Counted from the first letter of the whole stretch, positions 1 through 43,490 are shown. The stretch is 43,490 nt of DNA, filler included, from an uncultured virus (IMG/VR IMGVR_UViG_2576861727_000003) (2 parts of one record of this genome joined end to end with filler, not necessarily neighbours in it); one strand, 5' to 3'. The notes: a model not told the origin generated them from the letters alone. Made by a program: numbers and translations.

Positions 1-2
1 TA

Positions 3-788
3 TTGACAAATAACAGAAAAATTGCAAACTCGGTATTCAATGTGTTGCGAAAAGAGGGGTTAATTCCTGTAGACGTACAATTTGGCAACGGATACTTTAT
101 TTTTGAACACGGAGAAGACAGCGTTGTTCACTTTCATATTAAAGGCGTAAAGAATTGGAAGTTCGGCATGTGGATAGATACCTCGATTGATAACGCAGTA
201 CAGGTCTTCGCCCAGAATGAAATGTGGATAGATAAGTTCAAACCGAGCCGCAGTATATTCTTAGAGAATATTTCTAAAGCAACTCTCAAGCGTGTTGCTC
301 GAAATAAAGGCAGCGCGAAATATGATTATATAATGGTCGTTGAAATGATTCAACATATCAAGAACAATCCGCATCTTGCTGCTGTACAGGATTATTATTG
401 CGGAATGTACATTAGAGAGCCTTTAGCGAAGATGCTTTGGGATTGTAAGATTTCGCGGCTAAAGGATATATCATACGATGTTAAGAAGTATTTGACGCAT
501 GAGTTGATTGAATGTAAACGCAATGCTCTTGCGGTAAAAATTCTCAAAATGAAAAATCCCGAAATCATAAAGGACGCTCATATTGATGATTGTAATAGCG
601 ACGGAATAGTTTGTTATCCTCGGTACGAGATTTGCATAGTATTCAATCGAATGGCAGAAGATGATGAGGAACAGGCTAATTACATGAATAAGGCAATGAA
701 GCCAGTTTATAAGATTTTTTCGCGGCGCAATACATGCATAAGATATTTTGTGGGTAAGGAGTCGAGAGATTGTGAGTGGTATGAATAA
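3..788 (+). CDS. Phage hypothetical protein (5' end may be cut by the window)
   Basis: 261-aa ORF; stop overlaps next start. Confidence 0.7.
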   Translation: MTNNRKIANSVFNVLRKEGLIPVDVQFGNGYFIFEHGEDSVVHFHIKGVKNWKFGMWIDTSIDNAVQVFAQNEMWIDKFKPSRSIFLENISKATLKRVARNKGSAKYDYIMVVEMIQHIKNNPHLAAVQDYYCGMYIREPLAKMLWDCKISRLKDISYDVKKYLTHELIECKRNALAVKILKMKNPEIIKDAHIDDCNSDGIVCYPRYEICIVFNRMAEDDEEQANYMNKAMKPVYKIFSRRNTCIRYFVGKESRDCEWYE

Positions 789-1080
789 AGCCAATATAAC
801 GGTAAAACATCTTGAAGATGCGTGGGTCTTAATTGAAAGGATTACAGGGAAGAAGATGAGGTGTATGGAACCTATATCTACATATTCTTTCCGCTATTGG
901 CTTGATAACTATATAATACACTTTTCCGATGAACTTAATGAGGTGTTATTGGAAAATATAGTTAATAAGAGTCAAATGTTAATCACTATTGAAGACACAC
1001 GAAAGCCATGTAAAATGTGTAAGTTCGATAAGTATAATGGAAAATATAAAGTTGTAGATAAGAAGGTGAAAGGGTTATGA
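781..1080 (+). CDS. Phage hypothetical protein
   Basis: ATG at 781 overlaps upstream stop; coupled to next ORF (ATGA). Confidence 0.65.
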   Translation: MNKANITVKHLEDAWVLIERITGKKMRCMEPISTYSFRYWLDNYIIHFSDELNEVLLENIVNKSQMLITIEDTRKPCKMCKFDKYNGKYKVVDKKVKGL

Positions 1081-1562
1081 CAATAAGAGAACTTGAAGGC
1101 GAAATTAAGAAATGTCAGGAGTTAGAGGACTCCATGAGAAGTATACAATCACTATTGATGTTAAAACGCCTTTCTTTAGTACACCAAAAAAATGAAGAGG
1201 AAAATAATCTGAACTTAAACGAATGTAGATTTTTAAGGTTGACTATCTGGGATAATGACTTTATGCATGATTCTACTGTGTTTATGGGAAATCTTATACG
1301 CGATATCTTCATATCAAATGAAGTTGATATAAATGATATAGACCTAGAAGAACTATCGGAAATTGTCGAAAAGATATGGATAAACACTATACAGTTAGAC
1401 GGGTTTCTGGAAAAAAATACATGTTCCGTTTATTATGGAAATCATTATTTCCGCCCTAATCTTTCGGTTGTGACCTATGATGAAATGGAAAATGAAGATT
1501 GGGAAAATGGAGAAGTGATGTATATACCAATAAATTTTGAAGGAGAAGTAGTTATAAAATGA
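1077..1562 (+). CDS. Phage hypothetical protein (acidic)
   Basis: 161-aa ORF, ATGA overlap. Confidence 0.7.
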   Translation: MTIRELEGEIKKCQELEDSMRSIQSLLMLKRLSLVHQKNEEENNLNLNECRFLRLTIWDNDFMHDSTVFMGNLIRDIFISNEVDINDIDLEELSEIVEKIWINTIQLDGFLEKNTCSVYYGNHYFRPNLSVVTYDEMENEDWENGEVMYIPINFEGEVVIK

Positions 1563-1590
1563 CTACAATAATAAGAAAGGAAAAGTAATT

Positions 1591-1998
1591 ATGGAATACA
1601 TATACGCAGTAACAGCGGGCGCATACAGTGACTATCATATTGTGGCGCTCTGCTCGGATAGAAACAAAGCGGACAAAATTTGCGAAGTATATAATAGGAG
1701 TTATACGTTCGGCGGATGGGGAGAGGCTTCGGTTAAAGAATATAAAGATGGTGGTCGCATAGATTTAGACCGCCCTGTATTCGAAGTTAGCATTAACAGA
1801 GATTTATATAAAGCAAAAGAGCTGATTGGCGAAGATAAAGTTGAAGCGGTATGTGAGAATTGGCATCCGTTCAATCGGATATATACAAACAATGGCGTAT
1901 TCTTCTTTCTTAATATTTACGCCGATAGTAGAGAACAGGCAATTAAAATCGCACAGGATAAATATGCGGAATATAGTGCAAGGAAAGCTGGAATATAA
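1591..1998 (+). CDS. Phage hypothetical protein
   Basis: RBS AGAAAGGA; 135 aa. Confidence 0.75.
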   Translation: MEYIYAVTAGAYSDYHIVALCSDRNKADKICEVYNRSYTFGGWGEASVKEYKDGGRIDLDRPVFEVSINRDLYKAKELIGEDKVEAVCENWHPFNRIYTNNGVFFFLNIYADSREQAIKIAQDKYAEYSARKAGI

Positions 1999-2207
1999 TG
2001 AAAGAGAATAGTAAGTCAAAATGGATTGTAACCTATGCAGGATATAACGAACCCGACGGATATCCTGCATATGTCAAAATTTGTCCGTATTGCAGAAGTC
2101 GAGGGTATGGGCGTTTTTGTTGCAGTTGTGGGCATAAGATAACAGGTAGCATTCCAGATGAAACAGTAGCTGATTGTTTTAAAGAAATATATACTAAGGA
2201 GTATTAA
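1998..2207 (+). CDS. Small zinc-ribbon protein
   Basis: CPYC...CCSCG motif; TAATG overlap. Confidence 0.65.
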   Translation: MKENSKSKWIVTYAGYNEPDGYPAYVKICPYCRSRGYGRFCCSCGHKITGSIPDETVADCFKEIYTKEY

Positions 2208-2208
2208 T

Positions 2209-2775
2209 ATGGATATCAAAGAACTTAATGAGCGTATTGAGCAGCTTACAAACCTTGTAAAAACTAGCGAGGAAACCATTAGTCAGTTAAAGGAGACTTT
2301 AAAGTCAGTAGAACAGGAAAGAGATAGACTTGCGGACGAGAGGAGAGAGCTTGAGCCTAACCTTGAGAGAGCAGAAGAAGGAGAAGAATATTGGTCTGTT
2401 GGTTCAAAATTTTGTGCCGAGGGGAAAGCGACCCCGTGTCATCATTATGAAAATTTTCATCGTAGTGATAATAACTATTTTAACAACAATAATTACTTTA
2501 AAACTGTGCAACGTGCCAAAGAAGTAGCTAATAAAATTAATGTTTTATTGAAGCTGGAACGACTACATGATATTTACTGTCCTAATTACAAGCCTAATTG
2601 GGGAGAATACTCTTTAAAACACTATGTTAAATACTGTGTTTCAGAAGCGAAATGGTATCCGTATTGTATACGAACAATGGAAGATGTAGTTCAAATTTAT
2701 TTTCCTACGGAAGAAATAGCTCAAAAGGTTTGTGACATTCTAAACAAAGAGAATGGTATAAAAACGGAGGTATAA
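2209..2775 (+). CDS. Phage coiled-coil hypothetical protein, paralog 1
   Basis: RBS AAGGAG; N-terminal heptads; shares LLKLER.xDIYCP.Y.P.W and YFPTEEIAQKVCD.LNKE with next ORF. Confidence 0.8.
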   Translation: MDIKELNERIEQLTNLVKTSEETISQLKETLKSVEQERDRLADERRELEPNLERAEEGEEYWSVGSKFCAEGKATPCHHYENFHRSDNNYFNNNNYFKTVQRAKEVANKINVLLKLERLHDIYCPNYKPNWGEYSLKHYVKYCVSEAKWYPYCIRTMEDVVQIYFPTEEIAQKVCDILNKENGIKTEV

Positions 2776-2778
2776 CTT

Positions 2779-3282
2779 ATGACAGACCATGAATTTTTTG
2801 AGAAGTGCGACAACCTTGAAAGGCGCATTAAGCAGCTTGAAGCGATAATAAATAAGATTGAGACTGATAGTGAGCCTGAACTTGAAAGAGCAACAAGAGA
2901 TGATTATTATTATAGCATCATACTAGACGATGCTTGCTATGTAAAAAATCGTCTCGAACAATATTATGCGGTAGATGATAGATGTTATAATCTGCTAAAC
3001 TATTTTCGTACCAAGAAACGTGCGCAAGAAGTGGCAGACAAGATAAAATTTCTGCTAAAATTAGAGCGATTTTATGATATTTATTGCCCTGTGTACAACC
3101 CTGATTGGAATGTCCATGACAATAAATATTTTATAATGTACGATAAGAGTCGTAATAGCTATATTGTTGCTCGTAATCAAGAAGCTAGAACCGTTGCAAA
3201 CGTATATTTCCCCACAGAAGAAATCGCCCAGAAAGTTTGCGACAGATTAAATAAGGAGCGTGAAGAACATGATAATTCTTAA
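2779..3282 (+). CDS. Phage hypothetical protein, paralog 2
   Basis: RBS GGAGG; same motifs as 2209-2775. Confidence 0.8.
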   Translation: MTDHEFFEKCDNLERRIKQLEAIINKIETDSEPELERATRDDYYYSIILDDACYVKNRLEQYYAVDDRCYNLLNYFRTKKRAQEVADKIKFLLKLERFYDIYCPVYNPDWNVHDNKYFIMYDKSRNSYIVARNQEARTVANVYFPTEEIAQKVCDRLNKEREEHDNS

Positions 3283-3745
3283 AGGTGACTTGCTTGAAAC
3301 TCCGTTTGAGATTATTGCACATCAGGTCAATTGTCAAGGCAAAATGGCTTCGGGTGTAGCAAAACAGATAAGAAAGAAATTCCCTTGGGCATACTCTGAT
3401 TATATGAGTGCCTTAGAACAACACGGTGCTGATTTCATGTTCGGAAAGTCTCAAATTATTAATCAGAATGGACACACAATATTCAATATATTTGGTCAAT
3501 ATAACTATGGTTACGATGGTAAACAATACACTTCTTATGAAGACTTGGAAAGTGGATTTGTCGAAGCCATTAATAACTATAGAAAAAATATTGATATAGA
3601 TATAAGCACACAAATTACAGTAACTATACCTTATAAAATAGGTTGCGACCGCGGCGGTGGCGATTGGTCTATTGTTAAGGCAATCCTTGAGAGCATCGAA
3701 AAACTTTTTAATGTGGTTTTTGTAGCGTATAAACTTGAACAATAA
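3269..3745 (+). CDS. Macrodomain protein (Poa1p/DarG-like ADP-ribose processing)
   Basis: KGDLL, IAHQVNCQGKMASGVAKQI, NIFGQ, IPYKIGCDRGGGDW motifs; ATG at 3269 after AAGGAG. Confidence 0.88.
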   Translation: MIILKGDLLETPFEIIAHQVNCQGKMASGVAKQIRKKFPWAYSDYMSALEQHGADFMFGKSQIINQNGHTIFNIFGQYNYGYDGKQYTSYEDLESGFVEAINNYRKNIDIDISTQITVTIPYKIGCDRGGGDWSIVKAILESIEKLFNVVFVAYKLEQ

Positions 3746-3806
3746 TGATTAAGAGGAATTGATGGACAAAAACAAACATAAAACGATAAATCAATAGGAG
3801 GTATAT

Positions 3807-4022
3807 ATGTTTCTTTTACAATGGATAAATGATTATATTAGCACTTCAAAAATGGATATGACGGCAGAAATCGAAGCACTATATTATGTGGCGTTATTAA
3901 TTATATCAAGTATTGTTATTATAGGTATTGCATTTAGTATTTTCATAATAACAAAACTAAAGAAATTTATAAACAAAATACAAAAACGCATAGCAAATGA
4001 GGATAACGATGGACAAGATTAA
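3807..4022 (+). CDS. Small single-pass membrane protein
   Basis: RBS AGGAGG; hydrophobic stretch followed by basic tail. Confidence 0.65.
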   Translation: MFLLQWINDYISTSKMDMTAEIEALYYVALLIISSIVIIGIAFSIFIITKLKKFINKIQKRIANEDNDGQD

Positions 4023-4218
4023 AAAAGATGATGATTGGATAAGCGTGGAAGACAGGCTACCAAACCCTTATGAAGAAGTCTTATGCTATCTATGGGACGG
4101 ATGTTATATTATAGGATATTATATTGGGTTTAGGTGGATTCTTGATATTGAACGTATTGATAGCAGAGATATCACTCACTGGCAACCCCTTCCGAAGCCG
4201 CCGAAAAAGGAGTGTTAA
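4009..4218 (+). CDS. DUF551-family phage protein
   Basis: WISVEDRLP...EVL...ITHWQPLPKPP signature. Confidence 0.85.
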   Translation: MDKIKKDDDWISVEDRLPNPYEEVLCYLWDGCYIIGYYIGFRWILDIERIDSRDITHWQPLPKPPKKEC

Positions 4219-4220
4219 GA

Positions 4221-4439
4221 ATGGATAATGTTCATAAAAGTTTTCTCAATGAATTATCTGGTCTTTGTACGAGATATGGAATTGAACAAATAAATACGGA
4301 TGATTCTGAACGGATTCGATTTGAGTTTAAAGACGGACACACCGAACTGCGATTTAAGAACTATACAAACGACGTTAAATGGTTTAACGATGTTATATCA
4401 ATAGATAGTCGATACGAAGTTGAACTTGATACATATTGA
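4221..4439 (+). CDS. Phage hypothetical protein
   Basis: RBS AAGGAG, ATG 4221. Confidence 0.65.
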   Translation: MDNVHKSFLNELSGLCTRYGIEQINTDDSERIRFEFKDGHTELRFKNYTNDVKWFNDVISIDSRYEVELDTY

Positions 4440-4505
4440 AGGTGGCAAATATGACTGATAAAGAAGTCAGACTAAGTTTTGCCTAAAGAACCAAGGGGGA
4501 TAAAG

Positions 4506-4664
4506 ATGAAGAGAGTTAAACGTCTGTATTATAGGAAATGCGGACTCTGTGGAACTCGGCATGAGCAGTCCGATATGGTAAGAACGAATCTATCGCCTAA
4601 TGGTTGGCTCTGTATGTCCTGTTGCTTCATCAATCACCCAGAATATGAGATTGAATTTGATTGA
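4506..4664 (+). CDS. Small Cys-rich (zinc-finger-like) protein
   Basis: CGLC...CMSC; RBS AAGGGGGA. Confidence 0.6.
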   Translation: MKRVKRLYYRKCGLCGTRHEQSDMVRTNLSPNGWLCMSCCFINHPEYEIEFD

Positions 4665-4676
4665 GGAGGTGGTTAT

Positions 4677-4967
4677 GTGGATAAGATAGAACTGCATAGA
4701 GCATTGACCAGAGTATTAACCGCTAGGACTCCGAGGGATTGCGCCAGTGACCTAGAGCTATTACGAGATTACATTGAAAAATCCGAGCCTGATAACGGCT
4801 GGGTAATCGACAAGCTGGAGGATAAACTCGACCAAGCATACAGCGATGCTGTGAATGATGCTCAGGACTACTGGAATCCCAACGTAGCACAAGATGCGCT
4901 CCAAGATGCTTACGATAACGTCAGGAGTTGGATATATGAGATACTCAACGGCAGAGAGGAGGACTAA
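4677..4967 (+). CDS. Phage hypothetical protein (acidic)
   Basis: RBS GAGGAGGT, GTG start. Confidence 0.7.
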   Translation: MDKIELHRALTRVLTARTPRDCASDLELLRDYIEKSEPDNGWVIDKLEDKLDQAYSDAVNDAQDYWNPNVAQDALQDAYDNVRSWIYEILNGREED

Positions 4968-4968
4968 A

Positions 4969-5166
4969 ATGAAAATGACAAAAGCACAATTCAAAAAACG
5001 CTGGGATAGCAATGAAGAAGGTGGCGGTATAACTTTTGATGACATAGCTCAGTGTGCTGTTGACTGGGGACTGGTGCAGAACCCTAGAATACACAGGATT
5101 GATATAATTGCTAATATGGTTACAAAAGCAGCGGGGTGCGAGTATGTTTATCCAGTTCAGAGGTGA
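4969..5166 (+). CDS. Phage hypothetical protein
   Basis: RBS GAGGAGG, ATG 4969. Confidence 0.65.
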   Translation: MKMTKAQFKKRWDSNEEGGGITFDDIAQCAVDWGLVQNPRIHRIDIIANMVTKAAGCEYVYPVQR

Positions 5167-5171
5167 TAACG

Positions 5172-5594
5172 ATGCGAGAAATACTATTTCGAGGTAAGGG
5201 AATTAGAAATGGACGTTGGTATTATGGGAGTCTTAGCGGAAATAAAACTAAATTTATTCATGAATACGAAACCCGTATACACGCGCCAATACGTCCCGAA
5301 ACACTCGGTCAATATACAGGATTAACTGACAAGAACGGAATTAGGATTTTTGAGGGCGACATATTATCTTTCGACTATTACCCATATACTTCTGACGGAA
5401 ATCAGAACTATTATGCCGAAATCGTATGGGTTGATGAAAATGCCGCATTTTGCTTATATACATTCAAGAATCCAACGTCAAAAGTTTGCGGGGTGTCCGA
5501 GGGCTGTGATTATATAGAAGATTTTGCATCTGATGTAGGGGAAGTTATTGGTAACATTTATGATAATCCTGAGTTGTTAGGTGGTGGTGAATGA
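5172..5594 (+). CDS. YopX-family phage protein
   Basis: MREILFRGK, WYYG, GQYTGLTDKNGIRIFEGDIL, EVIGNIYDNPELL. Confidence 0.92.
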   Translation: MREILFRGKGIRNGRWYYGSLSGNKTKFIHEYETRIHAPIRPETLGQYTGLTDKNGIRIFEGDILSFDYYPYTSDGNQNYYAEIVWVDENAAFCLYTFKNPTSKVCGVSEGCDYIEDFASDVGEVIGNIYDNPELLGGGE

Positions 5595-5941
5595 TGACTA
5601 ATCATGAGTTTATAAAACTTTCCGAACAACCCATCAACACACTCATTAGTAATCTATATGATTATGGTTGTGATGCTCGTTACAAGGGTCAATGGGAAGC
5701 TACCTTATGGGAAATAGAACGTAGATTGACCTTGCTATATACGCCAAAAAAGAAATGTCCTAAGATCAGACTTGAACATAAACTTGTTGAAGAAAGCAAT
5801 GGTGACATCTTTGAGGATATTATCAGTGATAGCCTTGCTCATGGATGGTGTATTGTAGACACAAATGCAAAATTCACTCCAAACCAAGGATTGATTTTTA
5901 CTGCCCGTTTGGAAAGAATAGTTGAGGTGAACGATGAATGA
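5591..5941 (+). CDS. Phage hypothetical protein
   Basis: ATGA overlaps at both ends. Confidence 0.65.
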   Translation: MMTNHEFIKLSEQPINTLISNLYDYGCDARYKGQWEATLWEIERRLTLLYTPKKKCPKIRLEHKLVEESNGDIFEDIISDSLAHGWCIVDTNAKFTPNQGLIFTARLERIVEVNDE

Positions 5942-6201
5942 AACTAATGTACAAGTTAAAGCAAAAGGACTCTAATCTCCAGGGATATAGTTACAGACAG
6001 ATAACTGCAATACCTATATGTCCTATGTGTTATAAAGAACTCGGTCATATGCTTACTAGCGATACAAAGTTCTGTCCATTCTGCGGAGCACAGATAGAAT
6101 CAAATAGCATTATATCTGTATCTCTAAATGCGTTTGAGTTCAACGGAGAGTATTTGCTCAAACATAATGATATAGCAATCGAAAGAGACAAAGGTTGGTG
6201 A
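5938..6201 (+). CDS. Zinc-ribbon protein
   Basis: CPMC...FCPFCG. Confidence 0.7.
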   Translation: MKLMYKLKQKDSNLQGYSYRQITAIPICPMCYKELGHMLTSDTKFCPFCGAQIESNSIISVSLNAFEFNGEYLLKHNDIAIERDKGW

Positions 6202-6343
6202 CGATGATGAATAGTAGAATGAGAAAAATCGACAAGATTTTAAGTACTATTCAACTATATTCATACTTGCTACCTACGGTTAGGATAGGTAATTATATAA
6301 TGGACTTTAGAGAAAAGTATACTCTCTATAGTTACAGACGGCG

Positions 6344-6832
6344 GTGATAAAAATGGATTATATAAACTTATTGGCAAACAAAATGAGTCTTACAGAGGAC
6401 GACTTCGCGGAAGAGCAAAAGCTAAGGAATAAAGTTATATCATGTATAATTCCATCATTCTTAAATAATATAGAGGTTTTTAAATTTTTCGAAAGTCCTT
6501 TTAATGAAAAAATTTGTGATGCACTTATTAACAAGTATGCTGATAGCCCTTATCGGTTAGAACAGGCAATACAGAACTATCACGAATTCTATCTATCAAT
6601 GTGGTTTCATCAAGCTATCGAGGTAGCATTAAATCAATTGCGTGATGTTAAAGACGTTGACATAGGGGAGCCTATTAATTGTGCGTCTAATTACGGCGAA
6701 TTTGTAGAGCTTCCAGATATAACCGACGATATTAGTAAGTATTACGATAAGCTTTTGGATAAATTTAATTCAACTCCTTTATATTCACCAGTTCATCACA
6801 CATTATTGATGGAGGCGAAGTTTAATGATTAA
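6344..6832 (+). CDS. Phage hypothetical protein (start may be ATG 6353)
   Basis: ~160-aa ORF in the co-oriented array. Confidence 0.65.
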   Translation: MIKMDYINLLANKMSLTEDDFAEEQKLRNKVISCIIPSFLNNIEVFKFFESPFNEKICDALINKYADSPYRLEQAIQNYHEFYLSMWFHQAIEVALNQLRDVKDVDIGEPINCASNYGEFVELPDITDDISKYYDKLLDKFNSTPLYSPVHHTLLMEAKFND

Positions 6833-6998
6833 AAAGCGTAAAAAGGTATTTAATAACAAAATAAAAATATCATCCACAAAAATAGCAGACATGAATAAAG
6901 CGATTTGCAATATAGACGAAAGGCTTGGAATTATCTGGGAAGATGATTGCCCGAAGTTTAAGGGATTTGCCCGCCGTCGTAAGAAGATAAAGATATAA
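6825..6998 (+). CDS. Small basic hypothetical protein (57 aa, below ORF-track cut-off)
   Basis: RBS GGAGG, ATG 6825, fills the gap between neighbours. Confidence 0.5.
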   Translation: MIKKRKKVFNNKIKISSTKIADMNKAICNIDERLGIIWEDDCPKFKGFARRRKKIKI

Positions 6999-7013
6999 AG
7001 CGAGGTAGATAAT

Positions 7014-7226
7014 ATGGCTAAAGAATCTTCAATATCAGCAGTTTGTGAAAATAATATGAGAAAACACTTGGATGATTCGGCAGATGATGAGAAAGTCGCA
7101 ACGATAGACTTAGCCTTGGCTAACAAAACTTATAATTTAGTTCGTAATTATAAAGTAATCGGTGTTGAACTATATACTCCAGACGGTCATTTTTTAATGA
7201 GGGGCGGCGAGGTATTTAATGAGTAA
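7014..7226 (+). CDS. Phage hypothetical protein
   Basis: RBS GAGGT. Confidence 0.6.
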   Translation: MAKESSISAVCENNMRKHLDDSADDEKVATIDLALANKTYNLVRNYKVIGVELYTPDGHFLMRGGEVFNE

Positions 7227-7295
7227 AACAAGCGGTTATAAATATCAACTCAAGACAACAGTATAACGTGAGAGATAAGATAAGAGAGGAAATAT

Positions 7296-7481
7296 ATGGT
7301 TGTAAAAATGATTTCTTTACAGCAAGTTCAGGATTTAGTGTATGATTATTTATCAAAATGCAAATATTACGAAGCTACAGGCAAAGACGCAGCAGATGAT
7401 ATTTGCGGGTTAATAGGAATGTGCGACATTGTTGATGTAGAGATAAACGAAGAGTCTAGTTCTGACGGAATTTATTCGTAA
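7296..7481 (+). CDS. Phage hypothetical protein (acidic)
   Basis: RBS GAGAGGA. Confidence 0.6.
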   Translation: MVVKMISLQQVQDLVYDYLSKCKYYEATGKDAADDICGLIGMCDIVDVEINEESSSDGIYS

Positions 7482-7537
7482 TTTTTTTACCATATAGTTT
7501 GTTGCGACTAACGAAAAATAGAAATGAGGGATGAAAT

Positions 7538-8050
7538 GTGTCATGGTGGACATACGCAACTGGATGGATTAGGGTTCTCGTTCCTGGGAGAACTCAAGCA
7601 GAGAAAGATTATATTATTAAAACTGTATTAAATCATTTACCAATAGTTAAGGGTTCTGAGGAAGAAATGTATATCCATACATTCGCCGCTAGTGGACACG
7701 ATGAATGTGACTGTCAAGATGAATATGGAATGCGAACTAATAATCTCAAGCATTGGAACTATGGGTTTAAAGACAGGAGACACGGCGTAATGGAATTACA
7801 AAACCATTACTATATTTTTGTTGAAGGAAATTTTCGAGACACATATTATAAAGAACAATATCGTCAACTCATTAAGTGGATAACTCGTTTATCCAAACGC
7901 TTATGCGTAGAAGAGGTAGATATTAGTTTCTCCGACGGGTTTAACAGTTCATGTAGAATTACAAATGACTTTTGGGATTGTCATGATTCAGATGATAATT
8001 GGTGTGACCATTTATTTTGGCATGACAATCCGTATGAAAAACGGGGGTAA
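7538..8050 (+). CDS. Phage hypothetical protein
   Basis: 170 aa, RBS GAGGG. Confidence 0.75.
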   Translation: MSWWTYATGWIRVLVPGRTQAEKDYIIKTVLNHLPIVKGSEEEMYIHTFAASGHDECDCQDEYGMRTNNLKHWNYGFKDRRHGVMELQNHYYIFVEGNFRDTYYKEQYRQLIKWITRLSKRLCVEEVDISFSDGFNSSCRITNDFWDCHDSDDNWCDHLFWHDNPYEKRG

Positions 8051-8055
8051 TTTTT

Positions 8056-8310
8056 GTGAAAAAATCTAATAATATGTATCGTATTTCTGAGTTTAAACAA
8101 GGTGATGTCTTTATAGAGAATGGTCGTATTTCAGTGTTGGTTTCATATGACGAATCAATGGGTTTCGGATTTGCAACTACAATAGAAAATTATATCTTCG
8201 TTGAGATACGGCAGCGCGGGGTATATGGATATACAAACGCTGGATATTTCAAAAAGAGTCCCAATGAAATGGTTGTATATTTATGCTCCATTACAGAAGA
8301 GAGTGAATAA
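8056..8310 (+). CDS. Phage hypothetical protein
   Basis: RBS GGGGGT, GTG start. Confidence 0.6.
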   Translation: MKKSNNMYRISEFKQGDVFIENGRISVLVSYDESMGFGFATTIENYIFVEIRQRGVYGYTNAGYFKKSPNEMVVYLCSITEESE

Positions 8311-8337
8311 GATATATGCTAGAAAGGAAAAATAACG

Positions 8338-8550
8338 ATGGATAAAGAAAATTACAAACAGGCGCTACAAGCGTTTAGTTCTCGAATCAATGACCTTATG
8401 AACGACATAGAAGAGTTCCGAAAAGTATGTCATGCGGATAAAAAATACTATTGGGTGACAGATCTTGATTTTGTCTTGCATGACTTGGATAGTGCTGATA
8501 CTGAACTCTGCATAAGTATACAGGAAATAGAAGAGGATGGAAATAAGTAG
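8338..8550 (+). CDS. Small acidic hypothetical protein
   Basis: RBS AGAAAGGA. Confidence 0.65.
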   Translation: MDKENYKQALQAFSSRINDLMNDIEEFRKVCHADKKYYWVTDLDFVLHDLDSADTELCISIQEIEEDGNK

Positions 8551-8568
8551 ATGTAAAGGAGAGTATGT

Positions 8569-8880
8569 ATGGACGCATATATAAGCGCAGAAAAAGTTAT
8601 TGACGTAATTCGTCGCAGAGTTTGTCAGGGCGATGGTTATAAGGAACGTGCTTGTCAAAAAGGTTCATGTATGTATTGTGGAATAATGGAAATTATGAGC
8701 GACATAAGCAGTATTCCTCCCGCAGATGTAAAACCTATAAGACGCGCAAAGTGGTTACATGAAGGATTTTTAGATATGGAATGTTCTAATTGTGGTTGTA
8801 CACCAGACTGTGAGCAAGGGGAGTCTCCGAAACCAACCGAATATTGTCCTGATTGTGGTTGTTACATGGGGGATGGATAA
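8569..8880 (+). CDS. Phage zinc-ribbon protein
   Basis: PPADV.P...AKW...CSNCG...YCPDCG pattern; RBS AAGGAG. Confidence 0.8.
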   Translation: MDAYISAEKVIDVIRRRVCQGDGYKERACQKGSCMYCGIMEIMSDISSIPPADVKPIRRAKWLHEGFLDMECSNCGCTPDCEQGESPKPTEYCPDCGCYMGDG

Positions 8881-8914
8881 AAAAAATATAATGAATATAA
8901 GAGAGGAATAATAA

Positions 8915-9388
8915 ATGCAACTACATCATATCATAATTGGCTCACTTATTATAATATGGATATTAGGAGTATATGCGGTTGAGACCAGAATTGTGTTGAA
9001 TAGGACTTTACTAAACTTCCAAGATGTAAGCGCTCAATTACAAGAGAAAAAACAAACTCTTAATAAGAAGCGTGAGGAATGTGAGCAAAAAGATTTAATA
9101 ATAAGTTTACGAGATTCAGAGGTTTTTAACCTTAAACTTATAAATGAAAAATTAAAAGAAGATAAAATGGTAACTCATGAGATTCGTCAGACTCCTATGG
9201 ATGCTGTTTTATATGAAGGTACTGTCAAATGTGACGAAGACTTTGATGATTTTGAGTACATTAAAACGCTTATAGGCAAAGACCTCGGTGAAAGACTTGT
9301 TAAAGAGGATATTGTGACTATTAGTCAGACAGTAGACTATCTTACTTGTCAGAAAATATATTGTTACTCGATTCATGTTAGTAAATGA
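8915..9388 (+). CDS. Membrane-anchored coiled-coil hypothetical protein
   Basis: N-terminal hydrophobic helix; RBS GAGG. Confidence 0.7.
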   Translation: MQLHHIIIGSLIIIWILGVYAVETRIVLNRTLLNFQDVSAQLQEKKQTLNKKREECEQKDLIISLRDSEVFNLKLINEKLKEDKMVTHEIRQTPMDAVLYEGTVKCDEDFDDFEYIKTLIGKDLGERLVKEDIVTISQTVDYLTCQKIYCYSIHVSK

Positions 9389-9415
9389 GAAAATTCCAGA
9401 AAAGAGTGATGACAA

Positions 9416-9742
9416 ATGGCTCATGTAACAAACTTCCTTGACGACTTTCGGGGAAAATATAATGTCGGAGATATAGTGTTTTTAAAACCAAACCAATCAT
9501 TTATATCTCCGACTCGCATAAAATCAAGAGAAATGTTAGTAAAAATAGAAGATAAGCAAGTAGTTACACTCATGAATCATGGCGTTCCGTTTCTTGTTGA
9601 TCGTTTATCGTTTGTATACACAACACATATAGACTCGTATCTAGTCTGTATAAATGATGGAATGATTCAATGGGGTATTCCTAGTAACGAGAATCTTAGA
9701 TATGAAGATAGTAGAGGTGTTAATAATGAAGAAAACAATTAA
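9416..9742 (+). CDS. Phage hypothetical protein
   Basis: 108-aa ORF with KYNVGDIV motif. Confidence 0.6.
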   Translation: MAHVTNFLDDFRGKYNVGDIVFLKPNQSFISPTRIKSREMLVKIEDKQVVTLMNHGVPFLVDRLSFVYTTHIDSYLVCINDGMIQWGIPSNENLRYEDSRGVNNEENN

Positions 9743-10082
9743 ACAGTTAAGATATGAGCAAGCAGTAAAGCTTGCATCTTATCGTGACCCCGACTGTCCT
9801 GAGCTTGCAATCCTTGAAGCGCAAAGTATTATGACGAGTTTTTACCGTCTTTGCAAGTTGTCTGAGAGAAATTTGTATTTATCAAATGATGCAAATAAAG
9901 CAAACTTGAAAAGTACTACCGAAAGCGAAGAACGCGAGCAGAAATGGTTTGAGAGACTAAATAAGGTTTTTCAAAATAAGTATGGCTTGTGTCTTTGTTA
10001 TTGTGGCTATATGCCGAGCATCGGGATAAGAAATGAAAATGGCAGTTTTACGGAAAAGATAGAGAGGTATTTTTATGAATGA
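9726..10082 (+). CDS. Phage hypothetical protein
   Basis: RBS GAGGTG, ATG 9726. Confidence 0.7.
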   Translation: MKKTIKQLRYEQAVKLASYRDPDCPELAILEAQSIMTSFYRLCKLSERNLYLSNDANKANLKSTTESEEREQKWFERLNKVFQNKYGLCLCYCGYMPSIGIRNENGSFTEKIERYFYE

Positions 10083-10236
10083 ATTTTACTTTGAAGGCTG
10101 GGCTTATTTCAAGACAAGCGAAACTGATATAGATAAGATTAGAGACAGATTTGAGGAAATATTCGCACGCGAAGGTATTGACTTCGAATTCAATTATTAT
10201 CAGCTTAAAAACGAAGATGGCAAAGTTATTGGTTAG
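10075..10236 (+). CDS. Small acidic hypothetical protein (53 aa, below ORF-track cut-off)
   Basis: RBS GAGGT, ATG 10075, fills gap. Confidence 0.55.
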   Translation: MNEFYFEGWAYFKTSETDIDKIRDRFEEIFAREGIDFEFNYYQLKNEDGKVIG

Positions 10237-10246
10237 GAGGGGTTAA

Positions 10247-10687
10247 ATGTTTATACCGAGACGACCAAGCGATTTTGAATTTCCTAAACCCAAGAAACGT
10301 CCGCCAATGCCAGAGGTAAAACCGCCTAAAGAAAATATAGATTTCATAAATAGTGAAAAATTATATTTTGATAACGAGGTTTATATTAAAGATGATGACG
10401 CTCTGAAATTTTATTATTGTGAAAGTGAGGATGATTACTTCTTAGGTCAAAGAATTGATAATTTTTATTACGCTCGATATGATAAAGGTTGCGGAGAGTT
10501 TGTGTGGTGCATGTCTAAACATCTACCTTGGGGTGAACGGGTTGCAGATAAAAACACTCTTTGGAAGGAACATACATATCCGAGTGAACCAATTGAAATA
10601 GGTTTTAATAGGTGGTTAAGGGGGTTTATACATAAGTATTATCCTGAGAACGAACACACACCTGGAATAACATATATGTGGAAATAG
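10247..10687 (+). CDS. Phage hypothetical protein
   Basis: RBS AGGAGG; Pro-rich N-terminus. Confidence 0.7.
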   Translation: MFIPRRPSDFEFPKPKKRPPMPEVKPPKENIDFINSEKLYFDNEVYIKDDDALKFYYCESEDDYFLGQRIDNFYYARYDKGCGEFVWCMSKHLPWGERVADKNTLWKEHTYPSEPIEIGFNRWLRGFIHKYYPENEHTPGITYMWK

Positions 10688-10714
10688 TGGAAATTGACTA
10701 AGGAGATAGATTAG

Positions 10715-10975
10715 ATGAAGAACAGTGAGGTTTTCTATATTGTTACCAATAGCGAGGGTAAATATCTAGCAATCGACACCGAAGATAACTTCGTATGGCA
10801 AGAAGAGTTTCATCCTTCTAATAAGTTAATGGCTTGGTTCACCGCGCATCAGGCAAAGGTTTTTATAGTGGAAATCTTTGGAAATATCTATGCAGATTAC
10901 TACCGTGTAGAGAAAGTTACTTATGATGCCTCTTCAGGCGAAGTATTAATGGAGGTTGTAGTAGATAGGAATTAA
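10715..10975 (+). CDS. Phage hypothetical protein
   Basis: RBS AAGGAG. Confidence 0.65.
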   Translation: MKNSEVFYIVTNSEGKYLAIDTEDNFVWQEEFHPSNKLMAWFTAHQAKVFIVEIFGNIYADYYRVEKVTYDASSGEVLMEVVVDRN

Positions 10976-11009
10976 TTGTGTAATTAATTGTACTTTCAGA
11001 TTTTGAGTG

Positions 11010-11038
11010 TTGACAAACTCGAAAGAAGGTGATATAAT
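11010..11038 (+). promoter_or_regulatory. Consensus sigma-A promoter
   Basis: TTGACA (11010-15), 17 bp, TATAAT (11033-38), with extended -10 TG. Confidence 0.85.
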
Positions 11039-11052
11039 ATTTGGCAGAAATA

Positions 11053-11066
11053 AGAACAAGCGTTCG
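11053..11066. promoter_or_regulatory. LexA/DinR (SOS, Cheo) box
   Basis: AGAACAAGCGTTCG matches the Firmicutes consensus CGAACRNRYGTTCG at 13 of 14 positions, just downstream of the -10. Confidence 0.75.
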
Positions 11067-11120
11067 ACAAAAGAAAGAGGGTGCCCCAATGTTTTGAGCA
11101 TATCATAGCAACTTGTAAGC

Positions 11121-11150
11121 GTCTGAAACGAAGTTATTTCGGGCTTTTTT
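11121..11150 (+). terminator. Possible intrinsic terminator/attenuator
   Basis: GTCTGAAA...TTTCGGGC stem (two G-U pairs) followed by T6. Confidence 0.45.
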
Positions 11151-11214
11151 GTGAAAATCATGCCGAAATCTATGCCCCATAATGGAGCATAAATTTTACA
11201 AAGGAGAGATGTGT

Positions 11215-11481
11215 ATGAGTAACGCAGAAAAGAATCATGAGATGACAGTAGAGGAGTTTGTAGCTGAGCTGAAAAGACTCAAGGAACAGAACGAAGATTT
11301 GCTTGATAAAGCAACAGAAAAGCTAGCTGACCTAGAAGATAATGAGCCAGATAGCGATGGTGTAAAGTATGAAAGGTGGCAGGATAAATGTGATGCACAA
11401 CAGTGCCTTATTGAAGCTATTGAGGAAAGGCTTGATAAGATAAACTCGTATCTTGAAGAGTACGATACGAGTGAGGTGTGA
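11215..11481 (+). CDS. Acidic coiled-coil protein, first gene after the SOS promoter
   Basis: RBS AAGGAG, ATG 11215; E/D-rich helical sequence. Confidence 0.7.
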   Translation: MSNAEKNHEMTVEEFVAELKRLKEQNEDLLDKATEKLADLEDNEPDSDGVKYERWQDKCDAQQCLIEAIEERLDKINSYLEEYDTSEV

Positions 11482-11485
11482 TGTA

Positions 11486-11815
11486 ATGTTCGGACTTATT
11501 GCTTGTATTATCTTGCTGATTATTATTAGTTCGAAATACAACAACACCAATGAAAAAGCGAGAGAACGAGCGCATTTTTTGTACGATAATACTGATATTT
11601 GGAGAGAACAAGAACTATTTCACAAATTTCTTTACCAGAGAAAAAGAGTTGATGGCTCGTCTATTCCATTAGATTATTCTTACGTTTCTATATGGAATGA
11701 AGTAGACAAACAGCTTAAAAAAGAGGGTTTAAGACTTAGCCCGTCAACGTGTAATTTGTCGAATTATAAGTTTGATGATAAAGGATATGTCATTACCCCT
11801 TATAAGAAATGGTAA
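11486..11815 (+). CDS. Protein with N-terminal membrane anchor
   Basis: RBS GAGGTG, ATG 11486, MFGLIACIILLIII. Confidence 0.65.
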   Translation: MFGLIACIILLIIISSKYNNTNEKARERAHFLYDNTDIWREQELFHKFLYQRKRVDGSSIPLDYSYVSIWNEVDKQLKKEGLRLSPSTCNLSNYKFDDKGYVITPYKKW

Positions 11816-11843
11816 TTTGTGTAGTTCAAAGGAGAGATAACAT

Positions 11844-12215
11844 TTGCTTATTAATTCGATTTCCGTAAGTAATCCATTTGGGGCAATAAGAAAAATTAGG
11901 GAATATAGACAGCATGTAAGATTTCCTATCAAATGGAAGTTAATAAATGATAATGACCAGCATACGTTAAGAGAAATGTTTGGGGTTGGCGACGGTCAGC
12001 CCCATCTCTCTCTGATAGTCCCAATAGTAAATGAGTCGATTATGTTTTCTGAATGCAGATTACATAATTCACCATGCGGTATAAACCCCTCTTTTAATGC
12101 TATTCGCCGCGTTGATGAATATGTATTGTTCCATGAAAAACTTCCAGATTACTGCGGATTTAAAGTGGTTTTAACAGGAGAAGAAAAGGTCAATTTAATG
12201 AATTTGCTTTACTAA
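11844..12215 (+). CDS. Hypothetical protein
   Basis: RBS AAGGAG, TTG start. Confidence 0.65.
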   Translation: MLINSISVSNPFGAIRKIREYRQHVRFPIKWKLINDNDQHTLREMFGVGDGQPHLSLIVPIVNESIMFSECRLHNSPCGINPSFNAIRRVDEYVLFHEKLPDYCGFKVVLTGEEKVNLMNLLY

Positions 12216-12228
12216 AGGAGTTGATATA

Positions 12229-12650
12229 ATGAGACCAATATAACTACGTTTTATACGGGAGAAATAATTCTTGTAGATTTTTGTAACAGTATAGGTCATC
12301 AACAAAAAGGTGTACGTCCTGCGCTTATTGTTTCAAATAATATTGGGAACGCAAAAAGCACAATGCTTGAAGTACTTCCGATAACAACGAAGCGTAGCGA
12401 TTCAACACTTCCAACTCACGTTACTATAAATAATGATGAAGTAAATGGTTTAAAGTATGTTTCAACAATTGAAGCAGAGGGTAAAACACCAATTAATAAG
12501 TTTCAGGTAAGAAGAAAATTAGGGAAACTTACTGATGCGCAACTTGAAGCTGTAGCGGAAGCAATGGTATACGCAACCCCAATTGTGTTAAAAGCCTTTA
12601 ATAAAGGGGTTCAAGAGACTCAACTCTTTCAGAAATTATATAACACATAA
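12229..12650 (+). pseudogene. mazF: PemK/MazF-family toxin-like endoribonuclease; the RBS-linked ATG is out of frame (apparent 1-bp deletion near the start)
   Basis: The frame from 12240 reads ITTFYTGEIILVDFCNSIGHQQKGVRPALIVSNNIGNAKSTMLEVLPITTK (GHxQxGxRPALIVSN, PITT), but ATG 12229 after AAGGAG reads MRPI-stop. Confidence 0.8.
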
Positions 12651-12654
12651 TTTA

Positions 12655-12683
12655 TTGACAAATAAGTTAGTATATGATACAAT
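12655..12683 (+). promoter_or_regulatory. Sigma-A promoter of the repressor-like gene
   Basis: TTGACA, 17 bp, TACAAT, with extended -10 TG. Confidence 0.8.
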
Positions 12684-12700
12684 GAAAAAGAGGTGAGTAT

Positions 12701-13678
12701 ATGAAGGTCGATTATGATTACTTCCCAAGCACAATAAACAATTGTTACAATGCGAAACAAAAAGCCAAATACTTACAATATGTAAATACAAAAATTAAAC
12801 ACCCGCGGTCATTTCACGCGTATATTTCTCCATTTTTACACTTTGCTAAATATGAAGAATATTACGATATTGATATTTTAGATATGTCTAAAAATAAAAT
12901 CGCGGCTATATTTGAAATGGTTATTATTAGTCGAGCGATGTATGTAAATTATTGCTCCGTCTTTAATGATTATTATAATTATTATCATAAGGACTTTAGT
13001 AAGGTTCGCCCGCCCTTTGAAGAATTAGAAATCACCAATAATATGGAAAACCGTTATTTAAAGGATTTTAATACTTTGTTTGAGTTTGCCAACAAAGCTT
13101 TCCCTTTATCAGAGGGTTCTCTTGATGAATTTCGTAGGCTTGTAATTGTACTATGTTTTCTTGGATTTAAGAAATCCGAAATTAAATATATAAAAAAATC
13201 AGGAGTTGATTTTATTCATAATACAATTTCTTTAGGCGAGCATATAGTTGAGAACGTTCCAGAAGAATGCATGAGACTATGTAAGCATTGTATTAATATG
13301 CAAGAGGTATATCTAAATAATACAAGTCAGTTACCGTATGATAAACGAACGTATTTACCACTTTATAATAATGACTATCTGATTAGAGCAAGGTTTGAAG
13401 ACGAAAAGCTACAAAATAACGTAGTGTTAGATGGTTGGTTAGGTCGCATTATTGTAGCCTTTAACAAAGCGAATAATGGATATTATTCATATAGTACTAT
13501 TAGAGCTTCAGGATTATATGCGTGGTTATACCAAATGGAACAATCTGGAGTTTTCGACCCAAATCAGACACATAAAAAATTAGGCGAGATTTATCAGCAA
13601 TTTTTTAAATCCAAAGGCTCCGTAGATAATCTCTCGAATAATTATAAAATTTGGAAACAAATATTCTACGGGTATTAA
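12701..13678 (+). CDS. Degenerate tyrosine-recombinase-fold protein, likely MrpR/YopR-type phage master repressor
   Basis: 325 aa; integrase-like segments LCFLGFKKSEI..IKK..VDF (catalytic R replaced by K) and STIRASG (His of HxxR absent); own promoter and terminator. Confidence 0.6.
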   Translation: MKVDYDYFPSTINNCYNAKQKAKYLQYVNTKIKHPRSFHAYISPFLHFAKYEEYYDIDILDMSKNKIAAIFEMVIISRAMYVNYCSVFNDYYNYYHKDFSKVRPPFEELEITNNMENRYLKDFNTLFEFANKAFPLSEGSLDEFRRLVIVLCFLGFKKSEIKYIKKSGVDFIHNTISLGEHIVENVPEECMRLCKHCINMQEVYLNNTSQLPYDKRTYLPLYNNDYLIRARFEDEKLQNNVVLDGWLGRIIVAFNKANNGYYSYSTIRASGLYAWLYQMEQSGVFDPNQTHKKLGEIYQQFFKSKGSVDNLSNNYKIWKQIFYGY

Positions 13679-13690
13679 ATCACATAGGTT

Positions 13691-13727
13691 CAGCGAGATG
13701 CTATTTAGTGTCTCGCTGTTTTTGTTT
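13691..13727 (+). terminator. Rho-independent terminator
   Basis: CAGCGAGATGCTA / TAGTGTCTCGCTG stem + TTTTTGTTT. Confidence 0.85.
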
Positions 13728-13752
13728 ATTCAGAAAAATAGGAGGAAACAAA

Positions 13753-14355
13753 ATGGAAAGTTGGTTTACAGAACTTAGTGCAATTGATGTAAGCGAGCAC
13801 ACAAGTGAAAAGAATGGTCTTACATATCTTAGCTGGATGTGGGCATGGGCGGAACTCAAGAAAAGATATCCTCTTTCATACTCCACCGTTCATGAAACTC
13901 CCGAGGGTATGCTAGTATGGCGTGACCCTATTGGCGGTCATGTTAAAACTTCTATTACGATAGTATGGAAAGACGGAGAAGAGTTTAAAGAACACACTGT
14001 TACCGAATATCTTCCTTGTATGGATTATAAAAACAAAGCAGTCCCTTACGATAATATCGACTGTATGCTTGTTAATAAGACAATACAGAGAAGTCTCACA
14101 AAATGCATAGCAAGACTTGGGCTTGGCGGATATATTTATGCAAAAGAAGATTTGCCCGAAGCTGTTAATGAACTTAATGACCTTAACCAGCTTAACTTTG
14201 ACCTCGCATCAAAGATTGCTAGGAAGAGTGAAGACGCAAAGAAACAAGTTGGAGAAGTAGTTAGAAAGTTTGTTGCTAGTGGTAATCCTAAAGCAATAAA
14301 GTCAATTGATGTCGCACAGCAGCTTAATGCTGAACTCATAAAGATAAACAAGTAA
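13753..14355 (+). CDS. DUF1071/Sak-type single-strand annealing recombinase
   Basis: LTYLSWMWAW, LPCMDYKNKA, NKTIQRSLTKCIARLGLGGYIYAKED; RBS AGGAGG, ATG 13753. Confidence 0.85.
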   Translation: MESWFTELSAIDVSEHTSEKNGLTYLSWMWAWAELKKRYPLSYSTVHETPEGMLVWRDPIGGHVKTSITIVWKDGEEFKEHTVTEYLPCMDYKNKAVPYDNIDCMLVNKTIQRSLTKCIARLGLGGYIYAKEDLPEAVNELNDLNQLNFDLASKIARKSEDAKKQVGEVVRKFVASGNPKAIKSIDVAQQLNAELIKINK

Positions 14356-14373
14356 GAAAAGGAGAAATGTAGA

Positions 14374-14805
14374 ATGTTTTATTGTTCAAATGCTTATGGC
14401 TCAGTTTTTAATATTGAGGTTGAAGATAAGAGAGTTAAGGGAAGACTTTGTACGAGTGATAAGAATAAGGACGGAGATTATATAAGTTCTTTCTGGAATG
14501 TTGTATTTGTTGGCGGTGCTTATGACCTCGCAAAGTCACTTACTGATAAGTGCAGAGTTCATATTAATAGTTGTAAGATATCTAATGAAGCCTACACAAC
14601 CAAAGACGGTAAGAAGAGTGCGTGGCTTCAGGTTACTGTCTTTGACTTTGAGAAGCTAGAACATGATGCTGATAAATATTCTTTCAATAATACAAGTAAC
14701 GATGAGAAGTCTACACCCAAGAAGGGCAAAGGCGCTAAAAAAGCTAAGACAAAGCCTATAGAGGAGAAAATTGAAGAGCTCGCAGAAGACGAGCTTCCGT
14801 TCTAA
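14374..14805 (+). CDS. ssb: Single-stranded DNA-binding protein
   Basis: OB-fold-like N-terminus (SSFWNVVFVG), acidic C-terminal EDELPF, next to the recombinase. Confidence 0.8.
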   Translation: MFYCSNAYGSVFNIEVEDKRVKGRLCTSDKNKDGDYISSFWNVVFVGGAYDLAKSLTDKCRVHINSCKISNEAYTTKDGKKSAWLQVTVFDFEKLEHDADKYSFNNTSNDEKSTPKKGKGAKKAKTKPIEEKIEELAEDELPF

Positions 14806-14832
14806 AATATTCATAAAGTAAATATATAAGTT

Positions 14833-14860
14833 AAGCGCTCACTTCATTGTGGGCGCTTTT
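14833..14860 (+). terminator. Rho-independent terminator
   Basis: AAGCGCTCAC / GTGGGCGCTT stem + T-tract. Confidence 0.7.
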
Positions 14861-14884
14861 ATTTAAGAATGAAAGGATTAAACT

Positions 14885-15472
14885 ATGAATACTGAACTTG
14901 TTGAAAAGTTTGAAGCGCTCTTACAGTCTACAGGCAGAGAAGGTATTGATAAACTTATTAAATATATTCGCACTACAGATTTTTATACTGCACCCGCAAG
15001 CACAAGATTTCATTCTTCGTATGAGGGCGGGCTTCTCCAGCATTCAATTAATGTATACGAAATGCTTGAAGCAAAGAGTAAAACTGATACGTGGAAAGAT
15101 ATTGTAAAGGATAAGTCAACTATCATAATAGTATCTCTTCTTCACGATTTGTGTAAGGCAAACTATTACGCAATAGAGATGCGTAACAAGAAGAACGAAC
15201 AGGGTAAATGGGAACAGGTTCCATTTTATACGGTTGACGACCAAAGCCCTTACGGTCACGGCGAAAAATCCGTCATGATACTTATGGAGTTTATTAAGCT
15301 CACCGCCGAGGAAAAATATGCAATTCGTTGGCATATGGGTTTTTCTGAGCCAAAGGAAAATTATCAGTATCTCGGAAAGGCTATGGACAAATATCCACTG
15401 ATTTGTGCATTACACGAAGCAGACCTTGAAGCAACGCATCTTCTTGAAGTCGATAAAGGAGACGAGGATTAA
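14885..15472 (+). CDS. HD-domain phosphohydrolase
   Basis: FYTAPASTRFH, GGLLQHS, LLHDLCK, GHGEKS, AIRWHMG, HEAD. Confidence 0.9.
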   Translation: MNTELVEKFEALLQSTGREGIDKLIKYIRTTDFYTAPASTRFHSSYEGGLLQHSINVYEMLEAKSKTDTWKDIVKDKSTIIIVSLLHDLCKANYYAIEMRNKKNEQGKWEQVPFYTVDDQSPYGHGEKSVMILMEFIKLTAEEKYAIRWHMGFSEPKENYQYLGKAMDKYPLICALHEADLEATHLLEVDKGDED

Positions 15473-15957
15473 TGGCGAATACAGTTAAATGTAGATACGC
15501 GCATTGCAGACATCCAGATGATGTACGTCCACCAGACCAAATGGTTAAAGACCCATCAGCAAAAGGCACGATGTATTATCATGCGGAATGCCTAGAGGAA
15601 AAGAACAAAATAGCCGAGATTAGATATTATTACAAGACAAACATTGACTTCCATGTAAGTATGTCATTCTTGAATAAAATGATTAATGAGGCGGTTATAA
15701 CGAGAAATATTCCGCCCGATGATTTATTATTCGCATTGAAATTTTACAAGAAGACTGGTAGAACAATTAATAATCCTTCGGCACTTTTGTTTATCACCAA
15801 GAGCAAGGCTGTCCAGAAAGAAAAACAGAGAATGACAGCAGAAAAAAGTTTTGATTTCGGTGGTAAGAATGAAGAACTTGGCAAACAGTCAACTGAATTT
15901 AAGTACAAGCCTGTAGGAGAAAAGAAAGGATTTGGAAGTATTCTAAAGAAAGGGTGA
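15472..15957 (+). CDS. Zn-finger replication-associated protein (possible helicase loader/initiator)
   Basis: CRYAHC...YYHAEC; directly upstream of the helicase; function inferred from position only. Confidence 0.55.
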   Translation: MANTVKCRYAHCRHPDDVRPPDQMVKDPSAKGTMYYHAECLEEKNKIAEIRYYYKTNIDFHVSMSFLNKMINEAVITRNIPPDDLLFALKFYKKTGRTINNPSALLFITKSKAVQKEKQRMTAEKSFDFGGKNEELGKQSTEFKYKPVGEKKGFGSILKKG

Positions 15958-15963
15958 TTAAGG

Positions 15964-17301
15964 CTGAACACAGAAATTTATGATAGCACCGCAGAAAGCG
16001 GCGTAATTGCTACTTTGGTGCATCACCCAGATTTTATTTTGCAGAGTGAACATCTGAAACCAAATCATTTTTACAACAAAGAAAACGGATGTATATATTG
16101 GGCAATACAGCGGTTGTTTGAAAGTGGCATTGATAAGATTGATGCCTTTAACATAGATAGTATGCTCAATACAAACGAAGCAGTCAAGAAAAAGATAGAG
16201 AAGTTTAATGTAAAGGATATGCAAGAGTTTCTTGATTTAAGCGCGTCGGTAGCTCGCGGTACAATCGAAGAATACAATATGCTAGTTGAAACGGTTCTAT
16301 CTTATGCATTTAAGCGTGACCTTAGAAACAAACTCACTGGTTTGGTTAATGAGTGTTACGCACCGAATGTATCTCTTGAAACGCTGAGTAACGATGCGTA
16401 TAAATCATTATCTGATGTAACAGAAAAATTTATGGCTTCTACTTCGGTAGAAATGTTTGGAGAAAAGATAGACGAACTTTGGTCTGATATTGAGGTGCGA
16501 AGAACAGACGATGGACTTTTTGGTCTGCCGTCTAAGTTCCCATCATTGAACAACTATTTTACATATGAAACAACAGAGCTTGTTTTGCTAAAGGCTCGTA
16601 TGAAAATGGGTAAGAGTGCATTCATGATGAATGAAGCAATCCATAAGATGGGAATGGGAGTTCCGACAGTTTATTTCGATACGGAAATGTCAGACAGACT
16701 TTTCTTTGAGAGAATGTTGGCAAATATAAGCGGAGTTGATTTAAAGGCTATCAAGAACGGCAAGTATGGCGCGGAAGATGCTAAGAAAATTAGCGCGGCA
16801 AAAGAGTGGATAAGGTCTAAACCTTTTGTCCATATATATAACCCTCAATTCTCAAATGAAGAGATATATACCACCTGTAGCAAGCTGAAATACAAGATGG
16901 ATTTGCAGTTCGTTATCTTCGATTATATGAAGGGTAACACAACCGACTCCAGTGCGCTCTACAACGAGCTTGGTGGTCGTTGTGATTTTTTAAAGAACGA
17001 CGTAGCTGGAAAATTGAAGCTTGCAGTTTTGGCGGCATGTCAGTTAAACCGAGCGAATCAGGTCGCCGACTCTGATAAACTCGAAAGGTACGCTTCGGTC
17101 AGTATGTTGTGGCGCTCAAAGAGTAACGACGAGATTATTATGGACGGTGAAGAATGCGGAAATTTTCTTCTAAATGTATCACTTAATCGTCTCGGTGAGC
17201 AAATGATGGACAAAGAATATATAGATTTTATATTCGACGGGTCACATATGCAAATCAATGAGTGTAAGATGCAGCATAGCGTACAAGAAAGTCCATTCTA
17301 A
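15964..17301 (+). CDS. dnaB: Replicative DNA helicase, DnaB family (probable CTG start at 15964)
   Basis: AESGVIATL N-terminus, Walker A ARMKMGKS, YFDTEM, VIFDYM, ACQLNR. Confidence 0.9.
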   Translation: MNTEIYDSTAESGVIATLVHHPDFILQSEHLKPNHFYNKENGCIYWAIQRLFESGIDKIDAFNIDSMLNTNEAVKKKIEKFNVKDMQEFLDLSASVARGTIEEYNMLVETVLSYAFKRDLRNKLTGLVNECYAPNVSLETLSNDAYKSLSDVTEKFMASTSVEMFGEKIDELWSDIEVRRTDDGLFGLPSKFPSLNNYFTYETTELVLLKARMKMGKSAFMMNEAIHKMGMGVPTVYFDTEMSDRLFFERMLANISGVDLKAIKNGKYGAEDAKKISAAKEWIRSKPFVHIYNPQFSNEEIYTTCSKLKYKMDLQFVIFDYMKGNTTDSSALYNELGGRCDFLKNDVAGKLKLAVLAACQLNRANQVADSDKLERYASVSMLWRSKSNDEIIMDGEECGNFLLNVSLNRLGEQMMDKEYIDFIFDGSHMQINECKMQHSVQESPF

Positions 17302-17323
17302 TCTAAAGTAAGGGTCGGATTTC

Positions 17324-18322
17324 ATGCACATAGACGACAAAGTAATTAGTTCGATAAAGGAAAAAATATCTCTTTCTGATTACATAGCTCAGTACGTTGA
17401 CTTGAAATATGTAAACGGACAAGCAGTGGGATTGTGTCCTTTCCACGACGAGAAAACGCCGTCTTTCAAAGTTGATGTAAATGATAGATTCTTTCACTGT
17501 TTTGGTTGTCACAAGTCTGGGGATATACTTGATTTCATACAAGCCTACCATAAAGTTTCATTAGAAAAGGCAATTAAGATTGCCGCGAAATTTGGCAATA
17601 TCGAAGTTAAGAATGTCCCGATATCCGACACCATTAAGATATGTAGGTTATATAACCACAAAAATAATTATGCAGATTTTTCTCATGAAATAATTCCTGA
17701 GACGGAACTTGAGAAATATAACCCGACGACAATAAGCAGTTGGGTCAGCGAGGGCATCGAGCCTATAACAATGCAGAAATATGATATCAGACTAGATGCT
17801 AAACACGAACGGGCGATTTATCCTGTTCGCGATATCAATGGAAATCTGATTAACATTAAAGGCAGAACATTGTGTGACTGTTGGAAAGAGTTGAAGATTC
17901 CGAAATATATCAATTACTTTAAAGTCGGACGACTTGATTACTTCCAAGGGTTATGCGACGCGATGCCTTATATAAAAGACAATAAAGAAATAATTATATT
18001 TGAGGGTATCAAGTCTTGCATGAAAGCGAATCAATTTGGATTTAATAATGTTGTGTCGGCTGAGACAAGTATTTTGAACCAGTATCAGGTAAGGCTATTG
18101 GTTTCTCTTGGTTGTAATGTAACGATTGCTTTTGATGCAGATAAAACTCTAGGCGACTTTACCAATAAAGAGCTAAAGATGTTAACGCGATTTTGCAACG
18201 TGTATTATATCAACGACCGAGAGAATCTTTTAGGCGGAAAAGAAAGCAAGAACTCGCCTGTTGACTTAGGGGCGGATGTGTGGAACGAACTATTTTATAA
18301 ACGAGAGAGGGTGATAATTTGA
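17324..18322 (+). CDS. dnaG: DNA primase (CHC2 zinc finger + TOPRIM)
   Basis: CPFHDEKTPSF, FHCFGC, IIFEG, IAFDAD. Confidence 0.93.
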   Translation: MHIDDKVISSIKEKISLSDYIAQYVDLKYVNGQAVGLCPFHDEKTPSFKVDVNDRFFHCFGCHKSGDILDFIQAYHKVSLEKAIKIAAKFGNIEVKNVPISDTIKICRLYNHKNNYADFSHEIIPETELEKYNPTTISSWVSEGIEPITMQKYDIRLDAKHERAIYPVRDINGNLINIKGRTLCDCWKELKIPKYINYFKVGRLDYFQGLCDAMPYIKDNKEIIIFEGIKSCMKANQFGFNNVVSAETSILNQYQVRLLVSLGCNVTIAFDADKTLGDFTNKELKMLTRFCNVYYINDRENLLGGKESKNSPVDLGADVWNELFYKRERVII

Positions 18323-19101
18323 GCGAGTACGAGTTCATCTTCGACAACTTGCGTTGGAGTTTCAGTAATTTGAAATCATTCGGGCAGTGTCCGTTTGAAT
18401 GGCAACTCAAGTATATTGATTGTGAACGTGGCGTTGAAAATATCTACGGACAATTCGGAAGTCTTTGTCACAAGATATTGGAAATGTATCTAAAAGGCGA
18501 CATGAAGAAAGATGAGATGTTACCGTATTATATGGATAATTTCGATTCGAGCGTCGAGTATCTAGTTGGAGATAAATATGGTTCAAGAGACAAATTGTAT
18601 CGTATTGGATATGTGTTTTTTGAAAACTATATGTTTGATATAACGGATAACAAGATTATCGGAGTAGAGCAAAAACTTGATTTCGATTTTAACGGGAAAA
18701 CATTCATTGGCATTATAGACTTGAGCTATAAGGATAAAGATGGAAACATTATTATCCTTGACCACAAAACAGCGGAATCGCCGTTTGGTAAATCAGGAAG
18801 CGTTAAGAAGACAAAGGAAAAAGATTTGCTGTTTTATAAACGGCAGTTATATCTTTATTGTTACGGCTTCTACAAACAGTTCGGACGTATGCCGAAGAAG
18901 ATAGGCTGGAATTTTATAAGGGATAATAAGACGGTTCTGTTGGATGTGAAGAAAGAAGAGTATGACGAAGCGGTACAGTGGGCGACAGATACTATTCGGA
19001 AGATTTATGAAACAGACTCATTTAAAAAGGTTGACAATTATTTCTACTGTAACAATCTTTGCCAGTACAGGAATATTTGTTACAAAATGACGGAAGACTA
19101 A
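18319..19101 (+). CDS. PD-(D/E)XK nuclease (AddB/Cas4-like, Fe-S cysteines)
   Basis: WSFS...QCP, GSLCHKILE, GIIDL, LDHKT, QLYLY, C-terminal CNNLCQYRNIC. Confidence 0.85.
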   Translation: MSEYEFIFDNLRWSFSNLKSFGQCPFEWQLKYIDCERGVENIYGQFGSLCHKILEMYLKGDMKKDEMLPYYMDNFDSSVEYLVGDKYGSRDKLYRIGYVFFENYMFDITDNKIIGVEQKLDFDFNGKTFIGIIDLSYKDKDGNIIILDHKTAESPFGKSGSVKKTKEKDLLFYKRQLYLYCYGFYKQFGRMPKKIGWNFIRDNKTVLLDVKKEEYDEAVQWATDTIRKIYETDSFKKVDNYFYCNNLCQYRNICYKMTED

Positions 19102-19122
19102 GAAAGGGGTGAAGTATTAACT

Positions 19123-22100
19123 ATGGCAAATTATGTAGCATATCACGTTCATGACGACGACAGTTTGCTTGATAGTTGTACTAAATACTCTGATTACATA
19201 AACAAAGCCGTTGAGCTAGGTCAGACGGCAATAGCAATCACTAACCACGGAAATGTGTATAATTGGCTAGAACGCAAGTTATACGCAGAAGAGCGCGGCG
19301 TTAAAATGTTGACTGGCATGGAATGTTATGTTACAGAAGATAATTGTTTAGATGATGGTAGTAAACGTCATCGTGATAATTACCATACAATACTAATAGC
19401 TAAGAATCCTGATGGTGAAAAAGAGTTATTTAGATTATTTGACACCAGCTCAAAGCCGTCGCATCAATACTATAATAAACGTATCTCGATGCAAGAGCTA
19501 TTTAATATCTCAGATAATATTTTCAAGATAAGCGCCTGTCTTGCGTCCCCATTAAACAAGTTACGAAAGTGCAAAGATAAGCAGGATTTAATCAAGCAAT
19601 TATTGCAGACATATGATTATTACGAGATACAGGCTCATGATAATGCAGACCAAATAGAGTACAACAGATGGCTGTATGAAATGTCAAAAAGATATGATAA
19701 GCCATTAATTGCAGGAACGGATACTCACAGTCTTAACGCTTACAAAGCGGAGTGCAGACAGATTCTTAAAATTGCAAAAGGTATTGAATACGCCAATGAA
19801 GATGATTTCGACTTGACGTACAAGAGCTATGATGAATTATGTGAGATGTTTGAAAAGCAGGATGCGTTACCTAAAGAGGTATGGCTACAAGCAATTGAAA
19901 ACACCAATATCATGGCGAGCCAAGTTGTTCCGTCTGAGGTAGACCGTTCACTTAAATATCCTATTCTTTATGGCGACGATGATGAAAAAGTGTTAAGACA
20001 GCGTATTAACAAGATGTATCAAGAAAAGGTTAAGGCTGGCATAATACAAAACACAGAAGAATATCGTCAACGTATTAGGGAAGAGATGGATACGTTTAAA
20101 GATGTTAACTATATCGGTTTCATGCTTTTTATGTCAGAGATGGCTGAGTGGTGTTGGGATAATGGTATTCCTCTTGGCTTTTGTAGAGGTTCGGTCGGTG
20201 GAAGTGCTGTTGCTTATATTACAGGTATAATAGATGTTGACCCTATGAAATGGGATACAGTCTTCTCCCGCTTCTGCAATCGCACTAGAGCTGGCACAGA
20301 GGTGGGCGATATTGATATAGATATAAGTCCTAGTCAGCGTCATTTAGTACAAGAATATATTATTAATCGTTTCGGTGTTGATAATACAGGGTATGTTTTA
20401 AGTATAGGTACAATTGGTGCTAAGGGTACGATAGATGAAATAGGTCGTGCTTTAGATACAATATGGAAGAAAAGTCATAAGGGTGATAGTCCGTATGCGT
20501 TACCAGTAATCACAAAGATAAAAGAAGAATATGAGGTAAATCCTGATAAGACACGAGAAACTTATAAAGAATTATTCTACTATTTTGATGGTCTTATTAA
20601 CACCAATATCTCACAGTCGATGCACCCAGCGGGTGTTATAGCAGCACCGCTCTCACTTACGGATAACTATGGTACGTTCTGGAATGAAGGCAAGCACATC
20701 CTTGCAATCAACATGGAAGAATGCCATACACTACAGCTCGCTAAGTATGATTGTCTTGGTTTAAAGAATATCGAGATTATTAAAGATTGTTGTGAGTATG
20801 CAGGAATCAAGTACCCCAAGTCTCATGAAATAAATTGGGAGGATAAAGATGTATGGAAACATATTGTCGATAGCCCTGTAGGAATATTTCAGTTTGAAGG
20901 CGATTATGCTTTTGATTTACTAAGGCGTTATGTGCCTACAAAAATACGACACTTATCAACAATTAATGCAAGCCTAAGACCATCAGGCGCAAGCTATCGT
21001 GATAAGCTCATATCGCACGAGAGGTGCGTAAATCCATCTCCTATGATAGATGAATTGCTTAAAGATAACGAAGGATATTTGATTTTTCAGGAAGATGTTA
21101 TCGCTTTTCTTATGAATATCTGTGGGTTAGACGGTGCGGAAGCGGACAATGTAAGGCGAGCCATCGGACGTAAACAGATGGATAGACTACAAGCGGCATT
21201 ACCTAAGATACTCGAAGGATATTGTAAGATGTCATCACAGCCTAGAGAAATAGCCGAAAAAGAGGCACAACAGTTTTTGAAAGTTATCGAAGATTCATCG
21301 AATTATATGTTTGGATACAATCATTCTACAGGTTACAGCATGATAGGCTACTTGTGTGCGTATCTCAGATATTACTATCCTACGGAGTTTGTTGCGGCGT
21401 ATTTGAATAATGCAAACAATGACGATGACATTCGTAACGGTACAGAGTTGGCTACTCAGCTCGGTATCAAAATTAAACCCATTCAATTTCGTCATTCGTC
21501 TGCAAAGTATATGCCAGATAAAGCTAACAAGACAGTCTATAAAGGCGTAGCGTCTATCAAATATCTTAATGCGTCTATTTCTGAAAAGCTCTATGCTATG
21601 CGTGACCAGACTTTTAATTCATTTATCGACCTCTTAGATGTTAATCCATGTGATGCCAGACAGACCGCTATTCTTATTAAACTCAACTACTTCTCCGAGT
21701 TTGGTAAGACCCAGTATCTTTTAGACATCTATGACCTCTATTGTAGATATCATAATAAGAAGATTATCAATAAAGACCAATGCCAGTTTGACCGCGAATT
21801 TATGTTACAGTTTGCGACTGAGACTGAAAAGCAATACAGACTAACAGACGGTAACGGTTTTCTTTGGGCGCTTTGTAGTCAAGTTCCGCAGTGTGATATT
21901 CCACTTAAAGATTGTCTTGATGCTCAAAAGGAGTATCTTGGTTATATAGACTATATAAACCCAAAGGCTAAAAAGATGGCGTATGTCTTAAATGTGGATA
22001 CAAAGTACGCACCGAAGCTAACTTTGTATTCTCTTAGTAAGGGCGGGATTTTCACGGCTAAGGTCAAGACGGCAGTATACAATAAAACTAAACTTTTAAA

Positions 22101-22233
22101 GGACGATATTATCCGCATCAACAAATGCGAACCTGAAAATAAACTCAAGTATAGTAACGGAGATTACATTCCAATACCGAACGAGTATGAATGGTGGCTG
22201 AAAAACTACACGAAGGTGAAAGAAATTTGCTAG
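19123..22233 (+). CDS. dnaE: DNA polymerase III alpha subunit (family C), phage-encoded
   Basis: PHP motifs HVH..DSLLD and AITNHG; RGSVGGS; catalytic DIDID; HPAG; KYDCLGL; GIFQFE; YMFGYNHS. Confidence 0.95.
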   Translation: MANYVAYHVHDDDSLLDSCTKYSDYINKAVELGQTAIAITNHGNVYNWLERKLYAEERGVKMLTGMECYVTEDNCLDDGSKRHRDNYHTILIAKNPDGEKELFRLFDTSSKPSHQYYNKRISMQELFNISDNIFKISACLASPLNKLRKCKDKQDLIKQLLQTYDYYEIQAHDNADQIEYNRWLYEMSKRYDKPLIAGTDTHSLNAYKAECRQILKIAKGIEYANEDDFDLTYKSYDELCEMFEKQDALPKEVWLQAIENTNIMASQVVPSEVDRSLKYPILYGDDDEKVLRQRINKMYQEKVKAGIIQNTEEYRQRIREEMDTFKDVNYIGFMLFMSEMAEWCWDNGIPLGFCRGSVGGSAVAYITGIIDVDPMKWDTVFSRFCNRTRAGTEVGDIDIDISPSQRHLVQEYIINRFGVDNTGYVLSIGTIGAKGTIDEIGRALDTIWKKSHKGDSPYALPVITKIKEEYEVNPDKTRETYKELFYYFDGLINTNISQSMHPAGVIAAPLSLTDNYGTFWNEGKHILAINMEECHTLQLAKYDCLGLKNIEIIKDCCEYAGIKYPKSHEINWEDKDVWKHIVDSPVGIFQFEGDYAFDLLRRYVPTKIRHLSTINASLRPSGASYRDKLISHERCVNPSPMIDELLKDNEGYLIFQEDVIAFLMNICGLDGAEADNVRRAIGRKQMDRLQAALPKILEGYCKMSSQPREIAEKEAQQFLKVIEDSSNYMFGYNHSTGYSMIGYLCAYLRYYYPTEFVAAYLNNANNDDDIRNGTELATQLGIKIKPIQFRHSSAKYMPDKANKTVYKGVASIKYLNASISEKLYAMRDQTFNSFIDLLDVNPCDARQTAILIKLNYFSEFGKTQYLLDIYDLYCRYHNKKIINKDQCQFDREFMLQFATETEKQYRLTDGNGFLWALCSQVPQCDIPLKDCLDAQKEYLGYIDYINPKAKKMAYVLNVDTKYAPKLTLYSLSKGGIFTAKVKTAVYNKTKLLKDDIIRINKCEPENKLKYSNGDYIPIPNEYEWWLKNYTKVKEIC

Positions 22234-22863
22234 ATAAATATAAATACACAGACGAAGAACAAAAGAAAATAATTAATTCTATGGTGGTTATCGTAGACAG
22301 TCGAGAAAAGAAGAATGACCACATAACCGCGTATTTTGACAAACATAGGATTAAGTATGAAAGGAGAACAATGACAGCGGGAGACTACAGCTTTTACATT
22401 GAAGCAAATGAAGAGCTGTCTATTCCGCGCCCGATTTATTTCGACAAGAGTATATTCATCGAGAGAAAAGCAAATCTTGAAGAATTGTCTTTAAATTTAA
22501 CATCGGGGAGAACGCGGTTTGAAGAGGAATTTTCTTTGAACCCAAAGACGAAAAAATATCTCCTTATTGAAAATGCCAATTACTATGATTTAGTTAATGG
22601 CAATTACGACAGTAAATATAACTCTAAGGCGTACTTAGGAAGCCTTCATAGCTTTAACCATAAGTACAATTTAGAGATTGTATTTATGCCGAATAATCAG
22701 TTTTCGGCTATTTACATATTGGGCGTATTCCAATATTACNNNNNNNNNNNNNNNNNNNNNNNNNNNNNNNNNNNNNNNNNNNNTTAATTAATTAANNNNN
22801 NNNNNNNNNNNNNNNNNNNNNNNNNNNNNNNNNNNNNNNTACTTAAAGAGCTTGATTAAATAA
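22227..22863 (+). CDS. ERCC4-domain nuclease (spans the assembly gap; probable C-terminus YLKSLIK after the gap)
   Basis: VDSREK, GDYS, IERKANLEEL, LLIE; TTG 22227 after AAGGTG. Confidence 0.85.
22740..22839. other. Assembly gap with artificial all-frame stop linker
   Basis: 100-base block: 44 N, TTAATTAATTAA (22784-22795), 44 N. Confidence 0.97.
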
Positions 22864-22877
22864 TAAGGAGTGATTTT

Positions 22878-23072
22878 ATGAAGAATAATGATTTTGAGGT
22901 AAAGCCTTGCATGATTGAAACCGAGAATAGATGTGCTGATTTTGGAGAGATTTGTTGCCAGACGATTGACGATAGACTTGCTTTCAATGAGTTTGTTGAT
23001 AAGCATGAGTTACCCAAAACGCTCAAATTTGATATAGGTGTGTATCTTAGTAGCGATCACTTTGAATTCTAA
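22878..23072 (+). CDS. Small hypothetical protein
   Basis: RBS AAGGAG. Confidence 0.6.
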   Translation: MKNNDFEVKPCMIETENRCADFGEICCQTIDDRLAFNEFVDKHELPKTLKFDIGVYLSSDHFEF

Positions 23073-23080
23073 TTAAAATG

Positions 23081-23116
23081 GCGCGGTGGAGAAAAATCTG
23101 CCGCGCTTATTTCTTT
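23081..23116 (+). terminator. Possible intrinsic terminator
   Basis: GCGCGGTGGA / TCTGCCGCGC stem + TTATTTCTTT. Confidence 0.6.
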
Positions 23117-23131
23117 AAAGGAGAAATTTTT

Positions 23132-23323
23132 ATGGATAATAAAACTCGCAATAGAAAATTAAATCGGCTTATGCATAACGAGATTAATGAAATTTGTAAC
23201 CGCTATAAAGACGAGTGCAAGGAACTCGGTAGCCGCAAAGAAACTCCCGAGGAAAGAGCAGCTCGATTAAAGAAGAAAGAATACGAGGAAAGACGCAGAC
23301 AGCGTTGGACATTACATAAATAA
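23132..23323 (+). CDS. Small basic hypothetical protein
   Basis: RBS AAGGAG before MDNKTR. Confidence 0.6.
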   Translation: MDNKTRNRKLNRLMHNEINEICNRYKDECKELGSRKETPEERAARLKKKEYEERRRQRWTLHK

Positions 23324-23338
23324 ATTAGGAGGATAATC

Positions 23339-23584
23339 ATGAATAGTGAGAAGATATATGCGAAGATAATGATTAATCTTCATGGCAATGTTAAAGCCAT
23401 TAAGGATTTCGTAAATCTTTCATCCAAGTATAACGATATTGAGGTTAGAAGTGGCAGATATATAGTAGACCCTAAATCTCTGTTTGGTATACTTTCGCTT
23501 GATTTGGATATGCCATTCGGCTTTTTCTACCCAGTAGAAGTAGAAGAAGAGATAAAGCGTGATTTTAGCAAGTGGGCAGTATAA
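23339..23584 (+). CDS. HPr-family phosphocarrier-like protein
   Basis: IKDFVN...DIEVRSGRYIVDPKSLFGILSLDL matches the HPr Ser46 region (VDAKSIMG); RBS AGGAGG. Confidence 0.8.
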   Translation: MNSEKIYAKIMINLHGNVKAIKDFVNLSSKYNDIEVRSGRYIVDPKSLFGILSLDLDMPFGFFYPVEVEEEIKRDFSKWAV

Positions 23585-23601
23585 AAAAAGGAGATAACAA
23601 A

Positions 23602-24126
23602 ATGGGATTTTCAGAACAAATAAAGTCAAGTGTAAACGGCGATGAATACTATACCCCTCAGAATGCGGTAGATATGATACTACCGTATCTCGCAAGAAGA
23701 GGATATCAAAATATCTGGTGTCCGTTTGACAAAGAAGAGAGTAATTTCGTTAAAACACTGAAAGCACAAGGCTACAATGTTGCTTATGGTCATATAGAGA
23801 CTGGACAGGATTTCTTTGAGTTTACTGAACCACAGGGAGATATCATAGTGTCAAACCCGCCGTTTAGTAAAAGAGATAGAATTTTGAAAAAGTTATACGA
23901 ATGGGATATTCCATTTGCCTTGATTATGAATTTTAATGGCTTGTTTGATAGTAAAAAGCGAGCAGATATTTTTCGTGAGCATAGAGTCGAAATGTTAATC
24001 CCTCGTGGACGAATGAAGTTTGTTCATAAAGATAAGGGTCAGTTAAATAGCCCAAATTTTCAGAGTATTTACATATGCAATCATCTGTTAGAAAATCAGA
24101 TAGTTTTTGATAATACAACATTTTAA
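23602..24126 (+). CDS. Small phage adenine-specific methyltransferase-like protein
   Basis: DEYYTP, IWCPFD, GQDFF, VSNPPFS; ATG 23602. Confidence 0.8.
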   Translation: MGFSEQIKSSVNGDEYYTPQNAVDMILPYLARRGYQNIWCPFDKEESNFVKTLKAQGYNVAYGHIETGQDFFEFTEPQGDIIVSNPPFSKRDRILKKLYEWDIPFALIMNFNGLFDSKKRADIFREHRVEMLIPRGRMKFVHKDKGQLNSPNFQSIYICNHLLENQIVFDNTTF

Positions 24127-24139
24127 GAGGAGTATTGAG

Positions 24140-24298
24140 ATGGATAAAGATAATGAAGGTTATACCGATGAAGTTAATGGATATCATGATTCGGGTATAG
24201 GTTGGAATCCGCTAGGCGTATGGTGTGGTGAATGTCTTAAGTCATCTTGTAAAGGTTGCACTAATGAATATAAAACTAAAATGGTATGGGATGAATAA
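24140..24298 (+). CDS. Small Cys-rich protein
   Basis: GWNP.GVWCGEC..SSCKGC; RBS GAGGAG. Confidence 0.55.
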   Translation: MDKDNEGYTDEVNGYHDSGIGWNPLGVWCGECLKSSCKGCTNEYKTKMVWDE

Positions 24299-24332
24299 TA
24301 AACTATAACGGCTTTTAGGGAGTGAAAAAACA

Positions 24333-25097
24333 ATAAAGTATCAAGGAAGTAAATCTCGTATTGCAAAGTATATTATTCCGATTATACAGGAATGTATAGA
24401 CGATAACGAGATAATAGAATACTATGAACCCTTTGTTGGGGGCGCTAACGTAATTGATAAGATAGTTTGCGAGAATAGGTTCGGCTCTGATAGTAATAAG
24501 TACCTGATTGCTCTGCTCAATCATGTATCACACGGCGGTAATTTATATCCAGATGTTTCAAGAGAATTATATAATTTTGTTCGCTCAAAATACAATGAGG
24601 GCGCTAATGATATCCCCGATTGGTACATGGGAAATATCGGATTTCTCGCAAGTTACAATGGTCGCTGGTTCGACGGCGGTTTCGCTGCCCCTGGTTATGA
24701 GAAGACAAAGAATGGAACTAGATACCGAGATTATTACCAAGAGGCTAAGAGAAACCTCGAAGCCCAAGCTACAAAATTAACGGATGTAACCTTTTCAGTA
24801 AAGGATTATTCAGAGGTAACTCCGCACGGAAGTTTTGTCTATTGTGACCCACCATATGCAAACACCAAGCAGTATAAAAATTCTCGGGATTTTGATTTTG
24901 ATAAATTTTGGGATTACATAAGACAAATAAGTAAAGATAATTTCGTACTCGTTAGTGAACTTAATGCACCTGATGATTTTAATTGTATATGGACTAAAGA
25001 AGTGTCAAGAAGCATTAAAGCTACAGATAAGAGTAAAGCAATCGAAAAACTGTTTACATATAATAAAGGAAAATATGCTCAGATTTATAAGAGGTGA
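24333..25097 (+). CDS. Dam-family (D12 class) DNA adenine methyltransferase, probable ATA start
   Basis: Open frame from 24333: IKYQGSKSRIAKYI...YYEPFVGGANV...VYCDPPY...VLVSE; ORF track shows only the C-terminal part. Confidence 0.88.
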   Translation: MKYQGSKSRIAKYIIPIIQECIDDNEIIEYYEPFVGGANVIDKIVCENRFGSDSNKYLIALLNHVSHGGNLYPDVSRELYNFVRSKYNEGANDIPDWYMGNIGFLASYNGRWFDGGFAAPGYEKTKNGTRYRDYYQEAKRNLEAQATKLTDVTFSVKDYSEVTPHGSFVYCDPPYANTKQYKNSRDFDFDKFWDYIRQISKDNFVLVSELNAPDDFNCIWTKEVSRSIKATDKSKAIEKLFTYNKGKYAQIYKR

Positions 25098-25102
25098 CAT
25101 TT

Positions 25103-25261
25103 ATGCCAATGTATGAAATCGCAGTTAGTTTCGCGGATAAGTATTTAACCGTTGAAGCACCTAATAGAAAAGAAGCGGTCGATAAAGCATTTGAACGCGC
25201 TGAATTAACCCGAGATGTAGAAATTGATAACGTTGAGATTTTAGATGAATATGAAGATTAA
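25103..25261 (+). CDS. Small acidic hypothetical protein (52 aa)
   Basis: RBS GAGGTG, ATG 25103. Confidence 0.55.
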   Translation: MPMYEIAVSFADKYLTVEAPNRKEAVDKAFERAELTRDVEIDNVEILDEYED

Positions 25262-25279
25262 GATACTTGAGGTGATAAT

Positions 25280-26008
25280 TTGCAGTTGTATAATGGCGAT
25301 TGCATTGAAGTAATGAAGACATTGCCCGAAAAAAGCGTAGACTTAATTCTTACCGATCCACCATTCGGAACAACTCAAAATAAATGGGATAGCGTTATCC
25401 CCTTTACAGATTTATGGGGAGAGTACGAAAGGGTCATTAAGGACAATGGTGCAATAGTATTATTTGGACAGGGTTTATTTTCCGACGAATTAGCTTGTTC
25501 AAATAAGAAAATGTTTAGATATAGGCTTGTATGGGAAAAGACTAAGGCGGGCGGATTTCTTAATGCTAGACGTATGCCATTACAGGCACATGAAGACATT
25601 CTTGTTTTTTATAAGAAGTTACCTACATATAACCCACAAATGTCAGAGGGAAGACCGTATGTCAAGAAAGCCGTGTCAAATGGCGACGGAAAGAACTATG
25701 GCAAATTTGATAGAGTGGGACAAATAAATGTTAATGAGGGAACAAGATTTCCTCGTAGCGTTATCAAGTTTTCGAATGATAATCATAATTCGTTACATCC
25801 GACGCAAAAGCCCGTAGACTTACTAGAGTATCTTATAAAAACATATACGAATAAGGGTGACGTAGTTCTGGATTCGTGTATGGGCTCAGGCTCTACTGGA
25901 GTTGCGGCTCTTAATTGCGAAAGGGGGTTTATTGGAATAGAACTAGACCCAAACTATTTTGCTATCGCAGAAAAAAGAATAAACGAAAGAGAGGGTATCT
26001 ATGCATAA
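25280..26008 (+). CDS. DNA N4/N6 methyltransferase (beta class)
   Basis: GDCIE, ILTDPPF, HPTQKPVDLL, VLDSCMGSGSTG, FIGIELD. Confidence 0.93.
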   Translation: MQLYNGDCIEVMKTLPEKSVDLILTDPPFGTTQNKWDSVIPFTDLWGEYERVIKDNGAIVLFGQGLFSDELACSNKKMFRYRLVWEKTKAGGFLNARRMPLQAHEDILVFYKKLPTYNPQMSEGRPYVKKAVSNGDGKNYGKFDRVGQINVNEGTRFPRSVIKFSNDNHNSLHPTQKPVDLLEYLIKTYTNKGDVVLDSCMGSGSTGVAALNCERGFIGIELDPNYFAIAEKRINEREGIYA

Positions 26009-26435
26009 CTGCACGATTATTTCTGGACGAAACTTAAATAAGCTTGGTGCCGACCTTGAAATTATTGACTTCGAGCGAAAAGGAAATGTTATCAGATTTT
26101 ACCTTGGCAAAAACGGTGGACAATGGGGCGACGACTGGAATGACCGCCCATATGAATGTAACGCGGGTATAGTATATAATGATTACGTTACGGCATATGT
26201 CGATGTTGCTATTTCATTTGATTGTCTTGTGCTTGAACCGTGCGACGGTGTTTTGAATAGCCAGTACAGTAAAGAGGATATGATTGAACGTAATGTGCCG
26301 TGTATAGTTATCGTTCCTGCCGAACTAGCAAATAATAGCTATAACGAATCTTTTCACTACTGGTCTGCTTGTGTACACGGAGTTTACAGGGTTTATTTCG
26401 GTGATAAATTATCCGAATTCAATCAAGTTCTTTAA
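26001..26435 (+). CDS. Phage hypothetical protein
   Basis: 144 aa; WGDDWNDRPYECNAG. Confidence 0.7.
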   Translation: MHNCTIISGRNLNKLGADLEIIDFERKGNVIRFYLGKNGGQWGDDWNDRPYECNAGIVYNDYVTAYVDVAISFDCLVLEPCDGVLNSQYSKEDMIERNVPCIVIVPAELANNSYNESFHYWSACVHGVYRVYFGDKLSEFNQVL

Positions 26436-26472
26436 GTAATATAGAAATACACCCAATACGAAGGGAGAAAAT

Positions 26473-26769
26473 ATGCACGCTGTATTTACTAATCTCAAAA
26501 ATTTTTTTGTGGAAACAGAAATTTACTTATCTCGTCAGATGACATTCCGCGGCAAAGATTCAGATATGGTAGGGTTTTCATTAACTTACAAGTTCGATAC
26601 TTACTCGATGACTGTAACGGGCATGAATGACAATATACCCCTTAATAGTGATTTACTCACTGATTGCCGTAGGTTGGAAGCAACCAAAAAATCAGTTGAA
26701 GCAACATTCCTCACTCCCGATAACAAGAAGATAAAGATTAAATGGGAATTCGCCGACAGGCTTGAATAA
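26473..26769 (+). CDS. Phage hypothetical protein
   Basis: RBS AAGGGAG. Confidence 0.65.
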   Translation: MHAVFTNLKNFFVETEIYLSRQMTFRGKDSDMVGFSLTYKFDTYSMTVTGMNDNIPLNSDLLTDCRRLEATKKSVEATFLTPDNKKIKIKWEFADRLE

Positions 26770-26784
26770 TGAGCTTTATCGAAA

Positions 26785-27024
26785 ATGGAAAGGAGAATTA
26801 AATTGGTAATAAAAGACTATTTTGGTAATGAAATTAATATTGGTGATACAGTGATATATATAGAGCGTGACCACTATTATACGGCGGTAGTCACTGGATT
26901 TACGAACCGTAAATCTGAAAAAGAAATAATTGAATATGTGACTTTCCATAGCTATATAAGAGATGGGCATCGACAGGGTTGGACTTTGATTGATATAACA
27001 GCTTTAGGGATTGAGAAAAAATAA
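26785..27024 (+). CDS. Hypothetical protein, paralog of 29770-30090 (true start may be downstream)
   Basis: KDYFGNEINIGD...ITALGI. Confidence 0.6.
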   Translation: MERRIKLVIKDYFGNEINIGDTVIYIERDHYYTAVVTGFTNRKSEKEIIEYVTFHSYIRDGHRQGWTLIDITALGIEKK

Positions 27025-27039
27025 AAGGAGAGATAACAC

Positions 27040-27768
27040 ATGAAGGTTTCACTTGTAAGATACACGACCGACCCGCTGAACGCAATTGAATCAGCAGCGA
27101 GTAATTGCTATGATAGCACCCCAAATGGAAAGATTATGAACGCTTGTTATAAGAGTGGGCATCATTCAGTACTGGAATTTGCACAGTTTCATTTTCATAT
27201 AGAGGGTGTGTCAAGGGCGCTATCTCACCAGTTGGTCAGACACAGAACTGCATCTTTCGCCCAAAGGTCACAAAGATTTTGTTCAGAGGATGGTTTTGAT
27301 TTTGTAACTCCACCCGAAATAGCAGACTACCCTGAAGCAAAAGAGGAATTTGACCGCGCTATGGAAGTTTTGGTGGAAAGCTATCGCGAGATAGTAGAAA
27401 TACTTACCAAAAAGCATACAAGTAATTTTATAGCTCGTGGTCAGGATAAAAAAACAGCAGTTCGCAACGCTCGCGCAAAAGCGAATGAGGACGCAAGATT
27501 TGTTCTTCCAAATGCTTGCTTTACAACGATTGATATGTCAATGGATTTTCGCAATCTTTGTCACTTCATGAATGAAAGACTTTGCACAAAGGCTCAGTGG
27601 GAGATACGTCAGCTTGCACAGAAAATGCGTAAGTGTGTAATCGAAGTTTTTCCCGAAGCCGAGAAAATGCTTGTGCCGAAATGTGAAAGATTTGAAGTGC
27701 CGTTCTGCACCGAAGTAAAGAGTTGCGGTAGACATAAAATATTAAAGGAGATAGTTATTAATGAATAA
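27040..27768 (+). CDS. thyX: FAD-dependent thymidylate synthase
   Basis: GHHSVLE, VSRALSHQLVRHRTASFAQRSQR, EDARFVLP, AQWEIR. Confidence 0.96.
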   Translation: MKVSLVRYTTDPLNAIESAASNCYDSTPNGKIMNACYKSGHHSVLEFAQFHFHIEGVSRALSHQLVRHRTASFAQRSQRFCSEDGFDFVTPPEIADYPEAKEEFDRAMEVLVESYREIVEILTKKHTSNFIARGQDKKTAVRNARAKANEDARFVLPNACFTTIDMSMDFRNLCHFMNERLCTKAQWEIRQLAQKMRKCVIEVFPEAEKMLVPKCERFEVPFCTEVKSCGRHKILKEIVINE

Positions 27769-28006
27769 GAATGACATGGTGATATCATACGTTTTTGACG
27801 AGAATCAGTTAGTAATCGGCGGTATTTATAAAGTTAAATATCTCGATAAGGAGTATGAGGGTGTACTTACAGAAATATCTGCAAATACATTGACATTTTA
27901 CGTACCAATTAAGAAGACCGATAAAACTTGTGGGCTTGAACCATATTATGTTTATGCTACAGATTTTTATAATGATAACGAAGCTAATATAATTCAGTTA
28001 AGTTAA
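27761..28006 (+). CDS. Phage hypothetical protein
   Basis: RBS AAGGAG; overlaps thyX stop. Confidence 0.65.
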   Translation: MNKNDMVISYVFDENQLVIGGIYKVKYLDKEYEGVLTEISANTLTFYVPIKKTDKTCGLEPYYVYATDFYNDNEANIIQLS

Positions 28007-28020
28007 CGAAAGGATATTTT

Positions 28021-28332
28021 ATGATAAAGTTTACTACCTCATCAGGAACTCCACTTCAGTTATTGGTTAATCCGAGAGCTATTGCGTATCAGGTATCGCA
28101 AAGTGATAAATATGACATTGCTGAGTTTTTATGCGAGCTTGCAAAGGACATTGTTGAAACGAGGATAAAGTATGACCCGAACTTTCAGATAGATATAGCT
28201 CAGTATATTGAGGAACTAACCATGAGTTATCAGGATTTAAACAATATTGAACATTATTATGGTACGTTGACAGATGCGATAATGTATCATAGTCAAGTTC
28301 ATAAAGCGTGGCGTGAGGATGATGACAAATGA
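28021..28332 (+). CDS. Phage hypothetical protein
   Basis: RBS AAAGGA. Confidence 0.65.
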   Translation: MIKFTTSSGTPLQLLVNPRAIAYQVSQSDKYDIAEFLCELAKDIVETRIKYDPNFQIDIAQYIEELTMSYQDLNNIEHYYGTLTDAIMYHSQVHKAWREDDDK

Positions 28333-28643
28333 CGGAAAGAAAATGGCAAGTTTATCATTTGCATATAAATCGACGACAGATTGAAATATTCAATATATTT
28401 GACCACCATATGTTTGCTAAAGGCTGTGATGAAGCCTATAAGAGATTTAAACATAGCAAAGACGATTTCGCCGAGGAAGTACGACACGAGCTTATGTATT
28501 ACTTCTGGAGTAAATGTGAGTGGGAAGTTGAGGTTTGCGACCTCTGGAGAGAAAAGGGTTCTAAGATAGATGTATACCAACAAGTAATGCTGAACTGGAC
28601 GGTATTCATTGATTATCTTTGGAACTACTACAATAATAATTAA
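28329..28643 (+). CDS. Phage hypothetical protein
   Basis: ATGA overlap; YYFWSKCEWE, KIDVYQQV..NW. Confidence 0.7.
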   Translation: MTERKWQVYHLHINRRQIEIFNIFDHHMFAKGCDEAYKRFKHSKDDFAEEVRHELMYYFWSKCEWEVEVCDLWREKGSKIDVYQQVMLNWTVFIDYLWNYYNNN

Positions 28644-28654
28644 TAGGAGATATT

Positions 28655-29527
28655 ATGGACAATATAAGCTGTGAAAAGTTTTATAATTATTTAACCAATG
28701 ATAATTCTTATAACGGATTTATCGTATATGACTGTAAATCAGATGAGGAGCTGGCTGAGTTTTATCAGAGTGTAAACGATAATCCGCTTGGCTTGCTACA
28801 AAACCAGTATTGTATAGTTACTCAAAACGGAGATATTGTTGACCGAGTTGTATGGAATGGAACAACTATTGAACACGCGGGGTTTAAAAATATAAATAAT
28901 GATTATCTTGGGAAAATAAAACCCAGAAATATTCATCAGGAACTTGCGTTTAATATGCTTCAAAATGATGATATTACAATAAAGACTTTAGTGGGGGGAT
29001 TTGGCACTGGCAAGGACTTTCTAATGATTTCTAATGCTATTGATATGATACGCCATCACAAATATGATAAGATTGTCTGGGTAAGAAATAATATCGAAGT
29101 ACATAATACTAACCCTATTGGATTCCTTCCAGACGGATTAAAAGAGAAGTTAATGCCATTTGCGTTGCCTTTAGCAGACCATCTTGGCGGTGTGACTGGT
29201 TTGGAAATATTTATGAATCAAGGCAAAATAGAGATTCAGCACCTTGGATTTATTCGCGGTAGAGACATAAAGAACTCAATCATTTACTGTTCAGAAGCCG
29301 AGAATATGACTAAGGAACATATTCAGCTTTTAATTGGTCGCGTTGGAGAGGGTTCTTCTCTTTGGTTGAACGGTGATTTTAAACAGGTCGATGGAGATGT
29401 ATTCCGCTACAATAATGGACTTAATATCTTAATTGACAAGCTAAAAGGTAATAAGCACTTTGGCGTTGTAAAGCTGATTAAAACGGAGCGAAGCGAAACA
29501 GCCGCACTTGCAGATTTACTTGACTAA
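28655..29527 (+). CDS. phoH: PhoH-family ATPase
   Basis: GGFGTGKD, IGFLP, FIRGRDI, SEAEN, RVGEGS, GDFKQ, ERS. Confidence 0.92.
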   Translation: MDNISCEKFYNYLTNDNSYNGFIVYDCKSDEELAEFYQSVNDNPLGLLQNQYCIVTQNGDIVDRVVWNGTTIEHAGFKNINNDYLGKIKPRNIHQELAFNMLQNDDITIKTLVGGFGTGKDFLMISNAIDMIRHHKYDKIVWVRNNIEVHNTNPIGFLPDGLKEKLMPFALPLADHLGGVTGLEIFMNQGKIEIQHLGFIRGRDIKNSIIYCSEAENMTKEHIQLLIGRVGEGSSLWLNGDFKQVDGDVFRYNNGLNILIDKLKGNKHFGVVKLIKTERSETAALADLLD

Positions 29528-29539
29528 AGGAGAGATTAT

Positions 29540-29773
29540 ATGTTTTATTCATATTGCCCCAATTGTAAAACGGGGTTTGAAATCCACGTTCGTCTCGCCG
29601 CTATGAAATGCGATAGTGAAATAGGAGTTCCGATTTATTATTCACCTTGCAAATCCTGTGGTTACGCCAATAGAGGTTATATGTTGAAATTATCGGGTGG
29701 TGTATCAGAGAATAAATTGTACAAGCGTTATATCAACAAACATAAAAATGATGAAAAGAGGATAGGAGAATGA
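29540..29773 (+). CDS. Small zinc-finger protein
   Basis: CPNC...CKSCG; RBS AAGGAG. Confidence 0.65.
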   Translation: MFYSYCPNCKTGFEIHVRLAAMKCDSEIGVPIYYSPCKSCGYANRGYMLKLSGGVSENKLYKRYINKHKNDEKRIGE

Positions 29774-30090
29774 AAGATTATTTTGGCAACGATATAAATA
29801 TTGGCGACGTTATACTTTATAGTATGCGTGGAACACATGGCTATCATGCAAGTTTTACTGAAAGCGTAGTTACCGACTTCGCAACACCCAGCAAGGTTTG
29901 CGTCACTGGTAAGTACGGTAGACTCAATGGTGACGCTAGGCTTGCTAAAAACGTAATAAATCTTACCGCACTCGGCATCAGAGAGAAAAATAAAGTCAGC
30001 GAAAAGAGTCCGCTTGGAAATATCGGCGGATTCATGATAGAACAAACTCGCGGATATGGTGCGTATGAAGAAGCGACGGAGGGAACTTAA
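29770..30090 (+). CDS. Hypothetical protein, paralog of 26785-27024
   Basis: KDYFGNDINIGD...LTALGI. Confidence 0.65.
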   Translation: MKDYFGNDINIGDVILYSMRGTHGYHASFTESVVTDFATPSKVCVTGKYGRLNGDARLAKNVINLTALGIREKNKVSEKSPLGNIGGFMIEQTRGYGAYEEATEGT

Positions 30091-30265
30091 TGAGGCAATA
30101 TCATTCAATTTGCTATTTTCTCGCATTAATAGGAAGTGCATACTTTCTTATTCGCGGGGTAGATAGCAAAGCGATTTATTTTCTTCTTATGGCTATGTGG
30201 CTTAGTTCATATGAAGTTGAAGATGATGACGACGGAGATTGTGATTAATTTTAAACGAGGATAAA

Positions 30266-30517
30266 ATGATTAAACATAGAGATGAATGTATAGGATGTCA
30301 TTCAGAAATAGGATGTGTAGGAAGTACTTGTTTACATAGAAATGTCCCATATACAGTTTGCGACCACTGTGGTGAAGAAGCAGTGGTCTATTCTTTTTCT
30401 GAGGAAGATGTTCAATTATGTGAAAAATGTATGGAATTGGAACTTGATGCCGAGTGGAAACAGCTATCTTTTAATGATAAGTGTAATTATTTTGGAGTAA
30501 AGGAGATTGATATATGA
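30266..30517 (+). CDS. Cys-rich hypothetical protein
   Basis: CIGC...C...C...CDHCG...CEKC. Confidence 0.7.
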   Translation: MIKHRDECIGCHSEIGCVGSTCLHRNVPYTVCDHCGEEAVVYSFSEEDVQLCEKCMELELDAEWKQLSFNDKCNYFGVKEIDI

Positions 30518-31047
30518 AGCCTATAATCTTAATCGTAGGAGCATCCGCAAGTGGAAAAACAACCTTCGCTGAAGAATTAGAATCTCAGTGCAACCTCAAA
30601 GCAATTCCGAGTTACTGTACACGAGCGCCAAGATATGACGGAGAAAAAGGTCATACATTTATTACAGACGAAGAATTTAATCGGCTTGAAGATATCCTTG
30701 CATATGCCGAAACTACTGGAAGCAGGTATGCAGTTACTAAAGAAATGTTTGAAAACGAACAGTACTCTGTATATGTTATTGATAACAGCGGTATCAAGTA
30801 TCTTAAAGAACATTATAAAGGCGATAGACCTTGGTTTGTAGCTTACATAACAACACCATTAATGCAAAGATTTAACCGTATGATGGAACGTCAGGGAGAT
30901 TTAGAGTTTGCGGTTTCACGTATTGAACATGACGCTATAGAATTCCGAGATGTTGATTATGATATTCAGATTGAGAACGCTGACGGCAAGTACAGCGAAG
31001 CGTTTACGGCTCTGTATATGTTCTGCAAGCAGATAGGGGTGACTTAA
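30514..31047 (+). CDS. gmk: Guanylate kinase-like nucleoside monophosphate kinase
   Basis: GASASGKTT, SYCTRAPR..GE..HTFIT.EEF. Confidence 0.88.
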   Translation: MKPIILIVGASASGKTTFAEELESQCNLKAIPSYCTRAPRYDGEKGHTFITDEEFNRLEDILAYAETTGSRYAVTKEMFENEQYSVYVIDNSGIKYLKEHYKGDRPWFVAYITTPLMQRFNRMMERQGDLEFAVSRIEHDAIEFRDVDYDIQIENADGKYSEAFTALYMFCKQIGVT

Positions 31048-31049
31048 AA

Positions 31050-31415
31050 TTGGATTCGATTAAGATTGATAACGGATTAAAAACTGAAACTGGCAGATAC
31101 AAACCTATCAAGATGGTACTTGTGGGTGATGGGAGTTTTGCCACAGAGCTAGAATCAGCCTGTGAAAAACTTGCTAACAGAGTAAAAGCTGTCACATCCG
31201 AAAAGCCTGTTTTTGTTAGATGGAATAAAAGAACTGGTACTTATGAACTCATGGATAATTCGTTTATTCCAGATGATGCGCCGATAATAGGTTCACGCGA
31301 CCCTAAAACTATAATTTTGATGAACTGGGCAGAAGAGGCGAGAGCCACAGAGAGAATAAAGGATTTCGAAGATTGGCTTATGGAACAGGATTTGTTTAAA
31401 GACTCTGATGAATAA
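31050..31415 (+). CDS. Phage hypothetical protein
   Basis: RBS GGGGTG, TTG start. Confidence 0.65.
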   Translation: MDSIKIDNGLKTETGRYKPIKMVLVGDGSFATELESACEKLANRVKAVTSEKPVFVRWNKRTGTYELMDNSFIPDDAPIIGSRDPKTIILMNWAEEARATERIKDFEDWLMEQDLFKDSDE

Positions 31416-31416
31416 A

Positions 31417-31473
31417 ACACAATATATTGCACATTAAGTGCTTTATCAGCCCATAACAAACAATATATTGACT
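31417..31473. promoter_or_regulatory. Tandem NrdR-box-like operators
   Basis: ACACAATATATTGCAC (31417-32) and AAACAATATATTGACT (31458-73), palindromic core CAATATATTG, 41 bp apart; compare acaCwAtATaTwGtgt. Confidence 0.7.
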
Positions 31474-31484
31474 ATTAAAAGGAG

Positions 31485-32225
31485 ATGATGTTAATGTACA
31501 ACTATAAGAAGTACGTAATATGTGCGGCGGTTGCTATAATAATGGGTGTGGTAGCCGCCATTTCTTGTACTCATAAAAATTATCAAGTGTCATTAAAAGA
31601 AGAGCCCGATAGCAGTTATATTGATTATATTATAACAGATAATGAGGATTCAGAGACTACTACTGAAGACGAAGATGTAGTAACCGAAAGTATATGCGAA
31701 AGCATAGAAGATGAAAGCAATACCGAAGATATATCGAGCGATAGTTTAGTGACGAGCGACTCGATAATTGATAATTTTGGAGTAATGTCTGTTACGGAAG
31801 AGTACGAGCCGATAATAATTGAAGCTCCAATTGAACCTAAAGTATCAACTACTCAAGCCGAACAAATCCCAAAGGAATTAGAAAAAACCGTAGAATCTAC
31901 ACCAATATTAGTAGAAGAAACTCCTACAGAAGTGGCTTGTGTCGCAGATTATACTCCATATGAATTATATAACATGGGTAGACTATACTGGGGCGACTAC
32001 CAGTATACATGGTATTCTGAACGTGTTCTGCCTGGTTATGGTCTAGCTATAGATGGTAGACACACTGATGCGGACGGTTTTGTTTGCGACGGTGACGGAT
32101 ATATTTGTGTGGCAGCTAGTTCGTTAAGCAAAGGCACCGTAGTCGATACACCATTTGGTAGACAAGGGAAGGTATATGATAGCGGATGTGCGTGGGGGAC
32201 GATAGATGTTTATGTGAATTGGTAA
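31485..32225 (+). CDS. Exported/membrane-anchored protein with acidic linker and C-terminal 3D-like (MltA-related) domain
   Basis: N-terminal hydrophobic helix; ICVAA...GTVVDTPFG..GKVYDSGC...TIDVYV. Confidence 0.65.
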   Translation: MMLMYNYKKYVICAAVAIIMGVVAAISCTHKNYQVSLKEEPDSSYIDYIITDNEDSETTTEDEDVVTESICESIEDESNTEDISSDSLVTSDSIIDNFGVMSVTEEYEPIIIEAPIEPKVSTTQAEQIPKELEKTVESTPILVEETPTEVACVADYTPYELYNMGRLYWGDYQYTWYSERVLPGYGLAIDGRHTDADGFVCDGDGYICVAASSLSKGTVVDTPFGRQGKVYDSGCAWGTIDVYVNW

Positions 32226-32237
32226 AGGAGGAACAAA

Positions 32238-32903
32238 ATGACCATTGGAGTGGATATCGACAACGTACTAAATTCATTATGTGAGTCAGTATTGGAAGTA
32301 TATAACAGTGATAGCGGCGACAATGTTCAGTTTAATGAGATTCTTAATTATGGTATTGAACAATACATTAAGCCAGCATGGAGAACTAAATTTTGGGAAT
32401 ATTTTGGAGACGAGAGGGTTTGGGACAGGATTGTGTGGCGAGTTGATTGGGTGGTCAAATTAATCGAAGCGGGAGAACATGATATATATTTTGTTACAGC
32501 AACCCACCCAGAATACGCGGGCAACAAGTTCAATCAACTACTTAAAGCTTTAATATCGGTTAGCACAAAATCAAACAAAGAAATGAAAGATTATCTAAAA
32601 TCACATTTCGTGTTACTTGAAAATAAACATTTGTTTAAAGCCGATATAATAATTGATGATTACATAGAAAATTTGCACTTGGAAAAAGAAGACGTTTATA
32701 ACATCTTAGTATCGAAGCCATGGAATATAAAGTGGGCAAATCGTTATAATGCGACGTATTTAGAAAGACAACGTATAATTATATGCGATGATACGGGTGA
32801 TATTCCTAAAATCATCGAAGCCATTAGGAATAATAAGAAAAGTTGTGAACTAAAAACTAAGAGGAAGGAACTGTGGACAAGGAAATGGGGAAATATTACA
32901 TAG
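32238..32903 (+). CDS. 5'(3')-deoxyribonucleotidase, HAD/NT5C family
   Basis: IGVDIDNVL, IYFVTA, NK, IIIDD, KPWN. Confidence 0.85.
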   Translation: MTIGVDIDNVLNSLCESVLEVYNSDSGDNVQFNEILNYGIEQYIKPAWRTKFWEYFGDERVWDRIVWRVDWVVKLIEAGEHDIYFVTATHPEYAGNKFNQLLKALISVSTKSNKEMKDYLKSHFVLLENKHLFKADIIIDDYIENLHLEKEDVYNILVSKPWNIKWANRYNATYLERQRIIICDDTGDIPKIIEAIRNNKKSCELKTKRKELWTRKWGNIT

Positions 32904-33127
32904 TGAATATATCGGCGCCGAGGTTTTTGACATCTGAAACCGAATTGGTTATGGGAGCAAAAGGACTACTTGATTTGATAAGAGTTCTTATTAAATACTC
33001 AAAAAAATATTGCGAGTTTAAGATACGGGTAAATGAATGATTATGATGAAAGAAATAATTGGTGCCGCCGCTGGTATTGGGATTTGCGCAATTCTGGCGG
33101 CGATTGATTTAATAAAAGACAAGAAGG

Positions 33128-36100
33128 GTGATGGCAATGATAAATAGTGTCTGTAAATGTGATGGTTCAATCACCGAGTTTGATGATAAGAAGATTTATG
33201 CGGCGATCTCGTATGCTTATTCGGATGTATACGGAGAGTTGTCTGAGGAAAAAGAGGAAGAAATTGAGCAAATAACAGACGATGTTGTTGATACAATTAA
33301 TTTCTTTAATGATACTATTCATGTTGAAACTATACAGGATATTATTGAGAATAGGCTAATGGAAAGCAGTAGAAAGGATGTCGCCAGAGCATTCATTCTA
33401 TATCGTAATGAGAGAACAAGAGTGAGAGAAAGAAACAGTCGGATTATTCAGGCTGTAATGAATAGAGCAAATCCCAACACTCGAAACGACAGGTCAAATG
33501 CAAATGTTAATGAACGGTCTTTTTCTGGCAGAGAGAAAGAGGCTTCTGCAACGATAGGAAAGATGATTGCTTTAGATTACGGCGGTTTATCAGAAGAAGT
33601 TGCAAAAGCCCACAAGGATATGTTGGTGTATCAGCACGACCTCGAAAAAGCCATTTATGGTGTACATAACTGCCTAAACTTAAACTTTCAAGAAATCTTT
33701 ACTCATGGGTTCAAGACAAGAAACGGAGATGTTAGACCGCCTACATCATTTAGTACAGCCTGTCAGTTATACGCCGTAGCTTTTCAGTGTCAAAGTCAAG
33801 TTCAGTTCGGCGGGGTAGGAAGTATCCACACTGATATTGATTTAGCGCCTTTTGTTAAACTTAGTTTCTATAAGCATTATGCAGACGGATGTAAATATAT
33901 AGGTCATTTAGATAAAGACAATATTGATAAGAAAATTTCATACGCAAAACAGCATTCACTTTCTATAGAAGACGATTATTTCAAACAGGATAATGAGATA
34001 TATATTTATGCTATTGATATGCTTAATAAAGAAGGATTGCAGTCTGCACAAGGTTTATATCATAACTTGAACACACTTGAATCCAGACAGGGTTCTCAGG
34101 TTCCATTTACCTCAATTAATTTTGGCAGAGATAAAAGCGCCGAAGGCAGAAAAGTCAGCGAATGGTTGATGGCGGCAAGCCTTGATGGTATTGGAAAGCA
34201 TCATTTAACGAGTATATTTCCTATTGGCATCTTCCAATATAAAGAGGGTTGTAACGCCAATCCTGGAGATAAAAACTATGACCTTAAACAACTAGCTCTT
34301 AAATCCATGAGTAAACGTATTTATCCTAACTGGTGCAATTGCAACTACTCACAGGCTCACGAAGATGAAAATAACCCCGATACATATTTTGCAACTATGG
34401 GAGCATTAGCGGGGCATGAGCACTTGTATATTAAAAAAGGAAATGGTACACCTATTGATATGTCTATTAAGGAGTTCTTTGAAACCATAAAAACCAAAGA
34501 GGATATTAAAGGACGAGCTATGCAATTGTATTACAACAAATCGCCATTAGATATTCCTACCGATATAAATTGGAGACACAAACAGATCAAATCAAATTCT
34601 GGAATAAAAGCTCTATCAGGTGTATATAAAATCACTTATATCCCACAAGACGTATCTTACATAGGCTCATCAAAAAATATTCAACAAAGAGTTCGTGACC
34701 ATAAAAAAGACATTCGTCATACAGGCGGACTTGATTGTGGTTTATTCTTTGGCGATGCTAATATAGATAATTACTCTTTTGAAGTGATTGAGTATACGGA
34801 CGATTATAAAGATGCGGAGAAAAAGTATATCCAACTCATTCCCAACGCTAATTACAAGGGAACATCATCAAAATTTTATAAGAACGTCGGCATCACAAAA
34901 GGTAGAGGCAGCGATACTCGTCCTAATATTGTAATGAATCCCAATATTCCCCAAGAGTATATCTCGTTAGAGGATTTTGATTACAAGGTATTAGATAGGA
35001 ATAATCAGTGGGTAAAAATTAAACATATCTTCAAAAACGATAAAATGAACACTCCTTTAATGATGCACATTACTTACCGTGAAAATGATAAAGTTTATAC
35101 TTTGTGTTGTACAGAAGACCATCCGTTGTGGAACGGTGAACGTTTTGTGCGAGCTGATAATTTTAAGGTTGGTGATTATCTGTATAGGGCTGATGAATTA
35201 GCTCTTGAAGTTGTAGAGATTAAATACCACACCGATAGGGTTGATAGTTATGATATCGGCACTGAAACAGGTAGTTTCATTGGTAGCGATATTATAATGC
35301 ACAATTGTCGTACAATGGTAGGGTATGATAGAAACGGTCTTGGATACATAAGACAAGGTAGAGGCAATAATGTCCCCAATACAATTATTCTTCCTAATCT
35401 TGGTATTAGGTATGGAATATGTTTGGGTGATAGAACAGAGCCCGACCTTGATGGTTTCTGGAATGCTTTTGAAGACACATTAAAACTTACCGAGAAGGGA
35501 TTACTTGAGAGATTTGCCATTATGGTACAGCAGAAGCCAACGGCAGCTCCCTTTATGTATCAGAATAATACAATACAAGACGCAAGAAAGTGTAAAGATA
35601 ACGTTTATGAATCGTTAAAACACAATACGCTTGCTATTGGATACATCGGCATAGCTGAGATGTGTCAGGCATTATTTGGAGAAAATCATGTACATAGTAA
35701 AAGAGCTCACGATTTTGCCTTGTCTGTTGTTAAGAGAATATATGATTATGCAATAGAAGCATCTGAAAGAAATGGATTGAATTTTTCATGCTACGCGACT
35801 CCCGCCGAATCCCTTTGTCGTACTGCTTTAGTAAGTCTTAGGGAACAGTACGGAATCATAGATGGCGTAACTTCTCATGAATATTTAACGAATTCACACC
35901 ATGTTCCAGTATGGGAAAAAGTAAGTATATTTGAAAAACTTGAATGTGAAGCACCGTTCTGTAAATATCCTACTGGTGGTAACATTACATATGTTGAACT
36001 CGATAGCACGTTTGTAAAGAACACTAAGGCAGTTGAGTCCATTATAGATTATGCATTTAAAGTGTTGGATATTCCATATTTAGCATTTAATTTCCCAATA

Positions 36101-36277
36101 GATAATTGTTTAGACTGTGGTTATCAAGGAGAATTTAACGACTGTTGCCCTGAATGCGGAAGCAAAAACATTCAACAGTTAAGACGAGTAACAGGATATC
36201 TGACAACTGATTGGCATAACTTCAACGATGGTAAGCAGTCAGAAGTACAGGAGAGAGTAAAACATGAGATATGCTAA
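33128..36277 (+). CDS. nrdD: Anaerobic (class III) ribonucleoside-triphosphate reductase with ATP-cone, containing an intein
   Basis: ATP-cone N-terminus, QVPFTSINFG, ATMG|CRT, YATPAESLC, YLTNSHH, CxxC..CxxC, RRVTGYL glycyl-radical motif. Confidence 0.96.
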   Translation: MMAMINSVCKCDGSITEFDDKKIYAAISYAYSDVYGELSEEKEEEIEQITDDVVDTINFFNDTIHVETIQDIIENRLMESSRKDVARAFILYRNERTRVRERNSRIIQAVMNRANPNTRNDRSNANVNERSFSGREKEASATIGKMIALDYGGLSEEVAKAHKDMLVYQHDLEKAIYGVHNCLNLNFQEIFTHGFKTRNGDVRPPTSFSTACQLYAVAFQCQSQVQFGGVGSIHTDIDLAPFVKLSFYKHYADGCKYIGHLDKDNIDKKISYAKQHSLSIEDDYFKQDNEIYIYAIDMLNKEGLQSAQGLYHNLNTLESRQGSQVPFTSINFGRDKSAEGRKVSEWLMAASLDGIGKHHLTSIFPIGIFQYKEGCNANPGDKNYDLKQLALKSMSKRIYPNWCNCNYSQAHEDENNPDTYFATMGALAGHEHLYIKKGNGTPIDMSIKEFFETIKTKEDIKGRAMQLYYNKSPLDIPTDINWRHKQIKSNSGIKALSGVYKITYIPQDVSYIGSSKNIQQRVRDHKKDIRHTGGLDCGLFFGDANIDNYSFEVIEYTDDYKDAEKKYIQLIPNANYKGTSSKFYKNVGITKGRGSDTRPNIVMNPNIPQEYISLEDFDYKVLDRNNQWVKIKHIFKNDKMNTPLMMHITYRENDKVYTLCCTEDHPLWNGERFVRADNFKVGDYLYRADELALEVVEIKYHTDRVDSYDIGTETGSFIGSDIIMHNCRTMVGYDRNGLGYIRQGRGNNVPNTIILPNLGIRYGICLGDRTEPDLDGFWNAFEDTLKLTEKGLLERFAIMVQQKPTAAPFMYQNNTIQDARKCKDNVYESLKHNTLAIGYIGIAEMCQALFGENHVHSKRAHDFALSVVKRIYDYAIEASERNGLNFSCYATPAESLCRTALVSLREQYGIIDGVTSHEYLTNSHHVPVWEKVSIFEKLECEAPFCKYPTGGNITYVELDSTFVKNTKAVESIIDYAFKVLDIPYLAFNFPIDNCLDCGYQGEFNDCCPECGSKNIQQLRRVTGYLTTDWHNFNDGKQSEVQERVKHEIC
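34403..35305 (+). mobile_element. Intein (301 aa) in nrdD; Ala at position 1; contains a GIY-YIG domain
   Basis: Interrupts ATMG/CRT; block A ALAGHEHLYI, block B CTEDHPLW, blocks F/G SYDIGTETGSFIGSDIIMHN followed by Cys+1. Confidence 0.92.
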
Positions 36278-36830
36278 TATAGATAATTGTGAGATAGTTA
36301 ACGGTGAAGACATTGGCGCAACCCTGTATGTGCAGGGTTGTCACCGCCATTGTAAAAACTGTTTTAATCCCGAAACATGGGATTTTAATGGCGGCAAAGA
36401 ATGGAACGATGAAGTAAAAAATCAGTTCCTTGCACTGATTGATAGACCATATATAAAGAGAGTAACTATTTTGGGCGGAGAACCTTTAGCTTACGAAAAT
36501 CTCCCAGAGGTATATGACCTTGTAAAGACAATCAAAGAAAAATTTCCTGACAAAAAGATATGGCTCTACACAGGATATGAATTAAGTTGTGGTATTAATG
36601 AACGTGGAGATTTAGTTGGTGATTTTGCCAACGCTGATATTGGATGGGATAATGGTCTTTTAAGTAATCATATAGTCAGGGCTTGTGATGTTGTAGTCGA
36701 TGGTGATTTTAGAGACGAACTCAAAGATTATACTTTACAATTTCGTGGCAGCTCTAATCAGCGGCTTATTGATGTGCAAAAAACCATATCACAAGGACAA
36801 ATAGTTCTGTGGGGTGAACATAATGACTAA
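36264..36830 (+). CDS. nrdG: Anaerobic RNR activating enzyme (radical SAM)
   Basis: GC.RHCKNCFNPETWDF, LGGEPL, IWLYTGY, FRGSSNQR. Confidence 0.95.
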   Translation: MRYANIDNCEIVNGEDIGATLYVQGCHRHCKNCFNPETWDFNGGKEWNDEVKNQFLALIDRPYIKRVTILGGEPLAYENLPEVYDLVKTIKEKFPDKKIWLYTGYELSCGINERGDLVGDFANADIGWDNGLLSNHIVRACDVVVDGDFRDELKDYTLQFRGSSNQRLIDVQKTISQGQIVLWGEHND

Positions 36831-37035
36831 TCGTGAACGATATATATTAAAGAAAAATTCATACGATATGATGGTTACGATATCAAAAATTGTTTGCCCA
36901 ATATGGGCTATCACGGGGAAAGAACCAAAAGAATGGAATATTTGTCCGCACGCCGCCAATAATTGGTACGAGTGGAAAGACGGTGTATGTGAACCATGCA
37001 TACAAAAGTTTCTTAACAATGAAAGTGAGGATTAA
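36823..37035 (+). CDS. Small Cys-containing hypothetical protein
   Basis: RBS GGGGTG; MTNRE... C-terminal CEPCIQKFLN. Confidence 0.6.
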   Translation: MTNRERYILKKNSYDMMVTISKIVCPIWAITGKEPKEWNICPHAANNWYEWKDGVCEPCIQKFLNNESED

Positions 37036-37172
37036 ATAATGATACCAGTAGAATTAAAAGAAATGATTAATGAAATAACTGCTATTACTCTTGAGTATAA
37101 TGCGGGTCTCGATATATACTTTTCAAACGGAAATATTAAGATTAGTATATACTCAAAAGGATAATAACGCGA

Positions 37173-37358
37173 ATGATTAAAGCGCCGAAAAATGAAATCA
37201 TATGGGTCAACCTGATTTCCGACGGAGTGGTAACTCACGTTATCACTTCGACGGTACTCAGAGATATATATTACTTATACAAGGTTGAAGATGGTAAGTT
37301 GAAAAAGACACGCTACAAATCAGAAGACCCGACGGAATTAGAAAGGAAAGCAAAATGA
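37173..37358 (+). CDS. Small hypothetical protein
   Basis: RBS AAGGA; ATGA overlap with next gene. Confidence 0.6.
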   Translation: MIKAPKNEIIWVNLISDGVVTHVITSTVLRDIYYLYKVEDGKLKKTRYKSEDPTELERKAK

Positions 37359-37900
37359 AGTTTTATATAAGTGACCTACACATCGGTCATAAGAACGCCA
37401 TCGGTTTTGACGAACGACCGTTCTGGAATGTTGAAGAACAGAACGAGGAAATAATAAAGCGTTGGAATGAAGTCGTTACAAAAAATGATGACGTATATAT
37501 CCTTGGTGATTTTGCGTGGAAGAATGACATGGGACTTGAGGTAATACGTCAGCTTAAAGGGCGAAAATATTTGATTTGTGGAAATCATGATAAATTAAAT
37601 GCTGAACTATACAAACAGTTTGAGTGGGTTAAAGATTATGCCGAAATCAAGGATGATGGCGAAAACCTTGTGCTGTGTCATTATCCTATAGCACATTGGA
37701 AGAACGCTGATTATGGTACAATACTTCTTTATGGTCATATACACGGAGAAACTGGAAGAGATAATAGACCATTTGCGGAATACAAAGAAGCCATGAAAAA
37801 CCGCGGGATTCCATATCGGTGTTATAATGTCGGTTGTATGCTTCCTTATATGAACTATCAACCCCGCACACTCAAATACATTCTAGAAAATGCTATATAA
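37355..37900 (+). CDS. Calcineurin-like metallophosphoesterase (phage type)
   Basis: SDLHIGH, LGDF, GNHD, LCHYP, YGHIH, NVG. Confidence 0.9.
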   Translation: MKFYISDLHIGHKNAIGFDERPFWNVEEQNEEIIKRWNEVVTKNDDVYILGDFAWKNDMGLEVIRQLKGRKYLICGNHDKLNAELYKQFEWVKDYAEIKDDGENLVLCHYPIAHWKNADYGTILLYGHIHGETGRDNRPFAEYKEAMKNRGIPYRCYNVGCMLPYMNYQPRTLKYILENAI

Positions 37901-37914
37901 AGGAAGTGATAAAA

Positions 37915-38979
37915 ATAGTTTACTTAGACTCAGCAGCGGGAACACAAATGTCTTTACCAGTATTTCAGGAAATTAAGCCGTTTTTAATGGATATTTATGC
38001 AAATCCTAGTAGTTCTTATAGATTTGCAGATATACCAAAGCAAGCAATCAAACTGGCAAGAGAAAGATGTGCAAAAGCCATTAACGCGGAACCTGAGCAA
38101 ATAATATTTACGAGCGGCGCGACTGAGAGTAATAACCTTGTAATGGGGCAAGGTGTGATTATATCGTCTAAGTATGAACATCCATCTATGAAAATTGGTT
38201 TTACGGCGGATGATATACAGCTTGAAATTAATAAACTCCAAAGGATGGGAACAAACAGCATAATCGTGTCGCACCAGTTTGTCAATAATGAAACTGGTAC
38301 AATATTTGATGTTAAGCGATATGCCGACATAGCGCATGCGTCGGGTTGCTTTTTTCATACAGATGCAACACAGGCGTTTTCGCACATTCCGATTGACGTT
38401 AAAGATATTGATTGTGATTTTCTTTCGCTATCGGGACATAAGTTCCATGCGCCGCGTGGTATTGGTCTGCTCTATGTAAAAGCACCCGACAAATTTAATT
38501 CTCCAATTATCGGCGGTGGTCAAGAACGAGGGCTTCGTTCGGGAACAGAGAATACAGCAGGAATTGTTGGATTGGGCAAAGCGATGGAGCTTTACAATTA
38601 TTCACCATTAGCAAACGAAAGAATGAAAACGCTGAAATATACACTGCTCGAACATCTTAAAGCAAAATGTCCTTGTGAGTACCGCATCAATGCAATCGAC
38701 GGACTGCCGACGGTTGACAACATTGTAAATATTTCGTTTAAGAGAATAAATGGTGAGGCATTAGCTCTACTTCTTGATTATCAGGGTTATTGTGTTAGTC
38801 AAGGAAGCGCGTGTCATAGTGCAAGTGCAGAACCCTCAGCGGTCTTAAAAGCGATAAATGTGCCCGAGGATTACATAAGAGGAACGATTCGCGTTTCATT
38901 TAGCAAAGATAATTCGGTAGACGAAGTAATCTCTTTTGTGGATTGCTTAGCAGAAAAGATAAAAGCATTACAGAATTAA
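37915..38979 (+). CDS. iscS: Cysteine desulfurase (IscS/NifS family); start probably ATA 37915 or GTG 37906
   Basis: [39 protein letters not shown] (PLP Lys), RSGTEN, SQGSAC (catalytic Cys). Confidence 0.92.
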
Positions 38980-38998
38980 AGAAATAGGAGACAACATA

Positions 38999-39481
38999 AT
39001 GAAGATAGGAAATATTGAACTGAACGAAGAAAATATGAACGTAGTACACGGTAAGGTTATTAAGATAAAGTATTTTGATAATGAAATAGATAAGGTAGAG
39101 AAGATTTCGGCGGGCGATTGGATAGACCTTAGAGCTGCTGAAACAGTTACGCTTAAAGCGGGGGAGTTCAAACTTATTCCTCTTGGTATCGGTATGAAAC
39201 TACCGAGGGGATACGAAGCACACGTTGTTCCTCGTTCCAGTACCTACAAACACTTTGGAGTTATTATGACTAACTCGACAGGAATTATAGATAACTCTTA
39301 TGCAGGCGATAACGACCAGTGGTTCTTCCCCGCATACGCACTTAGAGATACCACCATTAACAAGAATGATAGGATATGTCAGTTCAGAATTAATGAGGTT
39401 CAGCCGCCTATAAAGTTTATAGAGGTTGAGCATCTGGATGAAGTTGACAGAGGCGGGATTGGATCTACAGGGGTGAATTAA
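38999..39481 (+). CDS. dut: Trimeric dUTPase
   Basis: [29 protein letters not shown]. Confidence 0.93.
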
Positions 39482-40285
39482 ATGGATTCTTCAATGATAG
39501 ACATACTCCAATCCAAAGCCCCAGATTTAATAGTAGACGGCGTTGAGCTTTACGAAGTTCACCCGTCTCTCGGGCTTTTGCCTGGAAAATATTTTGTTTC
39601 GAGAGATGGACAAGTTTATTCCATCGCTATACATAGATTTCTTAGCGGTACTTCTGATAAGGACGGTTATCAGGTAATGAACCTTAAACGTGCAGACCAC
39701 AGACGCGGCTTAAAAACAGCCGTAGCAAAAGTTGTCTTATGGACTTTCAGAGGTGCGCCGCCCGAGGATATGAAAGTGCCGACGTGTGAACATATAGACG
39801 GCAATCGTACAAACAATAACATTAAAAATCTTAAATGGCTTGAACGTTCAATTAATTGTTCCGTTAGAGTAAATACATTACGTGGTGAAGCTTGTAGGAA
39901 TTCAGTTCTTACCGAGCCACAGGTACATGAAATATGCCGACTTTTGACAATGACAAAGATGTCATATCGTAAAATTGCGCTTAGATTTGGTGTTTCAATT
40001 TACACTATTGTAGATATTCATGACCGTCGTTCTTGGAATCATATTGGTAAAGATTATGATTTTGACCAGAGGAACCGTTTAAAGACAGACCCGCGACTAA
40101 GTGAATATCCAATTATACTTTCGATTAAAGATGTTGAAAAGATACTTAATGTATGTAAAAACACAGTAAAGAAAAAATTGAAATCGAAGCAGATTTACTC
40201 ATACAAGGAAGGTCACTATGTTCGTATTCCTAAAATAGCATTGATTGAATATATGGAACAGAAAGGAATAAAAGTAGATAAATGA
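39482..40285 (+). CDS. HNH homing-endonuclease-like protein with an HTH and a C-terminal excisionase-like HTH domain
   Basis: YFVSRDGQVYS, DKDGY, EHIDGNRTNNNIKNLKW; SYRKIALRFGVS; YPIILSIKDVEKILNV...VRIPKIALIEYM. Confidence 0.8.
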   Translation: MDSSMIDILQSKAPDLIVDGVELYEVHPSLGLLPGKYFVSRDGQVYSIAIHRFLSGTSDKDGYQVMNLKRADHRRGLKTAVAKVVLWTFRGAPPEDMKVPTCEHIDGNRTNNNIKNLKWLERSINCSVRVNTLRGEACRNSVLTEPQVHEICRLLTMTKMSYRKIALRFGVSIYTIVDIHDRRSWNHIGKDYDFDQRNRLKTDPRLSEYPIILSIKDVEKILNVCKNTVKKKLKSKQIYSYKEGHYVRIPKIALIEYMEQKGIKVDK

Positions 40286-40455
40286 TAGTAGTAATAATAA
40301 TAGCAATTATGTTAATATTAGTAATGGCTTTCGAATTGCGAAAGTATAAAATAGCTTGCCGTGTTCTGGAAACGTTCTGTACTGAGAATTTTAGAGCCCC
40401 AACAAGTCAAGAGATTAAGTATTATGTAAAGAAAGTTATGGATGAAAAGAATTAA
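40282..40455 (+). CDS. Small membrane protein (57 aa)
   Basis: ATGA overlap; MIVVIIIAIMLILVMAF. Confidence 0.5.
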   Translation: MIVVIIIAIMLILVMAFELRKYKIACRVLETFCTENFRAPTSQEIKYYVKKVMDEKN

Positions 40456-40470
40456 ATGAATAATATAGTT

Positions 40471-40508
40471 GGCGTACCGTCGGATTCGGCGGTATGCCTA
40501 TTTTTTTT
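40471..40508 (+). terminator. Rho-independent terminator
   Basis: GGCGTACCGTCG / CGGCGGTATGCC stem + T8. Confidence 0.85.
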
Positions 40509-40520
40509 ACCTTTAGAAAG

Positions 40521-40532
40521 GAACAAATGTTC
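40521..40532. promoter_or_regulatory. LexA/SOS-box core overlapping the RBS and abutting the start codon
   Basis: GAAC-AAAT-GTTC directly before ATG 40533. Confidence 0.5.
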
Positions 40533-40757
40533 ATGAAAAAAGAAATAAGAATCCCAGCATATAAGCGCATATGGTGTAAAATAAGATACTATCAGCAACT
40601 AAATGATATAACAAATGAAACCTTAGCAAAATATCTAAATATAAGTGTTAGAACACTGTCTACGTATGATAAAGATGCTAAGAACCTGACGCTTGGCAGT
40701 ATTGATGGCTTTTTATATAATACTGGGCTTAGCTTAGAACAACTTAACACATTATAG
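40533..40757 (+). CDS. XRE-family helix-turn-helix regulator
   Basis: ITNETLAKYLNISVRTLSTYDK; RBS AGAAAGGA. Confidence 0.8.
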   Translation: MKKEIRIPAYKRIWCKIRYYQQLNDITNETLAKYLNISVRTLSTYDKDAKNLTLGSIDGFLYNTGLSLEQLNTL

Positions 40758-40763
40758 TCTACA

Positions 40764-40792
40764 TTGACAATATATAATGAAAGTGATATACT
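40764..40792 (+). promoter_or_regulatory. Sigma-A promoter of the integrase
   Basis: TTGACA, 17 bp, TATACT, with extended -10 TG. Confidence 0.75.
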
Positions 40793-40841
40793 GATTACAT
40801 AGTTTGTGTGTTCGCTTTCGTAATAGAAAGTGGGTAATAAT

Positions 40842-41918
40842 ATGAAAGCAAATAAAACAAAAAGCGGCAATTATCGCGTACAGTTATCAGCGGGCTATGA
40901 CGCAAACGGCAAAAGAATAATCAAGTCGTTTACCGCTCCAGAAGCGTGGCAAGCTATAAAAATGGCGGAAGACTACAAGAAAGGACTGGTGGTAGAACCA
41001 AAGAAAATGACGGTACGTGACGCATTTGAATACTATATCGCCTCCAGAAATAACATTCTTTCACCATCTACGATTAAAGGTTACAACACAATAAAGAACT
41101 CGCGGCTTCAAGCTATTAGAGACTTCCAAATTGATAACCTTAAAACATCAGATGTTCAAATGGCGGTAAATATTGACGCGCAAACATTGTCTCGTAAGTC
41201 GATTAAATCCGCTGTGGCGTTACTCAAAAGCGCATTGTCGTTACAAGAGATAAATATTAATATTGATAAGATTACACTTCCCGCACAAAGACCGAATAAG
41301 AAAGACATTCCACCAGTAGAGAAAGTATTAAATGTTATAATAGGCTCTGACATAGAAATACCGTGTCTGCTGGCAATGTGGTTATCTTTACGCATCAGCG
41401 AAGTGAGAGGATTAAAATTTAAAGATATCTCTGACGACGGTAAGTATATTTCGATAAGACGAACAAAGTTAGCCTTAAATAACGGCGATGTAGTTAGAGA
41501 AATAAACAAGACCGAGGAAAGCACTAGAACTAATCTTTTACCTCAATACCTATACAAAAAGATTATAATACTTCCTCATTCGTCATCAGAGGATTTCATT
41601 GTAAATATTAATTATAGTTCGCTCAGAAGCCGCTTCAAAAACTTAATGAGTAAAAATGGATTGGACATCACGTTCCATTCTCTTCGCCACGAGTTTGCGA
41701 CAACATTAAACGACCTCGGTATTCCATCGGAGTACATTCAAAAGCTCGGTGGGTGGTCAACAGATAACGTTATGAAGTCCGTTTATACTCATACAACAAA
41801 AAGTAAAGAAGAAACTTATCAACAAAATATTAATGATTTCTTTATGGCATTAATAGAGAAAAATGAAAAGGTCGATAATGACCTTTTGAAAAAAGTGACA
41901 GTAAAAAGTGACAGTTAA
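40842..41918 (+). CDS. Phage tyrosine integrase
   Basis: N-terminal arm-binding-like region, LRISEVRGL, FHSLRH, LGGWS, SVYTH; next to tRNA. Confidence 0.95.
   Translation: MKANKTKSGNYRVQLSAGYDANGKRIIKSFTAPEAWQAIKMAEDYKKGLVVEPKKMTVRDAFEYYIASRNNILSPSTIKGYNTIKNSRLQAIRDFQIDNLKTSDVQMAVNIDAQTLSRKSIKSAVALLKSALSLQEININIDKITLPAQRPNKKDIPPVEKVLNVIIGSDIEIPCLLAMWLSLRISEVRGLKFKDISDDGKYISIRRTKLALNNGDVVREINKTEESTRTNLLPQYLYKKIIILPHSSSEDFIVNINYSSLRSRFKNLMSKNGLDITFHSLRHEFATTLNDLGIPSEYIQKLGGWSTDNVMKSVYTHTTKSKEETYQQNINDFFMALIEKNEKVDNDLLKKVTVKSDS
41890..41915. repeat. Tandem 13-bp direct repeat, candidate integrase arm-type sites
   Basis: AAAAAGTGACAGT x2 at the integrase 3' end. Confidence 0.6.
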
Positions 41919-41981
41919 AGAAAAACAAAGTATTTTAGTGTATATTCAATGCAAAATATGCAGTTATTTTGCAACTAGAAA

Positions 41982-42026
41982 TAAACAAAAAGTCCGCAAA
42001 TACGCGTTTAAACGTATCTACGGACT
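41982..42026 (-). terminator. Rho-independent terminator downstream of the tRNA
   Basis: Minus strand AGTCCGTAGATACG / CGTATTTGCGGACT 14-bp stem (two G-U pairs) + TTTTGTTT. Confidence 0.8.
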
Positions 42027-42035
42027 ATACATGGT

Positions 42036-42128
42036 TGGCGGAGAAGGAGGGATTCGAACCCTCGATGAGCTATTAACCCATACACGAGTTCCAGTCGTGC
42101 GCCATAAACCGGGCTAGGCGACTTCTCC
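42036..42128 (-). tRNA. tRNA-Ser (anticodon GGA), prophage attachment site
   Basis: GGAGAAG/CTTCTCC acceptor stem, CACGA-CTGGAAC-TCGTG anticodon arm, long variable arm, GGTTCGAATCC, encoded GCCA end. Confidence 0.96.
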
Positions 42129-42165
42129 ATCGGTTTTTGTTCTCTGTGTTTCTCACAGCTTAATT

Positions 42166-42194
42166 ATTATAGCATATCAAGATGCATTTGTCAA
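42166..42194 (-). promoter_or_regulatory. Sigma-A promoter of the tRNA
   Basis: Minus strand TTGACA, 17 bp, TATAAT. Confidence 0.85.
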
Positions 42195-42318
42195 GTACTT
42201 TTTCAAAAAAATTCTGTTTTTTTGAAATTATTTTTGAAATCAAGGTCCGTGTGTTTTTAAAAATCTCTGAAATGCTGAAATTTCGGGTTATATAATGTTT
42301 TTTTATGAGCAGGGAAGT

Positions 42319-42347
42319 TTGACAAATTTCGTGTGATGTTGTATAAT
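42319..42347 (+). promoter_or_regulatory. Sigma-A promoter of the host gene
   Basis: TTGACA, 17 bp, TATAAT. Confidence 0.8.
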
Positions 42348-42395
42348 TAATAAAAATTTGCCATTGAATGTGCGAAAAATACGGAGGTGTATCGT

Positions 42396-43490
42396 TTGCT
42401 CTGGGTGATTCTGTTTGCTGCGGCGGGTATCGGTGCTTTGCTGGCGTTGATATATCTTGTGACAAGGTTTCACAAATTCGGTTTTATGCAGAAGCTTTCC
42501 GAAAATCGAAAATGGCTATCATGGGGGCTGTCAGCTTTGCCTGTTGCCGGACTTGTAATTGTTACTGTAATCAATTTGTATATTGGTATCATTATCACTC
42601 TCCATCTTGCACTTATCTGGGCGTTGTGTGATCTTGTGACTTTCATTCACCGCAAGCGCAGACATAGCTGGTCTTCACGATATGTGACGGGTGTCGCGGC
42701 AATTATGATAACGGCAGTTTATCTGGGAGCAGGCTGGTTTTTTGCCCATCATGTATTTGAAACGGACTACCGTCTTAAAACAAAAAAGCAGTTAGAACAT
42801 TCGCCGCTTCGTGTTGCTATGTTTGCCGATTCTCATCTGGGCGTCACCCTTGATGGTGAAGAATTTGCTGAACAGATGAAGCGTGTAGATGAACAATCTC
42901 CCGATGTTGTTATAATCGCAGGTGACTTTGTTGACGATGACAGCAAGCGTTCGGATATGGTACTAGCTTGCAGTGCATTGGGGAAAATTGATACTAAATA
43001 CGGCGTGATATATGTAGACGGCAATCACGACAAGGGATACGGCAACGGCAGGGATTTCACCATAGACGACCTTTATACCGAACTTGAAAAGAATGGTGTT
43101 AAAATACTTCGTGACGAAGTTTTTGAAGCAGGTAACGTATATTTCATAGGCAGGAAAGATCATCACGATGAGGATAGGTTATCTGCAAAGCAGCTTATGG
43201 AACAGGCCGATGAAGAAAAGTACACTATTATAATAGATCATCAGCCCAGAGATTATGATGCTGAAGCTGCCGCAGGTGCTGACCTTGTGCTTTCGGGGCA
43301 CACCCATGGCGGGCACATTTTCCCCTCGGGATTTGTGGGGCTGGCTATGGGTTTCAATGATAGGGTCTATGGCAAGGAAGTACGTGGTGATACTACATTT
43401 ATCGTTACATCTGGTATTTCAGGCTGGGCTATACCTTTTAAAACAGGGTGTATCTCTGAGTATGTTATCATTGATATCTATGACAGGTAA
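42396..43490 (+). CDS. Host membrane-anchored metallophosphoesterase (YkuE/YaeI-like); start TTG 42396 or GTG 42387
   Basis: N-terminal TM helices; ADSHLG, AGDFVD, GNHD, DHQP, SGHTHGG. Confidence 0.92.
   Translation: MLWVILFAAAGIGALLALIYLVTRFHKFGFMQKLSENRKWLSWGLSALPVAGLVIVTVINLYIGIIITLHLALIWALCDLVTFIHRKRRHSWSSRYVTGVAAIMITAVYLGAGWFFAHHVFETDYRLKTKKQLEHSPLRVAMFADSHLGVTLDGEEFAEQMKRVDEQSPDVVIIAGDFVDDDSKRSDMVLACSALGKIDTKYGVIYVDGNHDKGYGNGRDFTIDDLYTELEKNGVKILRDEVFEAGNVYFIGRKDHHDEDRLSAKQLMEQADEEKYTIIIDHQPRDYDAEAAAGADLVLSGHTHGGHIFPSGFVGLAMGFNDRVYGKEVRGDTTFIVTSGISGWAIPFKTGCISEYVIIDIYDR

Follow-up and report, generated by a model that had tools for sequence, protein, structure and literature searches.

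A candidate LexA-linked lysogeny module with an MrpR-like repressor and a disrupted MazF frame in an uncultured phage

The closest described systems are those of the Bacillus phages SPbeta and phi3T. There, the repressor SroF is reported to be inactivated by Sar, a small acidic antirepressor that is controlled by LexA and encoded close to sroF. The preprint describes Sar as an acidic DNA mimic that strips SroF from DNA in both phages, with homologues that share <20% identity (bioRxiv 10.1101/2025.11.27.690993). From the same source comes the argument that an SroF-type repressor, having no autocleavage domain, needs some antirepressor for SOS induction, and it presents both LexA-controlled antirepressors and direct LexA control of lytic genes as known in temperate phages. 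The host MazEF system is also reported to feed into the SPbeta/phi3T decision (PMC10769878), as the initial annotation of the present locus had noted, and in SPbeta the MazE-binding protein YopM is said to be encoded together with the repressor, in yopMNOPQR (Cui 2022 as cited in PMC10516654; PMC10769878).

The window analyzed here is a stretch of 43,490 nucleotides, filler included, from an uncultured virus (IMG/VR IMGVR_UViG_2576861727_000003). All its long ORFs lie on the + strand, in agreement with the earlier statement that no classic cI-cro divergon is visible. The region of interest contains the following features.

10970-10979 and 10982-10991, no strand assigned: direct repeat, AATTAATTGT twice without mismatch and with a 12-bp period, just 5' of the P1 -35 element
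11010-11038, + strand: sigma-A promoter P1, TTGACA-17-TGnTATAAT, 12/12 consensus matches plus the TG extension
11054-11065, no strand assigned: LexA (Cheo-type) box GAACAAGCGTTC, 15 bp 3' of the P1 -10 element
11121-11150, + strand: weak terminator-like hairpin (8 pairs, 3 GC) and T run in the 150-nt leader
11215-11481, + strand: ORF for an 88-aa acidic protein (pI 4.2, net charge -16), the first gene behind the LexA box
11486-11815, + strand: ORF for a 109-aa protein with a hydrophobic N-terminal segment, as read from the sequence
11844-12215, + strand: ORF11844 (123 aa), directly 5' of the MazF frame, new family
12225-12650, + strand: MazF/PemK-family frame of 141 open codons, cut off from its start (PF02452, E 2.8e-21)
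12229-12243, + strand: ATG of MazF, preceded by the SD AAGGAG and reading MRPI-stop; here the frame is disrupted
12655-12683, + strand: promoter P2, TTGACA-17-TGnTACAAT, 11/12 matches plus TG, the repressor gene's own promoter
12701-13678, + strand: predicted 325-aa recombinase-fold repressor of the SroF/MrpR/YopR family, from profile and fold matches
13691-13718, + strand: intrinsic terminator closing the module, a 12-bp stem with 6 GC pairs followed by a T run

Thus, the repeat, the perfect P1 promoter with its LexA box, the acidic, presumed membrane and unknown ORFs, the MazF-family frame, the second promoter, the 325-aa gene and the strong terminator were all recovered where the initial annotation had placed them. 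Its MrpR-like repressor is likewise borne out by a profile match (E ~1e-26) and by SroF as the best fold match.

Like SroF-Sar of SPbeta and phi3T (PMC10516654; bioRxiv 10.1101/2025.11.27.690993), the locus combines a predicted ~325-aa recombinase-fold repressor that appears to lack the conserved catalytic arginines and a LexA/SOS-box promoter for a small acidic protein less than 2 kb from the repressor gene; the genome around it is likewise that of a large phage and encodes YopX-domain and PolIII-alpha-type proteins. It differs in that the candidate antirepressor is encoded upstream, whereas Bacillus sar lies one ORF downstream of sroF, in that neither Sar nor YopT is recognizably similar in sequence to the acidic protein, and in that its hosts would be gut anaerobes, not Bacillus. 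Arbitrium genes and sroA-E homologues did not show up in the general annotation of the window.

The assignment of the 325-aa protein is based on a profile of 76 sequences (A2), obtained in one profile iteration from this protein. It matches the YopR, MrpR and SroF chains of the PDB (9rd5, 8bj6, 8bjv, 8a0a) with E-values of 2.3e-27 to 9.1e-26, at full length, over ~300 residues and profile positions 1-315. Neither the protein on its own nor the A1 profile, which found 256 relatives, matched a solved chain, so the link to SroF/YopR/MrpR is transitive. On PF22822 (MrpR_N_CB) the protein scores 19.8 bits, below the cut-off of 27; 73 of the 76 family members match this domain at E<=0.01, and the L003 orthologue reaches 33.7 bits. 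PF22823 (MrpR_C_cat) is precomputed on 8 of 10 close homologues and was recovered by our local scan on only 1 of the 76. The AF2 model (pLDDT 93, pTM 0.85) shows the CB and CAT domains of a tyrosine recombinase, with SroF and YopR as its nearest counterparts. Foldseek placed phi3T SroF-DNA first (E 4.6e-10, TM 0.65); ranks 1-7 comprise SroF-DNA, SroF-Sar, YopR and MrpR (E 4.6e-10 to 3.8e-7), followed by Xer, Cre and Int, with true recombinases starting only at E 5.6e-5. Sequence identity to the solved SroF and YopR chains is ~16%, and a search of 50,697 phage records did not return any match to the protein. By motif assignment, the G-x-R position of box I is K157 here and K, T, S, D, N or P across the family, and IRASG stands in the place of H-x-x-R-H, S270 and G271 being its sole conserved residues; the near-invariant Y315 remains. 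By profile and modelled fold, the protein is a member of the SroF/MrpR/YopR family, and homology predicts a catalytically degenerate, recombinase-fold DNA-binding repressor. Inspection by eye found P2-like hexamers 5' of the repressor gene in L001 and L003, and, 3' of the gene, a related GC-rich hairpin sequence with a T run in L001 and L002.

P1 is the best of the six strong + strand promoters detected by scanning the 43.5-kb window, and its -35 and extended -10 elements are identical in the relative L002. The LexA box overlaps the transcription start region. Three GAAC-N4-GTTC sites occur in the window versus 0.34 expected, a count reached in 0 of 100 shuffles; the other two lie within a CDS (37412) and over a start codon (40521). 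By our own estimate, GAAC-N4-GTTY arises by chance about once per 10-20 kb. The LexA consensus is GAACN4GTTC in Bacillus and GAACnnnnGTTC/T in clostridia (PMC4234289). GAACAAGCGTTC fits both, as a predicted site for the host's LexA. In L002, the promoter and box are kept although the flanks diverge, and the 16-mer AAGAACAAGCGTTCGA around the box is identical; in the contig of run X1, the box arms are kept, with a single spacer change (C>T at 11061). The LexA-boxed promoter is thus conserved in L002 and X1, but not throughout the relatives: L027-L030 have no LexA-type box near the module, and the one of L031 sits within a CDS. In L003, a LexA-type box lies ~58 bp 5' of the -35 element. An SOS input is supported by L026, where GAACTTCGGTTT and GAACTTCGTTTT abut the -35 element of a promoter reading into the same genes.

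The AATTAATTGT motif is about as frequent in the window as expected by chance (15 matches with at most one mismatch versus 13.3), and the copies of the repeat are not kept in the alignment with L002; they may have no function. No repeated motif of at least 16 nt was found in the window. The leader block TTTCGGGCTT(T/C)TTTG is kept in L002; the P1 leader is not more stably folded than its shuffled versions (z 0.28 and 0.90) and matches no Rfam family. Its terminator-like hairpin was counted against the SOS-antirepressor reading. The terminator scan called no site between the acidic ORF and P2, so read-through from P1 would raise repressor mRNA too. RNA evidence for the region consists of only three short contigs from one metatranscriptome.

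The acidic ORF has an RBS, AAAGGAGAG, 7 nt 5' of its ATG and a 72% identical homologue in L002. It matches nothing in Pfam or the PDB, and no sequence relative was found in L003, L026 or L027, which have only analogous small acidic ORFs nearby. The Sar (9rgl) and YopT (2dlb) chains are absent at E<=10 from the matches of both this ORF and ORF11844, a weak negative given the divergence of Sar. The setting is that of Sar: the protein is small and acidic and is encoded behind a LexA box, 1.2 kb 5' of the repressor gene. By this analogy, the protein is the most likely functional counterpart of Sar at the locus, a candidate antirepressor; alternatively, it is a candidate MazF inhibitor. The 109-aa ORF has homologues in the same position in L002 (E 1e-52), L003 (3.6e-10) and L026 (8.4e-6; phmmer), and Pfam and PHROG scans assigned it no family.

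The MazF frame scores 76.2 bits on PF02452 (cut-off 23.1) and matches phrog_1936 at E 6.9e-23. Its nearest solved chain is B. subtilis EndoA/YdcE (E 1.8e-10), and the equivalents of Arg25 and Thr48 are present; T48 is named catalytic in PMC10769878. On these matches, the frame is a true PemK/MazF homologue. The initial annotation saw a phage with its own MazF, which does not hold for this genome, where the gene is broken. The start codon reads MRPI-stop, a point missing from that annotation, and the frame resumes at ACT 12243 with a 2-nt offset within ATATAA. Neither ATG nor GTG or TTG occurs in the domain frame before 12363, and the first in-frame ATG, at 12363, would give a 95-aa product without the catalytic Arg. 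The disruption site is in the same state, without an indel, in the contigs of two other metagenome studies, X1 (37,399 bp, 52 substitutions and a single indel, at 13749) and X3 (record 8, 0 gaps), so the disruption is real and fixed. The 95-aa form (P0173) was seen, 99% identical, on three contigs. MazF is intact in most relatives and truncated in two further clusters, P0164 and P0186; in the three truncated forms the C-terminal 95 codons are still open, and in one they are 77% conserved. In the present phage lineage MazF is probably a recent pseudogene, and since it is cut off from its start, the switch must work here without it.

ORF11844 has five close homologues. Searches of Pfam, PHROG and PADLOC gave it no convincingly scored family, and no PDB relative was found. 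The A7 profile (4,927 ORFs) placed a relative directly 5' of MazF in L031 (E 3e-6), L026 (9e-5) and L003 (1e-3), as in the window. The gap to the MazF start is 13 nt in the window, 14 in L003, 0 in L026 and 4 in L031; in L027, the profile did not recover the ORF upstream of MazF. These upstream partners have 123-138 aa and are near neutral (pI 7.8-8.7), and the family matched no AbrB/SpoVT fold, complete RHH fold or other known antitoxin family. ORF11844 is thus a member of a new protein family. A conserved small gene immediately 5' of a toxin gene is the layout of type II toxin-antitoxin systems, and the protein is likely a putative antitoxin of the adjoining MazF.

Type II MazEF/PemIK systems and PHROG 1936 ("MazF-like growth inhibitor") share with this locus the PemK_toxin domain, the Arg25/Thr48 equivalents and a small gene immediately upstream at 0-14 nt. 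They differ in that here the upstream partner matches no known antitoxin family and the toxin is frame-disrupted. In the host MazE-MazF/arbitrium system (phi3T_93/YopM, AimX, YosL; PMC10769878), a MazF-family endoribonuclease is likewise tied functionally or physically to an SroF-type repressor operon. Here, in contrast, the MazF gene is the phage's own, lies directly 5' of the repressor gene and has an unrelated upstream partner; no similarity to MazE, AimX or YosL was found, and MazF is disrupted in the window.

The order of an ORF in the ORF11844 position, MazF and repressor recurs in five phage lineages, so the module is real. In six of seven MazF-anchored viral loci, an MrpR-like gene lies at most 1.3 kb 3' of MazF, and the seventh ends inside MazF; the window and L001 show this arrangement and spacing too. 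In all six MazF-anchored relatives of the clade with downstream DNA, an MrpR-like gene follows, with repressor identity down to ~20-25%. Homologue clusters with equal longest contigs, an indirect form of linkage, connect MazF, repressor and ORF11844 (13768), MazF and repressor (101520, 37982, 7993), and MazF and ORF11844 (1694, 2925). Among 17 viral relatives anchored on Sak, just one has the module, and it is absent from all three genome loci. L002 has lost the repressor gene and has MazF deleted, retaining the LexA promoter and the acidic ORF. The synteny proposed for the five genes is upheld as far as gene order in related large phages goes, but the genes split into two sub-modules and are not a single invariant operon.

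A temperate lifestyle is suggested by a gene of the integrase family at 40830-41918 of the window (PF00589, E 1.2e-17). The host hints are limited to metagenomes from gut and rumen and to two MAG contigs that are labelled Clostridia and carry a related Sak gene; these point towards the clostridial phage of the initial annotation and do not establish it.

Taken together, these observations suggest lysogeny control in a large SPbeta-like temperate phage of animal-gut anaerobes, by an SroF-type repressor, a LexA-gated acidic antirepressor candidate and a phage MazF pair. For this reading as a whole we consider the chances about evenly balanced. The repressor would silence the prophage by binding operators as a monomer, as SroF does. 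DNA damage would remove the host LexA and switch on P1, and the acidic protein and the small membrane protein would be made. By analogy with Sar, the former may strip the repressor from DNA. ORF11844 and MazF, in a bicistronic arrangement, would be a toxin-antitoxin-like pair, and phage MazF may have a lysogeny-biasing or abortive role, as host MazF has for phi3T. Coliphage 186 Tum is an example of a LexA-controlled antirepressor. In such systems of other phages, too, a small protein under LexA repression carries the SOS signal to a repressor that cannot be cleaved, although the repressor fold and the candidate antirepressor here are unrelated to theirs.

A less probable, still credible explanation is that the ORF11844-MazF pair is an independent moron, a toxin-antitoxin or abortive cassette beside a true repressor, both being expressed in lysogens; the acidic and membrane proteins would then serve SOS exclusion, the envelope or lysis timing, with no antirepressor. 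MazF-like genes occur widely in gut phages, with 79 matching phage records and a PHROG entry among the morons, and in the Thomasclavelia phage TR-TP2 the MazF gene adjoins a true integrase, so MazF in lysogeny modules can be a plain moron. In L003, inspection by eye places a separate promoter, preceded by a terminator-like hairpin, 5' of the ORF11844-like and MazF genes, and in L027 MazF and the repressor gene are kept apart by an unrelated 417-aa gene, with a HicA-like ORF nearby. MazF is also dispensable, given its disruption here, its truncation in P0164 and P0186 and its deletion in L002. Against this stand the MrpR-like gene behind MazF in every clade locus with downstream DNA, the coupling to MazF activity reported for the sole experimentally studied SroF system (PMC10769878), and the preprint's argument that a repressor without an autocleavage domain needs some antirepressor.

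It is unlikely that LexA gates phage transcription directly, as it reportedly does in phage GIL01, with P1 as an SOS-released early promoter whose products start the lytic programme and the MrpR-like protein acting on other promoters. P1 tops the only six strong + strand promoters of the 43 kb, its box overlaps the start region, and LexA control of phage lytic genes is, according to the preprint (bioRxiv 10.1101/2025.11.27.690993), already known. However, the genes behind P1 are small and have no replication or regulatory domain, the strong terminator at 13691-13718 parts the unit from the replication genes, and several relatives lack LexA boxes. Finally, the 325-aa protein is very improbably a decayed integrase or other DNA-binding factor in a perhaps virulent phage, with the module a set of unrelated early genes: its sub-threshold Pfam score, its low identity to solved chains, the missing phage-record matches and the existence of L002 without the gene are outweighed by the full-length profile and fold, which rank SroF/YopR/MrpR above all true recombinases, by the gene's own consensus promoter and terminator, and by the integrase-family gene.

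We thus prefer the reading with an SroF-type repressor, a LexA-gated acidic antirepressor candidate and a phage MazF pair. A further-reaching version of it is speculative and rather doubtful. In that version, the SroF-type switch of this clade took in its own MazF together with a new antitoxin family, the helical, acidic, LexA-controlled protein would represent a second, unrelated case of DNA-mimic antirepression, and the repeated N-terminal disruption of MazF would reflect tuning of the toxin dose by loss or by recoding at ATATAA, rather than simple decay. If this is true, an SPbeta-type decision would depend on a phage-borne, not a host-borrowed, endoribonuclease.

All long ORFs of the window lie on the plus strand, and its phage genes form a one-directional array (GC content 34-40%). 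The features that the initial annotation listed for a candidate lysis-lysogeny switch were all found in the window, arranged as follows.

Ahead of P1: two copies of AATTAATTGT (exact match).
11010-11038, plus strand: P1, a sigma-A promoter with a 12/12 match and a TG extension (promoter scan).
11054-11065: GAACAAGCGTTC, a GAAC-N4-GTTC site, the LexA box (motif scan).
Between the LexA box and P2: four tightly spaced reading frames, namely an acidic ORF (11215-11481), a membrane ORF (11486-11815), ORF11844 (11844-12215), and the MazF frame (12225-12650).
12655-12683, plus strand: P2, the second promoter.
13691-13718: terminator with a 12-bp stem, 3' of the 325-aa repressor gene (12701-13678).

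Only six strong plus-strand promoters occur in the 43.5 kb; P1 scores best, and P2 ranks next, tied with the promoters at 40764 and 42319. The GAAC-N4-GTTC motif is found at three sites in the window vs. 0.34 expected, the copy at 11054 being the only promoter-associated one. A repeat search of the window found no operator-like family, Rfam matched nothing in 10600-14000 but a chance lncRNA (E 0.48), leader folds were no better than those of shuffled sequence, and blastn against 50,697 phage records left the region unmatched. The N run at 22740-22839 is bordered by TTAATTAATT and AATTAATTAA.

Taken alone, the 325-aa protein scores 19.8 bits with Pfam MrpR_N_CB, below the cut-off of 27, and has no match in PDB or, by tblastn, in the 50,697 phage records. 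Ten close homologues (49-98% identity) were collected, eight with a precomputed PF22823 assignment, and the profile built from them retrieved 256 representatives at E<=0.001. An alignment of 76 full-length family members (A2) matches the solved chains of YopR, MrpR, and phi3T SroF over the whole length (E 2.3e-27 to 9.1e-26), a transitive link with about 16% identity to the solved proteins; PF22822 is matched by 73 of the 76 members. The AlphaFold model computed with A2 reaches pLDDT 93 and pTM 0.85, compared with a pLDDT of 70.5 from a shallow alignment. In Foldseek, this model ranks DNA-bound phi3T SroF first (E 4.6e-10, TM 0.65), followed by SroF-Sar, YopR, and MrpR, and only then by the Xer, Cre, and lambda integrases. 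Among the family members, K, T, S, D, N, or P occupies the column of the box I arginine and the HxxRH region is not retained, in agreement with the loss of catalytic residues that PMC10516654 describes for MrpR. Based on the A2 profile, the fold matches, and the unconserved catalytic positions, we accept the proposed identity of the protein as an MrpR-like repressor with a degenerate recombinase fold. It is a new member of an already known kind of switch. Scans of genome and viral contigs with A1, the profile of the close homologues, found no repressor loci.

The frame at 12225-12650 encodes a clear PemK/MazF domain (PF02452, E 2.8e-21; phrog_1936, E 6.9e-23). Its closest solved relative is EndoA/YdcE of B. 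subtilis (E 1.8e-10), and the equivalents of Arg25 and Thr48 are retained. The phage does carry a true MazF homologue as claimed, but the frame is cut off from its start codon. The ATG at 12229, preceded by a Shine-Dalgarno sequence, reads ATG AGA CCA ATA TAA, and the MazF frame picks up again at 12243, 2 nt out of register, inside ATATAA. An in-frame start codon first occurs at 12363 and would leave a 95-aa product lacking the arginine. Most of the 36 clusters of MazF homologues are intact, with 134-145 aa and an N-terminus like M(x)YYTGDIILVDF; the 95-aa form is found at 99% identity to the window in three contigs, and further truncated forms have 119 aa (86% identity) and 95 aa (77% identity). 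The disruption is real and fixed in the lineage rather than an assembly error, because contigs of two other studies (X1 and X3) span the break with no indel at the site. X1 contributes one contig of 37,399 bp with 52 substitutions relative to the window and a sole indel at 13749; the X3 record covers 12073-12284 with no gaps. The 5' part is still open and consensus-like, which suggests a recent break.

The order of genes was compared at related loci. The metagenome contig L002 is collinear with the window through the upstream genes, P1, the LexA box, and the acidic and membrane ORFs. It lacks the equivalent of 11930-13498, that is, most of ORF11844, the whole MazF, and repressor codons 1-265, and collinearity returns at the terminator, Sak, and the replication genes. 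Another contig, L001, carries a MazF 3' end, a promoter, the repressor gene (57% identical), and the terminator. An MrpR-like gene lies 35 nt to 1.3 kb downstream of MazF in six of seven MazF-anchored viral loci (A2 HMM, E 1e-55 to 1e-66), and the seventh stops within MazF. Four of these loci (L027-L030) are near-identical, so that the set comprises three lineages in addition to the window and L001. The ORF11844-family profile finds a match directly upstream of MazF in L031, L026, and L003 (E 3e-6 to 1e-3 among 4,927 ORFs), 0-14 nt from the MazF start. The whole order is repeated in L026: acidic ORF, membrane ORF, ORF11844-like gene, MazF, repressor, GIY-YIG gene, and Sak. A fixed five-gene operon is not upheld, since in L003 the ORF11844-like gene and MazF have their own promoter beyond a terminator-like hairpin (both by eye), in L027 a 417-aa gene separates MazF from the repressor gene, and the module is present at only 1 of 17 viral and 0 of 3 genome Sak-anchored loci.

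A scan of the viral contigs with the acidic ORF gave no match, and the acidic ORF of L027, with only 23% identity to that of the window, was left out of the alignment. The gp8 "integrase" beside MazF in TR-TP2 was rejected as an MrpR relative, as the A2 HMM does not match it and PF00589 does (E 1.4e-35). PADLOC assigned no family to any of 11 proteins, and for ORF11844 and the acidic ORF the ESM Atlas gave no more than sub-threshold leads. In L027, a HicA-like small toxin ORF was noted by eye upstream of the acidic ORF (2739-2935), and the 417-aa ORF (5462-6715) has a DGQHR-like motif by eye and no PADLOC assignment; if these names are right, the neighbourhood gathers toxin- and defence-type genes. 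The closely related contigs L001 (1185-1240) and L002 (5715-5730; window approximately 11919-11930) have different rearrangements with breakpoints no more than about 10 bp apart, at GATTTCCTAT in ORF11844. In L002, a 1,569-bp deletion fuses ORF11844 to the final 60 codons of the repressor gene; in L001, Sak codons 1-11 are fused to the 3' part of ORF11844. A rearrangement hot spot could account for these breakpoints, as could the junction of a circle or duplication, or an assembly chimera.

Between L002 and the window, the -35 element, the extended -10 element, and the 16-mer AAGAACAAGCGTTCGA are identical, whereas the upstream repeats differ, as do the promoter spacer and a large part of the leader; the X1 box differs by a single spacer base. 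LexA control is thus well supported by sequence conservation for the window phage and L002. It is plausible for L026, where GAACTTCGGTTT and GAACTTCGTTTT, both fitting the clostridial LexA search motifs tabulated in PMC4234289, stand immediately upstream of the -35 element of a promoter reading into the membrane ORF, the ORF11844-like gene, and MazF. In L003, GAACAAATGTTT is situated about 58 bp upstream of the promoter, the LexA-type site of L031 is within a CDS, and no LexA-type box was found near the module in L027-L030. LexA control is not general across the relatives. In L026 (3885-3985), three direct repeats of GTGAACTTCG are located upstream of and overlapping a promoter, the first two extending to LexA-type boxes. 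Alternatively, the repeats could serve as operators for the repressor that the phage itself encodes. Three short contigs of a bovine-gut metatranscriptome (X16; 11715-11882, 12379-12541, and 13074-13277, with 0-3 differences) are a weak hint of transcription of the module, with DNA carry-over possible.

Two sources provide the background for a three-part reading of the region. In the 2025 SroF-Sar preprint (bioRxiv 10.1101/2025.11.27.690993), SroF binds DNA as a monomer, and its inactivator is Sar, a dimer that is small and acidic and mimics DNA. The sar gene, one ORF away from sroF, carries a LexA box. In phi3T, active MazF favours lysogeny, and MazE or MazF is bound by phage proteins from the repressor operon and its vicinity (PMC10769878). 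By analogy, (i) P2, the repressor gene, and the terminator most likely form the lysogeny maintenance unit; (ii) P1 with its LexA box is most likely the SOS input, and the 88-aa acidic protein (net charge -16) would be the best antirepressor candidate; and (iii) ORF11844 and MazF most likely constitute a putative toxin-antitoxin-like pair, this clade's replacement for reliance on the host MazEF. Homology, synteny, and the MazF disruption are demonstrated by the data; every interaction among the products, and the way in which MazF would sway the decision, are inferred. As the chief rival explanation, ORF11844 and MazF would be an ordinary moron toxin-antitoxin system, with no antirepressor encoded by any of these ORFs. 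The kind of switch is known. Two things set the present form apart as a new variant: the physical linkage of the repressor gene to a phage-borne MazF whose partner belongs to no known family, and the upstream acidic, putatively helical, LexA-controlled antirepressor candidate.

Other loci of the window deserve mention. At 40494-41918, an 87-aa ORF (HTH-like by eye, no Pfam match), whose RBS and start are covered by a GAAC-N4-GTTC site, precedes a TTGACA-17-TATACT promoter and a gene for a 362-aa integrase-family protein (PF00589, E 1.2e-17). The locus may hold the real integration module or, alternatively, a yopO/yopP-like pair. Residues 498-570 of the anaerobic ribonucleotide reductase NrdD (33128-36277, 1049 aa) form a GIY-YIG domain, pointing to the insertion of a homing endonuclease or an intein-like element; in L003 and L026, GIY-YIG/NUMOD genes are also found, there between the repressor gene and Sak. 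Early small ORFs include Macro-domain and YopX-domain proteins (3260-3745 and 5136-5594), YopX being an SPbeta-family domain.

Literature searches on YopR, SroF, and MrpR with Clostridi- returned nothing beyond Bacillus, and those on phage-encoded MazF returned annotation mentions only. No account of the linkage of the repressor to a phage MazF was found in the literature searches, and the preprint supplements may list wider SroF/Sar homologues. So far, an SroF/MrpR repressor with a LexA-controlled antirepressor has been described for Bacillus SPbeta-family phages only. Should the proposed mechanism hold, the switch based on a recombinase-fold repressor would be widespread among large phages of anaerobes from gut and rumen. 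Phages that carry, have lost, or are deleted for their own MazF would then offer a natural comparison set for phi3T, in which the connection of MazF to lysogeny is puzzling, and both a new family of antitoxins and a new DNA-mimic antirepressor candidate would become testable.

Follow-up and report, generated by a model that had tools for sequence, protein, structure and literature searches.

An Ala1 intein in a phage anaerobic ribonucleotide reductase carrying a GIY-YIG nuclease domain upstream of block B

Introduction

Can a GIY-YIG endonuclease reside in frame inside a contiguous intein, ahead of block B, and how would such an intein splice and spread? The question is raised by an nrdD gene in a stretch of 43,490 nucleotides (filler included; the window hereafter), which joins two parts of one record of an uncultured virus (IMG/VR IMGVR_UViG_2576861727_000003). 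A first-pass annotation had proposed that a GIY-YIG domain lies between blocks A and B of an intein in this gene and that it is an independent invasion of a mini-intein. That account overlooked the Ala1 start of the intein, which changes the splicing chemistry that is to be expected.

Dassa et al. (2009; PMC2677866) described 'fractured genes', in which a free-standing GIY-YIG gene lies between the halves of a split intein. [quoted passage not shown] A free-standing GIY-YIG gene is also present in the split class 3 locus of AceL NrdHF (PMC7891396). In the accessible part of an account from 2006 (PMC1564403), GIY-YIG enzymes are known from group I introns and not from inteins.

The nrdD locus and the insertion site

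With genes for DnaE, DnaB, primase, Sak, ThyX, PhoH, NrdD/NrdG, dUTPase and integrase, the window covers the part of a large tailed phage or prophage that serves replication and nucleotide metabolism. A catalogued copy of the window NrdD on a 1.5-Mb contig suggests a prophage origin. The features of interest are the following, with a slash marking a splice junction.

33137..36277, plus strand: nrdD, class III (anaerobic) ribonucleotide reductase precursor (Pfam NRDD, ATP-cone and Gly_radical)
34403..35305, plus strand: intein of 301 aa, Ala1 to His300-Asn301, inserted at MG/CR (TMG/...HN/CRT); empty alleles show the rejoined junction; residues 1-301 modelled as a Hint fold
34403..34492, plus strand: Hint N-terminal part, residues 1-30, with block A (Ala1) and helix 1, aligned to the N-termini of same-site mini-inteins
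34493..34612, plus strand: residues 31-70, a variable and net basic linker on the N-terminal side of the insert
34613..34861, plus strand: GIY-YIG nuclease domain, residues 71-153 (PF01541 above cut-off; I-TevI catalytic domain Z 9.1)
34862..34948, plus strand: residues 154-182, a basic linker on the C-terminal side of the insert in which K-[YF]-Y-K and R-P motifs are conserved
34949..35305, plus strand: Hint C-terminal part, residues 183-301 (Thr237, His240, Asp284, His300 and Asn301 in 118 of 118)
35111-35122 (block B, Thr237 and His240) and 35252 (block F, Asp284), plus strand, followed by block G, Met299-His300-Asn301
35306..35308, plus strand: Cys+1 of the C-extein, predicted to be the nucleophile in splicing and the radical initiator in NrdD (a Cys in 118 of 118)
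36264..36830, plus strand: nrdG, activating enzyme (phrog_626, E 4e-47), overlapping the nrdD stop

The nrdD frame is uninterrupted from 33128 to 36277, GTG 33128 being the listed start and ATG 33137 the likely one. The catalogued precursor has 1046 aa with the intein included, and the window NrdD matches TIGR02487 above its cut-off. Excision of 34403-35305 regenerates NPDTYFATMG-CRTMVGYDRN, the junction that is found in the empty alleles P0123 and P0124 (745 aa). These are exactly without the insert and share 96-97% identity with the window in the N-extein and 99% in the C-extein. Close homologs thus lack the insert, which stands at a conserved position just before a Cys and carries blocks B (TxxH), F (Asp) and G (His-Asn), as befits an intein. 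Its scores against the Pfam sequence models for Hint and intein domains are below the cut-offs, and what identifies it as an intein is therefore its fold, together with the junctions and the existence of empty alleles.

The MGCRT segment of the window aligns to a loop of Prevotella copri NrdD (PDB entry 8p23). Counted by hand from this alignment, Cys+1 is equivalent to Cys416, the radical initiator of the P. copri enzyme according to the available part of PMC11226230. Cys+1 would then serve both as splicing nucleophile and as catalytic cysteine, such that NrdD would require exact splicing.

Contigs from other gut metagenome runs bridge the 5' junction together with most of the nuclease (X1, 34187-34841), the passage from the nuclease to the C-terminal Hint part (X4, 34644-34949; X2, 34854-35168) and the 3' junction (X2 and X4). 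The whole insert stretch is spanned by no single piece among these other-run contigs. The bridged junctions rule out an assembly artefact.

Architecture of the intein

Intein residues 73-145 match the Pfam GIY-YIG family PF01541 with 32.3 bits (cut-off 22.6; E 1.2e-7). The NCBIfam model TIGR01453 gives an E value of 1.6e-10, yet the match is below its own whole-protein cut-off. The characteristic residues are G73-V74-Y75 (34619), Y86-I87-G88 (34658), Arg96 (34688), His100, Glu139 (34817) and Asn150 (34850). In an AlphaFold2 model of the intein (88-row alignment; pLDDT 92.4, pTM 0.87), residues 71-153 align to the catalytic domain of I-TevI (PDB entry 1ln0) with a Z of 9.1 and an rmsd of 2.4 (82/92 aligned). 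The GIY and YIG motifs, the central Arg, the C-terminal Glu and the fold of the superfamily are thus all present, and the domain identity that had been read from the motifs is confirmed by both domain HMM and structure model.

The same model aligns over residues 1-301 to Hint domains (best Z 18.9, rmsd 2.0, 146 aligned), and Foldseek pairs it with the NrdJ-1 intein at an E value of 3e-8. Its N-terminal part comprises strands 7-12 and 18-21 and helix 22-30. Compared with same-site mini-inteins, the extra 150 residues are placed between helix 1 (residue 30) and residue 183, which is upstream of block B and not in the canonical position between blocks B and F. In 32 family rows the Thr of block B is residue 227-243, whereas its range is 88-127 for 18 minis at the same site and 73-95 for 26 rows of LAGLIDADG type. 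From block B to the end there are 64-65 residues in the family rows, 64-90 in the minis and 236-288 in the LAGLIDADG-type rows. Both the unusual location between blocks A and B and the short, mini-intein-like B-to-F region of the first-pass annotation are borne out by these distances. Residues 177-301 of the model are matched by the C-fragment of Cat, an atypically split intein (6dsl_B), an alignment that places the insert in the loop region where atypically split inteins break.

No NUMOD or HTH module is matched in Pfam, and only 29 residues separate the nuclease from the Hint C-terminal part. The I-TevI-type build of a catalytic domain, a linker and a separate DNA-binding domain is not found here. 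The N-terminal linker has a mean net charge of +2.6, none of its 40 columns is conserved at 95% or more and Arg38 is kept in 110 of 118 rows; it is a candidate DNA-contact element. The C-terminal linker is more basic (mean net charge +4.2), with two of 29 columns at this level and with Tyr159, Lys160 and Pro174 kept in 110, 116 and 117 of 118 rows, respectively. A conserved internal start ahead of the nuclease in the window family was rejected because Met40 is present in just 17 of 118 rows.

Family and conservation

Longer proteins were queried with the intein, which resulted in 131 matches among 1148 candidates. The best 120 of the 131 were used. After leaving out the window's own record and the N-truncated P0005 and P0066, 117 full-length proteins and the window make up an alignment of 118 rows. 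The family thus has at least 118 full-length copies of 280-307 residues, of which 117 are in NrdD at MG/CR and one (P0120) is in an SNF2 helicase at TMG/CG.

Gly73, Val74, Tyr75 and Tyr86 are invariant in the 118 rows, and Arg96 (116/118), His100 and Glu139 (117/118 each) and Asn150 (115/118) nearly so. All eight core nuclease residues (Gly73, Tyr75, Tyr86, Gly88, Arg96, His100, Glu139 and Asn150) occur together in 111 of 118 rows and seven rows have lost at least one, figures that lean high because the set was gathered by likeness to the query, among 120 of the 131 matches. Of the 83 nuclease columns, 23 are conserved at 95% or more, compared with 0/40 and 2/29 in the linkers; for the Hint C-terminal part the count is 32 of 119. 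The same upward bias applies to these column counts. Judging from the core residues and from this difference between domain and linkers, the nuclease is kept by selection. The mean identity among family inteins is 55%; Ala1 is still fixed at this distance and the NrdD frames are open.

At the DNA level, an alignment-based scan of IMG/VR gave eight loci with the family intein, where a scan of IMG/VR with the single protein found no relative. The JGI metagenomes hold 16 loci, nine of them full-length, and GTDB genomes hold two (from 28 candidate stretches), both in MAG contigs. A tblastn search of 50,697 GenBank phage records with the intein gave no match at 1e-5. Among the 20 sequencing runs listed as containing it, none is an RNA data set.

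Alleles at the same site

The MG/CR site of NrdD is also occupied by other inteins. A profile search with the Hint C-terminal part gave 28 representatives, of which 18 were examined, and an IMG/VR scan with a broader alignment gave 115 relatives, of which 80 were kept; two loci were added. From these, 55 distinct contiguous same-site inteins were parsed, several further contiguous loci having been missed by the parser and left uncounted. The majority (42) are Cys1 inteins with an insert after block B; a LAGLIDADG-like motif is seen in 39 of the 42, and all seven of these inserts that were tested match Pfam LAGLIDADG_3 or Hom_end. Twelve are minis (seven Cys1, five Ala1) and one is an Ala1 intein with a GIY-YIG domain before block B. 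The search for same-site nrdD inteins with and without the insert, which had been suggested as a check, has thus turned up empty alleles, minis, and GIY-YIG and LAGLIDADG forms.

Besides the window family, a second in-frame GIY-YIG subfamily exists at MG/CR (L052, L110, L111, P0256 and P0259). The locus L048 (= L108) is split. Its first ORF is NrdD-N with a 43-residue N-half ending in TAA, and the downstream ORF is a GIY-YIG/C-half/NrdD-C fusion with its own ribosome-binding site. A single TAA stands between the GAGGAGGT ribosome-binding site and the ATG of this next ORF, in the same frame. P0263, P0250 and P0255 start like the L048 fusion ORF, and in the clusters of P0263 and P0255 there are proteins of the same length from contigs of 15-49 kb. 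N-halves of these three proteins were not seen, and for P0249, P0251 and P0260, whose ORFs begin with the intein C-part, the scans yielded no locus with an N-half, which leaves L048 as the sole DNA-level example of the split. Nucleases in decay are found in P0242 and P0248, and the mini P0244 has lost its nuclease.

In a test on 16 sequences, a profile of the window-family nuclease scored L048, P0263, L052, P0256 and P0259 at 50-74 bits, P0250 at 28 bits and P0255 at 17 bits. L048, P0263 and P0250 have a longer tail after the nuclease, where the window family is without a tail and has short basic linkers instead. We take this tail to resemble the small DNA-binding motifs of free-standing phage endonucleases.

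A tree was built from the Hint part only (90 rows, loci thinned at 85% identity). It is unrooted and its bootstrap has not settled (0.93). The 32 family rows in it are 29 hand-picked from the 118 and three that were found later. One branch (100/97) separates all 41 rows with an intact or decayed GIY-YIG domain from all 26 LAGLIDADG-type rows, and the rows of the window family group together at 100/100, set apart by a long branch (2.4). Three minis without a nuclease (P0244, L049 and L055) fall within the GIY-YIG clade, and the Ala1 mini L027 falls on the LAGLIDADG side. The tree is compatible with a single GIY-YIG invasion, old and shared, with an unrooted topology giving neither a direction nor a split-before-fused order; a mini ancestor and a later loss of LAGLIDADG are indistinguishable in it. 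The independent invasion that was originally proposed fits this tree, with the amendment that it would be old and common to a family of at least 118 members instead of a one-off event.

Residue 1 and the splicing route

Residue 1 is Ala in the window and in 115 of the 118 rows and Cys in the other three. The window intein therefore lacks the Cys, Ser or Thr at position 1 that defines class 1. For class 3, the accessible text of PMC7664689 gives a WCT triplet consisting of a Trp two residues after the block B His, Cys F:4 and Thr G:5. The corresponding residues here are Leu242 (Trp in none of 118 rows), Asp284 (118/118) and Met299 (116/118). For class 2, Thr B:7, His B:10 and Asp F:4 are required for splicing as far as the available part of PMC4031507 goes, and the window has this residue set: Ala1, Cys+1, Thr B:7, His B:10 and Asp F:4, with no Cys in block F.

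The same portion of PMC4031507 describes all class 2 inteins as KlbA orthologs with Ser G:6 that go back to a single origin event. The window intein differs on both counts, with His300 at G:6 in 118 of 118 rows and NrdD as the host protein. KlbA is absent from the five PDB sequence matches of the intein (E up to 1) and the KlbA intein ranks 18th by fold against the window model. The closest kin of the family intein are Cys1 NrdD inteins. On the Hint tree, residue 1 changes at least six times, with Cys1 members nested among Ala1 members. Taken together, the residues suggest that splicing probably follows a class-2-like route with an origin separate from that of KlbA.

As a speculation, Ala1 may help the element to avoid cutting itself, in that a Cys1 codon would keep the filled 5' junction Met-Gly-Cys like that of the empty target. 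The existence of Cys1 members means that Ala1 is not required for such self-avoidance.

Mobility

Among the 120 best C-extein relatives (of 1261 matches), 118 are empty at MG/CR, including P0123 and P0124. The two filled ones are the window's own record and P0007. P0135 and P0214 are intein-sized, yet they are empty at MG/CR and each has a different intein elsewhere.

Intein and exteins have separate histories of identity. The intein of P0278 is identical to that of the window at 292 of 301 residues, with exteins at 49% and 44%, and the shared identity ends within a few codons of both junctions. P0004 (intein 85%, exteins 46-47%) and P0005 follow the same pattern. Over 6786 pairs from 117 NrdD rows, the Spearman correlation between intein and extein identity is 0.10. 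Among the pieces listed from four gut metagenome runs of two studies (short low-identity and junction-spanning ones left out), the eight that hold intein sequence alone show 8 mismatches to the window in 1737 bases, and the nine with extein sequence alone show 83 in 2252; the extein pieces may derive from empty relatives or from phages other than those of the intein pieces. An empty-allele joint was not seen among the contigs of these four runs, which is uninformative either way.

The distribution at the one site is patchy and lateral, as would be seen for an element whose homing continues, and mobility is well supported by these sequence comparisons. Met-2, Gly-1 and Cys+1 are fixed in 118 of 118 exteins and Arg+2 in 117, and no other position is near-invariant, such that the homing target is likely to be centred on these codons. 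The ectopic copy in the SNF2 helicase (P0120, TMG/CG) fits, with the same T-M-G/C codons as the NrdD site.

Proposed mechanism and alternatives

We infer the splicing route, the cutting, its target and the order of events as follows, and consider the core of the proposal probable: class-2-like cis-splicing frees the intein, its GIY-YIG domain nicks or cuts empty nrdD near MG/CR, and repair copies the element in. The intein would be translated within NrdD, excise itself and ligate Gly-1 to the radical-initiator Cys+1. With Ala1 at the N-terminal junction, Cys+1 would attack this junction directly, aided by Thr237, His240 and Asp284, after which Asn301 would cyclise. The freed intein, with the GIY-YIG domain looped out after helix 1, would then nick or cut empty nrdD near the Met-Gly-Cys-Arg codons during co-infection or an encounter between prophage and phage, and repair would copy the intein (homing). 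Guidance of the nuclease to its target, in place of a DNA-binding module, probably comes from the basic linkers and from the Hint scaffold. With a single active site, the enzyme could make its nicks one after the other, act as a dimer or be a nickase. As to origin, a free-standing GIY-YIG gene may have inserted into the loop that follows helix 1 in an NrdD intein; the split forms, in which the C-half carries the nuclease, and those in frame would both be alive, with decayed and mini derivatives completing the homing cycle.

Several observations count against parts of this proposal. Natural class 2 inteins have Ser and not His at G:6 (PMC4031507, in the part available), Met, Gly, Cys and Arg alone make a short site for a homing enzyme, and the insert has no recognisable DNA-binding module, on which I-TevI-type enzymes depend according to the accessible part of PMC12774661. 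The loss of a core residue in seven of 118 rows and the decay in some relatives weigh in the same direction. The nuclease could instead be active without homing at MG/CR, cutting elsewhere in nrdD or in competing phage DNA while the intein is a passenger or moves by ordinary recombination. The missing module and the poor conservation of the exteins beyond M-G-C-R would agree with this, and targeting may have changed with the absence of the longer C-terminal tail of the split relatives. We nevertheless regard it as unlikely, in view of the identity between the window and P0278 that stops near both junctions, as expected for repair beside a cut, and of the helicase copy at identical codons. It is quite unlikely that homing occurs as proposed with a splicing mechanism other than class 2, in which an internal nucleophile different from Cys F:4 gives a branched intermediate outside the three classes. 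The candidate would be Cys236, which adjoins the block B Thr and is kept in 112 of 118 rows, and the His at G:6, a difference from the KlbA inteins, would suit such a deviation; however, Cys236 is missing in six of 118 rows, the class 1 NrdJ-1 intein has a Cys at the same place and in the second Ala1 subfamily the position is taken by Ile or Val.

We judge it very unlikely that the nuclease is a catalytically silent relic that is kept for Hint folding, or that the Ala1 intein does not splice and the gene is dispensable. Phages can use the host reductase, and the pTM of 0.87 suggests that the two domains pack together. A dependence of splicing on the nested nuclease is described for some inteins in the accessible part of PMC7765530. 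Against a relic stand the catalytic-type residues Arg96, His100 and Glu139, kept in 116-117 of 118 rows, the minis without a nuclease in the same clade (P0244, L049 and L055) and the recent lateral moves of the intein; a non-splicing intein is difficult to reconcile with an Ala1 that is fixed across inteins averaging 55% identity and with open NrdD frames. The chance of an artefact, whether through a chimera in the assembly or through in-frame reading of an ORF that belongs to a group I intron, is negligible. GIY-YIG genes are typical of group I introns (PMC1564403, in the part available) and among NCBIfam models the insert fits best to one for group I intron endonucleases, but the frame is open throughout nrdD, 117 independent proteins share the build, the junctions are bridged in other samples and an Rfam search of 33000-36500 gave no match at E up to 1.

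Relation to known inteins and significance

The locus resembles the fractured genes in that a phage nucleotide-metabolism gene combines an intein with a GIY-YIG endonuclease, and the break in the fractured-gene terminase intein, right after motif N1, is close to the location of the window insert. In contrast, the window nuclease is in frame inside one contiguous intein. Atypically split inteins (Cat, 6dsl; the terminase intein of Dassa et al.) use the same tolerant loop region for their break, whereas in the contiguous window intein this loop carries a 150-residue nuclease insert. With same-site LAGLIDADG inteins, for example that in nrdD of Eggerthella phage EL753P1 (OP172808.1), the window intein shares the MG/CR site and a related Hint domain, but these are Cys1 inteins with the nuclease between blocks B and F and they lie across the 100/97 branch. 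Methanocaldococcus jannaschii KlbA (2jnq) has the same Ala1, Cys+1, Thr B:7, His B:10, Asp F:4 and Asn G:7, and its Hint fold aligns to the model with a Z of 14.9 at 20% identity; it differs in having Ser at G:6 where the window has His, and the window intein has a phage NrdD host and Cys1 NrdD inteins as nearest relatives. I-TevI and I-BmoI share the catalytic fold and the GIY, YIG, Arg, His, Glu and Asn residues, whereas the window nuclease is internal, tethered at both ends to the Hint domain and without a separate C-terminal DNA-binding domain.

In the open-access literature (with subscription papers, InBase and preprint supplements largely outside this scope) we found no description of a contiguous GIY-YIG intein, nor is the build described in the accessible portions of PMC8772380, PMC3653736, 10.1101/2025.08.10.669567, PMC7765530, PMC3159444, PMC3384342, PMC8966425 and PMC12774661. 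The priority of a contiguous GIY-YIG intein is therefore likely. Supplements of actinophage and Jug-phage preprints could list such proteins.

From the sequences at hand the element is real, conserved and apparently mobile, a new combination of known parts with predicted activities. A fuller reading, to which we give about even chances, is that this is the first contiguous intein lineage with a GIY-YIG homing endonuclease outside the canonical loop, in which the Hint scaffold and two short basic linkers replace the DNA-binding domain and class-2-like splicing arose independently of KlbA, with repeated switching between Cys and Ala at one site. The living relatives would then represent every predicted step from free-standing through split and in-frame fusion to decay. 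As tools, both a compact GIY-YIG enzyme that does without a DNA-binding domain and Ala1 inteins that tolerate a large insert at an atypical split site would be of interest.

For the biology of inteins, the finding would revise the statements that GIY-YIG enzymes are absent from inteins, that intein nucleases are confined to the B-to-F region, and that KlbA represents the single origin of class 2 splicing. The one NrdD site provides matched natural series: near relatives with Cys1 and with Ala1, and a single nuclease insertion that is represented in split, fused, decayed and mini form. This makes it testable how inteins splice without the first nucleophile and how they acquire new nucleases.

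Other genes in the window

Outside the intein, the following features of the window were recorded.

12701-13678: match to the MrpR N-terminal domain, weak and below the cut-off (E 0.0013)
23572-24126: short ORF, partial match to DNA methyltransferase profiles only
24627-25097: short ORF, again a partial match to DNA methyltransferase profiles only
25280-26008: intact N6/N4 methylase, adjoining the two short methyltransferase-like ORFs
37834-38979: ORF matching phrog_12787 (unknown function), close to nrdD/nrdG
39482-40285: gene for a free-standing NUMOD4/HNH endonuclease that carries HTH domains at its C-terminus

The NUMOD4/HNH gene directly follows the dUTPase gene. The two short ORFs are possibly a broken-up methyltransferase. 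The product of the phrog_12787-matching ORF resembles a cysteine desulfurase, judging from a sequence motif, and the MrpR match hints that the phage may be temperate and SPbeta-like.

Relatives with unusual hosts or sites

One family member, encoded at locus L015 (3001-3891), has TGA in place of Trp at two positions, pointing to a phage that translates TGA as Trp. Another copy of the family intein occupies residues 147-439 of protein P0120, an SNF2-type helicase, where it is inserted at TMG|CGKS. This site resembles a Walker A motif; the P0120 intein is an ectopic jump into a look-alike site. In two close NrdD relatives (proteins P0135 and P0214) MG|CR is empty, and a different intein of about 300 amino acids is found at GIHN|C, close to the N-terminal active-site cysteine region of NrdD.

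Split inteins and residue 1 variants at MG|CR

Naturally split NrdD inteins are observed at MG|CR in loci L029 and L030, with the break falling after just 15 residues. A third split intein, in locus L048, has an N-half of 43 residues and a GIY-YIG domain fused to the C-half.

L029, 1603-1650, 1773-2429 and 2426-3874: split NrdD intein with HNH-like ORF
L030, 2339-2386 and 2426-3874: split NrdD intein
L048, 1883-2857: split intein

The free-standing HNH-like ORF stands between the intein halves in L029 and is absent from L030. The halves of L048 share one reading frame and are divided by a single stop codon, which lies within the ribosome-binding spacer. The ORFs of proteins P0249, P0251 and P0260 start with an intein C-part that lacks a nuclease, and no corresponding N-halves were seen in scans; the P0260 cluster has nine members, each 464 amino acids long, on contigs of up to 266 kb. 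These three proteins likely represent additional atypically split NrdD inteins.

MG|CR also hosts further mini-inteins (without endonuclease) with Ala1, in loci L027 (2354-2839) and L112, as well as one with Ser1 in L037. In the unrooted Hint-only tree, for which bootstrap support is not settled, the L027 mini-intein falls on the side of the LAGLIDADG forms. Because of this grouping, Cys1 would have been lost more than once at MG|CR.
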